Positions 1-64,000 of a stretch of DNA of 64,000 nt are shown here, piece by piece. Each line of letters starts with the position of its first letter. The first letter of the stretch is position 1. The notes under the pieces are model-generated. The model was not told the DNA's origin and ran no database searches. It was given only the letters and a program-made list of their open reading frames with translations. The position numbers were made by a program, and so were the translations under genes. Origin of the DNA: Selaginella moellendorffii (Eukaryota > Plantae > Lycopodiophyta); contig NW_003314404.1 of the NCBI RefSeq assembly GCF_000143415.4, forward strand, positions 186,001-250,000, in the 5' to 3' direction.

Positions 1-612
1 TACCATTCTTGACGCTGAAACTGGGCTTAAGCTCTGTCTCACAGGTATCCAAGTTTCCAAAGTTTACCAGTGGAAAAAATTTGATCTTTTCTCTATGACC
101 CGCAGGAGCTATGCAAGACTCGGTCGTGGGCGAGGTAAAGCTTGCTCGCTTCCTCCTTGCGGTGATCAACTCCATGCGCTCCAGCGTCCACTCCGTGTGG
201 AAAGCCGAATTCGAGGCCAAGAGATTCATGAAAGACCCGCTAGACAAGACCAAGAAAACCGACAGAGTAAGCGAAGATCCATCCATTTCCTTCGATCTCT
301 AAACATCTTTGCCCGCAGAAACTGATAAGGCTCGACGATAACTTCGTGCAAGTGAAGGGGATAATCGCGACGGAGCTGCTGAGCTTCGAGGGAGATCTTC
401 GCCGCGAGGACGAGATGCAAAGGCTCGTGGATCATCAGTTCCGAGCGCTGCACGGATTCTACGAGAGCGTCCGGACGAGCCGGAGGATCATCACGGACTT
501 TCGAATCGCGCGGAGGCTTCTAAGTTTGTACCGTGTGGGAAAGCTCGGCCGCTACACCTGGGACGCTGTTCCAACCATGAGCACCGAGCTACTCAAACAT
601 AATCTTAGCTAG
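1..612 (+). CDS. 3' part of DAR GTPase 2 / RbgA-YlqF (MTG1-like) ribosome biogenesis GTPase; partial, spliced
   Basis: Exons read TILDAETGLKLCLT|GAMQDSVVGEVKLARFLL and ...RRLLSLYRVGKLGRYTWD, matching the recalled C-terminus of circularly permuted RbgA/DGP GTPases; GT-AG introns at ~45-105 and ~267-318; stop 610-612. Confidence 0.75.
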
Positions 613-677
613 CACTAAGACAATGACTGTTTAATTACCACTTATAGAGATTGTTGTTATTCTCTCTACCCAGTGAT

Positions 678-685
678 AAACCCTA
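678..685 (+). promoter_or_regulatory. telo-box (AAACCCTA) upstream of PRMT6; similar boxes at ~5522, 15149-15190, 20038-20049, 46709-46745, 51630-51658
   Basis: AAACCCTA/TAGGGTTT motifs recur just upstream of gene starts, a known plant promoter element. Confidence 0.55.
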
Positions 686-711
686 GGGCGAGAGAGGCGA
701 GGAGGAGAGCG

Positions 712-2524
712 ATGGGCAGCAGGAGAATGAGCACGCAGATCTTTCCCGTGCGCCTCTCGGCGGCGCAGCAGGATGCGGCGTATTTCCACTCCTACAATCA
801 CGTCGGCATCCACGAGGAGATGATCAAGGTGAGAGCTTCTCGGGTTTTGGGTTTTGGGAGCTCAATGTGGTATGATAGGATCGCATTCGCACCGAGGCCT
901 ATCGCGATGCCATTTTCGCGCACCAGGAGGCGATCAAAGACAAGGTAGAGCTCGCTCTTTTTCTGTTTGCTCGAATTTTAGCTGTTTTCTTCTCTCTCCC
1001 AGGTTGTGATTGATGTGGGGTGTGGAACTGGTATACTCTCGATTTTCTGCGCTGCTGCTGGAGCGAGAAAGGTAGAATCCGCTACTTTCGGATCGCTCAT
1101 CCTTTTTTCTTTCTTTTTCTTTCACCACAGGTGTATGCAGTGGATGCGAGTGATATCGCTGTCCAGGTACACTTCTTCTTTGTGTTCTTCCCGTGTTTTC
1201 GTGCTGAGAATTGTGTCTTTGGAAACAGGCTCGAGAGGTTGTGAAAGCTAATGGCTTCTCGGATGTTATAACAGTGATAGTAGGAAGAGTGGAGGTCAGT
1301 GATCTCTTGCGATCGATTTCGATTTACTGTGATGTTTCGTTAACGTTTTTTCTCGCCTTCCAGGAGATCCAACTCGAGGAGAAGGCTGACGTGATCATCT
1401 CCGAATGGATGGGCTATATGCTGCTATACGAGGTAGATTTATCGAGTGCATAGGACTCGGTGAAGTAACTATCTGGAATTCTTTGAATCGGCACTTAGGA
1501 CGAGAACGTTCTCCGAACGTGCAGACTATGTTGCCGAGCGTCGTGTGTGCGAGGGATCGCTGGCTGAAGCCCGGAGGCTTGATGCTTCCTTCTTTTGCCA
1601 CTGTAAGTCCCAAAAGATTTCGCTGCGAGAGATTTAACTCTTTCCTTTGGTTTTTTTTTTTTTTTTTAAGCTTTACATGGCTCCCATCACTAACCCCGAC
1701 AGATATGGCGAGAGCATCGATTTCTGGCGCAATGTCTACGGATTTGACAGTAAGATATTGATTTCTTGTTTTTGTAAGTCTAACCACGCGTGTGTTTATC
1801 TCTTTTTTTGGTTTATCCAGTGTCTGCCATCTTGCCTCTTGCGAAGCAATGTGCTTTCGAAGAACCATGCGTGGAAGTGATCACCGCCGAGAATGTAATC
1901 TCATTCCCGATTCTGGTATTGTGATAAGACAAGATTTTTAGTGTCCTTGACATTCTGTAACTCAGGTGAAGCGCATCGATTGTAGCACAGTTACTCTGGA
2001 AGAACTGGAAACAGTAACTACAACTTTCAGTGTCCCTTCTATCATGAGAGGTATTCCTTGGAAACAAAAAAGATGCAAGAATTCTTTGATCATTTTTAAC
2101 ATCTTGCAGCCCATCTACATGGATTTGCTCTCTGGTTTAACGTGTCCTTTGGTGGTGATGCTTCTTGCCTGCCAAAAAGCAAAGCAGCCAGCAATGGGAC
2201 AATCCCACTTGTTCTCTCGACTGCTCCGGAGGATCCTCCCACACACTGGGCTCAGGTGTGTAAGCTCCACGTTAAATTCCATCTCGCTGTTCTACACTTT
2301 CTTGAGCAGACAATCCTCTACGTCTACGAGCCTGTCGAACTTCAGCAAGACAATCTGATCTCGGGAACTTTCACAATGTCGCAGTGCAAGGAAAATCCAC
2401 GCTTTCTGAACGTTCACATAGAGTACAGGTAAGCGTTTGGTCGTTTTCTCTCTGTGACAAGCTTTGTGGTGCCTTTGGCAGCTGCGGAGATCGTCACTTT
2501 GTGAAAGAGTCGGTGATGAGGTAG
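712..2524 (+). CDS. PRMT6: protein arginine N-methyltransferase 6-like, multi-exon
   Basis: YFHSYNHVGIHEEMIKD, VIDVGCGTGILSIF (SAM motif I), DVIISEWMGYMLLYE (double-E loop), PTHW loop, C-terminus FVKESVMR*; short GT-AG introns. Confidence 0.92.
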
Positions 2525-2581
2525 CCTATCGATGGCCACTATCAACTGTTTTTGCGACGTTAATTGTTAGGCCTGTCAGTT

Positions 2582-5504
2582 TTACAAGTTCTCTTCTTCT
2601 GACTCGTCTGGAACATGAAGCTTCTCTATCGCATTCTGCAAACTTCACAGTTAGATGTTGAGATCATTGGAAAAATTTCTACATACCTTGATGAGATTCA
2701 CGTCTGCAGTGGATGGCTTGAGATCCAACGCGACACAAAAGTGATACATGGCACTCTCTGGCTGTCCCAGCCGCTTGTAGACTTTCCCGATCAAGAAGTA
2801 GACGCTGCTCTCGCGAGGCGCGACTTCTTTGAGTTGCTCCAGAACTCCGAGAGCGTCGTTGTATCTCTCCTCGCTCATTAGAACGTTCGCTTTCTGGTAC
2901 TTTGGAAGAGGATTCTTGGGATCAGCCCGTATCGCTTCGCCAAGCAGTTCCAAAGCCTCGTGGCTCCTCTGCGATACAATTGGATTGTGAGTATTCTTGT
3001 CGATACGAGATGCGTTACCTTTAGAGCATGCAGCGCCATTCCCAGGTAGCAGTGGAGCACTGAAGAGCGTTCATTGATTTGCAAGGCACGACGGAAGTGG
3101 TACTCAGCCAACTCATATTTTTCCTGGCGTAGATAGATTGTACCAAGTCCATACCTTTATATGAAGAAGTTAAGGAAACAGAATATCAGATGAAAAAGCT
3201 TACCACGCGTTGTAGTGCCGTCCATCCATACGTATCGCGTTTCTATAGCAAGTAAGGCCTTCTTCGAAGTCCTCCATTGCAACATATCTACAAGAAACAT
3301 ACAATCAAATCGGAGCTTGACAAAACAATCAATTCAACTTACTCGTGTCCACATAGAGTGTACGCGTATGTGAAGTGAGAATCGAGTTGTAAGGCCCGCT
3401 GGAAAAACTTTAGTGCCGTTTCGTGGTCTTTCTGCAAACTAAAGCAGTTTCCAATCACACACCTGCACAATATGATTTTAGTTCACAAAAATAAGGTAGA
3501 ACACTAGAGTTTACCATGCTTGTGGAGACAATCTATCCATGGATACCACTTCCTGTGCCAGATAGCTCAGTTCCACGTCCTTCTTCATGTGCTGGGAGTA
3601 ATAAAACAGACCTGTATGGTCTTATTAATCGACTTTTGCAAGAAATGAACGAGATACAACTCACATAGAGCACGGTTGAGTAGATGTCAGTTCCTTCAAG
3701 CCTGTAGGGTGACACTCTCCGAGCCCAACTGAAAGCACGCTCGGCTTCTGCGTAATCCACCATCTCAAAGTATGCTCTTCCGATCTGTATGTAGCAATGA
3801 ATACTTGGAACACAGTTGGAAAACCGAAAGAAAACTCACTTGGCATAAAACCCACCCAGTCTCATACTGATTTTGTGGGAGCTTCGCAAAAGCTTCTAGT
3901 GCTTCCTGCAATCAAAGCTCTTTCAAATGTAAAAGCGAAAGAATAAAGTTTAATACCTGACTTTCGTACATACAAACATGCTTGAAGCCTTCACCAAGGA
4001 CTTTTAGAAGAGCCAAGAGTTCTGTAGCACCCTCCCCAAGCTTCGAGCCCCGGGACACAAAGCCAACGGAGACACTGCGCCGAAGTTCGTCATCTATCAC
4101 AGGAGAAGACTGCTGACTGCTGGTATTTGACATTTCATCGCTTCCAAGAGTTTCTAAGCTTTCGTAAACCCTTCGGCCTGTAAATACATTATGCTCGGTT
4201 AGTGTCCATGCGCAACATAACACTTACCATCATCAAGAGGACCTTCGGCACTTCCGGAAATAATCTTACGCGAATTAGAAACACGGACGGAGCTATTGCT
4301 GGATACCCGGACGCTCGCAGTTGACGTAGGTGTTGACACGGCTACAGGACTTGGAATTGAGCAAACATTGATTGTGGATGGAGACTCGGCAGAAAGCCTC
4401 AAACTCCGCCTGGGAGGCTCAGTGAATAATCTACCGGACACCTACTTTGAAAGCACATGAATAAAAACAGACCATAAAATGGAAACCAAAAGAAACACCT
4501 TTCGAAGCTTTCCTTCGTCAAGGAACTTTCGTCTCTGAGGATGAACGGGAGCAACAGTACTCTTTGTAGTCACTAACTGGAAAACCGATTCAGAAATGAA
4601 AAATAAAGTCGATGTCAAAACTTAAGGTGCCAAACCTGAGAAACGCTTGGAGAAGGCGTGTTGTATGTATACTGAGACTTGACTTCCCACTGAGATTGTG
4701 ATAGTGGATCTTCCTCAACACCTGGAAAATAAAACGTTGAAAATAACCAGCTCAACTCAGACGGTTCAACAGTACCTAGCAGACACAAATCTTCGTAAGC
4801 TGACCAAAAGAATGGATCCAGAGACAGCGCCTGCGTGTAATGCGCAATAGCAGCTTGTCTGCGGTCCGTAAACCGACAGATAAGTCCTAGCAGATAGTAA
4901 CCGGCTGCTCCATTTGGAACCTTGGAAAAACCACCAAGAAAAAATTAAGCATGAGAGAAAAAACCACAAATGTGGCTCCTGTACCTCGGATGGAGAATCA
5001 CTGGGTTGTAGCGCAGCTTCAGCTTCAGCCATATTACCCATTTCAAAGCAGGCCAGTGCAAATAGATACCGACACTGTGGCGATTTAATGCCTGAAAGGA
5101 AGAACAACACCACGGCACAATGAAAGATTTCAACAAGCAAAAGAAGAACCAAGAACTACGCCCTAGAACTACGAAGAAATCAGAGAAGCCAGTGAACGAA
5201 CCATAGCAAAGAACTACATTTTTCTCTTCTAAAGAGAGAAAAAGGCAAAAACGAACCTTTAAGGAGGTAATATGTGCGGTATGCTTGATTGCTCCGAAAA
5301 TAACAGGTCGCGAGAAGGTGAAGATTTGCCTGCAAGAACAGAAGAAATGGATGAAATCGACGCTGGAGAGATTTCTCGATTTCTCACCTCGGTAGCGCTC
5401 TCCGCGTAGAGGCGCTCGCAGAGGAATGTGGCATTGCGATACATGTAGAGCTTCAAGGACGCATTGATGCTGTCGACGAGGCACGCCTCCATAGCCGAGC
5501 TCAT
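2582..5504 (-). CDS. CDC27: cell division cycle 27 / APC3 TPR subunit of the anaphase-promoting complex, multi-exon
   Basis: N-terminus MEACLVDSINASLKLYMYRNATFLCERL; TPR exons (AEYHFRRALQIN, KNPLPKYQKANVL, APRESSVYFLIGKVYKRLG); last exon NAIEKLHVPDESEEENL*. Confidence 0.92.
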
Positions 5505-5902
5505 CCCCCCTCTCCCTCCAAAAACCCTACTTACGCCCTACGCGAGAATATACCCTCGTCCTTCTATTTATCACAGTAACCCTATTTCTCTCTTCCTTTT
5601 TAGAGAGCCATGATCGTGGAGCCAGCGTGTGGATTCTTCGATGCGATGGACAGGGAATGGGGCTCGCGGCGAGCGATCACTGGAGCAATGCGGTGAGTAC
5701 TCCGCCCTGGGATTCGGCTTCGATCTGTGCTTCTAGCGTCTCTAAGAGCGCTCCCGGGAGGGAGATTGGAAGATTTCTCTCTTGGGAGTGGCACTCGTGT
5801 GTCTCCTTGCTCTAACCCTAGCATTGGGGAGTGTTCTAAGCTTTCTTTCTTTCTTCCTTTGCTTTGTAGGTGATCGTATGAGGAGTCTTCTTCCAACGCG
5901 AG

Positions 5903-7401
5903 ATGCCTTACAGTAGCAAGGAACCGTGTGAGACAATGGCTAGAGTTTCCAAAGCTCCTATTGTTGCATGCTTGACGTGCCCTCTCTGCGGCAATCTCTT
6001 CCGCGAGGCCACGACCATCTCCGAGTGTCTCCATACCTGTAAGTTTTGTATTCGGCTTGGATAGTACTTCTAATTGTTTTCTCGTTTCCTCTTTTTTTGT
6101 GTTCTTCTATCGTAGTTTGCAAGGATTGTATCCACGATCGATTCAGTGACGAAGAGACCAACTCTTGTCCAATGTGCAATGTTGATCTAGGAACAGTGCC
6201 ACTGGAGAAGCTCAGGTAAGAAGTTTGGACCTTGGATACATTTCTTCTCAGTTTAATAGCTTTGCAGGGCCGATCCTCAGCTGGATGATGTGCAAGCGAA
6301 GATTTTTAATCTCAATCCGAAGAAGCGCCCCGCTGCTCACATTGCTGCGTCGCCACCCTCGCACACGCCCGCTCGCAGAAAAGAACGGTCGCTGTCCTCA
6401 CTCGGGGTGACTTCAGTGCCGTCGTCTTCGAGACGCAGGTCGAGAAGGAAAGCTTGGGTGACGGAATCGAGCGAGAGCTACGAGGAAGAGGAGGACGATG
6501 ACGACAACAGCAGCGACGCAGCTGATGAATCTCCGGAGGACACCATGTACTGCTCCGAGACGCTCGACTCGGATACCAAGTCACCCATGAGAAGCGGTTC
6601 GAAAAGGCAAAGGGCTACTCGTGGCAACTCCGTGGGAAACACCGAAGCAAAGCAGTCTGGAGGTAGCTTCTTATCTCCGCTAGCCTGCCTTGCAGAGCTA
6701 GCGCATGCCGACGAGAAGGGCAGGGCCAGCTCGGGGCTCATGAAAGAGGCTAGAGGCAGAGAAGCCTCGTCACTGAGAGCTACGAAGAATGTCCGACGGT
6801 CGTCACAGGCCAAGGCTGCTGCGAATGGTGGTGGTGGTTTCAAGTGCCAGACTTTGCCTTCGCCATCGACTCAAAGCAACGGGCTTTGGTTCACTTTGAC
6901 AACAACTAACCAGTGAGTCACTCTCTTTCTTTTCTGTCCTCGTTTCTGACTTGGAGCTCTGGGATTTACAGAGGCGAGGAGGGCCTTCCACAGATCAAAT
7001 CGCCCTACTTAAGAATCAAGTACCAGCATTCCTCGTCAGTCTCATCTCTGATCGACGGTATTAACAAGTTTTTATGTTGCAGGGATGGAAAAGTTCCAGT
7101 CTCCTTCGTGAAGAAGTACTTGGTCAGGAAGCTGGATTTAAAGAGCGAATCCGAGGTACAGCCACTATTTACGTTTTTGAGCTGCACAGTTTCATTTCGT
7201 TTTTTTTTTTACTTATAGGTGGAGATAACCTGCAAGGGACAGCCAGTAGTCTCAAGCCTGCCCTTGGAGAGCGTTCGAAAGATCTGGCTCACCAAAGACC
7301 AACTCTCGAGCACCTCGGAAGACCGCGCAAGCGCGCTGGGCAAGGACTTCCTCATGGTCCTGTCCTACGGGAGAAACAGGCGAGCAGCAGCCGTGAGCTA
7401 G
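5903..7401 (+). CDS. BMI1/DRIP-type C3HC4 RING + RAWUL E3 ligase (PRC1 component), multi-exon
   Basis: LTCPLCGNLFREATTISECLHTF|CKDCI...CPMCNVDLG RING; C-terminal LPQIKSPYLRIK|DGKVPVSFVKKYLVRKLDLKSESEV|EITCKGQPV RAWUL-like domain. Confidence 0.88.
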
Positions 7402-7813
7402 TGACTGCTCTCAAATGTGTGTTGTACCTCTAACGACATCTGAAAAGGCGTGTTTTTAGTTCATTGGGGGCTGGTCTAAATCACCCATCGCTGGAGTTTC
7501 ACACGACCATGAGAACTGGAAGCTCTTCCTCGCGCAAAGTTGATAATTCACGCGTCATCGCCCTGCTGCGTCCAGATGCGTACGTGCTCGTCGCTTGAAA
7601 TATGCAGCTGCAGTTTCAGGATGATGCATTGCTTATTAATCCGCTTATTTTTTATGCCACTTTCGTATTGGATGAGAACTTGAAAAGCATATATTATCTC
7701 GGGTACCGGCTGAGGATGTAACGCTGTTGTGTTTGGTGTGCTAGCCTTCTATATGATCCACATTTCAGAGCACTACGGGCCAAGGACAACATAAGCTTCT
7801 TTCTCTGGCATAT

Positions 7814-7911
7814 AGGACATTATAATAAACACTGTCTAAAACTCGAAATACAAGCCTGTGCACACAGGACATTATGACAAACACTGTCTAGAACTCGAAA
7901 TACAAGCCTGT
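7814..7911 (+). repeat. two-copy ~46 bp direct repeat (period 52)
   Basis: aggacattataataaacactgtctaaaactcgaaatacaagcctgt / aggacattatgacaaacactgtctagaactcgaaatacaagcctgt. Confidence 0.85.
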
Positions 7912-7990
7912 TATGACAACAGCAACAAAAACAGGTTCTTTCTACAGCCAGTATCTCCTGCTTTGCGATCTTGGTTTGCGATCTTGATTT

Positions 7991-8407
7991 GTGCCAGATG
8001 GTTCAGAGCCACTCTTATCTGCAAGGGGCCTCACAGTGGGGATGAGTGACGAGTTTGTGTATATGCTGGAAATTGGAGGTGAGATTGGAATGCTTCACCT
8101 GATGACGGATCCTGCATCAGTCGTGGTTCTGGATAGGCAGCAAGGTGGTGGTGATTGGATATGGAAGACTGTGTCAACGTTACCTCAAGAAATGGAACCA
8201 GGTATTATTGGGACCATGGAATGCTGGACGCATGGGAAAGATACATTTGTTGCTCTGTCTGTGAAATTTGATTCTGAAACCTTCATGTGGGAGTGGGCTG
8301 AGAAAGGGAGACGCTTTGAATTGGAGAAGATGGTAGTTTTGAAGCCTAATCTCAATGTCCCCAGCTTGGAGCTAAAGGTAACTTGCGCCAGCCGGTGTCT
8401 GGACTGA
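7991..8407 (+). pseudogene. possible relic of a beta-propeller / F-box-associated C-terminal domain
   Basis: 138-codon ORF with WxxVSxLP-type strand pattern and no credible N-terminus; family assignment weak. Confidence 0.25.
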
Positions 8408-9051
8408 ATATTAGAAAGTGTTTAGGAAAATTTATAAATTAACTGTGACTGATATGCTTTTGGCAGCATTGAAGGCATTTAGGAACCGAGGCAAACAGGA
8501 AAAACAAAGATTTGGTGCTTACCATTTGTGTTCCAATCAATTGTCACTTCTCCAATCTCTTGCCACAACTTGCTTTTTGACTTGAGGATCTTTGCAGTAA
8601 CTGTTGAAAGTGGATAACAACCGCAAGAAATTTGCACTTGATATGTAATTTCAGGTTTTAGATACATTTCTGAGGTATGGTTTTCCTGGACTGAATCTAG
8701 GTTCTATACCTAGGTTTGAACATTAATTGCTACGTTATCCCAGTTCTTTTGCAGCGTACCATGCAGTGGTAAGGCGTTTTTATTTGGTAGTAACTTTGAT
8801 AGAGAAAAGAATGCTGTTGGTACCAAACATCTCGATTCATTTAGCTCAAATATGAATCGGAGGTAACTACTACTTACGTTTGAGCCACTTCCTTAGGTTT
8901 GAGCCGCACGGTTCATTTCCACTTCTTTGGTCCTTCTTTTTCTTCATGAGTGACCTTGCAAGGTACCACTGGTGCAGCCGAGCCTGCGACCGAAAGATCT
9001 GGCTCACCAAAGTTCTAACTAGAGGAGGATGAAAAAACAAAAAGAAAGTGA

Positions 9052-9687
9052 TCACAAGCTCTCACCCGACGAGGCATCCTTGAGATCTGCCAGGAAGATA
9101 TCCGTGAGAACAGTGTTCGAAACCAGTGATCTTCTCAGCAGCTCCTGCACCTACAGCAAAAGCACAAACTCAAGCTCATTCGACATCTACGATGGAAAAG
9201 TAAGTACGCGAGCTGGAGTGACGGCAATCTCCACAATGCCAAGGTCGCGGATGTTCTCAAGTTTCATCGTGCGGAGCAGCTCAAGGGTCTTGGTAGTCGA
9301 CGCTGGCGCTGGAAAGATCTCAAGATCATTGGTTACGATGTACTCGACACCTCCCTTCACGAAAGTAGCTTGTGCCGAATCATCCTTCACATAATAACTC
9401 GGTGTTTCTGAATAACGATAGCTGGAATGAGCTATACGATAAGTCGGTGGAATTTGTGGATTCGTGAGCAGCTCCTTGGCCACCACCATGTTGCCGGACT
9501 GGAACTTCTCGACGCTGGAGTAGACATTTGCGATGGCTCCCAGATTGCTGGACCCCGTGAGCTTCAGCATCCGGCCGATTGGCACCAAAAGGAAGCCGAA
9601 GAGATGGTCCACAAACTCCTTGTTAGCTTCTAGGAAGAGAATTGCTTTGGTGGGCTTCTTGTAGAGCAGCCTTACCGGGAGATCCAT
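9052..9687 (-). CDS. DUF674-family protein (copy 1); exon 9687-9208, exon from 9150, possible third exon to 8870
   Basis: LPVRLLYKKPTKAILFLEANKEFVDHLFGFLLVPIG, GAIANVYSSV, FVKGGVEYIVTNDLEI, VQELLRRSLVSNTVLTDIF: typical DUF674 motifs. Confidence 0.8.
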
Positions 9688-9789
9688 TGCAACGAAAAAA
9701 TTGTAAGGCCTTTTCTACCAGCTCTTTAATTAGCATGATTAGTGCTAATTTTATAACCACCTTTTAAAACCAAACCGAGTTAATCAAGC

Positions 9790-10270
9790 TGGCAGGTCTC
9801 GTTGAGCACTTTGACACCATCAATATCTTCACCATCTACGATTCATCAAACAATGACTGAGAGAAAGACTTGCCAGATTGCGAGTGACCGTGATCTCGAT
9901 GCTGCCCAGATCCCCATGTCGTCCTGTTCTTGACGAGCAGCATGATGCTCTTGACGGTATGTCGAGCTCGAGCACTTGTAGACCTTGGTGAGGAAGTTGG
10001 GCATCTCGCTGCTACGCCGGATGGCTAGCATCGCTCCCGGCAAGCCATCGGCGCTGCGGGATTGGTGAGAGCCTCCTTGGCCACCGACAGAAGCTCGAGC
10101 CTGTCGATCACGCTCCCGTGGAGATTGGCGATGGCGCCCAGCTCCTTGTCGTGCTTGCCGGCGGCGCCGCGGACGAGATTCATGACGCTGTCGGGAGAGG
10201 AGGAGGCTGAGGAGCGCATCCACGAACTCCTTGTTGGCCTCGAGGAAGAGGACCGTGCTGGCGGCCTGGC
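9790..10270 (-). pseudogene. DUF674 pseudogene (copy 2), deleted/frameshifted paralog of 14273-15073
   Basis: Blocks similar to the 14.3-15.1 kb gene (MDALLSLLL, ELGAIANLHGSVIDRLE, EMPNFLTKVYKCSSS) are split over different frames with internal deletions. Confidence 0.85.
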
Positions 10271-10762
10271 AAGAGAGAGATGCAAATTCACGAGAAGAAA
10301 GAATGTGGATCAGGGTTTTAAGTAGGAAGAAATATCCTGGATCACCCTGACCTCTTCTAGATCTTATGATCTCATCTATACCAGTCTTTTAGTTTTTGGC
10401 GGTGTTTACTGGTGTTCGGATAAGATAGGAATTTGTCTGCAAGCTCCAAAACCCAACCCGATCAAGCCAAGAAGAAGCAATAATTTCAAGAGCTAAAAGT
10501 AATGTATAATATAGTGGACACGAACGCATGTTGTACCAGAGATCAGGCCAAGTTGTGTTGGAACAAACACAAAATTACTAAAACTTACATGATTCATCCA
10601 CAGAGTGAACAGAAGAACACGGCTAGCCATATTCTTATCAATATTTCTTCTTTTCATGGGTCCAAGTCAAGAGCCGCTCAAACAGTAACAAGAGTCTGTA
10701 CAAAAAACCCCCTGTATATACCGTGTAATTGACTCTACATGTAATCTCATACTTCTCGGCAC

Positions 10763-10769
10763 TATAAAT
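10763..10769 (+). promoter_or_regulatory. TATA box of the Cys/Trp-repeat protein gene
   Basis: cTATAAAT ~120 bp upstream of ATG 10885, followed by a CA/CT-rich leader. Confidence 0.6.
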
Positions 10770-10884
10770 GCCTCCTCGGCCTTCATTGGCATCATCCATC
10801 CCAGAAATCAAAGCTTCTCATAGCAAACTTCTCTCCAAAATCTTTCTCATCTCACTCAACTCAATCAAGAAGAATTCTTCGCTA

Positions 10885-11238
10885 ATGGCAATGGTGGCGA
10901 GCTACTCTTCTCGCGTGGCCTTCATTGGAGTGGTAGTCATGCTCCTCTTAATCGGCGTGGACGTTGGCAATGGCATCGCAAAGGCCCAGGCACAAAGCTG
11001 TCGGTCCGGTTGGCACTGGTCCGGTGGCAGGTGCATCCAATGCCCGACCGGGTGGTACTGGTACAATAGCAGGTGTAACCAGTGCCTGTCCGGGTGGTAC
11101 TGGTACAATGGCAAGTGCAACCAGTGCCTGTCCGGGTGGTACTGGTACAATGGCAAGTGCAACCAGTGCCAGTCCGGTTGGTACTGGTACAGTGGTAGCT
11201 GCCACCAGTGCCCCGGTACTGGCTGCTCCAAGAACTGA
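10885..11238 (+). CDS. small secreted Cys/Trp/Tyr-rich repeat protein (117 aa; signal peptide + 5 x CxxGW[YH]W[YS]xxxCxQ + CPGTGCSKN)
   Basis: Intronless ORF after a TATA box; hydrophobic signal (VAFIGVVVMLLLIGV...IAKA); five in-frame 42-bp repeats; 12 Cys. Confidence 0.85.
   Translation: MAMVASYSSRVAFIGVVVMLLLIGVDVGNGIAKAQAQSCRSGWHWSGGRCIQCPTGWYWYNSRCNQCLSGWYWYNGKCNQCLSGWYWYNGKCNQCQSGWYWYSGSCHQCPGTGCSKN
10999..11208 (+). repeat. 5 x 42-bp coding tandem repeat
   Basis: Units start at 10999, 11041, 11083, 11125, 11167; units 3 and 4 are identical (tgcctgtccgggtggtactggtacaatggcaagtgcaaccag). Confidence 0.95.
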
Positions 11239-11672
11239 GGAAGAAATTTACCATTATTTCACATGGTAAAAAGAGATTATATTGTGTGTGCTGTGTTCTA
11301 CTGGATTTCGTTTTTTTACTGTGTGTCGAAGTAAATAATGCCAAGGTTGTTTGGCAGAGTTTGATATCTTTTGTCTATTTGCTCTTTAAGAAATTTACCT
11401 TGTTTTATCCTTCGCGCTCTAAAGACGTAGACGATATCTTGGTAAATATTTCCAGGGTTTTTCGATGATGCTCGTCGAGGAGCGCCACTGGGAATCCGCA
11501 CGGCGCGGCGCGGCGCGGCGAGCTGGATGCGCCGGATCGAGCGCCAGGGATTGATTCCCGTGAAATGCAGGTCCCGGGAGCTCGATCGGCTAATGCTGCC
11601 GGCAATCCTAGGAGAGGGCGGTGATTTCAAATGCGCTTCGCTCAATCATTCCACTCGAGAATCCTCCCGGCG

Positions 11673-12702
11673 ATGAGCGGACACGATCGCAGATCTGGCG
11701 CCCAGGTGAGTGGAGTGAAAGCGAGTGCTATCTAGCCTGGCGCGTCAAAGTACTCGCTTGTCGTCGTGCTCTCCTGCTGTAGGGTTGTGCGCAGTCCTTG
11801 GCGATGGCGCATCGTCGTAGCTTCCGGGACGCTATCGAAATTCTCAACGGTCTAATCACTAAGAAGCGTGGTGGAGGGGAGCAGTGGTGGATTTGGATCG
11901 TTCGTCAAGCACCCACGATAGCAGCCGATGGGAGAACCATTTCCAGCTCGTTGCTGACCATCTAAAGGTACCATTTTTTCTTCGGTTTTTGGTTTCTTCT
12001 CGAGCTTTTTTTTTTCCTCCTTCAGCTGCTCGGGTTGGAGGAGCCAGTATCGAAATTAAGCGTAATTCATGTGGCTGGAACCAAGGGAAAGGTACTTAGA
12101 ACCAGTTTCTTTCTTTTTTGACGAGCCTTGGTCTGTGACAGGGTTCTACTTGTGCATTTGTGGAGAGAATTTTGCGAGCTTCTGGTTTCCGGACTGCTCT
12201 TTTCACCTCGCCTCATTTGCTAGACATTAGAGAACGATTTAGATTGAACGGGTAAGTGTTGTGGTGGCATTATCAAGTTTACAGTGCTCGTTTAAACCAG
12301 GGAGGAGGTCTCCGAGGAAACTTTTAACAAGTATTTTTGGTGGTGTTGGGATCATCTCCAGGTGGGTTAACCTGGTTTGTTCTTTTTTCTTTGTAATTCA
12401 TAGGCAAATGCAGGCAAATGAGGCTCCCTATGCCACGTCTCTTTCGGTTCCTCACAATTTTAGCATTCAAGATGTTTACGTCGGAGGATGTGAGAAAACT
12501 AGACTATGTTTTTTAATATTGCTTTACGGCTTAACTCGTGACCAACAGGTTGACGTTGCTATCTTGGAAGTCGGTTTAGGAGGTCGCTGTGATGCAACCA
12601 ATGTGGTAAGCAGCTACGCTGCCGATGAAGTTGACTTGTCCTTTTGTTTCTCAGGTTCGAAATCCAGCCATCTGTGGAGTAGCATCACTCGGCTACGACC
12701 AT
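11673..12702 (+). pseudogene. 5' half of folylpolyglutamate synthase (FPGS/FolC), frameshifted and truncated
   Basis: Spliced exons give VIHVAGTKGK|[67 protein letters not shown]; frame broken near 12405-12430; homology stops after GYDH. Confidence 0.8.
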
Positions 12703-13299
12703 ACGTGCGGCATGCCGCGAAGCTAATGACCGGAATGCCGCTGCTATTAAACTAAGGCGGACACTTTTGAAAACGTTTGCCAATGAGTAGAAAATTCCTC
12801 GACTCGGCAAGCCAAGACGGCCACTTTGTGGCTCTGCACACTCTACAATCTGTCTGTGGAACCAACTGAGGAGTATTTGCGGCAATGCGCTCTGATAGAA
12901 CACTACCAACGCGTTTCTTGGGAGACCAGCTAGATTTAAAGAGTGAATCACAGCTTCATTTCCATTTCTTTTCGTTAATCAAGTGGAGATACCCCGGATT
13001 ACCCAGTAGTATGGGTTCTTAACGCGGTCCTCTTCCTGGAAGCTAGCAAGGATTTTGTGGACCATCTCCTCGGCTACTTTTTGGTACCAATCGACCGCAT
13101 GCTCAATGCAGAACCGATGGAATATTCCATCTGCTGCCACGTCAGAATGAACAGCCGAACAGCCGATCATCGTATGTAAGGGAGGAATTGAGGAAGAATA
13201 AAAGATGCCTCAACTAAGAAAATTGTGTGAATGAGCAGCTTCAAGTGCGAAGGGAAGCAAGCACTGTGAACAGCAGGTTTACCTTAGAGCAAATACCTG

Positions 13300-13355
13300 G
13301 TGGTAGAATAATTCCCTGCCATGGAACAGACCGGGTTCGATTCCCAGGCAGTGCA
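13300..13355 (+). tRNA. 5'-truncated, degenerate tRNA-Gly(GCC) (pseudo-tRNA)
   Basis: gtggtagaataattccctGCCatggaacagaccgggttcgattcccaggcagtgca aligns to plant tRNA-Gly-GCC from the D-loop to the discriminator base; GGTTCGATTCC B-box present; 5' acceptor strand missing. Confidence 0.8.
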
Positions 13356-13410
13356 CAGGTATTTGCTCTAAAGTAAAACTGCTGTCCACAAAATACCCTT
13401 GCTTCCCTTC

Positions 13411-13600
13411 ATACTCAAGGCCACTCATTCACACTTTGTCCTTTGCTTCCTTTTGCTTTCCTTCATACTCAAAGCCACTCATTCATACGATCTATATGAT
13501 CTAGAGCACTCTGTTCTACTCAAAGCACTCATTCATACGATCTAGAGCACTCTGTTCCTTCATACTCAAAGCACTCATTCATATGATCTAGAGCACTTTG
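13411..13600 (+). repeat. 3-4 degenerate ~42-bp tandem units inside the right arm of the fold-back
   Basis: Repeated (c)atactcaaag(c)cactcattcata(c/t)gatctagagcactctgtt units. Confidence 0.8.
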
Positions 13601-14272
13601 TTGAGGAACTCTTCGTCAAGGCATCTTTTATTCTTCTTCACTTCCTCTCTTACATATAATGATTGACTGTTTTGACTGCAATATGGGAGCCATCACAAAC
13701 GCCAAAGATGGTGGTGGACAAAGAGCTGCTCATGAATCCACAACTTCCATGGACTCATTACTCCCATATATGGTATTTCAACATGCATGAAGGTGGATCC
13801 ACCATGACCTACTTTTTGAGGGAAGGTGCGGATTACATTGTAACTGATTATCTAGAGATCTTTCCAGCATCGACGACCAAGACCCTTGAGCTGCTCACCA
13901 CAATGGAAGTTGGAAACATCAGCATTGGCATTGAGGACACTGTCGTCACTCCAGCTCGAGTAAGTTGTCAATCATAGATGTGGTTTCAACGAGCTTGACT
14001 GTGCCTTTGTTGTAGATGGTGGAGCGCTAGTTTCAAAGACTGTTCTCACCAGAGTCTTCCTGGGCGAAGTTGGGATCACTTTCTTTTTGCTTTTCCATTC
14101 CTCTGATATTTAGAACTTGGCTCGTGCATATTAAATTAGGTTTTTTCCCGATACTTAGCTACACCTAAGTCAATGAAAAACAAAGAAGGAAGACTCTTGC
14201 CTGTCTCTGGAAGACATCAGTGAGAACATTCTTCGCCGGGAAAAAAGAAAGGTGGCAAAACTTACGACTTGA

Positions 14273-15073
14273 TCAAGCAGGCGAAGAAGTCCCTGCCGGG
14301 AGATCAGCCTTGAAGACGTCGTTCAGCACCGTCTTTGACACCAACGATCTTCTCAGTATCTTCACCATCTAGAGGAAAAAAGAAAAGATCAAACGATCCA
14401 TCTCTCAGGAAAAAAAGCTTACCCAATCACGAGTGACCATGATCTCGATGCTGCCCAGATCGCCCATGTTTTCCACCTTATTCTTGACGAGCAGCATGAT
14501 GCTCTTGACGGTGGAGGTCGGGAAGACCTCGAGACCATCAGTGATCATGTACTCCACATTGTCCTTGACGTAGCCGGAGTGTGGCGGCGCCGCTGGATCC
14601 GCCACCACCGCCACTTTGTAGATGTCGGTCACGGGCTCTGTGAATCGGGAGCAGTATCCCCCGCAAGAACACTGCTGATTGATCACGGTGCCAAAGTTGC
14701 GGCACTGGGAGCTCGAGCACTTGTAGACCTTGGGGAGGAAGCTGGGCATCTCGCCGCTAGGCTGGATCGCTAGCATGGTGCCCGGGAAGCCCAGCGGCGC
14801 AGCGGGATTGGTGAGAACCTCCCTGGCCACCAAAAGCTTCTCCTCCAGCTCCAGCTTGTCGATCACGCTTCCATGGAGATTGGCGATCGCGCCCAGCTCG
14901 TTGTCGTGCATGCCAGTGGCGCCGCGGACGAGATTCACGACGCTGCCCATGGGGAGGAGGAGGAGGCTGAGGAGCGCGTCCACGAACTTCTTGTTGGCCT
15001 CGAGGAAGAGCACCGTCCTGGTGGATTTGACGAAGAGGAGGCGCACGGGCAGCGCTGGAGGGGCGGGATTCAT
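14273..15073 (-). CDS. DUF674-family protein (copy 4, intact, 248 aa) with central Cys cluster
   Basis: Exon 15073-14423 (LPVRLLFVKSTRTVLFLEANKKFVDALLSLLLLPMGSVV...YKCSSSQC...CSCGGYC...GYVKDNVEYMITDGLEV) + exon 14368-14273 (MVKILRRSLVSKTVLNDVF...*). Confidence 0.85.
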
Positions 15074-15212
15074 CCTGGCAAGCGAGAAAGAATGGATCGA
15101 TCGATCGATAGGCCGGCCGATCGGGAGCGCGATCGACGCAAGGAAAGAGGGTTAGGGTTTAAGGAAATGTGGGGTTAGGCCTAGGGTTTAAGCACTCCTC
15201 GAAATTCCTCCC

Positions 15213-16800
15213 ATGTCCAAAACCTGGAGGTTTCTGGCGCTCGTCCATGCCGCTGCCGCAGATCCGCAACGGCACAAGGTGAGCCGCTCTCAAATCGGGA
15301 TCCACGCGCTCGTGGGAAATGGCGAGTTCTCCGCGGCCTTGGAGTGCCTGGAATCTGCGAGCCCGGGATTGCGGTGGAAATGGATCCAGGAAAGTTGATG
15401 GAGCTATGGTGCCACGCTCTAGCAGTGAGCTCTGGCTATCTATGTGCTCAACATGCTGTGGAAGGCTGGGAAGCTTGGCAGATGCTAGAAGCGTCTTTGA
15501 GGGGATCGAGAACCCGGACTTGGTTTCCTGGAACGCGATGATCCAGAACTTCCCGGAAGAGCAAGCTTTGCCGGATTCTCACACCTTTGTAGCAGCAGTG
15601 AAGACTTCCACTCGTCTTCCACGGCAAATAACTCTTTCTCTAGAGACCGGGATGGCTCTTCACGCTTGAACCCGGGACAGTGGCTGCGACTCCAACGTTT
15701 TCGTGGGAAGCTGCTTGATCGACATGTACTCGAGCTTCGCGAGTATGGCCGATGTGCACAGGGTGTTCCAGGCGATTCCTCGCAACGACGTCGTCTCGTA
15801 GACGTCTCTGGTGCTCGGGTATGCCGAGAACGGCGAGCCGGAGCTGGCGCTAGAGTTCTTCCAGGACATGCAACGAGAAAAGGTGGTGCCAAACGCCCAA
15901 GCTTTCGTCGCGGCTTGCACTGCTCTAGCGGCGAGATCCAGAGGAGGCTACTGTCCAGAAAGCAATGGCTCTACACTCTCAAGCTCACGCAGGGAGCCAC
16001 GGCGCCAACATCTTTATCATTATCACGTCGCTGGTGGATCTCTACGCCAACTGTGGAAGCATGGTCGATGCCCATAGAGTTTTCGACGCGGTTGACAAGC
16101 TCCAGCGCACGTCCTTGGCTCTCTGGAACGCGCTGCTACTAGAGAACGGAGATCCAGAGCTGGTGCTAGAGTGGTTTCCAAAGATGGAGCTGGAGTTACT
16201 GCGAAACCAGCTCCGTCGGCCAGACTCCCGGAGCTTTGCGTGCGCATTCAAGGCCTGCGGTGGTGCTGTGGCTCTCTCCACAGGCAAAGCTTCCCACGCC
16301 AGAGTTTGCCGGCTCGGTCTGGATTTCTACGCAAAGTGTGGCAGCCTCGCCGATGCCCCGCAAGTTTTACGACTCCCAGATCTCCGGAAGCAACTCGACT
16401 ATCACCTGGACAGCGTTGATGGCCGGCTACAGCAGGAAAGGCGACGCTACTCAGGTGCTCGAGCTCTACCGCGAGATGGAGGCCGGAGGGATAGAGCCGA
16501 GCTCAGCCACGCTCCTCTCCATCTTGCAACCACGCCGGTAGGCTCGAGGAGATCAAGGTCTTCTTCGCGGCAATGCGGACCAAGTATAGGATCAGAGCAC
16601 TTATCGATGATGTACGAGGTGCGCTAGAGATGGCGAGGACGATGCCTAGCGAGGCGGATGCTGTGACTTGGATGACTTTGCTGGGGGCGCGCGAAGGATG
16701 CAGCTAACGGGAAGTTGGTGTTTGATTCGCTGCTAAATCGTGATGGAAGTAGCAGCGTGGCTGGAGCTTGCTCGATCATGGCCAGCATTTATAGCCAGCA
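15213..16800 (+). pseudogene. PLS-type PPR pseudogene, paralog of the 20.1-22.1 kb gene
   Basis: Colinear with 20090-22110 but with many deletions, frameshifts and stops (e.g. gtctcgTAG at ~15798). Confidence 0.9.
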
Positions 16801-16851
16801 CTGGAACTTATCATTCTTTGATTACTTCGTTACAGTGGAATCACTGATGTA

Positions 16852-17185
16852 AGGTGGCTGTCACCCCAGAGAACAAGCCTTCTTCGGGCTTGGAAGCAAA
16901 ATCAAAGGCTTTGGTCTTGGCTTCCTTGTTGGAAGAAGCTCGGAAGAAAGCGATAAGGAAAAGTACTCTCTCGCCTGTGAGTACCTGGATGCACACTTCG
17001 GCCACATGGAATGCTCTTGGTGCTAGTGTTGAGCAGCTCAGCCAACGATGAGCTCGCGCTTGCCTCTCTCATTGTCGATCAATCCATCAGGCCTAGTTAC
17101 AAATGGAACAGCCCCGAGATCAAGATCGCATACGGCCTCTTCCAGATCTATACAATACGATGCATGTCTCTTACCAGGATTTTGA
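16852..17185 (-). pseudogene. decayed 3' exons of the At5g02240-like gene (duplicate of ~22240-22715)
   Basis: Sequence similarity to 22240-22715 with deletions. Confidence 0.8.
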
Positions 17186-17371
17186 CCACCCTATTTATAA
17201 TATTGAAGAGAGAAGAATTCCAGACTTTCTTAACGAGATGTGCGACTAAGCTAGATTTAAAGAACGAAACGGAGTTTGAGCAAAAAGAAAAAGATCGTGA
17301 ACTCAGCTTTTAGGGATTTTGTTACGAAGGTGGAGACTTTTGAGTGCGGTAGAAACTTTGATACTAAAGAA

Positions 17372-17876
17372 CACTGTTGGTACAAACATCTTGATTCATT
17401 TTTTAATATGTATCGGAGGTACAGGTTTGAGCTGCACAGTTAATTTCCACTTCTTTGTTCCTTCTTTTTCTTCATGAGTGACCTTGCAAAGTACCACTGG
17501 TGCAGCCGAGCCTGCGAGCGAAAGATCTGGCTCACCGAAGTTCTAAAAACAAAAAGAAAGTGATCACAAGCTCTCACACGACGAGGCATCATGTCTAGCC
17601 TTGAGATCGGCAGGAAGACATCCGTGATTCGAAACGAGCGATCGTCTCAGGAGTTCACGTACAGCAAAGGCACAAAATCAAGGTCGTTCCACATCGATCG
17701 ACAACTAAGTACCCGACGGCAATCTCCGCAATGCCAAGGTCGCGGATGTTCTCAAGTTTCATTGTGCGGAGCAGCTCAAGGGTCTTGGCAGTCGACAACG
17801 GCAAGATCTCGAGATCATTGGTTACGATGTACTAGACACCTCCCTTCATGAAAGTAGCGAATCATCCTTCACATAA
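17372..17876 (-). pseudogene. DUF674 pseudogene (copy 5): duplicate of ~8812-9396, 5'-truncated
   Basis: Closely similar to 8812-9396 (e.g. gagtgaccttgcaa.gtaccactggtgcagccgagcctgcga; caatgccaaggtcgcggatgttctcaagtttcat) with indels. Confidence 0.88.
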
Positions 17877-18689
17877 TGTGGTCATAATGTGGGATCTCAA
17901 GCCAGAGAACATCTTCGTCAAGCTGGACTCTGCACGAGGAGAACTTTGTGGCCATAGAAGTGGCTAATAACACCAGGTTATAGAACTGCCAGCAGCAAGA
18001 TTCGAAGTTAGCGAGAAAGCTTTCTTAAATTTCCAATTGACCACCCGGTACAACTCCAATTCAGAAGCTTTCGTTAGATCTAGAGAATAGCAAACTCTAG
18101 CACGCTGATCCAATGAAATCGCTAAAATCAACCAAGAACACAGGAAAAAGAGTTTGCAGAGCAGAAATTCTTACATAATACTTATAATGATGTCTCGCTC
18201 GTTGGCGCAAGCTGGTTCTGTGCGTGAGTGAAATCACAATGCAAGAGGAAGGAGAGTCATCGGGCAGCAATTCCTGTGTTTGTGCCGGTGTGCTAAAAGC
18301 AGTAAAAAATGTTAATGTGGAGCGAGGCGAGAAGAGGAGTGAGAATTCCAGCAATTCTTTGGTGCTGAACTCACCTACTTAATGTTTTCTCCTTCTTCCC
18401 GAGAAAAGACGAAGCCACCGACCACTGTCTTGGAACCTGGGAATCCATCTTCCCATCCCAAAGATGGCTAATTCTTCAATTTTTGTAGATAAGCTCCCGC
18501 GGAAACAAGGCATATACAAGAATATTTTTTAAATCTTGCTTAAAAGCTTACAAGATGGATTTATGGTTCCAAAGCTCGGCAGTGATAGTGCTCTTAGGTC
18601 TGTTCGAGGACACTAATCTTCTGTGCCCTGATAAGTTCAGCCCAAAAGGTAAGTGTTCGTTTTCTGATTTACATGTGCTTTGCTTTGAA

Positions 18690-19960
18690 CAGTGTTGCAA
18701 TCGCTTCAATCCTGGTGGCAGGATTATGTCTGGAGTTTGAAGCTTGAGGATATTGCAGCGGGCAAGGTTATCCGATGCAAGCCCCTCCTAGGAGCACACA
18801 AGAGGTTTCCTGGCTTGTACGTAAGGAGGATGTATGACTCGTTATTTGCGGAGATCTGTTCCGAGTCTGGATACGCTAATGGCGATTGGCTTTGCCATCT
18901 AAACGGCAACTCTGGCGTGGGCAAGTTAGCATTCCTTTGGTACTTCATCATCAGAGGCGCTATAGAGTTAAGAGATACCGACATCGACGAGGAGCTGCTC
19001 ATTCTCTACGAGTCTGCCGGCTTCATATGGGAGTTCAAAGGCAATACGCTCCATGTGGCAAAGCGTGACAACGTCACTCTGGACACGTTTTCCTGGCATC
19101 TGATAAATCAAAAAGTTCCCACAGATGGTGCTCTGTGTTAGTTGCGGCTTCGCCAGCAGCGGAAAATGTCAAAGCTGCCAAGGCCGACTGGAAGAAGACT
19201 GTTATGTACATGTACCCGTGGGAGGAAGATGAGTACGCGGGCTTGGTGGAGTTGTGGAAGATTCATTACCAGAACCTCAAAGCTGAGATAGAAACTCTTC
19301 GGGCTAGCCTGCGCAGTCTTGAGAGGTGGGCAAACGTGAAGTATAAGTTTGGGGACACCATGGTGCAAATTTCATCTGGCAGTGCAGATTTGGTTCAACT
19401 TCCCATTCTGAAAGAAAGCGTACAGCAAATGCTGCGGGAAGATGTCAAGGAGCAGGGACGGCCAGCAAGACAGTTAGCTTTTAAACTCCAGGTGCTCATC
19501 GAAACGCTCGAGAAACAGGTCCAGGACGGCTTCCAGCTGCCATCCAGTAGCGGCAGAAGCTCTTCAAACTCATATCAGTGCTCTTCGTGCATGGAACGAT
19601 ATCTACGCCGGGACCAGTAAGCCGCACCTGAGTGGAGTTTGTACTCTGCTTCCTCCTGGCGGAATCGAACTATGACGAATTCGGCTTCCAGAGCTCCCGC
19701 GACAAGTCCCGTAGGGTAACAAAAAAAGCTGCGAAAGGTTCGTTGCATATGCTTTCACTGCAAGCTGCTCATACTTGTAGGAACAAACGATGCAGGTATT
19801 CGCCAGTGCAAAGTGCTGCTGCGGTACAACGTTCCCGTTCGATGTGCGGAGGAGATGGAGATTCCCAAGGGTGTCGACATCGAGCAGTGCAAGTTTGACG
19901 GTGAAGTGTAGCTTTTTTGATCCAGGGGAGGACCTCCGACGAGACGAGGGGTTGAGTTCG
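18690..19960 (+). pseudogene. Crinkler/RHS-like P-loop NTPase effector relic (frameshift near 19135)
   Basis: LYVRRMYDSLF, GNSGVGKLAFLWYFIIR (Walker A + hydrophobic helix), LVAASP, MYMYPWEEDEY: motif order recalled for Crinkler-type NTPases. Confidence 0.6.
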
Positions 19961-20150
19961 AACAAGAATGCCTACTGAAATGTAAATCCGTCTTGTTTAG
20001 AAAGTTTGCCAACTTCCTCTAAGCCCCTTAAAGTATGGGGTTAGGGTTTAAGCAAAAGGAGGAAATAGAGGGAAAAAGGAATCCTCGAAATTCTCCAGGA
20101 GATTTCTGGCGCTCCTCCCCGCCGCTACCGCAGATCCGGAGCGGCACAAG

Positions 20151-22124
20151 GTGAGATCATGGATCGCCGCTCTCAAATCGTCCAGAGATCTACAACAGGT
20201 GAGGGAAATCCATGCGCTCGCGGCCGCCGAGGGCAAGCAGCTAGATTCCTCGAGCGTCTACCTGGGCAACACGCTGGTGGCGGCGTATGGCAGGCTGGGC
20301 AGCACGCTGGAGGCGCGGGCGCTCTTCCAGAGGATGGAATCCCACACGGTGGTGTCGTGGAATTCTCTCATGCTGGGCTATGTGGGAAATGGCGAGTCCT
20401 CCGCGGCCTTGGAGTGCCTGGAATCCATGCGAGCTCGGGGATTTCTTCCGGATGCCAGGACCTTGGTCGTGGCTCTCAAAGCTTGCGGTGGAAATGGATC
20501 CAGGAGAGTTGATGGAGCTATGGGGGGATTGGAGAGAGCCATGGCTCTCCACGCTCTGGCAGTGAGCTCTGGCTATGGCGGGGATATCTACGTGCTCAAC
20601 ACGCTGGTAGCGGTGTATGGAAGGCTGGGAAGCTTGGCAGATGCTAGAAGCGTCTTCGAGGGGATAGAAAACCCGGACGTGGTGTCGTGGAACGCGATGA
20701 TCCAGAGCTACGCTGATAACTTCCGGGAAGAGCAAGCTTTGCAGCTCTTTCAGTGCTGCTCCAATGCGAACTCTCAGACCTTTGTAGCGGCAGTGAAGGC
20801 TTCCTCTCGTCTTCCACAGCGAAGAACACTTGCTCTAGAGACCGGGATGGCTCTTCACGCCCGAGCTCGGGAGAGTGGCTGCGACTCCAACGTTTTCGTT
20901 GGAAGCAGCTTGATCGACATGTACTCGAGCTTCGCGAGTATGGCCGATGCGCACAGGGTGTTCCAGGCGATTCCTCGCAACGACGTCGTCTCGTGGACGT
21001 CGCTGGTGCTCGGGTATGCCGAGAACGGCGAGCCGGAGCTGGCTCTCGAGTTTTTCCAGGACGTGCAACGTAAAGGGGTGGTGCCAAACGCTCAGGCTTT
21101 CGTCGCGGCATTGAAAGCTTGCGCTGCTCTAGCGGCGCGATCCACAGCGAAGCCGGACGAGGCTACTCTCCAAAGGGCTATGGCTCTACACTCTCAAGCT
21201 CTCGCGGGGGGACACTGCTCCAACATCTTCGTCGCCACGTCGCTGGTGGATCTCTACGCCAACTGTGGAAGCATGGCGGATGCCCAGAGAGTTTTCGATG
21301 CGATGGACCAACTCCAGCGCACGTCCTTGGCTCTCTGGAACGCGCTGCTGCTCGGCTACGCTGAGAACGGGGATCCAGAGCTGGTGCTAGAGTTGTTTCC
21401 ACAGATGGAGCTAGAGCTACAGCGAAACCAGCTCGGTCGGCCAAACTCCCGGAGCTTTGCGTGCGCGTTCAAGGCCTGCGGTGCTGCGGTGGCTCTCTCC
21501 ACCGGTAAAGCTTTCCACGCCAGAGTTTGCCGGCTCGGTCTACTCGAGAAGCCCGATTCGGTTCTAGCGACTTGCGTGGTGGATTTCTACGCGAAGTGTG
21601 GCAGCCTCGACGATGCCCAACAAGTTTTCGACTCCCAGCTCTCCGGAAGCACCTCGACCATCACATGGACCGCCCTGATGGCCGGCTACAGCAGGAAAGG
21701 TGACGCTACTCGGGTGCTCGAGCTCTACCGGGAGATGGAGGCCGGAGGGATAGAGCCGAGCTCGGCCACGCTCCTGTCCATCCTCACGGCTTGCAACCAC
21801 GCCGGTAAGCTCGAGGAGGCCAAGCTTCTCTTCGCGGCAATGCGCACCAAGTATGGGATCACTCCGGGGATAGAGCACTACCATTGCGTTATCGATGTTC
21901 TTGGGAGAGCCGATGATGTGCGAGGTGCGCTAGCGATGGCGAGCGCGATGCCTTGCGAGGCGGATGCTGTGACTTGGATGACTTTGCTAGGGGCGTGCTG
22001 GAAACGAAAGGATGCAGCTATCGCGAAGGTAGTGTTTGATGCGCTGCTAAATCGTGATGGAAGTAGCAGCGTGGCTGGAGCTTGCTCGATCATGGCCGGC
22101 ATTTATAGCCAGAAACCATCGTAG
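20151..22124 (+). CDS. PLS-class PPR protein with E-domain (no DYW); first in-frame ATG at 20334
   Basis: Repeated VVSWNxxxxGY/AY, YxxCGSxxDAxxVF motifs; HYHCVIDVLGRA...MPCEADAVTWMTLLGAC E-domain; intronless. Confidence 0.88.
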   Translation: MRSWIAALKSSRDLQQVREIHALAAAEGKQLDSSSVYLGNTLVAAYGRLGSTLEARALFQRMESHTVVSWNSLMLGYVGNGESSAALECLESMRARGFLPDARTLVVALKACGGNGSRRVDGAMGGLERAMALHALAVSSGYGGDIYVLNTLVAVYGRLGSLADARSVFEGIENPDVVSWNAMIQSYADNFREEQALQLFQCCSNANSQTFVAAVKASSRLPQRRTLALETGMALHARARESGCDSNVFVGSSLIDMYSSFASMADAHRVFQAIPRNDVVSWTSLVLGYAENGEPELALEFFQDVQRKGVVPNAQAFVAALKACAALAARSTAKPDEATLQRAMALHSQALAGGHCSNIFVATSLVDLYANCGSMADAQRVFDAMDQLQRTSLALWNALLLGYAENGDPELVLELFPQMELELQRNQLGRPNSRSFACAFKACGAAVALSTGKAFHARVCRLGLLEKPDSVLATCVVDFYAKCGSLDDAQQVFDSQLSGSTSTITWTALMAGYSRKGDATRVLELYREMEAGGIEPSSATLLSILTACNHAGKLEEAKLLFAAMRTKYGITPGIEHYHCVIDVLGRADDVRGALAMASAMPCEADAVTWMTLLGACWKRKDAAIAKVVFDALLNRDGSSSVAGACSIMAGIYSQKPS

Positions 22125-22231
22125 ATCATTAGATTCAAGCCTGTTATCCATGGTTGGAGCTTGTCTACTTCGTTGTCTGGAACGAGTAGAATCACGAAAA
22201 CAGCAAGTGATGAATTGGAAAAATGTGAACC

Positions 22232-23411
<1,180 letters not shown>

Positions 23412-25943
23412 CTAGAGGCTCCTCCATAGAGTTCCAAGGACGGGTCTCTCGTCTCCACAGCTCGCCCTCGACCGGGACTCGATCCTTCTCAGAGCTTCCT
23501 CGCTTGTTCTGTGGATCTTACACCCAGCGAGCAGTGACTTCCAAGCTCCAAACTTTAGCCTCGACTCCACCGGCATCGTCTCCACGAGCTCCTCTGCTTC
23601 GTCCAGCCTCCCGGCTCGTCCCAGCAGATCCACCACGCACACGAAGTGTTCTACCACCGGCCGTATCCAGTGGTCCGAGCTCATAGATCCGAACTGGTAG
23701 ATGGATTCCTCCAGCAAACCGGCCCGGCTGCAACCGATGAGAATGCTCACAAAGGTGACGGTCCCGGACGAGCACCCCTCCAAGTTCATCCTCCGGTAAA
23801 GATCGGTAACTTCCGCCATATCTCCGTGCTGCGCATACGCCGCGATCATGACGTTCCACGACACCGGATCCTTGCGCGAGCTCTTGCAGCTCTCGAAAAC
23901 TCTCCTGGCATCGCCCACGAATCCAGCTCCAGCCAGCAACTTCACGAGCGTGGTGTCCACCACCTCGGACTCCAGCCCCGCCGAGACGAACCGCCCGTGC
24001 ACCGCCTTGGCCTGGTCAAGCTCTCCCAGGCTGGAGCACGCCTCGAGGACGCTGCCATACGTTGCTACGCTCGGCTCCACGTCCATCCTGTGAAAGAGCT
24101 CGAGCGCTTCTCGAGGACACCCGGCCTGGACGTAGCCCGAGATCATACTATTCCACGATCCGGAGTCTCTCGCCCCCACCACCTCCTCAAAAACTCTCCT
24201 TGCGTAGTCCAAGCGAGCACACCTTGCGTACATGCGCAACAGCGCGTTCTTCACGACCAAGTTGGCCTGTCCAATGGAGACTGCTCGCTGGTGGACACGT
24301 TTCCCGAGTTCCAAGTCGCAAAGATCCGAGCAGGTTCCAAGGATGCTGGAAAACGTGAAGCTGTCCGCGAGAATGCCTTCCAAGTTCATCCGGTAGTAAA
24401 ACCCGATGGCGGCCCTGCTATGCCCGAGCTGCACGTACGCACCCAGCATGGCGTTCCAAGTCACAATGTCTCTGAGCTTCAAGCTCTCAAAGACCCTGCT
24501 CGAATCGTCGACGCTACCCCACCTCGCGAAAAAGGTGACAAGAGCAGCTCCCACTTCCTCGGAGAGAGAAGACTTCGCAGAAAATGCACGAATGTGACTC
24601 TCGATTTCCTGTACTTCGTCCACTGAAGAGCACGCGCTTAGTGCAGCAGCAAAGATGGATGCGCTCTTCGAAAGCTCGCTATCGTTCTTCTTGGACCACC
24701 ACTCTTGATAAAGCTCCAGCGCTCGAGCTTTATCTCCCTCCTTGGCCATTGCTGCGATCAAACACCCCCAGCACTCGGCATTCTTCGTGGACATGCGCTC
24801 GAAAGTCCTGGTAGCTTGATCGATCCGTCCAAAACCTGCGTACAAGCTCACCAGAGCCGCCTCTAAGTTCTCTCCCTGAGATCCAGCCTCTAAAACTCGT
24901 GCGTGGATCGCCTCGGCATGGTCCAGCGTCGTGCAAGCACTGAGGACAAGCACGAAAGTCGATTCCACCGGACGAACGCCCTCCAGAACCATTCTGTGAA
25001 ACATCTCCATCGCCTCCACCACATGCCCATTCTGGGCATACGCTCCGATCATCGCTGTCCAGCACCAGACGCTAGAGCTCGCGATCCTGTCGAAGAAACC
25101 TCTCGCATTGCCCACGCTGCCACACTTCCCATACATCTTGATGATAGAACACTGCATCACGGCGTCCTGACGATCCATCCCGAGGAACTCCACGCGACTG
25201 TGAATCAGTCTCCCCAGCCGATGATTCCTGGTACTAGAACACGCTCCCAGAATGCTGGAGAAGGTGAAAGCGTCCGGCCCAACGCCCTCCAAGTCCATCC
25301 TGTGGAAGATCTGGATGGCCCTGCCGGGTTGCCCATGCTGGGCATAGCCACTCGCGAGCGCCGTCCACGAGAAAACATCGCGATCGCGGCCGATGGTCTC
25401 GAAAACCATGCCCGCCTCCTCCAGCCTCCCACACTTGGCGTAGAAATCCACCAGCGCGGTCTGGACGATTGGATCGTCAAGGAATTGCGAAGATTTCACC
25501 TCATCGTGGATGGAGATTCCCTGTTCCAGATCCCCGACGCTCGAGCAGGCGCTGAGAACGCTTGCGTAGACGAAGCCATCGGGCCGGATGCCCAGCAGCG
25601 GCATCTCGCGGAAGAGAGCGATGGCATCGGCCGGGCGCGCGGCTCGGAGATAGGCCGAGATCAAAATGCTGCACGAGAACTCGTTCTTGACTGGCAGGGT
25701 GTGGAAGACGCGGCGCGCGAGCTCCAGGTTCCCGCATTTGCTGTACATCTGGACGAGGAGATTCCCCAAGAACAAGTGCCGGCCATAGCCAGCGGCAATC
25801 AAGTGGCGATGGACGCGGCCGCCGTGTGCCAGATCCCTGGCGCTCGCACATCGCCGGATAATCGCGGCGTAGAGCTGGCTGGTGGCTTGGAGCACGCCGC
25901 GTTCGAGATCCACGATCTGGCGCCTCCATAATCCGTCACACAT
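23412..25943 (-). CDS. PLS-class PPR protein (843 aa, partial E-domain, no DYW)
   Basis: Tandem P/L/S motifs; EHFVCVVDLLGRAGRLDEAEELVETMP; intronless. Confidence 0.92.
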   Translation of the reverse strand: MCDGLWRRQIVDLERGVLQATSQLYAAIIRRCASARDLAHGGRVHRHLIAAGYGRHLFLGNLLVQMYSKCGNLELARRVFHTLPVKNEFSCSILISAYLRAARPADAIALFREMPLLGIRPDGFVYASVLSACSSVGDLEQGISIHDEVKSSQFLDDPIVQTALVDFYAKCGRLEEAGMVFETIGRDRDVFSWTALASGYAQHGQPGRAIQIFHRMDLEGVGPDAFTFSSILGACSSTRNHRLGRLIHSRVEFLGMDRQDAVMQCSIIKMYGKCGSVGNARGFFDRIASSSVWCWTAMIGAYAQNGHVVEAMEMFHRMVLEGVRPVESTFVLVLSACTTLDHAEAIHARVLEAGSQGENLEAALVSLYAGFGRIDQATRTFERMSTKNAECWGCLIAAMAKEGDKARALELYQEWWSKKNDSELSKSASIFAAALSACSSVDEVQEIESHIRAFSAKSSLSEEVGAALVTFFARWGSVDDSSRVFESLKLRDIVTWNAMLGAYVQLGHSRAAIGFYYRMNLEGILADSFTFSSILGTCSDLCDLELGKRVHQRAVSIGQANLVVKNALLRMYARCARLDYARRVFEEVVGARDSGSWNSMISGYVQAGCPREALELFHRMDVEPSVATYGSVLEACSSLGELDQAKAVHGRFVSAGLESEVVDTTLVKLLAGAGFVGDARRVFESCKSSRKDPVSWNVMIAAYAQHGDMAEVTDLYRRMNLEGCSSGTVTFVSILIGCSRAGLLEESIYQFGSMSSDHWIRPVVEHFVCVVDLLGRAGRLDEAEELVETMPVESRLKFGAWKSLLAGCKIHRTSEEALRRIESRSRASCGDERPVLGTLWRSL

Positions 25944-26039
25944 TCATCGCTCCAAAGAACTTCCCTCTTCGCGAAGAACCCCAAAATTTTCCCTCTCTTT
26001 CGTGAAGAACCCTAAAATGCTGCTCTAGGGTTCTAGCCC

Positions 26040-28316
26040 ATGGTAAGATTTAGCTTGGCTTGCCTGGCAAAGCGGCAGGATCGACTGACGACCAAGGAGC
26101 AGAAGGTCCAGCTCTACAAGTACTTCGATCGGCAATTGCAGCGAGAGGAGCGATCGGTGAAGCGCGCGGAGAGGCAATTGCGCAAGAAGAGGAGCGCGGA
26201 GGAGAATGCCGAGGCGCGGGCCGAGGAGATGGAGGCCGGGAGCGCACAAGACCGGCGGGCGATCCGCGCCAGGCAGCGGGAGGCGCGATTCGGCGAGGAC
26301 GGGGACGATTTCCGTGAGATTTTCGACGCCGAGGGGGTGAAATTCTCGGCGCGCTACAAGCCCCCGCCTAAGCAGGAGCCCTGCTGGTGGAAGAGCGCCT
26401 GGGGGATCCTCCCCAGCGCGGAGCGCTTCGCGGACATGGGCGCCGTGGATGCCGTCCTCGCGGCGGTGGACGAGCGCCGGATCGACACCCGGGCGCCCTT
26501 CCTCTACCAGCATTTCCTGGAGAAGTGCATCGCGGGCAGGGCGATCGAGCAGGGGCGCAAGGTCCACGCTCACATCATCAAGAATGGCCTCTCCCAGGAT
26601 CGAAATTTCTCCAATCTCCTCGTCCAGATGTATGGCGCGTGCCGCGAGATCGAGGACGCCGTCAGGGTGTTCACCTCCATCGCCTACAAGAACACGCGAT
26701 CCTACGCCGTGATGATCTCCGCCTACAGCGATCACGGCGACTACCGCAAGGCGCTGGATCTCTTCCACCGCATGGTGGAGACGCTGGAGCCGGACGACTT
26801 CGTGCTCTCCACCGCGCTCCACGCCGCCGGGATGATCCAGTCGCTCGAGGACGGGCGCGCCATCCACAAGTGGATCCTCGACTCGGAGATCAAGCCCGAG
26901 CTCGCGCTGGAGAATTCCATCCTGGAGATGTACGCGCGCTGCGGCGATCTGCCCATGGCATCGCAGCTCTTCACTGCCATGCCCGCGAGGAACTCCGCGA
27001 GCTGGAGCGTCTTGATCGCTGGCTACATCGAGGGTGGCGAGCCGGAGGAAGGGCTCAAGCTCTACAAGAGGATCCAGCACGGGGTTCACCGGGTGGATCT
27101 TAGCGCCGCCACGATCGTCCTCCTGGTGCGCGCTTGCGGCGAGCTGGATCTCCTCGAGGAGGGCGGGGAGATCCATCGCGGGCTCAACGAGAGGGAGCTC
27201 GGCTACCCGGGCGTGGCCGCCGCGCTTATGGAGATGTACGCACGGTGTGGGATCGTGGACGACGCGAGGAAGCTCTTCGATCAGCTCCCCCAGAGAGATC
27301 TCGTTGCCTGGAACTCGATGATCGCGGTGTATGCCCGGACTGGGCATCCGCGCGAGGCGCTGGAGCTGTACGAGAAGCTGGATCTAAGCCCGGACAAGCA
27401 GACTTACCTCGCGATGCTGCTCGTCTACGCGGATCTCGGGGACCTGGATCGCGGCCACCGGATCCGGCTGCTGCTGGATCAGACCGACAGCGATCTGGAG
27501 CTCCAGGCCGCGATCGTGAGCTTCTACGCGCGATGCGGCGCGATCCGGGAGGCGAGAGGGGTGTTTGACAGGATCCGGCAGCGCGACGCCGCGTGCTGGA
27601 CCGCGATGATCCACGCCTACGTCGCGGGCGGCGAGGCGGCGCGCGCGATCGAGCTCTTCCGGGAGATGAGCGTGGAGCCGAGCGCCGAGACGTACGCGAT
27701 CGTGCTGTGGGCGTGCTCGATCGCGGGGGATGCCGCCACCGGTAAGGCGCTGGACGAGGAGATCTCAAGGACGGAGCTACGATCCAATCTCCTCGTCCAG
27801 AACTCGCTGGTGGGGATGTATGCGCGGAGTGGGCAGCTCATGTACGCGAAGTGGGAGTTCGATCGGATTGCCTGCCGGGACTGCGTGTCGTGGAACATCC
27901 TCCTGGGCGCGTATGCCCAGCTCGGGCATTGCCGCGAGGCGCTGGAGCTCTTCCCGCAGATGCCACAGGAGGGCGTGGCGCCCGACGGTGTGACGTTCGT
28001 GGCGGTGCTGTGCTGCTACTGCCGGATCGCCGCGGCACCGGTGGGGGAGGAGTGGTGGGAGCAATTCGTGCGCATGGTGGCGGATTTCGGGATCGCGCCT
28101 TGGGTGGAGCACTACGCGTGCGTGATCGAGCTGCTGGGGCGGGCGGGGAAGCTGGGCGAGGCGGAGGAGCTCGTGAGGACGATGCCGTTCGAGGCGGAGG
28201 CCGAGCAGTGGAGTGCGCTGCTGGCGTCGTGCCGCGCGCACGGGGATGACAAGCGCGCCGCGCGGTCGGCATACCGGATCGCGGAGATGGAGGGAGCCGC
28301 CGCCGCCGCGGGATGA
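26040..28316 (+). CDS. PLS-class PPR protein (758 aa) with charged N-terminal extension, E-domain, no DYW
   Basis: PPR motifs from ~aa150; EHYACVIELLGRAGKLGEAEELVRTMPFE; GC-rich intronless ORF. Confidence 0.92.
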   Translation: MVRFSLACLAKRQDRLTTKEQKVQLYKYFDRQLQREERSVKRAERQLRKKRSAEENAEARAEEMEAGSAQDRRAIRARQREARFGEDGDDFREIFDAEGVKFSARYKPPPKQEPCWWKSAWGILPSAERFADMGAVDAVLAAVDERRIDTRAPFLYQHFLEKCIAGRAIEQGRKVHAHIIKNGLSQDRNFSNLLVQMYGACREIEDAVRVFTSIAYKNTRSYAVMISAYSDHGDYRKALDLFHRMVETLEPDDFVLSTALHAAGMIQSLEDGRAIHKWILDSEIKPELALENSILEMYARCGDLPMASQLFTAMPARNSASWSVLIAGYIEGGEPEEGLKLYKRIQHGVHRVDLSAATIVLLVRACGELDLLEEGGEIHRGLNERELGYPGVAAALMEMYARCGIVDDARKLFDQLPQRDLVAWNSMIAVYARTGHPREALELYEKLDLSPDKQTYLAMLLVYADLGDLDRGHRIRLLLDQTDSDLELQAAIVSFYARCGAIREARGVFDRIRQRDAACWTAMIHAYVAGGEAARAIELFREMSVEPSAETYAIVLWACSIAGDAATGKALDEEISRTELRSNLLVQNSLVGMYARSGQLMYAKWEFDRIACRDCVSWNILLGAYAQLGHCREALELFPQMPQEGVAPDGVTFVAVLCCYCRIAAAPVGEEWWEQFVRMVADFGIAPWVEHYACVIELLGRAGKLGEAEELVRTMPFEAEAEQWSALLASCRAHGDDKRAARSAYRIAEMEGAAAAAG

Positions 28317-28879
28317 AAAACTCTCAAAGTATTTCAGAGTTTCCATGCAGGATAGCAGGCCTCCATCACCTGGCTCAGCGTAAACAGGGTGATTAGTGAG
28401 CTTGGGAATTTGATGTTCAAGATAAGGTCAAATCTGGAGTTTGTTGTTCTGCTCTATAACTTCCCGATGTGTTTGTCAATTTACATCCAATGGGGCATAA
28501 CTCATTTACCATTAATTAGTTTTTATTAATGGTAAAGTATTCACAAAACTCTAATTTAATATTTTATCTTAATTGGTCAATAAAACTTACCATTAAATTA
28601 GGTTAATGTGTTTATTAAGGTTTAAATTAATTTCAAACAAAAAATTAATCACTTTAGCACAATTCCTAATAACTTTTTGAATTCATAACACACATTAATA
28701 CTAGTAATAAAGTTTTCAATGAATTAATTTATCAAATGGCAAAGAGCTGTAAAAATAAAATTTGTAATGCATTTCCAAGTAGTAAAAATTGAGATATTAG
28801 ATACAAATGGAATATAAATTAAACTAAAAAATATAGTTTAGTTTTTTTTGTTTAAAGTTAATTTCAAGTTGAAAGTGGT

Positions 28880-30520
28880 TGAAATACGTGTTTGAGTCCA
28901 AAGACATAATTTACCTTGGGTATCATATTTCTCGTGATAATTTATAATTTAATCCTAACAAACTTATGGCTATTTTAAAGTTCTTTACTCCGAAGTGTGT
29001 AAATGATGTGCAGTGTTTTTTGGGCAAGATGCAGTATTTTGGTTATTTGTTCATTATCTTTCTGATTGTATTGCATCTTTGCGAACGTTGTTAAAGTCAT
29101 CAATGTTATATTTTATTAAATCTATAAATTGTGAGGCATTTATAAATCTCAAAGAGATATTGACAACTCCTCCAATTTTGGCATATCCTAATTATAGTCA
29201 ACTTTTTATTTTGTGCGTGGGTGCTTATAATATTAGCCTTGGAGCTATGTTAATGCAAGAAAGCTTAAGTGTGTCTGATAAATGCTATCTTATTGCATAT
29301 ATAAACTGTACATTGCAATTAGCAAAAGTGAATTACTCTACGACAAAGAAGGAGTGTTTAACAGCAGTTTAGGGTTTCAAGAAACTCCATGTATATTTAC
29401 ATAGTTCTTGAATATTACTAAAAGGTGTAGTTACTTCATTATTGAAATAAAAGAATTTGGTTAGTTATATTGTTCAGTGAGTTTTAAAGCTTAAAATATA
29501 TGATTTTGATGTTGTTCATCGTTTGGAGAATCCTATAATTGATGCTAATACCCTTTCTAGAGCTCCTCTTTCTTTTTCTCTCTCTTATCATATTTTTAAT
29601 AAGCCTATTATTCCAATATTTATGGATTTTTAGATGGAGATTTTATGCTATCAGCAATTTCTATACTTGATATTAAATATCTACAAGGTGTAAAGCAAGA
29701 TTTACTTTCTCTTGACAAAGTTTGTGAGGCTTAAAAAATTAAGCCATAAATTTAAAGGTTTTATGATAGGTTTGAGAATTTTACATCACTTGTTAATGAC
29801 TTGCCATTCGACATTTACATTCTCAATATAACCTTGAGGACGGTCTTATTTATTTTGTGGGGACGGATTCTGATGATCATTTATAACTAGTGGTGCTTTT
29901 GATCTTTATTCCACACTTTTTTCATATTTATCATGATTCTCTTATTCTAGGTAGGCATATGGAACATCACTATATGACCAAAAAGTTATACAAGTGTTTC
30001 TACTAGCCAAAAATGCAATATAATGTTATTTGGTATATGTGTAGTTGTGTTTGGTGCTAACCTTGTAATACTCCCATTATGATATAAAAAGATAGTTAAA
30101 GTTAATTATAATTTCCCATTTATTTAATTTGGTGGTGTTTGATTTGATGGGCTTTTTTCAATTGATTACAAGCAATGAGTATATCATTATTGTTTCTAAT
30201 TACTTGATTCACTCAATGGAAGTTAGTGCTATTACTAACGTGTTTGCAACTACTGTTGGATACTTCCTCCTCAATCAAGTGGTATTTTAGCATTTTTGTC
30301 TTAAGCAGATTCTTTTGGATAATAGTCTCATATTTATAATTAAGGCATTTCATGTTGTGACGTCTTGGTTGGGGATATGCCACACTTTCACGAATGCTTA
30401 TCATTCACAATCAAATGGTTTGGTGGAACGGCTCGTTTGGACATTCAAAGGGATGATTATGAAATACGTGAATTTTCAGCATTTGAATTGGGATGGTTAT
30501 TTGGGTTCTTTTTGGTATTG
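28880..30520 (+). mobile_element. degenerate Ty3/gypsy LTR-retrotransposon pol (RT end, RNase H, integrase)
   Basis: AFINLKEILTTPPILAYPNY, LGAMLMQ, IAY...VNYSTTKKECLTAV (RNase H); TNAYHSQSNGLVERL (integrase); many stops; very AT-rich. Confidence 0.85.
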
Positions 30521-33500
30521 AAATGAAGGTTGTCAATTCGGGAAATGCCAACAACATTGATAAGTGTGACTAACTTCATCACATACTCAGTAGTAGACAT
30601 CATAGCCACGATAATGTCTTCGCCCTTGTTCTTAAACTTGAGTAGTAGCAATATCAACTTCAATTGAAACAAGACCAATTCCGATAAGAAGTGGAGCTGA
30701 AGGATGTGCAACAAATAGTGGAGGAAATGATGTTTCATAATATTGTGTCAAGAAAAGAGCATTATCAAGGGTGGTTATAGCAAATGTATGTATAAGTTCT
30801 ACAAGATTTTGATGAAATGCTAGCGACAATATTTTTAACTGGATTTGTTTTGATATATTTGTTTCCGCATGAAGTAAGAGGCTTTAGAAATGAATACCAA
30901 ATTGCATGACAAAGACAATGCAATTATTAAAAGGCATCATTACAATCGTTAGCATGTCCAAATGCAAATTTGAAGACATCCAAGAAAATGGTTGAATCCT
31001 TATACATGACTGCGCTCAAACTATTATACTATTATAGTGCCATTCTTTGGAGATACGTGGGAAACTCACGTAAATAACAAGTACCATCTCAAAAATGATA
31101 TGTGGCAATTATTATAAAGTGATTAAACCAATGGTACATATTATCCTTAGGATTCCCACGGAAGAATTTCGACCGGATGCAAGGATTAGCATCAAGAGCA
31201 AAAGGATCTATACCACGTGTTGTGAATGCTACCATCAACTAAGTCTAATTATTCAACTGCAACTACATAATTTCGAACAATTGCACCAATTACTTCTCTA
31301 GAATAAAAGGAAGAGGAGAATATTGCTTTGTCATGAAAATGAATGAAAATAAAAAAAGTAAAAGAGAAGAAATTGAAAAGTTATAAGGAAAAAGAGATTT
31401 AGACAATGCAAAAGCTAGATCTAAAGCAGAATTTCAAATCCAAACACTCCTCAAAGACATTCAAAGTTACCCTTCACCTCCACCAATGTGAGTGTATAAA
31501 ATATAGAAATGGAATACAAAAATGTGTATATCCATTAACCCAAAAAACCCTAGTTTATATATAAGAGTAAGTGGTTTGGATTAAAATCAATTTGATGGCT
31601 ATGAAAATTTTTATTACGCTAATATTAGTATATAGCATTGTCATTGTATACTTGGATCTAACATAATCTAATATATTTAACATTTAAAGATATTTAGCAA
31701 CTTTTATAATGTGAATAATTTATAGTAGCAGTTTTCAGAACTCCTCAAAACACCCCATCCAGACGAAAAAATTATGTATAAGTTGGGTGGAATTGTTCCA
31801 CTTATATGTTTATAATTCAAAGTAAAAAATTTCATATAAATATATAAAACATAAGCTATCTACTCTTATATTTATTTCTTAAGAAAGAAAATGCATATAG
31901 ATACATTTATATATATTTTCAACTTTCTTTAACATGTATTAAAAAAACTTCAGCTACCTGCTTTATAAAATAAATATAAAGTTAATCATAAATTCTTGCT
32001 TTACTACCAAGTGTTTAAGGTGCTGTGCTCTTGAAATCTGGGACAGAAAATAGAAGAGAGCAATGGAGAGTGCTAGTAGCATTCAGTGTGCACGATTCCA
32101 ATCAGATCCCTTAAGGATATACCTGGGTTTCTTTTTCTTGTCAAAAGAATACTTCTGCAAAACCCAAGCCGAATATGCTTGAAATTTTAGAGGTCCTTGT
32201 CTTTAAAGTTTAAAAGTGATTGTTCTCTTTTGTGTAAGTTAGATGGGTGTTGCCATCAAAATGTCTTCGGTATTCCAGCACTGGCGTGGTGTGGTGCGGT
32301 GGCAGAGCTCCACAGAGAAAAGGGCGAGCGAGCAAGCGAGAGGGTCTCTCGGCATATAAAGGCCAAACTCTTAATGCTCACCCAACCCATGCACCCCATG
32401 ATCCTCTTGAATGCCAGTTTTAGGGCAGCCAAGATGGTGGAAGATGGTACAAACGTAAAAACACAGCTTTGGTGGACTGTCCCAATTCCAATCACTGGCG
32501 GTTTTGGTTTGGTGGGGAATCTCTCCCGGAATCTGGGCGAATCTTTCTTTCTCCGCAAGCGAAGCGACCTAGCCAAATGCCGTGTGTTGTCTCCTTGACA
32601 ACAGTTTTTTAAGGAGCTGTGTGAGTGTTGCTCGAGCGAATGAATAGAAGAATCAATGGGGCCACAACGAGAATGAGAATGCAAGCGATGGAATTAATAA
32701 TCCACGCCACATACGTGCACACAACGTTGTTATTCCTGGGCTCTCCATGGATTGGAAATATCAAAAGATTATCAACCTTTATTTAGTAAATGGAAAAATG
32801 TGGGCTGTCGGTAGCCGTTGATTTTGTTGTTTAGTTGTTTGTTGGTTTCATCTTCCCTGCCGGCCGGCCTCAGGAAAAGAAAAAGAGGGAAAAAAAAAAG
32901 AAGAAAATTTGCCCCTTTTGTTTTCACCCAGCTGATTTTCACCGTGTCGCTGTTGCGCTTTTGTCACACTTCGCCGCAGGGGTTTGAAGGGAACCAGTGG
33001 TCGCCGCGACAGTCGCAGCGCGACTTACTATAAGTAAGAAAAAAAGAGGAAATGGGAGCGAATTTCTTTCTTGTTTCCAGCGAGCCAAAAAATTTCCTGT
33101 TTTAAACGGGTGAAGGGAGAGAGGCTATGGCGGAAAGGGAAGCTTGCAAGGCACGGGATCGATCGATGATCCAGTTTCTAGGGTTTGCATGAGGCGCGGC
33201 AGCGGCGCGCACGCAAGGGGGCCGTCTCGGCGCGGCGGAGAAAGGCGAGCAGCGCCCGGGATCGCGGCATTTTGCGCGCGCCATCGAGTGGGCGCGGGAT
33301 TGATTCCAGGGCGCGCAGTTGCAACGGCATCCATCGCGATGCGGCTGCGGTGAATTTCCGGTGCTAGGGTTTCGGGGAATGCAGGCGCGCGCAATCCGGG
33401 GTAGTGAGCAGCATTGTTCCGTCTTCCATCCAGGTACGCTTCTTGGATCAGATTGAGAGATTTCCATCGTTTTCCCCCCGTGATCGTGATTGAGCTCATC

Positions 33501-33901
33501 GTTTTCTTTGCTGATTCATGCCCGGAGATTCTTTCCTTGTGTTTGGTGTTTTTTCTTTCTTTTCTCTGCTTTCCCTTTTTTTTTCTGGGGAGGATCTGGT
33601 TTGGATTTGAGAATGCCTGGCGATATTCTAGCAATTGCGCATGTGGTATTTTTTTCTTTGGTTTCTTTAAAGATGGTTTGTTCATGCTGCCAGAGAACAC
33701 CGCCTTCTTGAGCTGGATTCCCTGAATTTCTTGGCACTTTTGATTGAATCGCGTCACATGGTTTGCATGAGTGATGATTTCCTTATGATAAGCGTCCCTG
33801 TCTTGCTTGTTGTTGCGACAACTTGATAAATACAGCTGCTGCGTTCACAGGACTGAGAGCTATGGCTCGTCGCATGGTTTAGCAGCTTGCTCGCGTTCAC
33901 G

Positions 33902-36900
33902 ATGGAGGCAACCGATGTCAAGAGTAGAAGGCCATCGTCGTTCAGTGCCAATACTCCGGTTCATCCAAGATCATCCATGACTGGCCTGAGCTCCAGCAAC
34001 AGCACTCCTGTCCATCCCAGAGCGACTGGAGCAGCTAATGGACATGATTACGACAGCGACGGCAGCGACCTTCCTGCGTAAGCTACCTTACAACACTCTC
34101 CTTGCATTTAGTTCTTGTTCATCAAGTCGGTAGATGACTGGTTTTCGACTTGATATAACACTGATTAGTAGCAGCGAAGTTTTGGACGATGCTGGTGTCG
34201 ATGACGCTAGTGTGGAAGGAGATACGAGGTAAAACAGGAAGGCCCCGTTAGTTATACACACTAAGAACTAATGTTGCATAGAGTTGTGGGATTTAGTTCG
34301 TATTTCCTTATATTCTCGCTTTGAACCGTGCAGGACTCCCAGAACGATTTCAAGCACCTTAGTTCCTGATTTGGCCGGAGCCATTCCCATACTTGACAAG
34401 TTCCAGGTATTTGATGCTCACGATGAATCGTACCTCAATCCATCTTTTTTCCTTTATATATTTTAATTTTTTGTTCTTTTTCAGGTAGATGCATTTATCA
34501 AGCTGATGCGAAAGCAGCTACAATCGGGTGGCAAACGTGGATTTTTCACCAAAAAATCGGTGGTCCCTCAAGGCCGGGAAAGCTATTCCGTGGAAGACAT
34601 GCTTTGTTTTCAAAAGGTTCACAAATCATCTATGATTTTGTTCCATTAGCTGATTTAATGGGTTTCCAGGAACCAATACCGACATCTCTTCTCAGAATAA
34701 ACGCAGATCTTGTTAGCCGTGCTGTCAAGCTGTTTCAAGCTATTCTCAAGTACATGGGCATCGATGCCCAAACGCCGAGTCCGTTAAATTCTCAAGACCA
34801 ATTGGCGATTGTTTTGAAGATCTATAAGCATACCTTGAAACGCGTTGAACTGAGGGATGAGGTTTTTGCCCAGATTTCGAAGCAAACGCGCAACAATCCT
34901 GACAGGTTTGTGTCTTTTATACATGTTGCCACCTTACAAAGTCGATTCGTCCTGTAGACCTTTGCTACTAAAGGCTTGGGAGCTGTTATATTTGTGCGCC
35001 TCTGCAATGCCGCCTGGGAAAGACTTTGCAGCATACTTATCAGAGTACGTGCATGATGTGGCCAGCTCTCAAAACAGTGATGCAGAAATTCAGGCATTGG
35101 CTTTGAAGACTTGGAATGCATTAAAAAGAACAGCCAAAGCAGGGCCACGACGGACAATTCCTGCACAGGAAGAGGTTGAAGCTCTCCTAGGTGGACGGAA
35201 GCTGAAGACAATTGCGTTTTTCCTAGACGAAACGTTTGAAGGGATTACGTATGACATGTCCACAACCGTCATGGATGCTGTCGAGGTAATTTTTATGTAG
35301 AATGTTCCATTACTCAAAGCTCCTGTTGCAGGAATTGGCGGGAATTATCAAGCTATCTGCGTACAGCTCATTCAGTCTATTTGAATGCAGGCGTGTTCTA
35401 GTAGGAACGAAAGCTGTTGATAGTGGGAATGGTACGATCTCTCTAGGTTGGTCTTTGTTTACCTTTCTTATTGGCGATTGCAGATGAGCATCTTGGGCTT
35501 GATGAAAATAAATATATTGGAGATATTGTTGCGGAGTTCAAAGCAATCAAGGAACGCAACAAAGGAGAACTACTTCAATGCAAGCTTCTCTTTAAGAAAC
35601 GCTTGTTTCGGGAATCGGACGAGGCTATTACTGACCCAATGTTTGTACAGCTGTCGTATGTTCAGGTACGGGGGTTTTTTGTTTTTACTTTTTCTGTCTC
35701 AACTCTTCCTTTATCAGTCACAACATGATTATCTCCTTGGAAACTATCCTGTTGGTAGAGATGATGCAGCGCAGTTGGCTGCTCTAGAAGTGATTGCTGA
35801 TATTGGCCCTGCGAACGAAGCTGAACCTATAATGTGTGTAAGAACCTCAGAATAACGTCCGGGATTTAACATTTTTCTTTCAGGGACTGGTCAGCCCTAG
35901 TCGATCGCTATCTGCCAAAACAAGTTGCCATCACAAGGGCAAGACATGATTGGGATTCTGACATTTTTGCGCGGTACAAAGCGATGGTGAGTGTTTGCTT
36001 TCTAGGTTAAGATTCTTACTTTTTTGTTCTTATCTGAAGGGTCATTTATCGAAAGATGATGCAAGACAACAATTGCTACGTATTTTACGATCCTTGCCAT
36101 ATGGCCAATCCATATTTTTCAACGTCCGGAAGATAGAAGATCCGATTGGTCTTCTTCCCGGAAGAATTATCTTAGGGATAAACAAAAGAGGGGTACGTGC
36201 AAGTATATTCATGTTCGCGGTTTTGACATGTGTTTCTTAACAGGTTCATTTTTTCCGGCCAGTACCTAAAGAATATTTACATTCGGCTGAGCTTAGAGAC
36301 ATCATGCAATTTGGAAGTAGCAATACCGCAGTGTTTTTTAAAATGCGTGTGGCGGGAGTTTTGCACATTTTTCAGTTTGAAACTAAACAGGTGTTTTTGT
36401 GGCTTTCCGTGTAGTTCTTCTCTAAATTTCTGTCGCAGGGCGAAGAAATATGCGTGGCTCTCCAGACACACATAAACGATGTGATGCTGCGGAGATATTC
36501 AAGAACGCGTTCTGTTGCTAACGGCGCCATACAAAGCAACGGGGAATCTGCCGTGCCGAACTTTAAGCCTCCCGGAATCGAGGTTTATGAGAAACATGTG
36601 CAGGATATGTCAAGGCTTTTGGATGAATCCCAGAAGAAAGCAGACCAGGCAAGTCGATTTTTTGGTGGACTTGAGAACTAAATCATTGTATTAATATACG
36701 CAGCTTGCTGGAGAGTTAAGGGAGAAAGACAAGAGGCAAACATCATTGCTAGAAGAATTGGAGGGCTTCAAGGATAGACTCCGAGCTGAACAACAAACAG
36801 TTACTGATATAACACAAGAGAGAGAAAAGCTGCGGAAGGCTGTTGAGGAGAAGGAAACCGCACTACAGGTACGACTGATGTATTTTGACTATCTAACAAC

Positions 36901-39156
36901 ATAAATTTTCAGGCCGCTCTTGCGGAAAAATCTGCGGATGATGAGCATGGTCGCGAGGAGGCAGCTCCGACAAAGAAAGGCATTCTAAGAGGTTCTATTG
37001 GAAGAAGGGACAGGGACCTGCCATTTGCCGAGAAAGCATCTAGTGCACTGGAAGCACAGGTGAACTGCAAGGTTTCTTTTCTCTGCCTTCGCTTCATACA
37101 ATAATTTCAGGTCAAGGACTTGAGAAATGAACTGAAGTGGAAAAGCGAGGAGGCCAGGCTGGCGGAAGAGAGGAACAAAAAGCTGATGAATGAGAAGCAG
37201 CTACTTGAACAAAAAGTTTCCCGTGTCGAAAAACTGAAAGGCGAAGAAGTAGGTTCTTGGAGAATTTTGCACTTTGACGAGTATCTGATTGATGTCTTGC
37301 CAGACTAAGGTCCTCGAGAAAAAGTTCGAAGAAGAGCGGAGCATGCTCAGAGTGCGGATATCGGAGTTGGAGAAAAAGCTGAATGAAAGGACTCAGGAGA
37401 TAAGTGTTGCAGAAGCAGCGCTCAGCTTGCGGACTTCTGAGCTGGAAGCTATGCAATGTAGCATGAAAGAGCTCGAAGAGTTGAGGGAAATTAAAGAGGT
37501 ATGTTATTTTGCGACTATGCATTTTCTGACATTCTTCGTGTGTTTCCTAATCAGGATATCGATAGAAAGAATGCCCAGACAGCTGAACTATTAAGAAGAC
37601 AAGCTGATCAGCTCGCTGAACTAGAATCCCATTACAAGGAAGAACAGATATTGAGAAAGCGATACTTCAATATGATGGAAGGTACTTCTTCTTCTGTTCC
37701 TTTTCCTTCAGTGTTCCATACGAATGAACGTATTCCATTGCAGATATGAAAGGAAAAATTCGAGTATACTGTAGATCGCGCCCACTTGTTGAGAAAGAGC
37801 TGAACGAGAACCAGAAAGCAGTGATCATATCTGCAGATGAATTCACTGTCGAACACATATGGAAGGATGACAAGACAAAGCAGTTTCAGTTTGATCATGT
37901 TTTTGACGAGCATGCATCTCAAGATGCTATCTTCGAAGACACCAAGGTAATGATGTCTCTTTGACGTTATTTTGTTACTAACATGTTCTATCATCCAGTA
38001 TTTGGTGCAATCGGCAGTCGACGGATACAACGTGTGCATTTTCGCTTATGGTCAAACTGGGTCCGGCAAAACATTTACAATATATGGTCCGGAAAATAAT
38101 CCTGGGCTCACGCCGAGAGCCACGCGGGAATTATTCAGCATCATAAAGCGGGACAGAAACAAGTTCACAGTATCTCTGAAGGTGTGTAAATCATATGCAT
38201 TTGTCTTGTTTCTCTAATGATGGTTCCCTTAACAGGTCTACATGCTTGAGCTCTACCAGGACAATCTTTTCGATCTTCTTTTGCTTCGGAATGCCAAGCG
38301 GCAAAAGCTTGAAATCAAGAAGGATTCTAAGGTAATTTTTGTCGGCAGTTTTCTGAAGTCCAAGCTTTCTTTATTTGTTTACAGGGTATGGTCGTTGTCG
38401 AGAACGTTACGCTAATACCCGTGTCGACAAGAGAAGAGCTTGACAACCTTATTCAAAAGGGGCTGGAGAAACGACATACTTCTGGAACCCAGATGAATGC
38501 CGAGAGCTCCAGATCGCACTTGGTCCTGTCAATAATAATTGAAAGCACGAACATGCAAACGCAGAACGTGGTCAAAGGAAAGGTACGGAGTTCTCCTTAC
38601 GGCAGTAGTTTTATAAGTGGGCTTACGGCGTGGTTTTTGCAGCTGAGCTTCGTGGATTTGGCTGGATCGGAGAGAATAAAAAAGTCTGGATCAACCGGAG
38701 AGCAATTGAAGGAGGCCCAGAGCATAAACAAGTCCCTCTCGGCGCTAGGCGACGTGATCAGCGCACTGGCCACGGAAGAGCAGCACATACCGTACCGGAA
38801 CCACAAGCTGACGATGCTCATGAGCGACTCGCTGGGTGGCAATGCCAAGACGCTCATGTTTGTCAACGTGTCCCCGGCGGAGTCCAATCTGGAGGAGACT
38901 CACAACTCGCTATGGTAAGCAAGCGCGATCCAGTGTGTGGATTGATGGATTTGTTCTTTGCTCTTTCCGCAGCTACGCAACGCGCGTGCGGTCAATTATC
39001 AATGACCCGACCAAGAACACGAACACGAAGGAGATCGTGAGGCTCAAGAAGATGCTGGGATACTGGAAGGAGCAGGCGGGCAAAAAGGCGGACGAGGACG
39101 AGCTGGAAGAGATCAAAGACGAGCGGACTGGCAAGGACAAGATGGAGTCCTCGTAG
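33902..39156 (+). CDS. KCBP: kinesin-like calmodulin-binding protein (MyTH4-FERM-coiled coil-kinesin-14 motor-CaM-binding), >20 exons
   Basis: EPIPTSLL...[19 protein letters not shown] (MyTH4); FERM ([20 protein letters not shown]); [33 protein letters not shown] motor motifs; [18 protein letters not shown] CaM-binding helix. Confidence 0.95.
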
Positions 39157-42037
39157 AGCAGGCAAAGTTTCGGAAGAACACACGGAAAAAGAGAAGAAAA
39201 AAAACGAGAAAAGGAGAGGAAAAGCTACTAATTCGGTGGTGATTTTTTTTTGGTCAGTGTAGTGGGCTTTTCGATCATGTAAGTATACAAGTTTTAACAA
39301 GAAGACTTTGAGAAGCTTTGTATTGTATCATCTACCATATTGTTTGCAATCAAATATTTGCTATATCTTCGTCCCTGATGACTCTTTTTTCCAGCTCAAC
39401 TTGCCTATAAAACAAGTATTTGAATGATCATATAAACAAGATATCATGGGACTATCTAGTGATTGATTCTTGTTCTTGACGTAAGTAGACCATAGGAAAT
39501 GGAGCTTTAGAACTTTTGTGCCGACAGAGGGCGATCGAAGATTGCCCAAGTGATGGCGGTGGTGTTGTCTGAAACAGATGAAACATCAAAGCAAAGAAAG
39601 GGACCATTTAGAAAACAAAGAGAAGAGAGAAAAAGAAACAAGAAAAAAAAAAAAGGGGAGAACAATAGAATACGTACGTAGAAACTTGGAAGGAGGAGAT
39701 TTCCTGCCTTTCCAGATTCAAAGTGATTGATAGGATACGATGCGCGTCCTGTTGTTGTAGCCAAGGAGAAGAAAAAAAGCTTGCAATCTTTAGCAGTGAA
39801 TGACAAGAACATCAAAATCATGCATGTTACTCTCTCTGATGCAAAGCCTGTCCATGGTTCTCTCACCCACATGAATGTGACAGCATGGAAGCACTACTTG
39901 GTACCAGAAGCAAAAAATATGACAAGAAAGAAGCCAGCCCCTTGCAATAAGATTGAGCGAGCGAACGAATGAATGCAAGGAAACAAAAGGTATAAAATCC
40001 CATACCTGGCACAAGGAGAGGCGCCCCACATCCCTTCTTACTTCTCTCGCGCTCTCCCTTCCCAAGGCTTTTCCTCTCAGTCGGCAGTCCTGCATGGCCC
40101 CTGTGCCTTACTTTCCTTCCATTTTTCTCTTCTCTTTCTTATCTCCGCCTCTGTGTCTCCAAAAACTATTCACCGTAGCATATTTCCCTTTATTCCGGCT
40201 TCGATTTTGTTTGCTTCCCTCCCGACCCTTGCTTTCCTTTGTTTTTCTTTCTCCCTCTCTCGTCCTGCGGTTCAGCCGAGAAGAAGGGGCCCCTCTCGCT
40301 TTGCAGAGAGGAGGAGGAGGCCCAACAACACTGCTGCCCTGTGCCACTGCTACTGGCCCTGTTTCTTTCGTCCTGTTTAATAATATTGTCGTCCCCAGCC
40401 GTCGTGTCGATGCGCAAGCCTCTTTTTTCTCTGGATACGATACGCTCCCACCTCCAATTTCCTGTTCTCTTTCATTTTACCTTTAAAAGTGGGTGGTTTT
40501 CGAAGGGTCAAGCTGTTCCCAGCTTTGCTTCTTCCTCTTAGTCATTTAATAACTGCGAGCCTTTGTCAAATGGATCCAAAGTGGTCTTCTCCCCGTCTTG
40601 TTCTTCACCATGCTCTCTACACGCTAAGAGGTGACCATTATAAATAATGGCACGAGGGAAAAAACTAAAGCGGTGAACTTATCTCAGAATCAGCAACAAG
40701 CGATCTCCCGGTCCCTCCTCGGCTACAAATTGACAAGACAAGCCAAAGCCGCATACCCGGTGATCGAGACGGAAATTCCATTCCAGACAAGGAGCTACTA
40801 CTATCTGGGGAGCCAACAGGAAACAAAACGCACGGAGTTAATAATAAGCCAAAGAATGTGAGAAGCAGAAGCTTTGGTAGAGCAAATATATGATACATAC
40901 CTCTTCTCGCAGTCAGCGCCTCAAGACAAACGGCATCCGTTGGGTGAGTGAACGACTGAATCCTCAGTACCCCCACTTAGCATTTGGCAGCTGCTGCTTT
41001 GCAAATTGCATTCCTTGCACCATCCTCCTATAAAGACGCCCACCAGAAAGTGAGAGAGAAGCTTTCACGTCGTGGACCCTGTATCAGCCTCACACCCTCC
41101 AAGGAGAATGAGCGAGCAGCTTCGTATCCCAGGCTTTTGCTCGACACAACTCGGATCAAGCGTCTTTGCAGCTCAGCTTTTCTCCTTTCTTCCCTGCTGA
41201 TACTCGACGGGAAAGGCCCACTCGCAGGAGCACCAGGGTCCTTGAAAGCTGAGAGATAAGAAAAAACTTCTGTAGAGCTAGAGCTGTCACTAGAGCCAAT
41301 ATTCCTACCCTGTCTCGTCACTGCAGTGCTCCTTACTATTGACCACCACGGCCCGGCCATGAATTCCCACGCATCAAAGCTGCTGTTGTCACACAATCCA
41401 ACGGCGCCGCTTATGAGCTGTCCAGTTTACCGGCTTGGAAAAAAATCAGTCCACCCGACCCGATTCCGATCTTTCCCGGGATTCCCCGCTATGCAAAAGC
41501 TTTCTAGCTCCTCGTAGCTTGTTTCATATTCCTGCGCCCACTCGCGCTTCGCCAATCTACCTCTTAACCACCTTTTACGAGCTGCTTTCTTTCCAATCTC
41601 TTCCTTTCGTCCTCCTCTGCTGCTTATGCTATTGCTGCTTTCGCTCATCTCGCTTGCTTCCACTCCACCTTCGGCCCCGGACAGGAGAGGAGAGCCTTCA
41701 TCCCTTTCCTGGCTCCAACAATGCGCTCCATCATCGCCTTTCGGATTCTCTCTCCCACGCAATTCCTCATGTAGCGCTCTACATGGCCTGGTGCGCTTAA
41801 TGAAACAGTTTCGTAGTCTGTCTTGTCACTGTCTCTCCTTCCTGCGGCCGAGCTCGTGAAACTCTGCTCAATTTGCGGTTCGCTTTTGGAAGACAGCCAG
41901 GAAGTGGAACCGAGTCGCCTGCCCCCCTGCTTATTATATCAACCATGCTGATCCTCGCAGGCAATCACGGAGTGGTAGCAGCGGAAGAAGCAGCAGCAGC
42001 TGAGTCGCCGTCATCCATCCTTTGCTAGCTTTCTACC

Positions 42038-45000
42038 ATGAAGAAGCCGTCGTTGTCGTCGTCGTCGTCGTCGGGCATGCTGGTTAGAAAGCTCTGCTTC
42101 ATAGTGGTCACTGTAGCCGCCTTGATCCGTTGCTGCGCTGCCGATCCCCCGGAACAAGAGGCTCTCCGCGAGTTTTTGCTTGCTGCCAAAGGCTCCGAAC
42201 TGCTCAAGTCATGGAGCACGTCAAGCTCGAGCCCCTGTTCTTGGCTAGGTGTCTCGTGCTCCTCCAACGGACATGTGGTGGAGTTGTCGCTGGGAGGCCT
42301 CCCGTTGTATGGCAGAATTCCAACAGTGTTTGGTTTCCTGTCCGAGCTGAAAGTGTTGAATCTCTCGTCCACCAACCTCACCGGGAGCATCCCCGAAGAA
42401 CTTGGGAGCTGTAGCAAGCTCCAGCTGCTCGATCTCAGCGTCAACAGCCTCACCGGAAGAGTCCCGAGCAGCATCGGTCGCTTGAAAGAGTTGCGCTCGC
42501 TCAATCTCCAAGACAATCAGTTGCAAGGCTCCATCCCGAAGGAAATTGGCAACTGTACTTCCTTGGAGGAGCTCCAGCTTTTCGACAACCAGCTCAACGG
42601 TAGTATCCCTCCGGAGATCGGCCAGCTCGGGAAGTTGCAAGCGTTTCGAGCAGGCGGCAACATGGCATTGTCGGGACCGCTTCCCCCGGAGCTCTCCAAT
42701 TGCAGGAACTTGACTGTCCTTGGGCTGGCGGTGACGGCACTGTCCGGAAGCATACCAGGCTCGTACGGGGAGCTCAAGAACCTCGAAAGTTTGATCCTTT
42801 ACGGCGCTGGCATCTCGGGTCGAATTCCTCCGGAACTCGGTGGCTGCACCAAGCTCCAGTCCATCTATCTCTACGAGAACAGGCTGACGGGTCCAATACC
42901 ACCGGAACTGGGACGTCTCAAGCAGCTCAGGAGCCTCCTCGTGTGGCAAAACGCGATAACAGGTAGCGTCCCTCGCGAGCTCAGCCAGTGCCCGCTGCTC
43001 GAAGTCATCGACTTCTCGAGCAACGACCTCTCCGGTGACATCCCACCCGAGATAGGAATGCTGAGGAACCTCCAGCAGTTTTACTTGAGCCAGAACAACA
43101 TCACCGGCATCATCCCCCCGGAGCTCGGCAACTGTTCCAGCTTGACGTTTCTGGAGCTTGACACCAACATGCTCACAGGCCCCATACCCCCGGAGCTCGG
43201 CCAGCTTTCCAACCTCAAGCTCCTCCACCTGTGGCAGAACAAGCTGACCGGCAACATCCCCGCATCACTCGGACGTTGTAGCCTGCTCGAGATGCTCGAC
43301 CTGTCCATGAACCAGCTCACCGGAACTATTCCTGCCGAGATCTTCAACTTGTCAAAGCTCCAGAGGATGCTCCTCCTTTTCAACAATCTTTCAGGTACGC
43401 TCCCTAACAACGCCGGGAACTGCATCAGCTTGCTGCGGCTGCGCTTGAACAACAACATGCTGTCGGGAAGCCTGCCTATCAGTCTGGGCCAGCTCCGAAA
43501 TCTCAACTTCCTCGATTTGCACGACAACATGTTTTCGGGACCACTTCCCACGGGAATCTCAAACCTCAGCTCGCTGCAAATGCTCGACGTGCATGATAAC
43601 CAGCTGTCTGGACCGTTCCCTGCCGAGTTTGGCTCGCTTTCGAATCTGGAAATCCTGGATGCCTCGTTCAACAACCTGAGTGGTCCTATTCCTGCGGAGA
43701 TTGGCAAAATGAACCTCTTAAGTCAGCTCAATCTAAGCATGAACCAGCTTTCAGGGAACATACCTCCGGAGATGGGACGTTGCAAAGAGCTCTTGCTCCT
43801 CGACCTCAGCAGTAACCAGTTGTCCGGGAACCTTCCACCAGACCTGGGAATGATAACCAGCCTGACCATCACCCTCGACCTCCACAAGAACAGATTCATA
43901 GGGCTCATTCCATCAGCTTTCGCACGTCTCTCTCAGCTGGAGCGTCTGGACATCTCTTCGAACGAGCTGACAGGAAACCTCGACGTCCTCGGCAAGCTCA
44001 ACAGCCTCAACTTCGTCAACGTCTCGTTCAACCACTTCTCGGGATCCTTGCCGAGTACTCAAGTCTTCCAGACAATGGGCCTCAACTCCTACATGGGAAA
44101 CCCCGGCCTCTGCTCGTTCTCGTCGTCGGGTAATTCCTGCACGCTGACTTATGCCATGGGATCCTCCAAGAAGTCGTCCATCAAGCCAATCATCGGTCTG
44201 CTGTTCGGAGGAGCTGCTTTCATCCTCTTCATGGGGCTTATCCTCCTGTACAAGAAGTGCCACCCTTACGACGATCAGAACTTCCGAGACCACCAGCACG
44301 ACATCCCCTGGCCATGGAAGATCACCTTCTTCCAGCGTCTCAACTTCACTATGGACGACGTGCTCAAGAACCTGGTTGACACGAACATAATCGGCCAGGG
44401 ACGGTCCGGAGTCGTGTACAAAGCAGCGATGCCAAGCGGTGAAGTGGTCGCCGTGAAAAAACTCCGCAGGTACGACAGAAGCGAGCACAACCAGAGCGAG
44501 TTCACGGCGGAGATCAACACCCTGGGAAAAATCCGCCACCGGAACATCGTCAGGCTCTTGGGCTACTGCACCAACAAGACGATCGAGCTGCTCATGTATG
44601 ACTACATGCCGAACGGTAGCCTCGCGGACTTCCTGCAAGAAAAGAAGACGGCAAACAACTGGGAGATCAGATACAAGATCGCTCTAGGAGCAGCGCAAGG
44701 ACTTTCATACCTCCACCACGACTGCGTGCCAGCGATCCTCCACCGGGATATCAAGCCGAACAACATCTTGCTGGATTCCAGATACGAGCCTTACGTCGCC
44801 GACTTTGGTCTCGCAAAACTCATCGGCTCTTCCACCTCTGCGGCCGATCCCATGTCCAAAGTTGCCGGATCATATGGCTACATTGCTCCAGGTACCACTT
44901 TGTTCTTCCTCCGTCTTTTCGGTCGAGAAAGTTGGCTGATCGATCGTCTTCGTACGTACTTGCAGAGTATAGTTACACGCTCAAGATCTCTGAGAAGAGC

Positions 45001-45438
45001 GACGTTTACAGCTATGGAGTGGTGCTGCTGGAGCTACTGACCGGCAGAGAAGCTGTCGTTCAGGACATCCACATCGTGAAATGGGTCCAGGGAGCTCTCC
45101 GTGGCAGCAATCCCAGCGTGGAAGTCCTGGACCCGAGGCTGCGAGGAATGCCGGACCTCTTCATCGACGAGATGCTCCAGATCCTCGGCGTGGCGCTGAT
45201 GTGCGTGAGCCAGCTCCCGGCCGATCGACCGTCGATGAAGGACGTGGTGGCATTCCTCCAAGAGGTGAAGCACATCCCGGAGGAGGCATCGAGCATCAAG
45301 GTCCCAGCCGCCGCCCCTGCCGCCGCCGCCGGCGACCAGCTCTCGGATCAAATGCCCCTATTTTGCAAGAATCACACCGCCAGCACCTACGAATTCGTGT
45401 TCGATGACAACAGCAGCTCGCAATCCGGGGGATGCTGA
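42038..45438 (+). CDS. LRR receptor-like kinase, subfamily XI, RGI/RGF-receptor type; intron 44892-44965
   Basis: Signal peptide, LRRNT (PCSWLGVSC), ~23 LRRs with RAGGN and RLRL motifs, TM, PWKITFFQRLNF, kinase HRDIKPNN/DFG/GSYGYIAPEY. Confidence 0.93.
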
Positions 45439-45670
45439 TGGCCGATCGCGAAGGAGCGCTGCGCCGCGCGAGATGATGATCCATCGTGAAGCCAAGAAAA
45501 TTTTGCTCGAATGGAAGAACCCTAAAGTGTACGGTCGCTTTGTAAAATTAAATTCTTTTACGCCCTTTGTCACTTGGTAGGGTGTCATTCCAGGGTTAGG
45601 GAGCTAGGTTTCTTCGAGCGCGCAAGGGCGGTGCGAGTGGATCTTTTTCATCGCTCCTCCTCCTGGATAG

Positions 45671-46540
<870 letters not shown>

Positions 46541-46772
46541 TGATCGTCGCTGGCGGGAAGAACGAAACGAAGGACTGGATTCTTTTTTTTTTTTTTGAGG
46601 TTTTACTGGAAGCGTAGAGTCGATGTAAACAATCTTTAAGTAGTGTGTGGTTCTTTTGCCTTTTAAATGATTTTATAGGCCTTTTAAAATTTTACCTTTA
46701 GCATTTCCAGGGTTTAGGGTTCTTGGAACTTTTAGCCTTTAGGGTTCTTGGGAGTGTTTCGGGTTCTTGAGA

Positions 46773-47537
46773 ATGATCCGCTCGTCCGGATTTGCGGCAG
46801 CGGCGGCGGGCGATCGGCGGCTGGGCGCGTGTAGATTCTACTACCGGGGCGCATGGCGGACGCGCAACACGATGCTGGAGCGGTTCTACCGCCATTCCTG
46901 CAGCAAGGATGCGCAGAGCGCGCTGGTTCTTCTCACGTCCTTGCGGGGCGATGCCGAGAGGCTGGATGCGACGAGCAGGGAGAGGCTGCCTCGGCTGCTC
47001 AAGGAGGATCTCCTGTCAATGCTGCACACTCTGCTGGAGAAGGGGCAGATGGAAGTCGCGAGCAAGGTGAATCGAGGATGATCACCGATCCAGTGCTGAT
47101 TCCGGAGAGAGATTTTGCCCTCCCAGGTGTTCTATCACATCCAGCGCGAGGACTGGTACCGCCCGGAGCGCAAATTCTACGACGTCCTGGTGCGCTCGTT
47201 CGCGCGGGGCTCCAATTTCTCGGCGCTGGAGAGGATCCTGGACGAGATGGAGCTCCGGGGATGCAAGCTCAAGCGGCTCATGTCTATCGAGCTCATGGAG
47301 GCGTGCGTCGCCGCCGGGCAGCAGCCGCTGGCGTTTAGGATCTTTGCGGCGCTCAAGTCGGATCCCAGCGTCCCCCGCGCCAAGGTCTACTGGAAGCTCA
47401 TCGACAGCCTCAACCGCGCGGGGGAATTCGAGGCCTCGCTCAAGCTGGAGGAGGAGCTCCACGATTCGGCCGGGAAGAAGAAGCGCCGGGATCACTCGGC
47501 CAAGGAGGTCCACGCCTTGGAACCCTGGGCGAGCTAG
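46773..47537 (+). CDS. THA8-like short PPR protein (organellar intron splicing factor family); intron ~47067-47127
   Basis: Transit-like N-terminus; SKDAQSAL...RLLKEDLLSML...VFYHIQREDWYRPE...YDVLV pattern recalled for THA8/THA8L. Confidence 0.7.
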
Positions 47538-47853
47538 ATTTAAATTCTCGAATCTTCTAGGCATCTTTTCGATCAGTGGTTCGAATCTTGGAGCTAGCGA
47601 TCCTCGTCCACGGGCAATGTGGTCTTCTCCTGACCACCACGCCCTAGCTACAAATTAATCGTTCTTATTTTGCCACGACAAGGGTTTTTGCGCGGCACTG
47701 TTCTTCCCTAGCGCATCGATCGCGCAGCGTAATCGTCATCATCGATCGTGGAATCTCTCAAATCCGTGAGTGCCGCGCTCTTTCCTCTTGTTGATTGAAG
47801 TTTCATCTTTTTTTCTTCTTCCGCTCAAGGTTTCGAGGATCGCATTGTCGAGA

Positions 47854-49648
<1,795 letters not shown>

Positions 49649-49860
49649 TTCACATTTGCAATTGTGGCTATAACAAACAATTAATATTCTTTCTCTTTGA
49701 GCTCCTTTTCTGTTGATGTTATTCTTATTCGGCTGTGAACACGATCAACAGTGACAAGACAGCTTTACGCTGTTGAAGTGGCCTGCGTCCTTTATCTTTT
49801 TAAACTTGGTAGTGTTTCTTTTGGCTGTGGGCAACACAGATATCGCCGTATCGGAGTTCT

Positions 49861-51586
<1,726 letters not shown>

Positions 51587-51673
51587 ATAGAGCATATACT
51601 TTCTAACGGACTAGAGCATAATGGAAATTAGGGTTCTTGCGCGAGAGGTTTTTAGGGTATATGCGTCTCCGCG

Positions 51674-54457
51674 ATGGCGACGACGCAATGCCGCGGCAAG
51701 GCGGCCTCCATCGCCAAGGAGGCGGCGGCGGCTGCGCAAGCCGGGATGGCCACGGCCAGGGAGAAGCTGCCTCGGCCGATCGCACGCACGGAGCTCAACG
51801 GTGTGCTGGCCACGGATTGCGTGATGCAGTTTGGGGAGTACAAGGGGCGGAGCCTCGGATCGCTGCCGAGCGGCTACCTTGGCTACCTTGCCTCCAATCT
51901 CAGGTACCGCGATGGCGCCAAGCAAGAATGCGCGCAGCTAGCCGAGGGCGTGCTCCAGCTCCGTCGCGATTACCGCGCGTCCCAGGTCCATCTCAAGTAC
52001 CGCATCATCCACGCCGTGGACAGGAGCTTGAAGAGATCCAGCGCGGGCAATGCCCTGGCAGAGATTGATCGGCAGAACGTGAGCGATCCAGCGCTGGTCT
52101 ATGGATCGCTCCTCCGCCGGTGCTGCCGCCACAAATCCCTGGAAGAAGGTAGGAGAGTCCACAAGCACATTGCCGAGAATAATCTCATGGTGAACAGGTA
52201 CCTGGGCAACTTGGTGGTACACATGTATGCCCAGTGTGGCAAGTTCCTGGATGCCAAGGCGGTGTTCGACTCCATCGCCAGCAAGAACGACAGGACTTAC
52301 GCGATCATGATCGCGGCGTGCGTGAGGGAGGGCCGCCCCTTGCAAGCGCTGGAGCTCTGGGGGGAGATGGAGGAGCGAGGCATCGTCGCGGACAAGTTTA
52401 TAGTGACGAGCTTGGTGGCGGCTTGCACCAAGCTCCAGGCGCTCGAGGAGGGGCGGCGGCTCCACGAGCACCTGATCATCACGGGCTTCCGGACGGACAT
52501 CCCGCTCGAGACGGCCTTGCTCCAGATGTATGCTAAGTGTGGCAGCCTCGACGATGCGAAGAGGGTGTTTGAGGGGATGGAGATCAAGGACTTATTCGCG
52601 TGGTCGTCGATCATCGCGGCGTATGCTCGCGCCGGGCGGGGAGAGATGGCGGTGGTGCTGTACAGGAGGATGATCGCCGAGGGGGTGGAACCCAACGTGG
52701 TGACTTTCGCTTGCGCTCTTGGTGGCTGTGCTAGTGTTGCGGGCCTGGCTGATGGACGAGCGATCCACCAGAGGATTCTAGCGTCCAAGGTTCCGCAGGA
52801 CGATGTTCTACAGGACTCTCTGCTCAACATGTATCTCAAGTGTGACGAGATGGTGGAGGCCAGGAAGGTGTTCGAGGGGATGAAAGCCAGGAACGTCAGG
52901 TCCTACACGGCGATGATATCGGCCTACGTCCAGGCTGGGGAGCACGCGGAAGCTCTGGAGCTCTTCTCCAGGATGAGCAAGGTGGAGGCTATCGAACCGA
53001 ACGCTTATACGTTCGCCACCATCCTGGGTGCTGTTGAAGGGCTGGGGAACTTGGAGAAGGGGAGGAAGGTCCACAGGCACCTGGCTTCGCGGGGATTCGA
53101 CACGAACGTTGTCGTCCAGAACGCGCTGGTGACAATGTATGGGAAGTGTGGGAGCCCGGTGGAAGCTCGGAAGGTCTTCGACTCCATGACGGCTAGGAAC
53201 GTGATCTCCTGGACTTCGATGATTGCGGCCTACGCTCAGCATGGGAATCCACAGGAGGCTCTCAACCTTTTCAAGAGGATGGACGTGGAGCCGAGTGGTG
53301 TGAGCTTCTCCAGTGCTCTCAATGCCTGCGCACTGCTGGGAGCTTTGGACGAAGGCCGAGAGATTCATCACCGAGTTGTGGAAGCCAATCTCGCGTCCCC
53401 GCAGATGGAGACTTCCTTGCTCAGCATGTACGCGAGGTGTGGAAGCCTGGACGACGCGAGGCGCGTGTTTAACAGGATGAAGACGAGAGACGCCTTCTCT
53501 TGTAATGCGATGATCGCCGCCTTCACACAGCACGGTCGTAAGAAACAGGCACTCAGGATTTACAGGAAGATGGAGCAGGAAGGTATTCCAGCCGACGGAA
53601 TCACGTTCGTGAGCGTCCTGGTTGCTTGCAGCCATACTTCACTCGTGGCTGATTGTCGAGATTTCCTCCAGTCTTTGGTGATGGACCACGGGGTGGTACC
53701 ATTGGTGGAGCACTACCTTTGCATGGTGGACGTTCTGGGCCGCTCGGGAAGACTGGGAGATGCCGAAGAGCTGGTGGAAACTATGCCATATCAAGCAGAC
53801 GCAGTGGCCTGGATGACTTTACTGTCGGGTTGCAAGCGCCACGGTGACTTGGATCGTGGCGAGAGAGCCGCCAGGAAAGTTTTCGAGCTAGCACCGGCAG
53901 AGACTCTCCCTTACGTCTTCCTCTCCAACATGTACGCCGCTGCCAAGCGATTTGACGACGCTCGAAGAGTCCGGAAGGAGATGGAGGAGCGCGGAGTGAC
54001 GAGGCCAGTGGCAGTAAGCTACATCGAGATTGACAACGAGCTACACATGTTCACGAGTGGTGGTAGAGACGAGCAGCAGGAGGGTCACGACGGCCGGACG
54101 ATGGAGAGGGTCCGGTCCCTGCTGGTGGAACTTTTAGAGCCCATGAAGCAAGCTGGATACGTCCCCGACACGAGGGAAGTTTACTTGGAGCAGCAGGGTG
54201 TCACAAGCGAGGAGGAGAAACAACGTAGCCTGTGTTTCCACAGCGAAAGGCTTGCCATCGCCTACGGATTGATCGCTGCCAAAGATCCAGACGATTCTCG
54301 TCCGCTGAGAGTCGTCAACAGCCACCGGGTGTGCTCCGGCTGCCACTCTGCGATCAAGCTCCTCTCAGATATCACTGAGAAGAGGATTTTTGTGAGAGAT
54401 GGGAGCCGGTTCCACCACTTTGAGAAGGGAGCCTGCTCGTGTGGGGATCACTGGTGA
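51674..54457 (+). CDS. PLS-E-DYW PPR RNA-editing factor (927 aa) with extra N-terminal FGxYKG domain
   Basis: PLS array; E domains; GYVPDT, HSERLA, CSGCH, RFHHFEKGACSCGDHW deaminase motifs. Confidence 0.95.
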   Translation: MATTQCRGKAASIAKEAAAAAQAGMATAREKLPRPIARTELNGVLATDCVMQFGEYKGRSLGSLPSGYLGYLASNLRYRDGAKQECAQLAEGVLQLRRDYRASQVHLKYRIIHAVDRSLKRSSAGNALAEIDRQNVSDPALVYGSLLRRCCRHKSLEEGRRVHKHIAENNLMVNRYLGNLVVHMYAQCGKFLDAKAVFDSIASKNDRTYAIMIAACVREGRPLQALELWGEMEERGIVADKFIVTSLVAACTKLQALEEGRRLHEHLIITGFRTDIPLETALLQMYAKCGSLDDAKRVFEGMEIKDLFAWSSIIAAYARAGRGEMAVVLYRRMIAEGVEPNVVTFACALGGCASVAGLADGRAIHQRILASKVPQDDVLQDSLLNMYLKCDEMVEARKVFEGMKARNVRSYTAMISAYVQAGEHAEALELFSRMSKVEAIEPNAYTFATILGAVEGLGNLEKGRKVHRHLASRGFDTNVVVQNALVTMYGKCGSPVEARKVFDSMTARNVISWTSMIAAYAQHGNPQEALNLFKRMDVEPSGVSFSSALNACALLGALDEGREIHHRVVEANLASPQMETSLLSMYARCGSLDDARRVFNRMKTRDAFSCNAMIAAFTQHGRKKQALRIYRKMEQEGIPADGITFVSVLVACSHTSLVADCRDFLQSLVMDHGVVPLVEHYLCMVDVLGRSGRLGDAEELVETMPYQADAVAWMTLLSGCKRHGDLDRGERAARKVFELAPAETLPYVFLSNMYAAAKRFDDARRVRKEMEERGVTRPVAVSYIEIDNELHMFTSGGRDEQQEGHDGRTMERVRSLLVELLEPMKQAGYVPDTREVYLEQQGVTSEEEKQRSLCFHSERLAIAYGLIAAKDPDDSRPLRVVNSHRVCSGCHSAIKLLSDITEKRIFVRDGSRFHHFEKGACSCGDHW

Positions 54458-54636
54458 AGTTACGTTTCTTTATGTTTCACGTGGTGGGCACAGAGTTGGC
54501 GGCGACAAAGTCAGAACAAGAAAATCGTGCCGCATAAAGGTAGGTCGCAAAGTCAAGTTCCTATGTGGCGCACCTTGACTGACTGATGGATTGCAGGGCT
54601 CTCCGTCAAGAGAAGTGAAGTAGTAACAAGTTGCAG

Positions 54637-57018
54637 ATGATGGAACTCATGATCTGGCTGATCCTGTTGAGCACGCTTGGATCCTCTACAGCGTCACTCA
54701 ACGCACACAAAGCTGGGGTCTTGGTTGCATTGAAAAGGAGCCTCCTGGGACTGGGAAACACCTCAGACTGGACTGTGGAAAACTCCGATCGAGCATGCAC
54801 CGACTGGAAGGGAGTGATTTGCAACAGTGACGATTCAGAGGTGGTGGAGCTTCATCTGGCAGGAAATGGATTCACAGGTGAGATCTCGTCGCCGGCACTC
54901 GGGCAGCTGGCGAGTTTGCGAGTCTTGGACGTGAGCAAAAACCGGCTGGTCGGATCTCTTCCTGCGGAGCTCGGGCTGCTGCAAAGCTTGCAAGCTTTGG
55001 ACGTCTCGGGTAACAGACTGACTGGGAGCTTGCCTCGGGATCTCGGCAATTGCAGCGCTCTTCGTTTTCTCAACGCCCAGCAAAACCAGCTTCAAGGTCC
55101 GATACCGCCCCAGCTGGGAGCGCTCCAGAGGTTGGAGATACTCGTCCTGGACAACAACCGCTTGTCAGGTTCTCTTCCTCCGTCCCTTGCGAACTGCTCG
55201 AAGCTCCAGGAGATTTGGCTGACGAGCAATGGTGTTGAAGGGGAGATTCCGCAGGAAGTCGGGGCTATGCAGGAGCTGCGAGTATTCTTCGTGGAGAGAA
55301 ACCGGCTGGAAGGGCTCATTCCACCAGTTTTTGCAAACTGCTCGTCTCTCGAGCTCTTGGCACTCGGGGAGAATTCTCTGGGCGGGAGGATACCAGATGA
55401 GCTTGGACGGCTCGAAAACTTGGTGGCGCTCTCGCTGTATAGCTTGCAGCGGCTGGAGGGGCCAATTCCTCCTGAGATCGGCAACAACAGCAAGCTCGAG
55501 TGGTTTGATATCAACGGAAACTCGCTCATGCATGGCTCGATTCCAGTGTCGCTGCTTCAGCTCCCGCGCTTGGCCACCTTGCAACTCTTTCGTTTCAACA
55601 ACACCTCAGACCGTCCGGTCCCGGAACAGCTCTGGAACATGACTCAGCTCGAGTTTCTGGGAATGGGGACGACAAACAGCCGAGGGATCCTGTCACCGAT
55701 CGTCGGAAACTTGACAAGGCTTCGGTCGCTGGAACTTAACGGGAACCGCTTTGAAGGAAGCGTTCCGGACGAGCTGTCCAAGTGTCCCAGGATGGAGACG
55801 CTGATCCTCTCCAACAACAGACTCCTGGGAGGCGTTCCTCGATCGCTTGGCACGCTTGAGCGTCTCAGACTTTTAATGCTCGATGGAAACCAGCTCTCCG
55901 GAGCAATACCAGAGGAGCTCGGGAACTGCACCAACCTGGAAGAGCTGGTCCTCGAGAGGAACTTCTTACGTGGAGCAATACCAGAGTCCATCGCCAGGAT
56001 GGCAAAGCTTCGGAGTTTGCTCCTCTACGGAAACCAGCTCTCCGGAGTGATTCCAGCTCCAGCTTCGCCAGAGATAATCGACATGAGGCTGCACGGCAAC
56101 AGTTTTTCAGGCTCCATCCCTCCCTCCGTTGGCAACCTTTCCAAACTTTCCATACTCTATCTCTCCAACAACAAGCTGGACGGCTCCATCCCGGCCACTC
56201 TCGGACAGCTTCGACGATTGACACAGGTGGATTTCTCCGAGAACCAGCTCACGGGTGGTATTCCTGGCAGCCTCGCAAGCTGTGACTCCTTGCAGTTACT
56301 GGATCTATCCTCCAACCTCCTGAGTGGAGAGATTCCGGCGTCCATCGGTGAATGGACCGGCTTCCAGACCGCGGTCAAGAACCAGGCTCTCAACATATCG
56401 TCCATGACACCGGCGGGAGTGTTTCCGGAGAACTCCACCGATGCATACCGAAGAACTGTGTCCGAGGATATGGCTGCCGCCTTGGATGGACACACGTACC
56501 AGCAATACGCAAGGGAGTTAGAGGTGCCAGGAGTGCTCGACTTGTCGGCGAACCAGCTCACTGGTGAGATTCCCGCAAGCTTGGGAAAGCTGGCTGGAGT
56601 CCGGGAGCTCAACTTGTCGCACAACCGGCTGTCTGGAGACATTCCATGGACTCTGGGAGAGATGACGTCCATGGCCGTGCTGGATCTCTCTTTCAACCGG
56701 CTCAACGGGACGATACCAGGGGCACTGGCGAGGCTTCACTTGCTCAAGGATCTGAGGGTCGTGTTTAATGACTTGGAAGGCAAGATTCCAGAGACTCTGG
56801 AGTTTGGCGCATCGAGCTACGAGGGAAATCCAGGACTGTGCGGGGAGCCTCTCTCCCGGCCGTGCGAAGGAGATGGCCTCGTGGACGTGGGCGATGGTGC
56901 AACTTGGTGGAAGGAGAACGTCTCCAATGTGGCCTTTGTAGTGGGATTTCTTGGTGGGTTCTTCACGATGTTGTGGAGCGCCATCTTTTTATTTGTTTGC
57001 CAAAGTACTACAACCTAG
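54637..57018 (+). CDS. LRR receptor-like protein (no kinase) with island domain
   Basis: Signal peptide, CTDWKGVIC cap, >20 LRRs, non-LRR insert (GFQTAVKN...RELEVPG), 4 terminal LRRs, SYEGNPGLCGEPL cap, TM, ~6-aa tail; intronless. Confidence 0.92.
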   Translation: MMELMIWLILLSTLGSSTASLNAHKAGVLVALKRSLLGLGNTSDWTVENSDRACTDWKGVICNSDDSEVVELHLAGNGFTGEISSPALGQLASLRVLDVSKNRLVGSLPAELGLLQSLQALDVSGNRLTGSLPRDLGNCSALRFLNAQQNQLQGPIPPQLGALQRLEILVLDNNRLSGSLPPSLANCSKLQEIWLTSNGVEGEIPQEVGAMQELRVFFVERNRLEGLIPPVFANCSSLELLALGENSLGGRIPDELGRLENLVALSLYSLQRLEGPIPPEIGNNSKLEWFDINGNSLMHGSIPVSLLQLPRLATLQLFRFNNTSDRPVPEQLWNMTQLEFLGMGTTNSRGILSPIVGNLTRLRSLELNGNRFEGSVPDELSKCPRMETLILSNNRLLGGVPRSLGTLERLRLLMLDGNQLSGAIPEELGNCTNLEELVLERNFLRGAIPESIARMAKLRSLLLYGNQLSGVIPAPASPEIIDMRLHGNSFSGSIPPSVGNLSKLSILYLSNNKLDGSIPATLGQLRRLTQVDFSENQLTGGIPGSLASCDSLQLLDLSSNLLSGEIPASIGEWTGFQTAVKNQALNISSMTPAGVFPENSTDAYRRTVSEDMAAALDGHTYQQYARELEVPGVLDLSANQLTGEIPASLGKLAGVRELNLSHNRLSGDIPWTLGEMTSMAVLDLSFNRLNGTIPGALARLHLLKDLRVVFNDLEGKIPETLEFGASSYEGNPGLCGEPLSRPCEGDGLVDVGDGATWWKENVSNVAFVVGFLGGFFTMLWSAIFLFVCQSTTT

Positions 57019-57149
57019 ATTTGTATGATATTGCTTATTTGGTTTCTACTAGCTTTTAGGGTTGAAACAAATATTGGCGGGGATTCTTAAGGATGTTGTT
57101 GCAATCGCCTCTTAGGAAGCATGCAAGGCAAATCACTAGGCAAGTATCC

Positions 57150-58260
57150 TGCTTAAACCGGCTAAGAGCTCTTCGTTCCTAGATTACTACCTCAACTTTT
57201 GCAGTGTAAAAGTCCAGGCTCAATTCACTCTGATGGAACCGATAGACCTGGAGCACTTCATGCAGACTGAATATGAGGTGCTTCGAGGCTCTGTTTTTGA
57301 GGAGCTTTCCGTTGCTTACGTACTACTTGGAGCTATGCTGCCTAACAGTTCCTTTTTTACATTTACTAATTCTTCTTAGGTTGATATAATACATAAGATT
57401 AACGGTAGGCAAAATAACGACTATTAAGAGGAAGGAAATATTCTTTAGGATCTTTGCGAAGAAAAATGTTTGGGTCCAAAATGGCATGGCTTACTGTTAT
57501 TGACTCAACATTTCCTTTTAATTTTCACTGGATATGACCTATTTTAGAAACTGCAAATCTGAAGATCGGGGAAATCTTGAGGATTGCATGCGATGGTTGC
57601 CAGCCTTTGGAACCGAGACCAAGGTTGTTGCGATACTACAAAGGAGATTTGAAAATTGTTCTACTGGAGCAATTTTAAAAAAAAATGGTGGCAGAAATCT
57701 TTGTAAGGTTGGAGGGTATCTTTAAATATAAGAGTTATCTAGCAAGTAGTTTTAGAAAGGTGTGGAAGATAAGGTTTGTGATAGATGAAGATGGATGGGT
57801 AATAGGATGACTATACAATATATAATGGACAGAGTAGTCATGAAAGGATTTTGTTTAGCTTGTTTTTTTACTTTGACTTCAAATATTAGGTCATGGAGAA
57901 AAGGTGGGATAATTTTGTATATACATACCTTATATACATGTATCCCTTAGCTCTGAATATGGCATGTTCAATATCTATGCCGGTACCAGTAAGCTGCACG
58001 AGTTTGTACTCTGCTTCCTCCTGGTGGAATCGAACTATGACCAGTTCGGCTTCCAGAGCCACCACAACAAGTCCCGTATGGTAACAAAACAAGCTGTGAA
58101 AGGTTCGTTGCATATGCTTTTGTAGTTGCTCATACTTAAGGAACGAACAATGCAGGTATTGCTAGTGAAAAGCGTTGCTGCAGTAAAATGTTCCCGTTCC
58201 GTGTCAGAGGAGGTGAAGATTCCCAAGGGTGTCAAGATTGTCAATGACATCGAGCGAAAC
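57150..58260 (+). pseudogene. second Crinkler-related relic; 57970-58240 is paralogous to ~19598-19880
   Basis: Clear DNA similarity (gagtttgtactctgcttcctcctgg..gaatcgaactatgac..ttcggcttccagagc); 57150-57360 reads ...YYLNFCSVKV...LEHFM...LRGSVFEELS. Confidence 0.5.
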
Positions 58261-60702
58261 GGTGAAGTGTGCGAAACTAACTTTTTTTATCCAGGGAAGG
58301 GAGTGTGAACAAGAAGCGGAAGTTTGCCTTCTGTTTAAAGTGATCTATCTGTCTCTTCAATACACTTTCTGCTGCAGTGAAGCAAGCTCCTTAACCTTAA
58401 CACTCCATGGTATATCCTTTGGAGCGATACATGGAAGATTAGCAGCATCAAGCTGAACATGCCACATTTGTCATTTGTTGGGTCATATTTGACATCAGTC
58501 TAGAAAAAAAACTGCATAAATTTCTGTTGCAGTCTAAATGTCCAACATTCAAGTCTCATCCAGCTCATGTAACAACTTGATTTCTTCAGCAAACCAAAAT
58601 CATTTGTATTCTTAGTCTCATTTCCAGGTTCCTCAGTGTATATCTCTTAATCTTTGATTATTTTGCTTTTATTTATTAATTACTAGTTTTTTCTGATATT
58701 TTATTTTCGTTAGCTTAGATCACTAAGATTGTTGTGGGCGTCCTAATTAAATACTAGTAAAATATCCCACTGATATCATTGTAATCATAGTCTGCTGGGT
58801 TGCTCTTGTTCATATCTCTCTCGGGGAGCATTAACTTTCTTTATGAGGAAGCAATGTCAGCGTGTGTGAAGATTTGCTTGAGTAATCGCGGGCTTAGATT
58901 CTAGAGGTAGGGCATCATGGATATCACTTTATAGGTATTTTCATTTCATTTAAGAGAGGAAAATATATTTTTAAACAAGCACTAATTTGTATTATGTCCT
59001 AAGGTACTGTACCCAGGGACATGAGCGGGTTGGAGTAAATGGGAGGTACGCATGAATCAGTGTATGCGCACATCAACGAGCTGAGGAACATGTTGGACGA
59101 GGGCAAGTCTTCGTTCTTCTGCATTTCTCAAACTAGTGAAGCACAGGCATCCATTACAGCATGCCTTGTCCAGGCATCGTGCACGGGGAAGTCGCCAGCT
59201 GGGAGTTTACGTCTGCTACTGCAGCCTTGCGAGCGTACATTCTTCGGCTTATCCTCCTCGGACCCCGGAGCTCGCAGACAAGCTTGCAAGCTACAGCACC
59301 GAGGATTCCATGGTGCTCTATCTCGAGCAAGTCCTGGGGGAGGAGCTGGATGGGAAGTCTCCGCTTAGGGCTCTGCTCCAGTCCTCATAACTTGGTTCGA
59401 ACACGTGGAACAAATCAAACGTGACAAATAACGTCATATGTATTTTATACGGCTATGAGAGGCATGATGGGATTGGTAACGTAAGGCGTGCGCCGGGTCC
59501 TCCGGCACTGCGACATGGACTCGGAGTTTAGGGGCTGCATTCTTCCGGCAGTTCCCTCTGGTGAGGTACTCAAGAATGTCATGCATTGCCTTCAAAGTCT
59601 GGATCGAAGTACCGATCAGCGAGCTGCGGGTCTTGCATCACGGGTCATTCAAGGGCTATATTTTGAGAGTGTGTCATTTATGAAGGAACGAGCTTGAGCT
59701 GCAGCATGCCAACTGACATGCGGATGTTCTGCAGGAACTGGTGTGATCCCCAGCATTGAAGGCCCAGCTTTCTCCGTCAAGATTACTGTCTCGAAAGCTC
59801 CAATCCGAGCAGGAAAGCTGGCATGGTGAAGCCGAGCAGAATGGTAGTCCTTGTTCTTGTCATCCAGGGCCTGTCGAAGAATGGCTACAAGCCGTCTCAG
59901 CTGACAAGCTTAAATGCGAGTTCGGTGTTTTGGACGTAGATATCGGGATCGTCACGCTGCTGGTCTTTCTACAGGAGCCAAAGCTGGTTAGTCCCTCAAA
60001 CTGGGTGTTATGGACCGAAGGTAAAGGTGAAGACGGCCATATCCATTTGACGTGCTTCGGGCTGGGAGACAACTTTATGTTGCTAGTTGCTCCAGAAGAT
60101 ACTGGTGGCGGTGCCAGATCCACTAGTTGGCGCGGACGATGATGAGCTTAAGAACCTGCTGTCGGACAGATTTGAGGTTGCAGAGTGCTAGTAGAGAAAC
60201 GGTATGCCCGTCCATTTGAATAAGTTTTAGGGGCTTTCGTGCTCACATTACCAAAAGTAAGGTTACTTTGTGGCTTTGACTGACTGGTGTATTGCAGAGC
60301 CCTCCCGGAAGAATGTGTTATGAGAAAACCGTGGAAAGCCAAACTATCGTTCAAATTCAAGCGTGTCAATTCTAGAAAGCAAGTTGCACATAATGTTCAA
60401 ACCAAAAAGTCTGACACGCTTGAATTTTCTATTCTTTGGTTGGTTGATATGAAGGAAGAATGGACAGTGGCCGGCTGACGAGTTTGCGAGTTTTGGACGT
60501 GAGCTAGTGGCTATATTTTCCTCAAAACGAGATCCAAGGTAATACAAGTCGTAGATCTCCATGCGTAGCCTTGGAGTTTATTTCAATTCTCACAGTTGAA
60601 CCAAACTTTTGCTAGAATCACTGTTCCACCGTAGAATATATGGAACTTCCAGCTGTATAAAGAAGCAATTTCCCAATTGGCAGCGTAAGAGGTTTTGCGT
60701 TC

Positions 60703-62236
60703 ATGGAAATCCTCCCAGTTGTGCTCTTTGTAGCTTTTATTCTCTTCTTAGTTCTATCATGGAGCTACAGATCTTTCAAAAACCTCCCCCCAGGCCCATG
60801 GGGACTGCCCCTGATCGGCCACCTTCATTTACTGGCGGGAAAGCCCCCACATAGGAGTTTACAATCTATCTCCAGAAAGTATGGCCCCATTGTGTTCTTG
60901 AAGATGGGAATGACGCCCACTGTGGTTATCTCTAGCCAGAAGATAATCAAGGAAGTATTTACCACACACGACATAAAGTTTGGTTCCAGGCCATACATGG
61001 TTTTAGGCGACCACTTCAGCTATAACTATTCGGGACTTGGAACTTCTCCATATGGGAAGTACTGGAAAGACACTCGCAAGCTGTGTTCCATGGAGCTCTT
61101 CACAGCCAAGTCCATCGATTCATTTGCATGGATGAGAAAGGAGGAGCTCTCCCATGCCTTGGGAGAGATCTTAAAGTCTTTCAGCAACAGCAAGCCCGTG
61201 GAAATAAGATCGCTGTTCTCCATTTTTGCTTTCAACAATATGTCCAGGATTTTGATGAGCAAGAGGTACTTTGGTGAAGACGAAGTCGACTCCGACGCTT
61301 TAGAATTCAAAGAGATTCTGCTCTCCATTGTCGACCTGGTGATCAATCCCTCGTGCATTAGCACCCTCGTACCGTGGTATTTAAGATGGCTGGACTGGCA
61401 GATCCCTCGGTACAAGCAAATCCATGCGAAACAAGAGAAGTTCTTGCGAAAGATCATTGACGAGCACAAGGAAACGACACGGGAATGCAAGGACTTCCTT
61501 GATATCATGCTTGAGTTCTACGGAAATAATGCCCAGGGGGAAACACACGTTAAAGCAAATCTGTTGGTAAGACTTCTTCTTATGTACTTTGTGATTGCTA
61601 TAACTTTCATTCCAGGAGATGCTTATGGCTGGGACTGACGCTACTGCTACCACAAGCGAATGGATCATGGCCTTGGTGATGCATAATCCTCGGGTTTTGA
61701 TCAAGCTCCGGGAGGAGCTTGACCGAGTCGTAGGCAGTGACCAGATGGTCCAAGAATCCGACATCCCAAAGCTCGACTATCTCCAGCTTGTTCTCAAGGA
61801 GACACTTAGAATGTATCCTCCAGGAGTGCTCCTTTTCCCACGCATGGCCACCCAGGAAGCCACAATTGCCGGTTATACCGTTCCAAAGGGAACCACTCTC
61901 CTGGTGAATGTTTGGGCTGTGCATATGGATTCGGCAGTGTGGGAGAATCCCACCCAGTTTTACCCAGAGCGCTTCTTGGGGAGCTCCATCGATTTCAAAG
62001 GCCAAAACTTTGAGCTCCTCCCGTTTGGATCCGGTCGTAGAATGTGCCCTGGAATGCCCTTGGGATTGCGAACAGTGGAGCTGCTGGTGGCCAATCTCAT
62101 TCACGGCTTTGATTGGAGCTTTGTGCCAGGGACAATACCATCCATAGAGGAGGTTTACAATGGCTCTTGCTACCTCAAGACTCCGCTGCAAGCCATGGCC
62201 ACTCCAAGGCTGCCGATGGAAGTGTATGGCAACTAG
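60703..62236 (+). CDS. cytochrome P450, CYP71 clan (A-type); intron 61567-61615
   Basis: N-terminal anchor, PPGPWGLPLIGHLH, I-helix AGTDAT, ETLR, PERF, PFGSGRRMCPG heme motif. Confidence 0.95.
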
Positions 62237-63134
62237 GTCAAGTAAAACAATAAAGGGAAAGTTTTTTTATATTAGGTTTATAACTAAAAATCAATAGGTT
62301 AAATTGGTGCATCAATTATTACCACATTAACCACAACATCCACAACAAAATTTTCATTTCTCTTTCTCGAGATTTTCAATGTGAATTTATATTTTTCTTA
62401 AACATCTTAAAAGTTTATGAGTTTTTAATGGCAACATACTATCCATTTTCAAATGCTCAATATCAATAGGATAAAAATACCCACATGTAACATATATTAG
62501 TGTGCATGCTCATTTTTTTATAACATTGCACTAATTGTGTGATTACAAGGCAATCTAAAGCATAAGCAAGACTATGTTAGTATATTCACCACATCAGTAT
62601 ACTTGTGCATTTATATTTTGAATATAGTAGGATTTAAAGGCTTACATTGTTCATTAATTTTGGTTATAATATTATATGTTAATTATTTTGCATCAAATGT
62701 TTTCAAACATCACAAAGATAAGCATATTTCAACTTTAAATTAATTACATATTCAAAGACTCTAAAATATTACTTGTTAAATATCTAAATCATTGTCCTTT
62801 AAAAAAATGCAATTGTTTTAATTTGGCTCTAAAACATTTAACACTCAAAAAGTAAAATTTGGATTTTTATTATGAATTTTTGCCATAATTGCATTAAATT
62901 TCAAAGGTGTAAATATGTAAAATGTTTTCCAAACAAGTGAATAAATTTGAAATTTTTAAACATTTTGTGCAAATTCTTAATAAAATGCCTCATGAAAAGT
63001 CCATTATATACATTATTAAACATTGATTGAACACCTTTTAATATGTTTTTTACCATTTAAAGAGGAAATTGTAAGGTGTATTATTATTTTGATATAAGTT
63101 TTAATCAACATTTCAAATGTAAAATACTAAATCC

Positions 63135-63159
63135 AATAATAATAATAATAATAATAATA

Positions 63160-63193
<34 letters not shown>
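63135..63193. repeat. (AAT)n(TAT)n palindromic microsatellite ending a ~950 bp AT-rich tract
   Basis: aataataat...aattattatt...tat; self-complementary. Confidence 0.9.
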
Positions 63194-63194
<1 letters not shown>

Positions 63195-64000
63195 GCGCTA
63201 GTGACAATGTATGGGAAGTGTGAGAGCCCAGTGGAAGCTCAAAAGGTCTTCAACTCCATGACGGCTAGGAACCTGATCTCCTGGACTTCAATGATCAAGG
63301 CTTACGCTCAGCATGGGAATCCACAGGAGACTCTCAACCTTTTAAAGAGGATGGACGTGGAGCTGAGTGGTGTGAGCTTCTCTAGTGCTCTCAATGCCTT
63401 GGCACTGCTGGGAGCTTTGGACGAAGGCCGAGAGATTCATCACCGAGTTGTGGAAGCCAATCTCGTATCCCCGCAGATGGAGACTTCCTTGCTCAGCATG
63501 TACGCGAGGTGTGGAAGCCTGGACGACGCGAGGCGCGTGTTTAACAGGATGAAGACGAGAGACGCCTTCTCTTGCAATGCGATGATCGCCGCCTTCACAC
63601 AGCACGGTCGTAAGAAACAGGCACACTCAGGATTTACAGGAAGATGGAGCAGGAAGGTATTCCAGCCGACGGAATCACGTTCGTCCTGGTTGCTTGCAGC
63701 CATACTTCACTCGTGGCTGATTGTCGAGATTTCCTCCAGTCTTTGGTGATGGACCACGGGGTGGTACCATTGGTGGAGCACTACCTTTGCATGGTGGACG
63801 TTCTGGGCCGCTCGGGAAGACTGGGAGATGCTGAAGAGCTGGTGGAAACTATGCCATATCAAGCAGACTCAGTGGCCTGGATGACTTTACTGTTGGGTTG
63901 CAAGCGCCACGGTGACTTGGATCGTGGCGAGAGAGCCGCCAGGAAAGTTTTCGAGCTAGCACCGGCAGAGACTCTCCCTTACGTCTTCCTCTCCAACATG
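63194..64000 (+). pseudogene. 5'-truncated, frameshifted duplicate of the DYW-PPR (matches ~53121-53932); runs off the window
   Basis: Near-identical sequence; +2 insertion (aggcacactcagg) and 6-bp deletion (ttcgtcctgg). Confidence 0.92.

Follow-up and report, generated by a model that had tools for sequence, protein, structure and literature searches.

A transcribed and unannotated gene of Selaginella moellendorffii encodes a putative secreted protein of five Trp/Tyr-rich cysteine repeats with predicted hairpin structure

Background

Surface proteins of animals, protists and bacteria are known to contain small hairpin modules built around regularly spaced cysteines. Tandem hairpins of about 14-17 residues with the pattern C-x2-C-(P)-x-G-x-aromatic-...-(N)G-x-C are present in the ELAPOR1, ephrin-receptor-like and GCC2_GCC3 repeats (PF07699, PF23091), in the thyroglobulin type-2 repeats and in SCUBE. 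The A1 module of the TNFR proteins is a hairpin of the C-x10-14-C type that contains Gly and an aromatic residue, and TNFR-like repeats are found in plants in the CRINKLY4/ACR4 receptor kinases. R-spondin structures show that single-disulfide hairpins linked via C-x2-C junctions also occur in furin-like repeats. Another small, disulfide-rich and secreted module, the chitin-binding domain of hevein, contains the sugar-stacking motif S-x-W-x-W.

The five-hairpin protein described here is encoded in a stretch of 64,000 nucleotides of Selaginella moellendorffii DNA (hereafter, the window), and its repeats resemble the tandem hairpins of the ELAPOR1/ephrin-receptor-like group. However, it keeps a strict period of 14 residues with no longer modules, it has W-x-W where the ephrin-receptor-like repeats have a single conserved aromatic residue, and it consists of a signal peptide-like N-terminus and five units, whereas the ephrin-receptor-like repeats form a domain inside a large receptor. 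Furin-like repeats (PF15913) alternate two-disulfide (C1-C3, C2-C4) and single-disulfide modules, the former being absent from the five-hairpin protein; R-spondin-2 and the CR regions of EGFR, IGF1R and the insulin receptor were among its sequence and fold matches. In TNFR domains A1 is paired with B2, with six Cys per ~40 residues, unlike the arrangement found here. Hevein is an analogue in functional terms only: the five-hairpin protein also has an S-x-W-x-W strand, but its Cys pattern and its predicted fold differ from those of hevein.

The closest sequences belong to bacterial and protist proteins with the period-14 repeat C-x2-C-P-x-G-x-[HY]-Y-Y-N-x-x-C (P0001, P0008, P0013, P0034, P0062, P0069 and P0098), with up to 47% identity and an E value of 1.5e-40. 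They share with the five-hairpin protein the 14-residue period, the C-N-[QR]-C junction and the Y-N-x-x-C turn, but they are long (about 190 to 1200 aa), include other regions and are rich in Tyr/His instead of Trp. P0001 is located on a 1.83-Mb contig of bacterial type, P0034 is combined with Chlam_PMP repeats, and most of the period-14 proteins have no Pfam family.

Results

The five-hairpin gene and its transcript

The locus is a real, transcribed and unannotated spikemoss gene. Translation and the list of open reading frames placed a CDS of 117 codons plus the stop codon at positions 10885-11238 of the + strand. The 117-aa product contains a hydrophobic segment, the sequence AKAQAQS, five 14-aa units and the C-terminal cap CPGTGCSKN, a small C-x4-C loop encoded at 11209-11235 and followed by the stop codon at 11236-11238. 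The reading frame is unbroken over 118 codons. One TATAAAT box, located at 10763-10769 (+ strand), lies ~35-60 nt 5' of the first RNA coverage. Because the in-frame ATG at 10768 sits within this box and 5' of all RNA coverage, it was rejected as initiation codon and the start was assigned to the ATG at 10885 (or 10891); no further ATG is present between ~10800 and 10885.

Raw RNA-seq reads of sample X13 covered positions 10800-11299 at a depth of 2-5, and the depth was zero at 10300-10799 and at 11300-11449. Two contigs, X1 (10822-11149) and X3 (10828-11299), were free of joints and indels. Reads and contigs together delimit an unspliced + strand transcript of ~0.5 kb (approximately 10800-11299), with the 5' end at ~10800-10822 and the 3' end near 11299. 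All the first mates were on the - strand, which indicates + strand RNA provided that the library is of the dUTP type. The RNA-seq data confirm the transcript, and they support the TATA-driven intronless gene proposed in a preliminary description made from the sequence alone as far as a TATA-associated gene, unspliced over its CDS, is concerned. Expression was detected, at low depth, in one of the two raw-read samples of a single study (X13, with zero reads in X12). Sample X12 does cover the neighbouring gene at 11450-11799, and the transcript of the five-hairpin gene is separate from that of this neighbour. Transcription of the five-hairpin gene is probably condition-dependent. Half of the sequence words of this locus are also present in run X10, which comes from a second organism (organism B). 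A scan with a bacterial-type promoter and terminator model, which is unsuited to a plant gene, gave nothing beyond chance. The window also contains PPR and DUF674 genes, which mark it as land-plant DNA. The 22-aa exon of the downstream gene, too short a query, gave no match in the PDB.

The 42-bp repeat array

Tandem Repeats Finder identified a repeat with a period of 42 bp at 11004-11212 (5.0 copies, 86% matches, 0% indels). Repeat finding and pattern matching placed five in-frame 42-bp units at 10999-11208 (+ strand), each one encoding the pattern C-x2-G-W-x-W-x4-C-x-Q. The units are CRSGWHWSGGRCIQ, CPTGWYWYNSRCNQ, CLSGWYWYNGKCNQ, which is present twice, and CQSGWYWYSGSCHQ; this translation agrees with the five exact 14-aa units and the CPGTGC cap described previously. 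The degenerate unit pattern was matched five times across the whole window, always inside the array (0.03 matches expected by chance), and no extra unit copies were found by regex in the six frames of the window. Units 3 (11083-11124) and 4 (11125-11166) are the same at 42/42 nucleotides, and this identity at the DNA level upholds the recent repeat expansion that had been proposed. Unequal crossing-over of the 42-bp unit would change the repeat number. The locus is a solitary, intact and transcribed five-unit gene with a freshly duplicated unit.

All units share the same residue at six positions (Cys, Gly, Trp, Trp, Cys and Gln), and the codons of Cys1, Gly4, Cys12 and Gln14 differ synonymously among units. 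The variants present in reads and contigs (M19V, V27I, Q37Q, R49K and T55A) are either conservative or confined to variable positions. Taken together, the six fixed residues with synonymous codon change and the nature of these variants would support selection acting on the protein.

The N-terminal region, residues 1-34 or 1-36 (10885-10992, + strand), resembles a signal peptide. Its n-region includes R10, its 15-residue hydrophobic core (h-region) extends from V11 to V25, and AxA motifs are found at residues 32-34 (AKA) and 34-36 (AQA). Kyte-Doolittle means over 11 residues reached up to 3.4 over residues 11-25 and were below zero past residue 26. The putative cleavage site was placed following the -3/-1 rule for signal-peptide cleavage. 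By this heuristic judgement the signal peptide previously noticed is a credible one and the five-hairpin protein is probably secreted. The 82 residues starting at A36 include 12 Cys, 10 Trp (numbers that coincide with those given before for ~80 mature residues), 8 Tyr, 12 Gly, 3 Arg and 3 Lys, with no Asp or Glu, and have a pI of 8.8 and a mass of about 9.6 kDa.

Sequence relatives of the five-hairpin protein

An exhaustive HMMER search with the five-hairpin protein (threshold E<=1e-3) gave 114 matches, the best one with an E value of 1.5e-40. These were long multi-repeat Cys proteins, several of them bearing VSP, Furin-like_2, Ephrin_rec_like, TNFR_ELAPOR1 or NCD3G domains. Matches P0007, P0045, P0049, P0053, P0064, P0075, P0079 and P0084 have the appearance of simple DNA repeats in translation and were rejected as relatives; P0007 and P0075, which had passed the Cys filter, were taken out of the alignment by hand. 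In the resulting alignment (A1) the Cys columns are invariant or nearly so. As a control, 100 shuffles of the query with fixed Cys hardly ever scored high enough to be reported (17 bits at most), whereas the real sequence scored 36-154 bits against the targets used in this control. The profile of alignment A1 retrieved ELAPOR1 (2.5e-15), thyroglobulin (1e-3) and EphA4/EphA2 (2e-3). The pattern C-x2-C ... G-aromatic ... turn Gly ... C is shared with members of the furin-like, Ephrin_rec_like and TNFR type and goes beyond the Cys spacing alone.

None of the Pfam gathering thresholds was passed by the five-hairpin protein. The best match was Furin-like_2 (PF15913; E 0.0033, 18.1 bits vs a cut-off of 28), and lower scores were obtained for Ephrin_rec_like (9.5 vs a cut-off of 23.1) and TNFR_ELAPOR1_6th (8.1 vs 33.2); TNFR_c6 (PF00020) was absent from the matches. 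Defensin, hevein, thionin, LTP, snakin/GASA, RALF and knottin families gave no Pfam match even at E<=10, in accordance with the misfit to the standard plant cysteine-rich classes that had been claimed. Chitin_bind_1 was not matched at E<=10 either, and among the chitin-binding modules CBM14 alone appeared, with a Z score of 2.2. When annotated proteins of 64-205 aa were considered, 0 of the 30 candidates scored against the full protein, the five-hairpin protein itself being absent from that collection. The literature search retrieved no paper describing a Selaginella GWYWY repeat family, which is weak evidence, as subscription papers are mostly outside its coverage.

The top PDB sequence match, WDR5 (E about 0.05-0.1), was discarded, because W-x-x-x-G-K-C strings recur in WD40 blades and do not reflect homology. 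Kiwellin, R-spondin-2, a GlcNAc lectin, toxin A and an antifreeze protein were matched in the PDB with E values of at least 0.4 in all cases; for the repeat region of toxin A the E values were only 3-9. The echo of choline/glucan-binding repeats suggested in the preliminary description was not sustained: CW_binding_1 (PF01473) had no Pfam match and CbpF reached a Foldseek probability of 0.06 with a TM of 0.14. The same applies to the supposed echo of C-type lectins, with no Pfam match and a single PDB chain of this kind, the type II antifreeze protein, at E 4.2 over 14 residues.

Judged by its residue pattern, the repeat unit is a compact Trp/Tyr-rich form of the hairpin module with one disulfide that TNFR, ephrin-receptor-like, NCD3G and furin-like proteins contain, and it is probably not a new fold. 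This similarity is no proof of common descent, since short Cys-rich repeats can converge. The previously proposed new family is not supported in the sense of a new scaffold, the CxxC...G-aromatic...(N)G-x-C module being known. Neither a small-protein homologue nor a paper on the five-hairpin protein was found.

Predicted fold and disulfide pairing

AlphaFold2 predicted ten strands forming five hairpins without alignment (pLDDT 69), and the same layout with a 70-row alignment (pLDDT 84.4), in line with the beta-hairpin per unit anticipated for this protein. The part of the model with the lowest confidence is the C-terminal cap, the last block having a pLDDT of 53. The structural matches were weak in every case (best VIA Z score of 4.2; Foldseek E values of at least 0.017), the leading ones being class-C GPCR cysteine-rich domains, ELAPOR1, Eph CRDs, TNFRs, R-spondin and mastigoneme. 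The nearest atlas folds were mostly Ephrin_rec_like clusters (TM 0.52-0.59), and an ESM Atlas search by features provided no usable match. The TNFR ectodomains in the VIA-align list (GITR, HVEM, OPG, RANK, 4-1BB, CD27 and DR6) showed Z scores of only 2-3.

According to this model, the mature chain would form a short rod in which five beta-hairpins follow one another, each made up of strand 1 (G-W-x-W-x), a turn (N/S/G-G/S) and strand 2 (K/R-C-x-Q). The W-x-W residues would be on one face of the hairpin, and Y-x-Y plus Lys/Arg on the other; as there is no hydrophobic core, much of this aromatic content should lie at or near the surface. A tryptophan zipper is defined by cross-strand Trp pairs. 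The zipper echo pointed out earlier holds for strand 1 and for the N-G turn, but not for strand 2 (K/R/S-C-x-Q), which has no Trp, so that these cross-strand pairs are absent.

The most likely pairing is one C-x10-C disulfide closing each hairpin, which, with the C-x4-C loop acting as a cap, would give six disulfides in total; the recurring C-x2-C would therefore be a mere inter-hairpin junction. Two small relatives, P0095 and P0081, provide indirect support for this pairing. In them, C-P-x-G-...-W-Y/F-x-G-R-C hairpins appear as isolated two-Cys units with Cys-free linkers between them, and consequently the C-x10-C pair is the sole possible partner. A laddered pairing (C1-C3, C2-C4) may exist instead.

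Discussion

We consider it somewhat more likely than not that this spikemoss gene is functional and encodes a secreted cationic hairpin-stack protein for multivalent binding of glycans or microbial surfaces outside the cell. After removal of the signal peptide, the product would be a cationic protein of ~9.5 kDa that is located outside the cell and lacks catalytic features. Its repeated units would bind in a multivalent manner, the most likely targets being polysaccharides of the wall or of microbes, or microbial surfaces, which would make it a cysteine-rich protein of the defence type.

One alternative, to which we assign a low probability, is that of a structural cell-wall protein, a rod insolubilised by peroxidase-driven Tyr-Tyr cross-links that would serve for stiffening and not for recognition. 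The Y-x-Y motif is the isodityrosine cross-link motif of extensins, and the eight Tyr of the five-hairpin protein lie in W-Y-W-Y strings that bring Y-x-Y to one face of a strand; the basic character, the secretion-type N-terminus and the lack of catalytic features fit this function as well. However, the Pro/Hyp-rich or Gly-rich blocks that characterise structural wall proteins are missing, no significant Pfam match to extensins or GRPs was obtained, and the RNA depth is low and sample-dependent.

The protein might also act outside the cell as a peptide ligand or modulator and bind the ectodomain of a receptor, an option that we judge to be just as improbable as the wall protein. R-spondin, a bona fide ligand of the hairpin-stack class, binds in this way via its furin-like hairpins, and the plant cysteine-rich peptides EPF, LURE and SCR bind receptor kinases. 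A small, secretion-type and disulfide-rich protein with expression that differs by sample is compatible with this role. Nevertheless, the analysis revealed neither a candidate receptor nor a conserved partner, and two identical units suit avidity-type binding better than a defined epitope.

With a slightly smaller probability, the array could be a young, effectively neutral repeat ORF with low transcription and no selected function, heading for decay. The low read depth, with zero reads in one sample, and the very recent repeat duplication are in favour of it, whereas the frame kept intact over 118 codons, the array free of indels, the key residues fixed while codons vary synonymously, the conservative allelic variants, the own TATA box and the transcript apart from that of the neighbour argue against it.

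Plants do make multi-core precursors that carry Trp/Tyr cross-links, among them a burpitide of Selaginella, and the known burpitide cores are without Cys (PMC11253845). The alternative offered in the preliminary description was a polyprotein processed into single peptides. As a polyprotein or RiPP precursor, the five-hairpin protein would be cut into 14-residue disulfide-cyclised peptides (e.g., by asparaginyl endopeptidase behind the Asn of C-N-Q-C) or be modified by enzymes that cross-link Trp/Tyr; in spite of the C-N-Q that ends units 2-4 and places Asn at three junctions, we regard this as very unlikely, because the units abut without spacers or propeptides and the predicted hairpins run on unbroken as a continuous stack (pLDDT 84); in addition, the junction Asn is missing in units 1 and 5 (I-Q, H-Q), the units are Cys-rich unlike burpitide cores, the BURP domain is absent from the protein and from the neighbouring ORFs scanned, and the same repeat is a structural domain in the large proteins of the HMMER search. 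A burpitide-type cyclase may act from a distant locus, as in a split pathway (PMC11253845).

Returning to the secreted binding protein, a more specific proposal can be made, which we put forward tentatively and believe to be less likely than the general one. The five-hairpin protein would represent a spikemoss-specific secreted class, a free-standing minimal TNFR-A1/ephrin-receptor-like hairpin stack turned into a W-x-W/Y-x-Y aromatic ladder with a multivalent, lectin-like or antimicrobial role in defence. Such a class was absent from the protein databases and papers searched. It might have originated de novo by expansion of the 42-bp repeat, in which case the similarity would be convergent, or by transfer from a microbe with period-14 surface proteins.

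Should the protein prove to be secreted and to bind glycans or microbes, the plant cysteine-rich proteins would gain a class beyond defensin, hevein, thionin, LTP, snakin and RALF, limited to one early-diverging lineage of vascular plants and overlooked by genome annotation. With five units of equal length and nothing else, it is about the smallest natural context of the TNFR/ephrin-type hairpin module. The five-unit protein would thus be a tractable model for the folding and stacking of this module, and a possible scaffold for the engineering of multivalent binders.

The mini-gene and its repeat array

The coding sequence of the mini-gene (10885-11238, + strand) was translated into 117 codons plus a stop, giving a protein with a hydrophobic N-terminus, the stretch AKAQAQS, five abutting units and the terminal sequence CPGTGCSKN. 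Each of the five units comprises 14 residues (C-x2-G-W-x-W-x4-C-x-Q), with no gaps between them. Tandem Repeats Finder placed the array at 11004-11212 (42-bp period, 5.0 copies, 86% matches, 0 indels), and units 3 and 4 have the same sequence over all 42 bases. The 82 residues from A36 onwards, with a computed pI of 8.8 and a mass of ~9.6 kDa, include 12 Cys, 10 Trp, 8 Tyr, 12 Gly, 3 Arg, 3 Lys and 2 His; Asp and Glu are absent. All the sequence observations of the preliminary description are present. A degenerate DNA pattern of the unit had five matches in the 64-kb window, all at the mini-gene, versus 0.03 expected by chance, and a six-frame regular-expression scan of the window found no further degenerate copies. 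The unit therefore occurs at one place only, indicating that the mini-gene is solitary there.

Cys1, Gly4, Trp5, Trp7, Cys12 and Gln14 are unchanging across the five units, with synonymous codon variation at Cys1, Gly4, Cys12 and Gln14; this substitution pattern looks like selection on the protein. The variants present in RNA reads and contigs, M19V (10939), V27I (10963), a silent change at Q37 (10995), R49K (11030) and T55A (11047), are conservative or lie at variable positions.

Transcription of the mini-gene

RNA-seq raw reads on 10300-11799 were analyzed in two samples of one study, X12 and X13. In X13, of which about 12% of the run was read, depth was 2-5 over 10800-11299 and zero at 10300-10799 and 11300-11449. 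No reads fell on the mini-gene in X12, whereas the neighbouring gene (11450-11799) was covered at a depth similar to that in X13, indicating that the mini-gene is expressed in a sample-dependent way, independently of the neighbour. First mates all mapped to the - strand, which in the usual dUTP-type stranded libraries corresponds to RNA of the + strand. Contigs from two further studies were confined to the transcript interval (X1, 10822-11149; X3, 10828-11299). Neither joints nor indels were seen in the reads or contigs of the mini-gene, and hence its coding sequence is unspliced. A TATAAAT element (10763-10769, + strand) lies ~35-60 nt upstream of the first RNA coverage. The intronless, TATA-associated gene proposed from the sequence is supported, and it is transcribed. 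The in-frame ATG at 10768 was rejected as a start, since it falls within the TATA box, where there is no RNA coverage; the transcript has its earliest ATG at 10885, followed at 10891 by another whose context is better.

The X1 contig differs from the window at 6 of 328 bases, and may come from the other haplotype, from a different accession or from a paralogue that is nearly identical. A run labelled 'organism B' (X10; 2024, 718 million letters) contains roughly half of the 31-mers sampled from 10760-11400; the sample may be mixed, or the label may stand for a different accession or species.

Genomic neighbourhood

The mini-gene is bordered by DUF674 fragments on one side and by a folylpolyglutamate-synthase-like gene on the other. 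The latter (11450-12755, + strand) is separate, spliced and expressed more strongly than the mini-gene; reads stop at 11706, where gtgagt follows, and resume at 11784, defining an intron of 77 nt. It encodes the motifs I-H-V-A-G-T-K-G-K (12065-12091) and I-L-E-V-G-L-G-G-R-C-D-A-T-N-V-V (inside ORF 12261-12755), which we take to be the P-loop and a signature motif of folylpolyglutamate and dihydrofolate synthases. Neither a Pfam search with an ORF fragment of this gene nor a PDB search with one exon gave a match.

Two partial DUF674 ORFs lie on either side of the mini-gene and its neighbour, both on the - strand, at 9190-9687 (Pfam profile positions 262-346 of 445) and 14408-15073 (positions 3-209 of 445); they appear to be parts of a single plant DUF674 gene or of two. 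Two long intronless PPR ORFs, at 20151-22121 (+ strand, 657 aa) and 23415-25943 (- strand, 843 aa), are what is expected of a land-plant genome, where PPR genes are numerous. The PPR and DUF674 genes confirm the window as land-plant DNA.

The N-terminus and probable secretion

The N-terminus of the mini-protein contains one Arg (R10) followed by a 15-residue core with Kyte-Doolittle means of up to 3.4, which, judged by its length, is too short to anchor the protein in a membrane. The polar stretch after the core contains A-K-A and A-Q-A at residues 32-36, and AxA motifs satisfy the -3/-1 rule of signal-peptide cleavage. Secretion is a reasonable inference from these features, and the mature chain would begin with Gln. 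The translated mature sequence contains no N-x-S/T sequon.

Sequence relatives of the unit

No plant cysteine-rich-peptide family matched the mini-protein in Pfam even at E<=10, in agreement with the view that it fits none of the standard plant classes. The top Pfam match was Furin-like_2 (E 0.0033; 18.1 bits, below the cut-off of 28), with fainter matches to Ephrin_rec_like and the ELAPOR1 TNFR-like family. A word-indexed protein search returned no relatives of comparable length, and no small-protein relative was found in the protein collections searched.

An exhaustive HMMER search of 1.84 billion representatives, using the mature part of the mini-protein as query, gave 114 matches at E<=1e-3, of which 13 reached E<=1e-10 and a single one E<=1e-30. 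A few are translated simple repeats; the others are long multi-repeat cysteine proteins, several of them with Giardia VSP, Furin-like_2, Ephrin_rec_like, NCD3G or TNFR_ELAPOR1 domains. The best matches (P0001, P0008, P0013, P0034, P0062, P0069 and P0098) repeat every 14 residues exactly, as the mini-protein does, and share its C-N-[QR]-C junction and Y-N-x-x-C turn. As a control, 100 shuffles of the query with each Cys fixed were scored against the same targets; they reached at most 17 bits and almost never the reporting threshold, versus 36-154 bits for the real mini-protein. Because the shuffles score so low, the similarity exceeds Cys spacing and composition. A profile built from the 70-row alignment of the mini-protein with segments of its HMMER matches (A1) retrieved ELAPOR1 (2.5e-15), thyroglobulin (1e-3) and EphA4/EphA2 (2e-3) from the PDB sequences.

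The strongest sequence match to the plant repeat, P0001 (L001:3001-5187, 728 aa), has no Pfam family and carries ~18 strict 14-residue C-x2-C-P-x-G-x-H/Y-Y-Y-N-x-R-C units. It adjoins thymidylate kinase (tmk), DNA polymerase III delta' (holB-like) and tatD genes in operon-like order on a 1.83-Mb contig, indicating that it is bacterial. Its relative P0034 contains Chlamydia PMP repeats, and both may belong to an uncurated bacterial surface-protein family with eukaryote-like cysteine repeats. In P0081 and P0095, small signal-peptide-type proteins from metagenomes, the latter (L003:538-984) with four C-P-E-G-H-G-W-Y-N-G-R-C units, isolated C-P-x-G-x-x-W-Y/F-x-G-R-C hairpins are separated by Cys-free linkers of ~14 to ~35 residues. 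They show that the hairpin can exist alone as a two-Cys unit, which leaves no alternative Cys partner there.

Predicted structure

Whether run with no alignment (pLDDT 69) or with A1 (pLDDT 84.4, pTM 0.53), AlphaFold2 arrived at one secondary structure: ten short strands forming five hairpins, as the preliminary description had proposed for the units. Each predicted hairpin consists of a first strand W-x-W-x, a two-residue turn (N-G, N-S, S-G or G-G) and a second strand K/R/S-C-x-Q. The suggested resemblance to the tryptophan zipper holds for one strand and the turn, but the return strand lacks Trp; the echoes of choline-binding repeats and C-type lectins were unsupported by Pfam, PDB sequence search and Foldseek.

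Foldseek against the PDB retrieved, all at E >= 0.017, a Chlamydomonas mastigoneme protein, the calcium-sensing-receptor cysteine-rich domain, the EphA2/EphA4 CRD, ELAPOR1, R-spondin-2, the EGFR and insulin-receptor CR regions, thyroglobulin and TNFRs. VIA-align (48,161 chains; best Z 4.2) returned mGluR and sweet-receptor cysteine-rich domains, ELAPOR1 and EphB2, then many TNF receptors, and the ESM Atlas searched by shape gave mainly Ephrin_rec_like, NCD3G and TNFR_ELAPOR1 clusters (TM 0.52-0.59). Singly weak but jointly concordant, these matches to the model suggest that the mini-protein belongs to the known class of stacks of small disulfide-bonded hairpins rather than to a new fold; in the sense of a new scaffold, the new family proposed earlier was not upheld.

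One C-x10-C disulfide per hairpin, with C-x2-C as the junction, is the favoured pairing, because it is the construction of the single-disulfide modules in TNFR (A1) and furin-like repeats, and because of the two-Cys units of P0095 and P0081. From the two-residue turn and simple geometry, one hairpin face would carry both Trp residues together with the closing Cys and Gln, and the opposite face two Tyr (or His/Ser), Lys/Arg and Asn. The Trp face probably packs on the disulfide and the next unit, leaving the Tyr/Lys face probably exposed.

Putative function

The mini-protein contains no catalytic motif and is basic, aromatic-rich and repetitive. Its most likely role would be that of a defence-type protein which binds polysaccharide or the surfaces of microbes multivalently outside the cell. 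Readings of it as a wall protein cross-linked via Tyr, as the ligand of a receptor or as a nearly neutral young ORF are retained. Processing as a polyprotein or RiPP precursor is also kept but weakened, since spacers between units are absent, the junction Asn is missing in units 1 and 5, no BURP domain was found (in the mini-protein by Pfam, or in the neighbouring ORFs scanned) and the predicted hairpins run on unbroken.

No publication describing this family was found in the literature searched. The main correction to the preliminary description is the furin-like, ephrin-receptor-like and TNFR relationship, which it had missed; what the locus contributes is a solitary, intact, transcribed five-unit gene.
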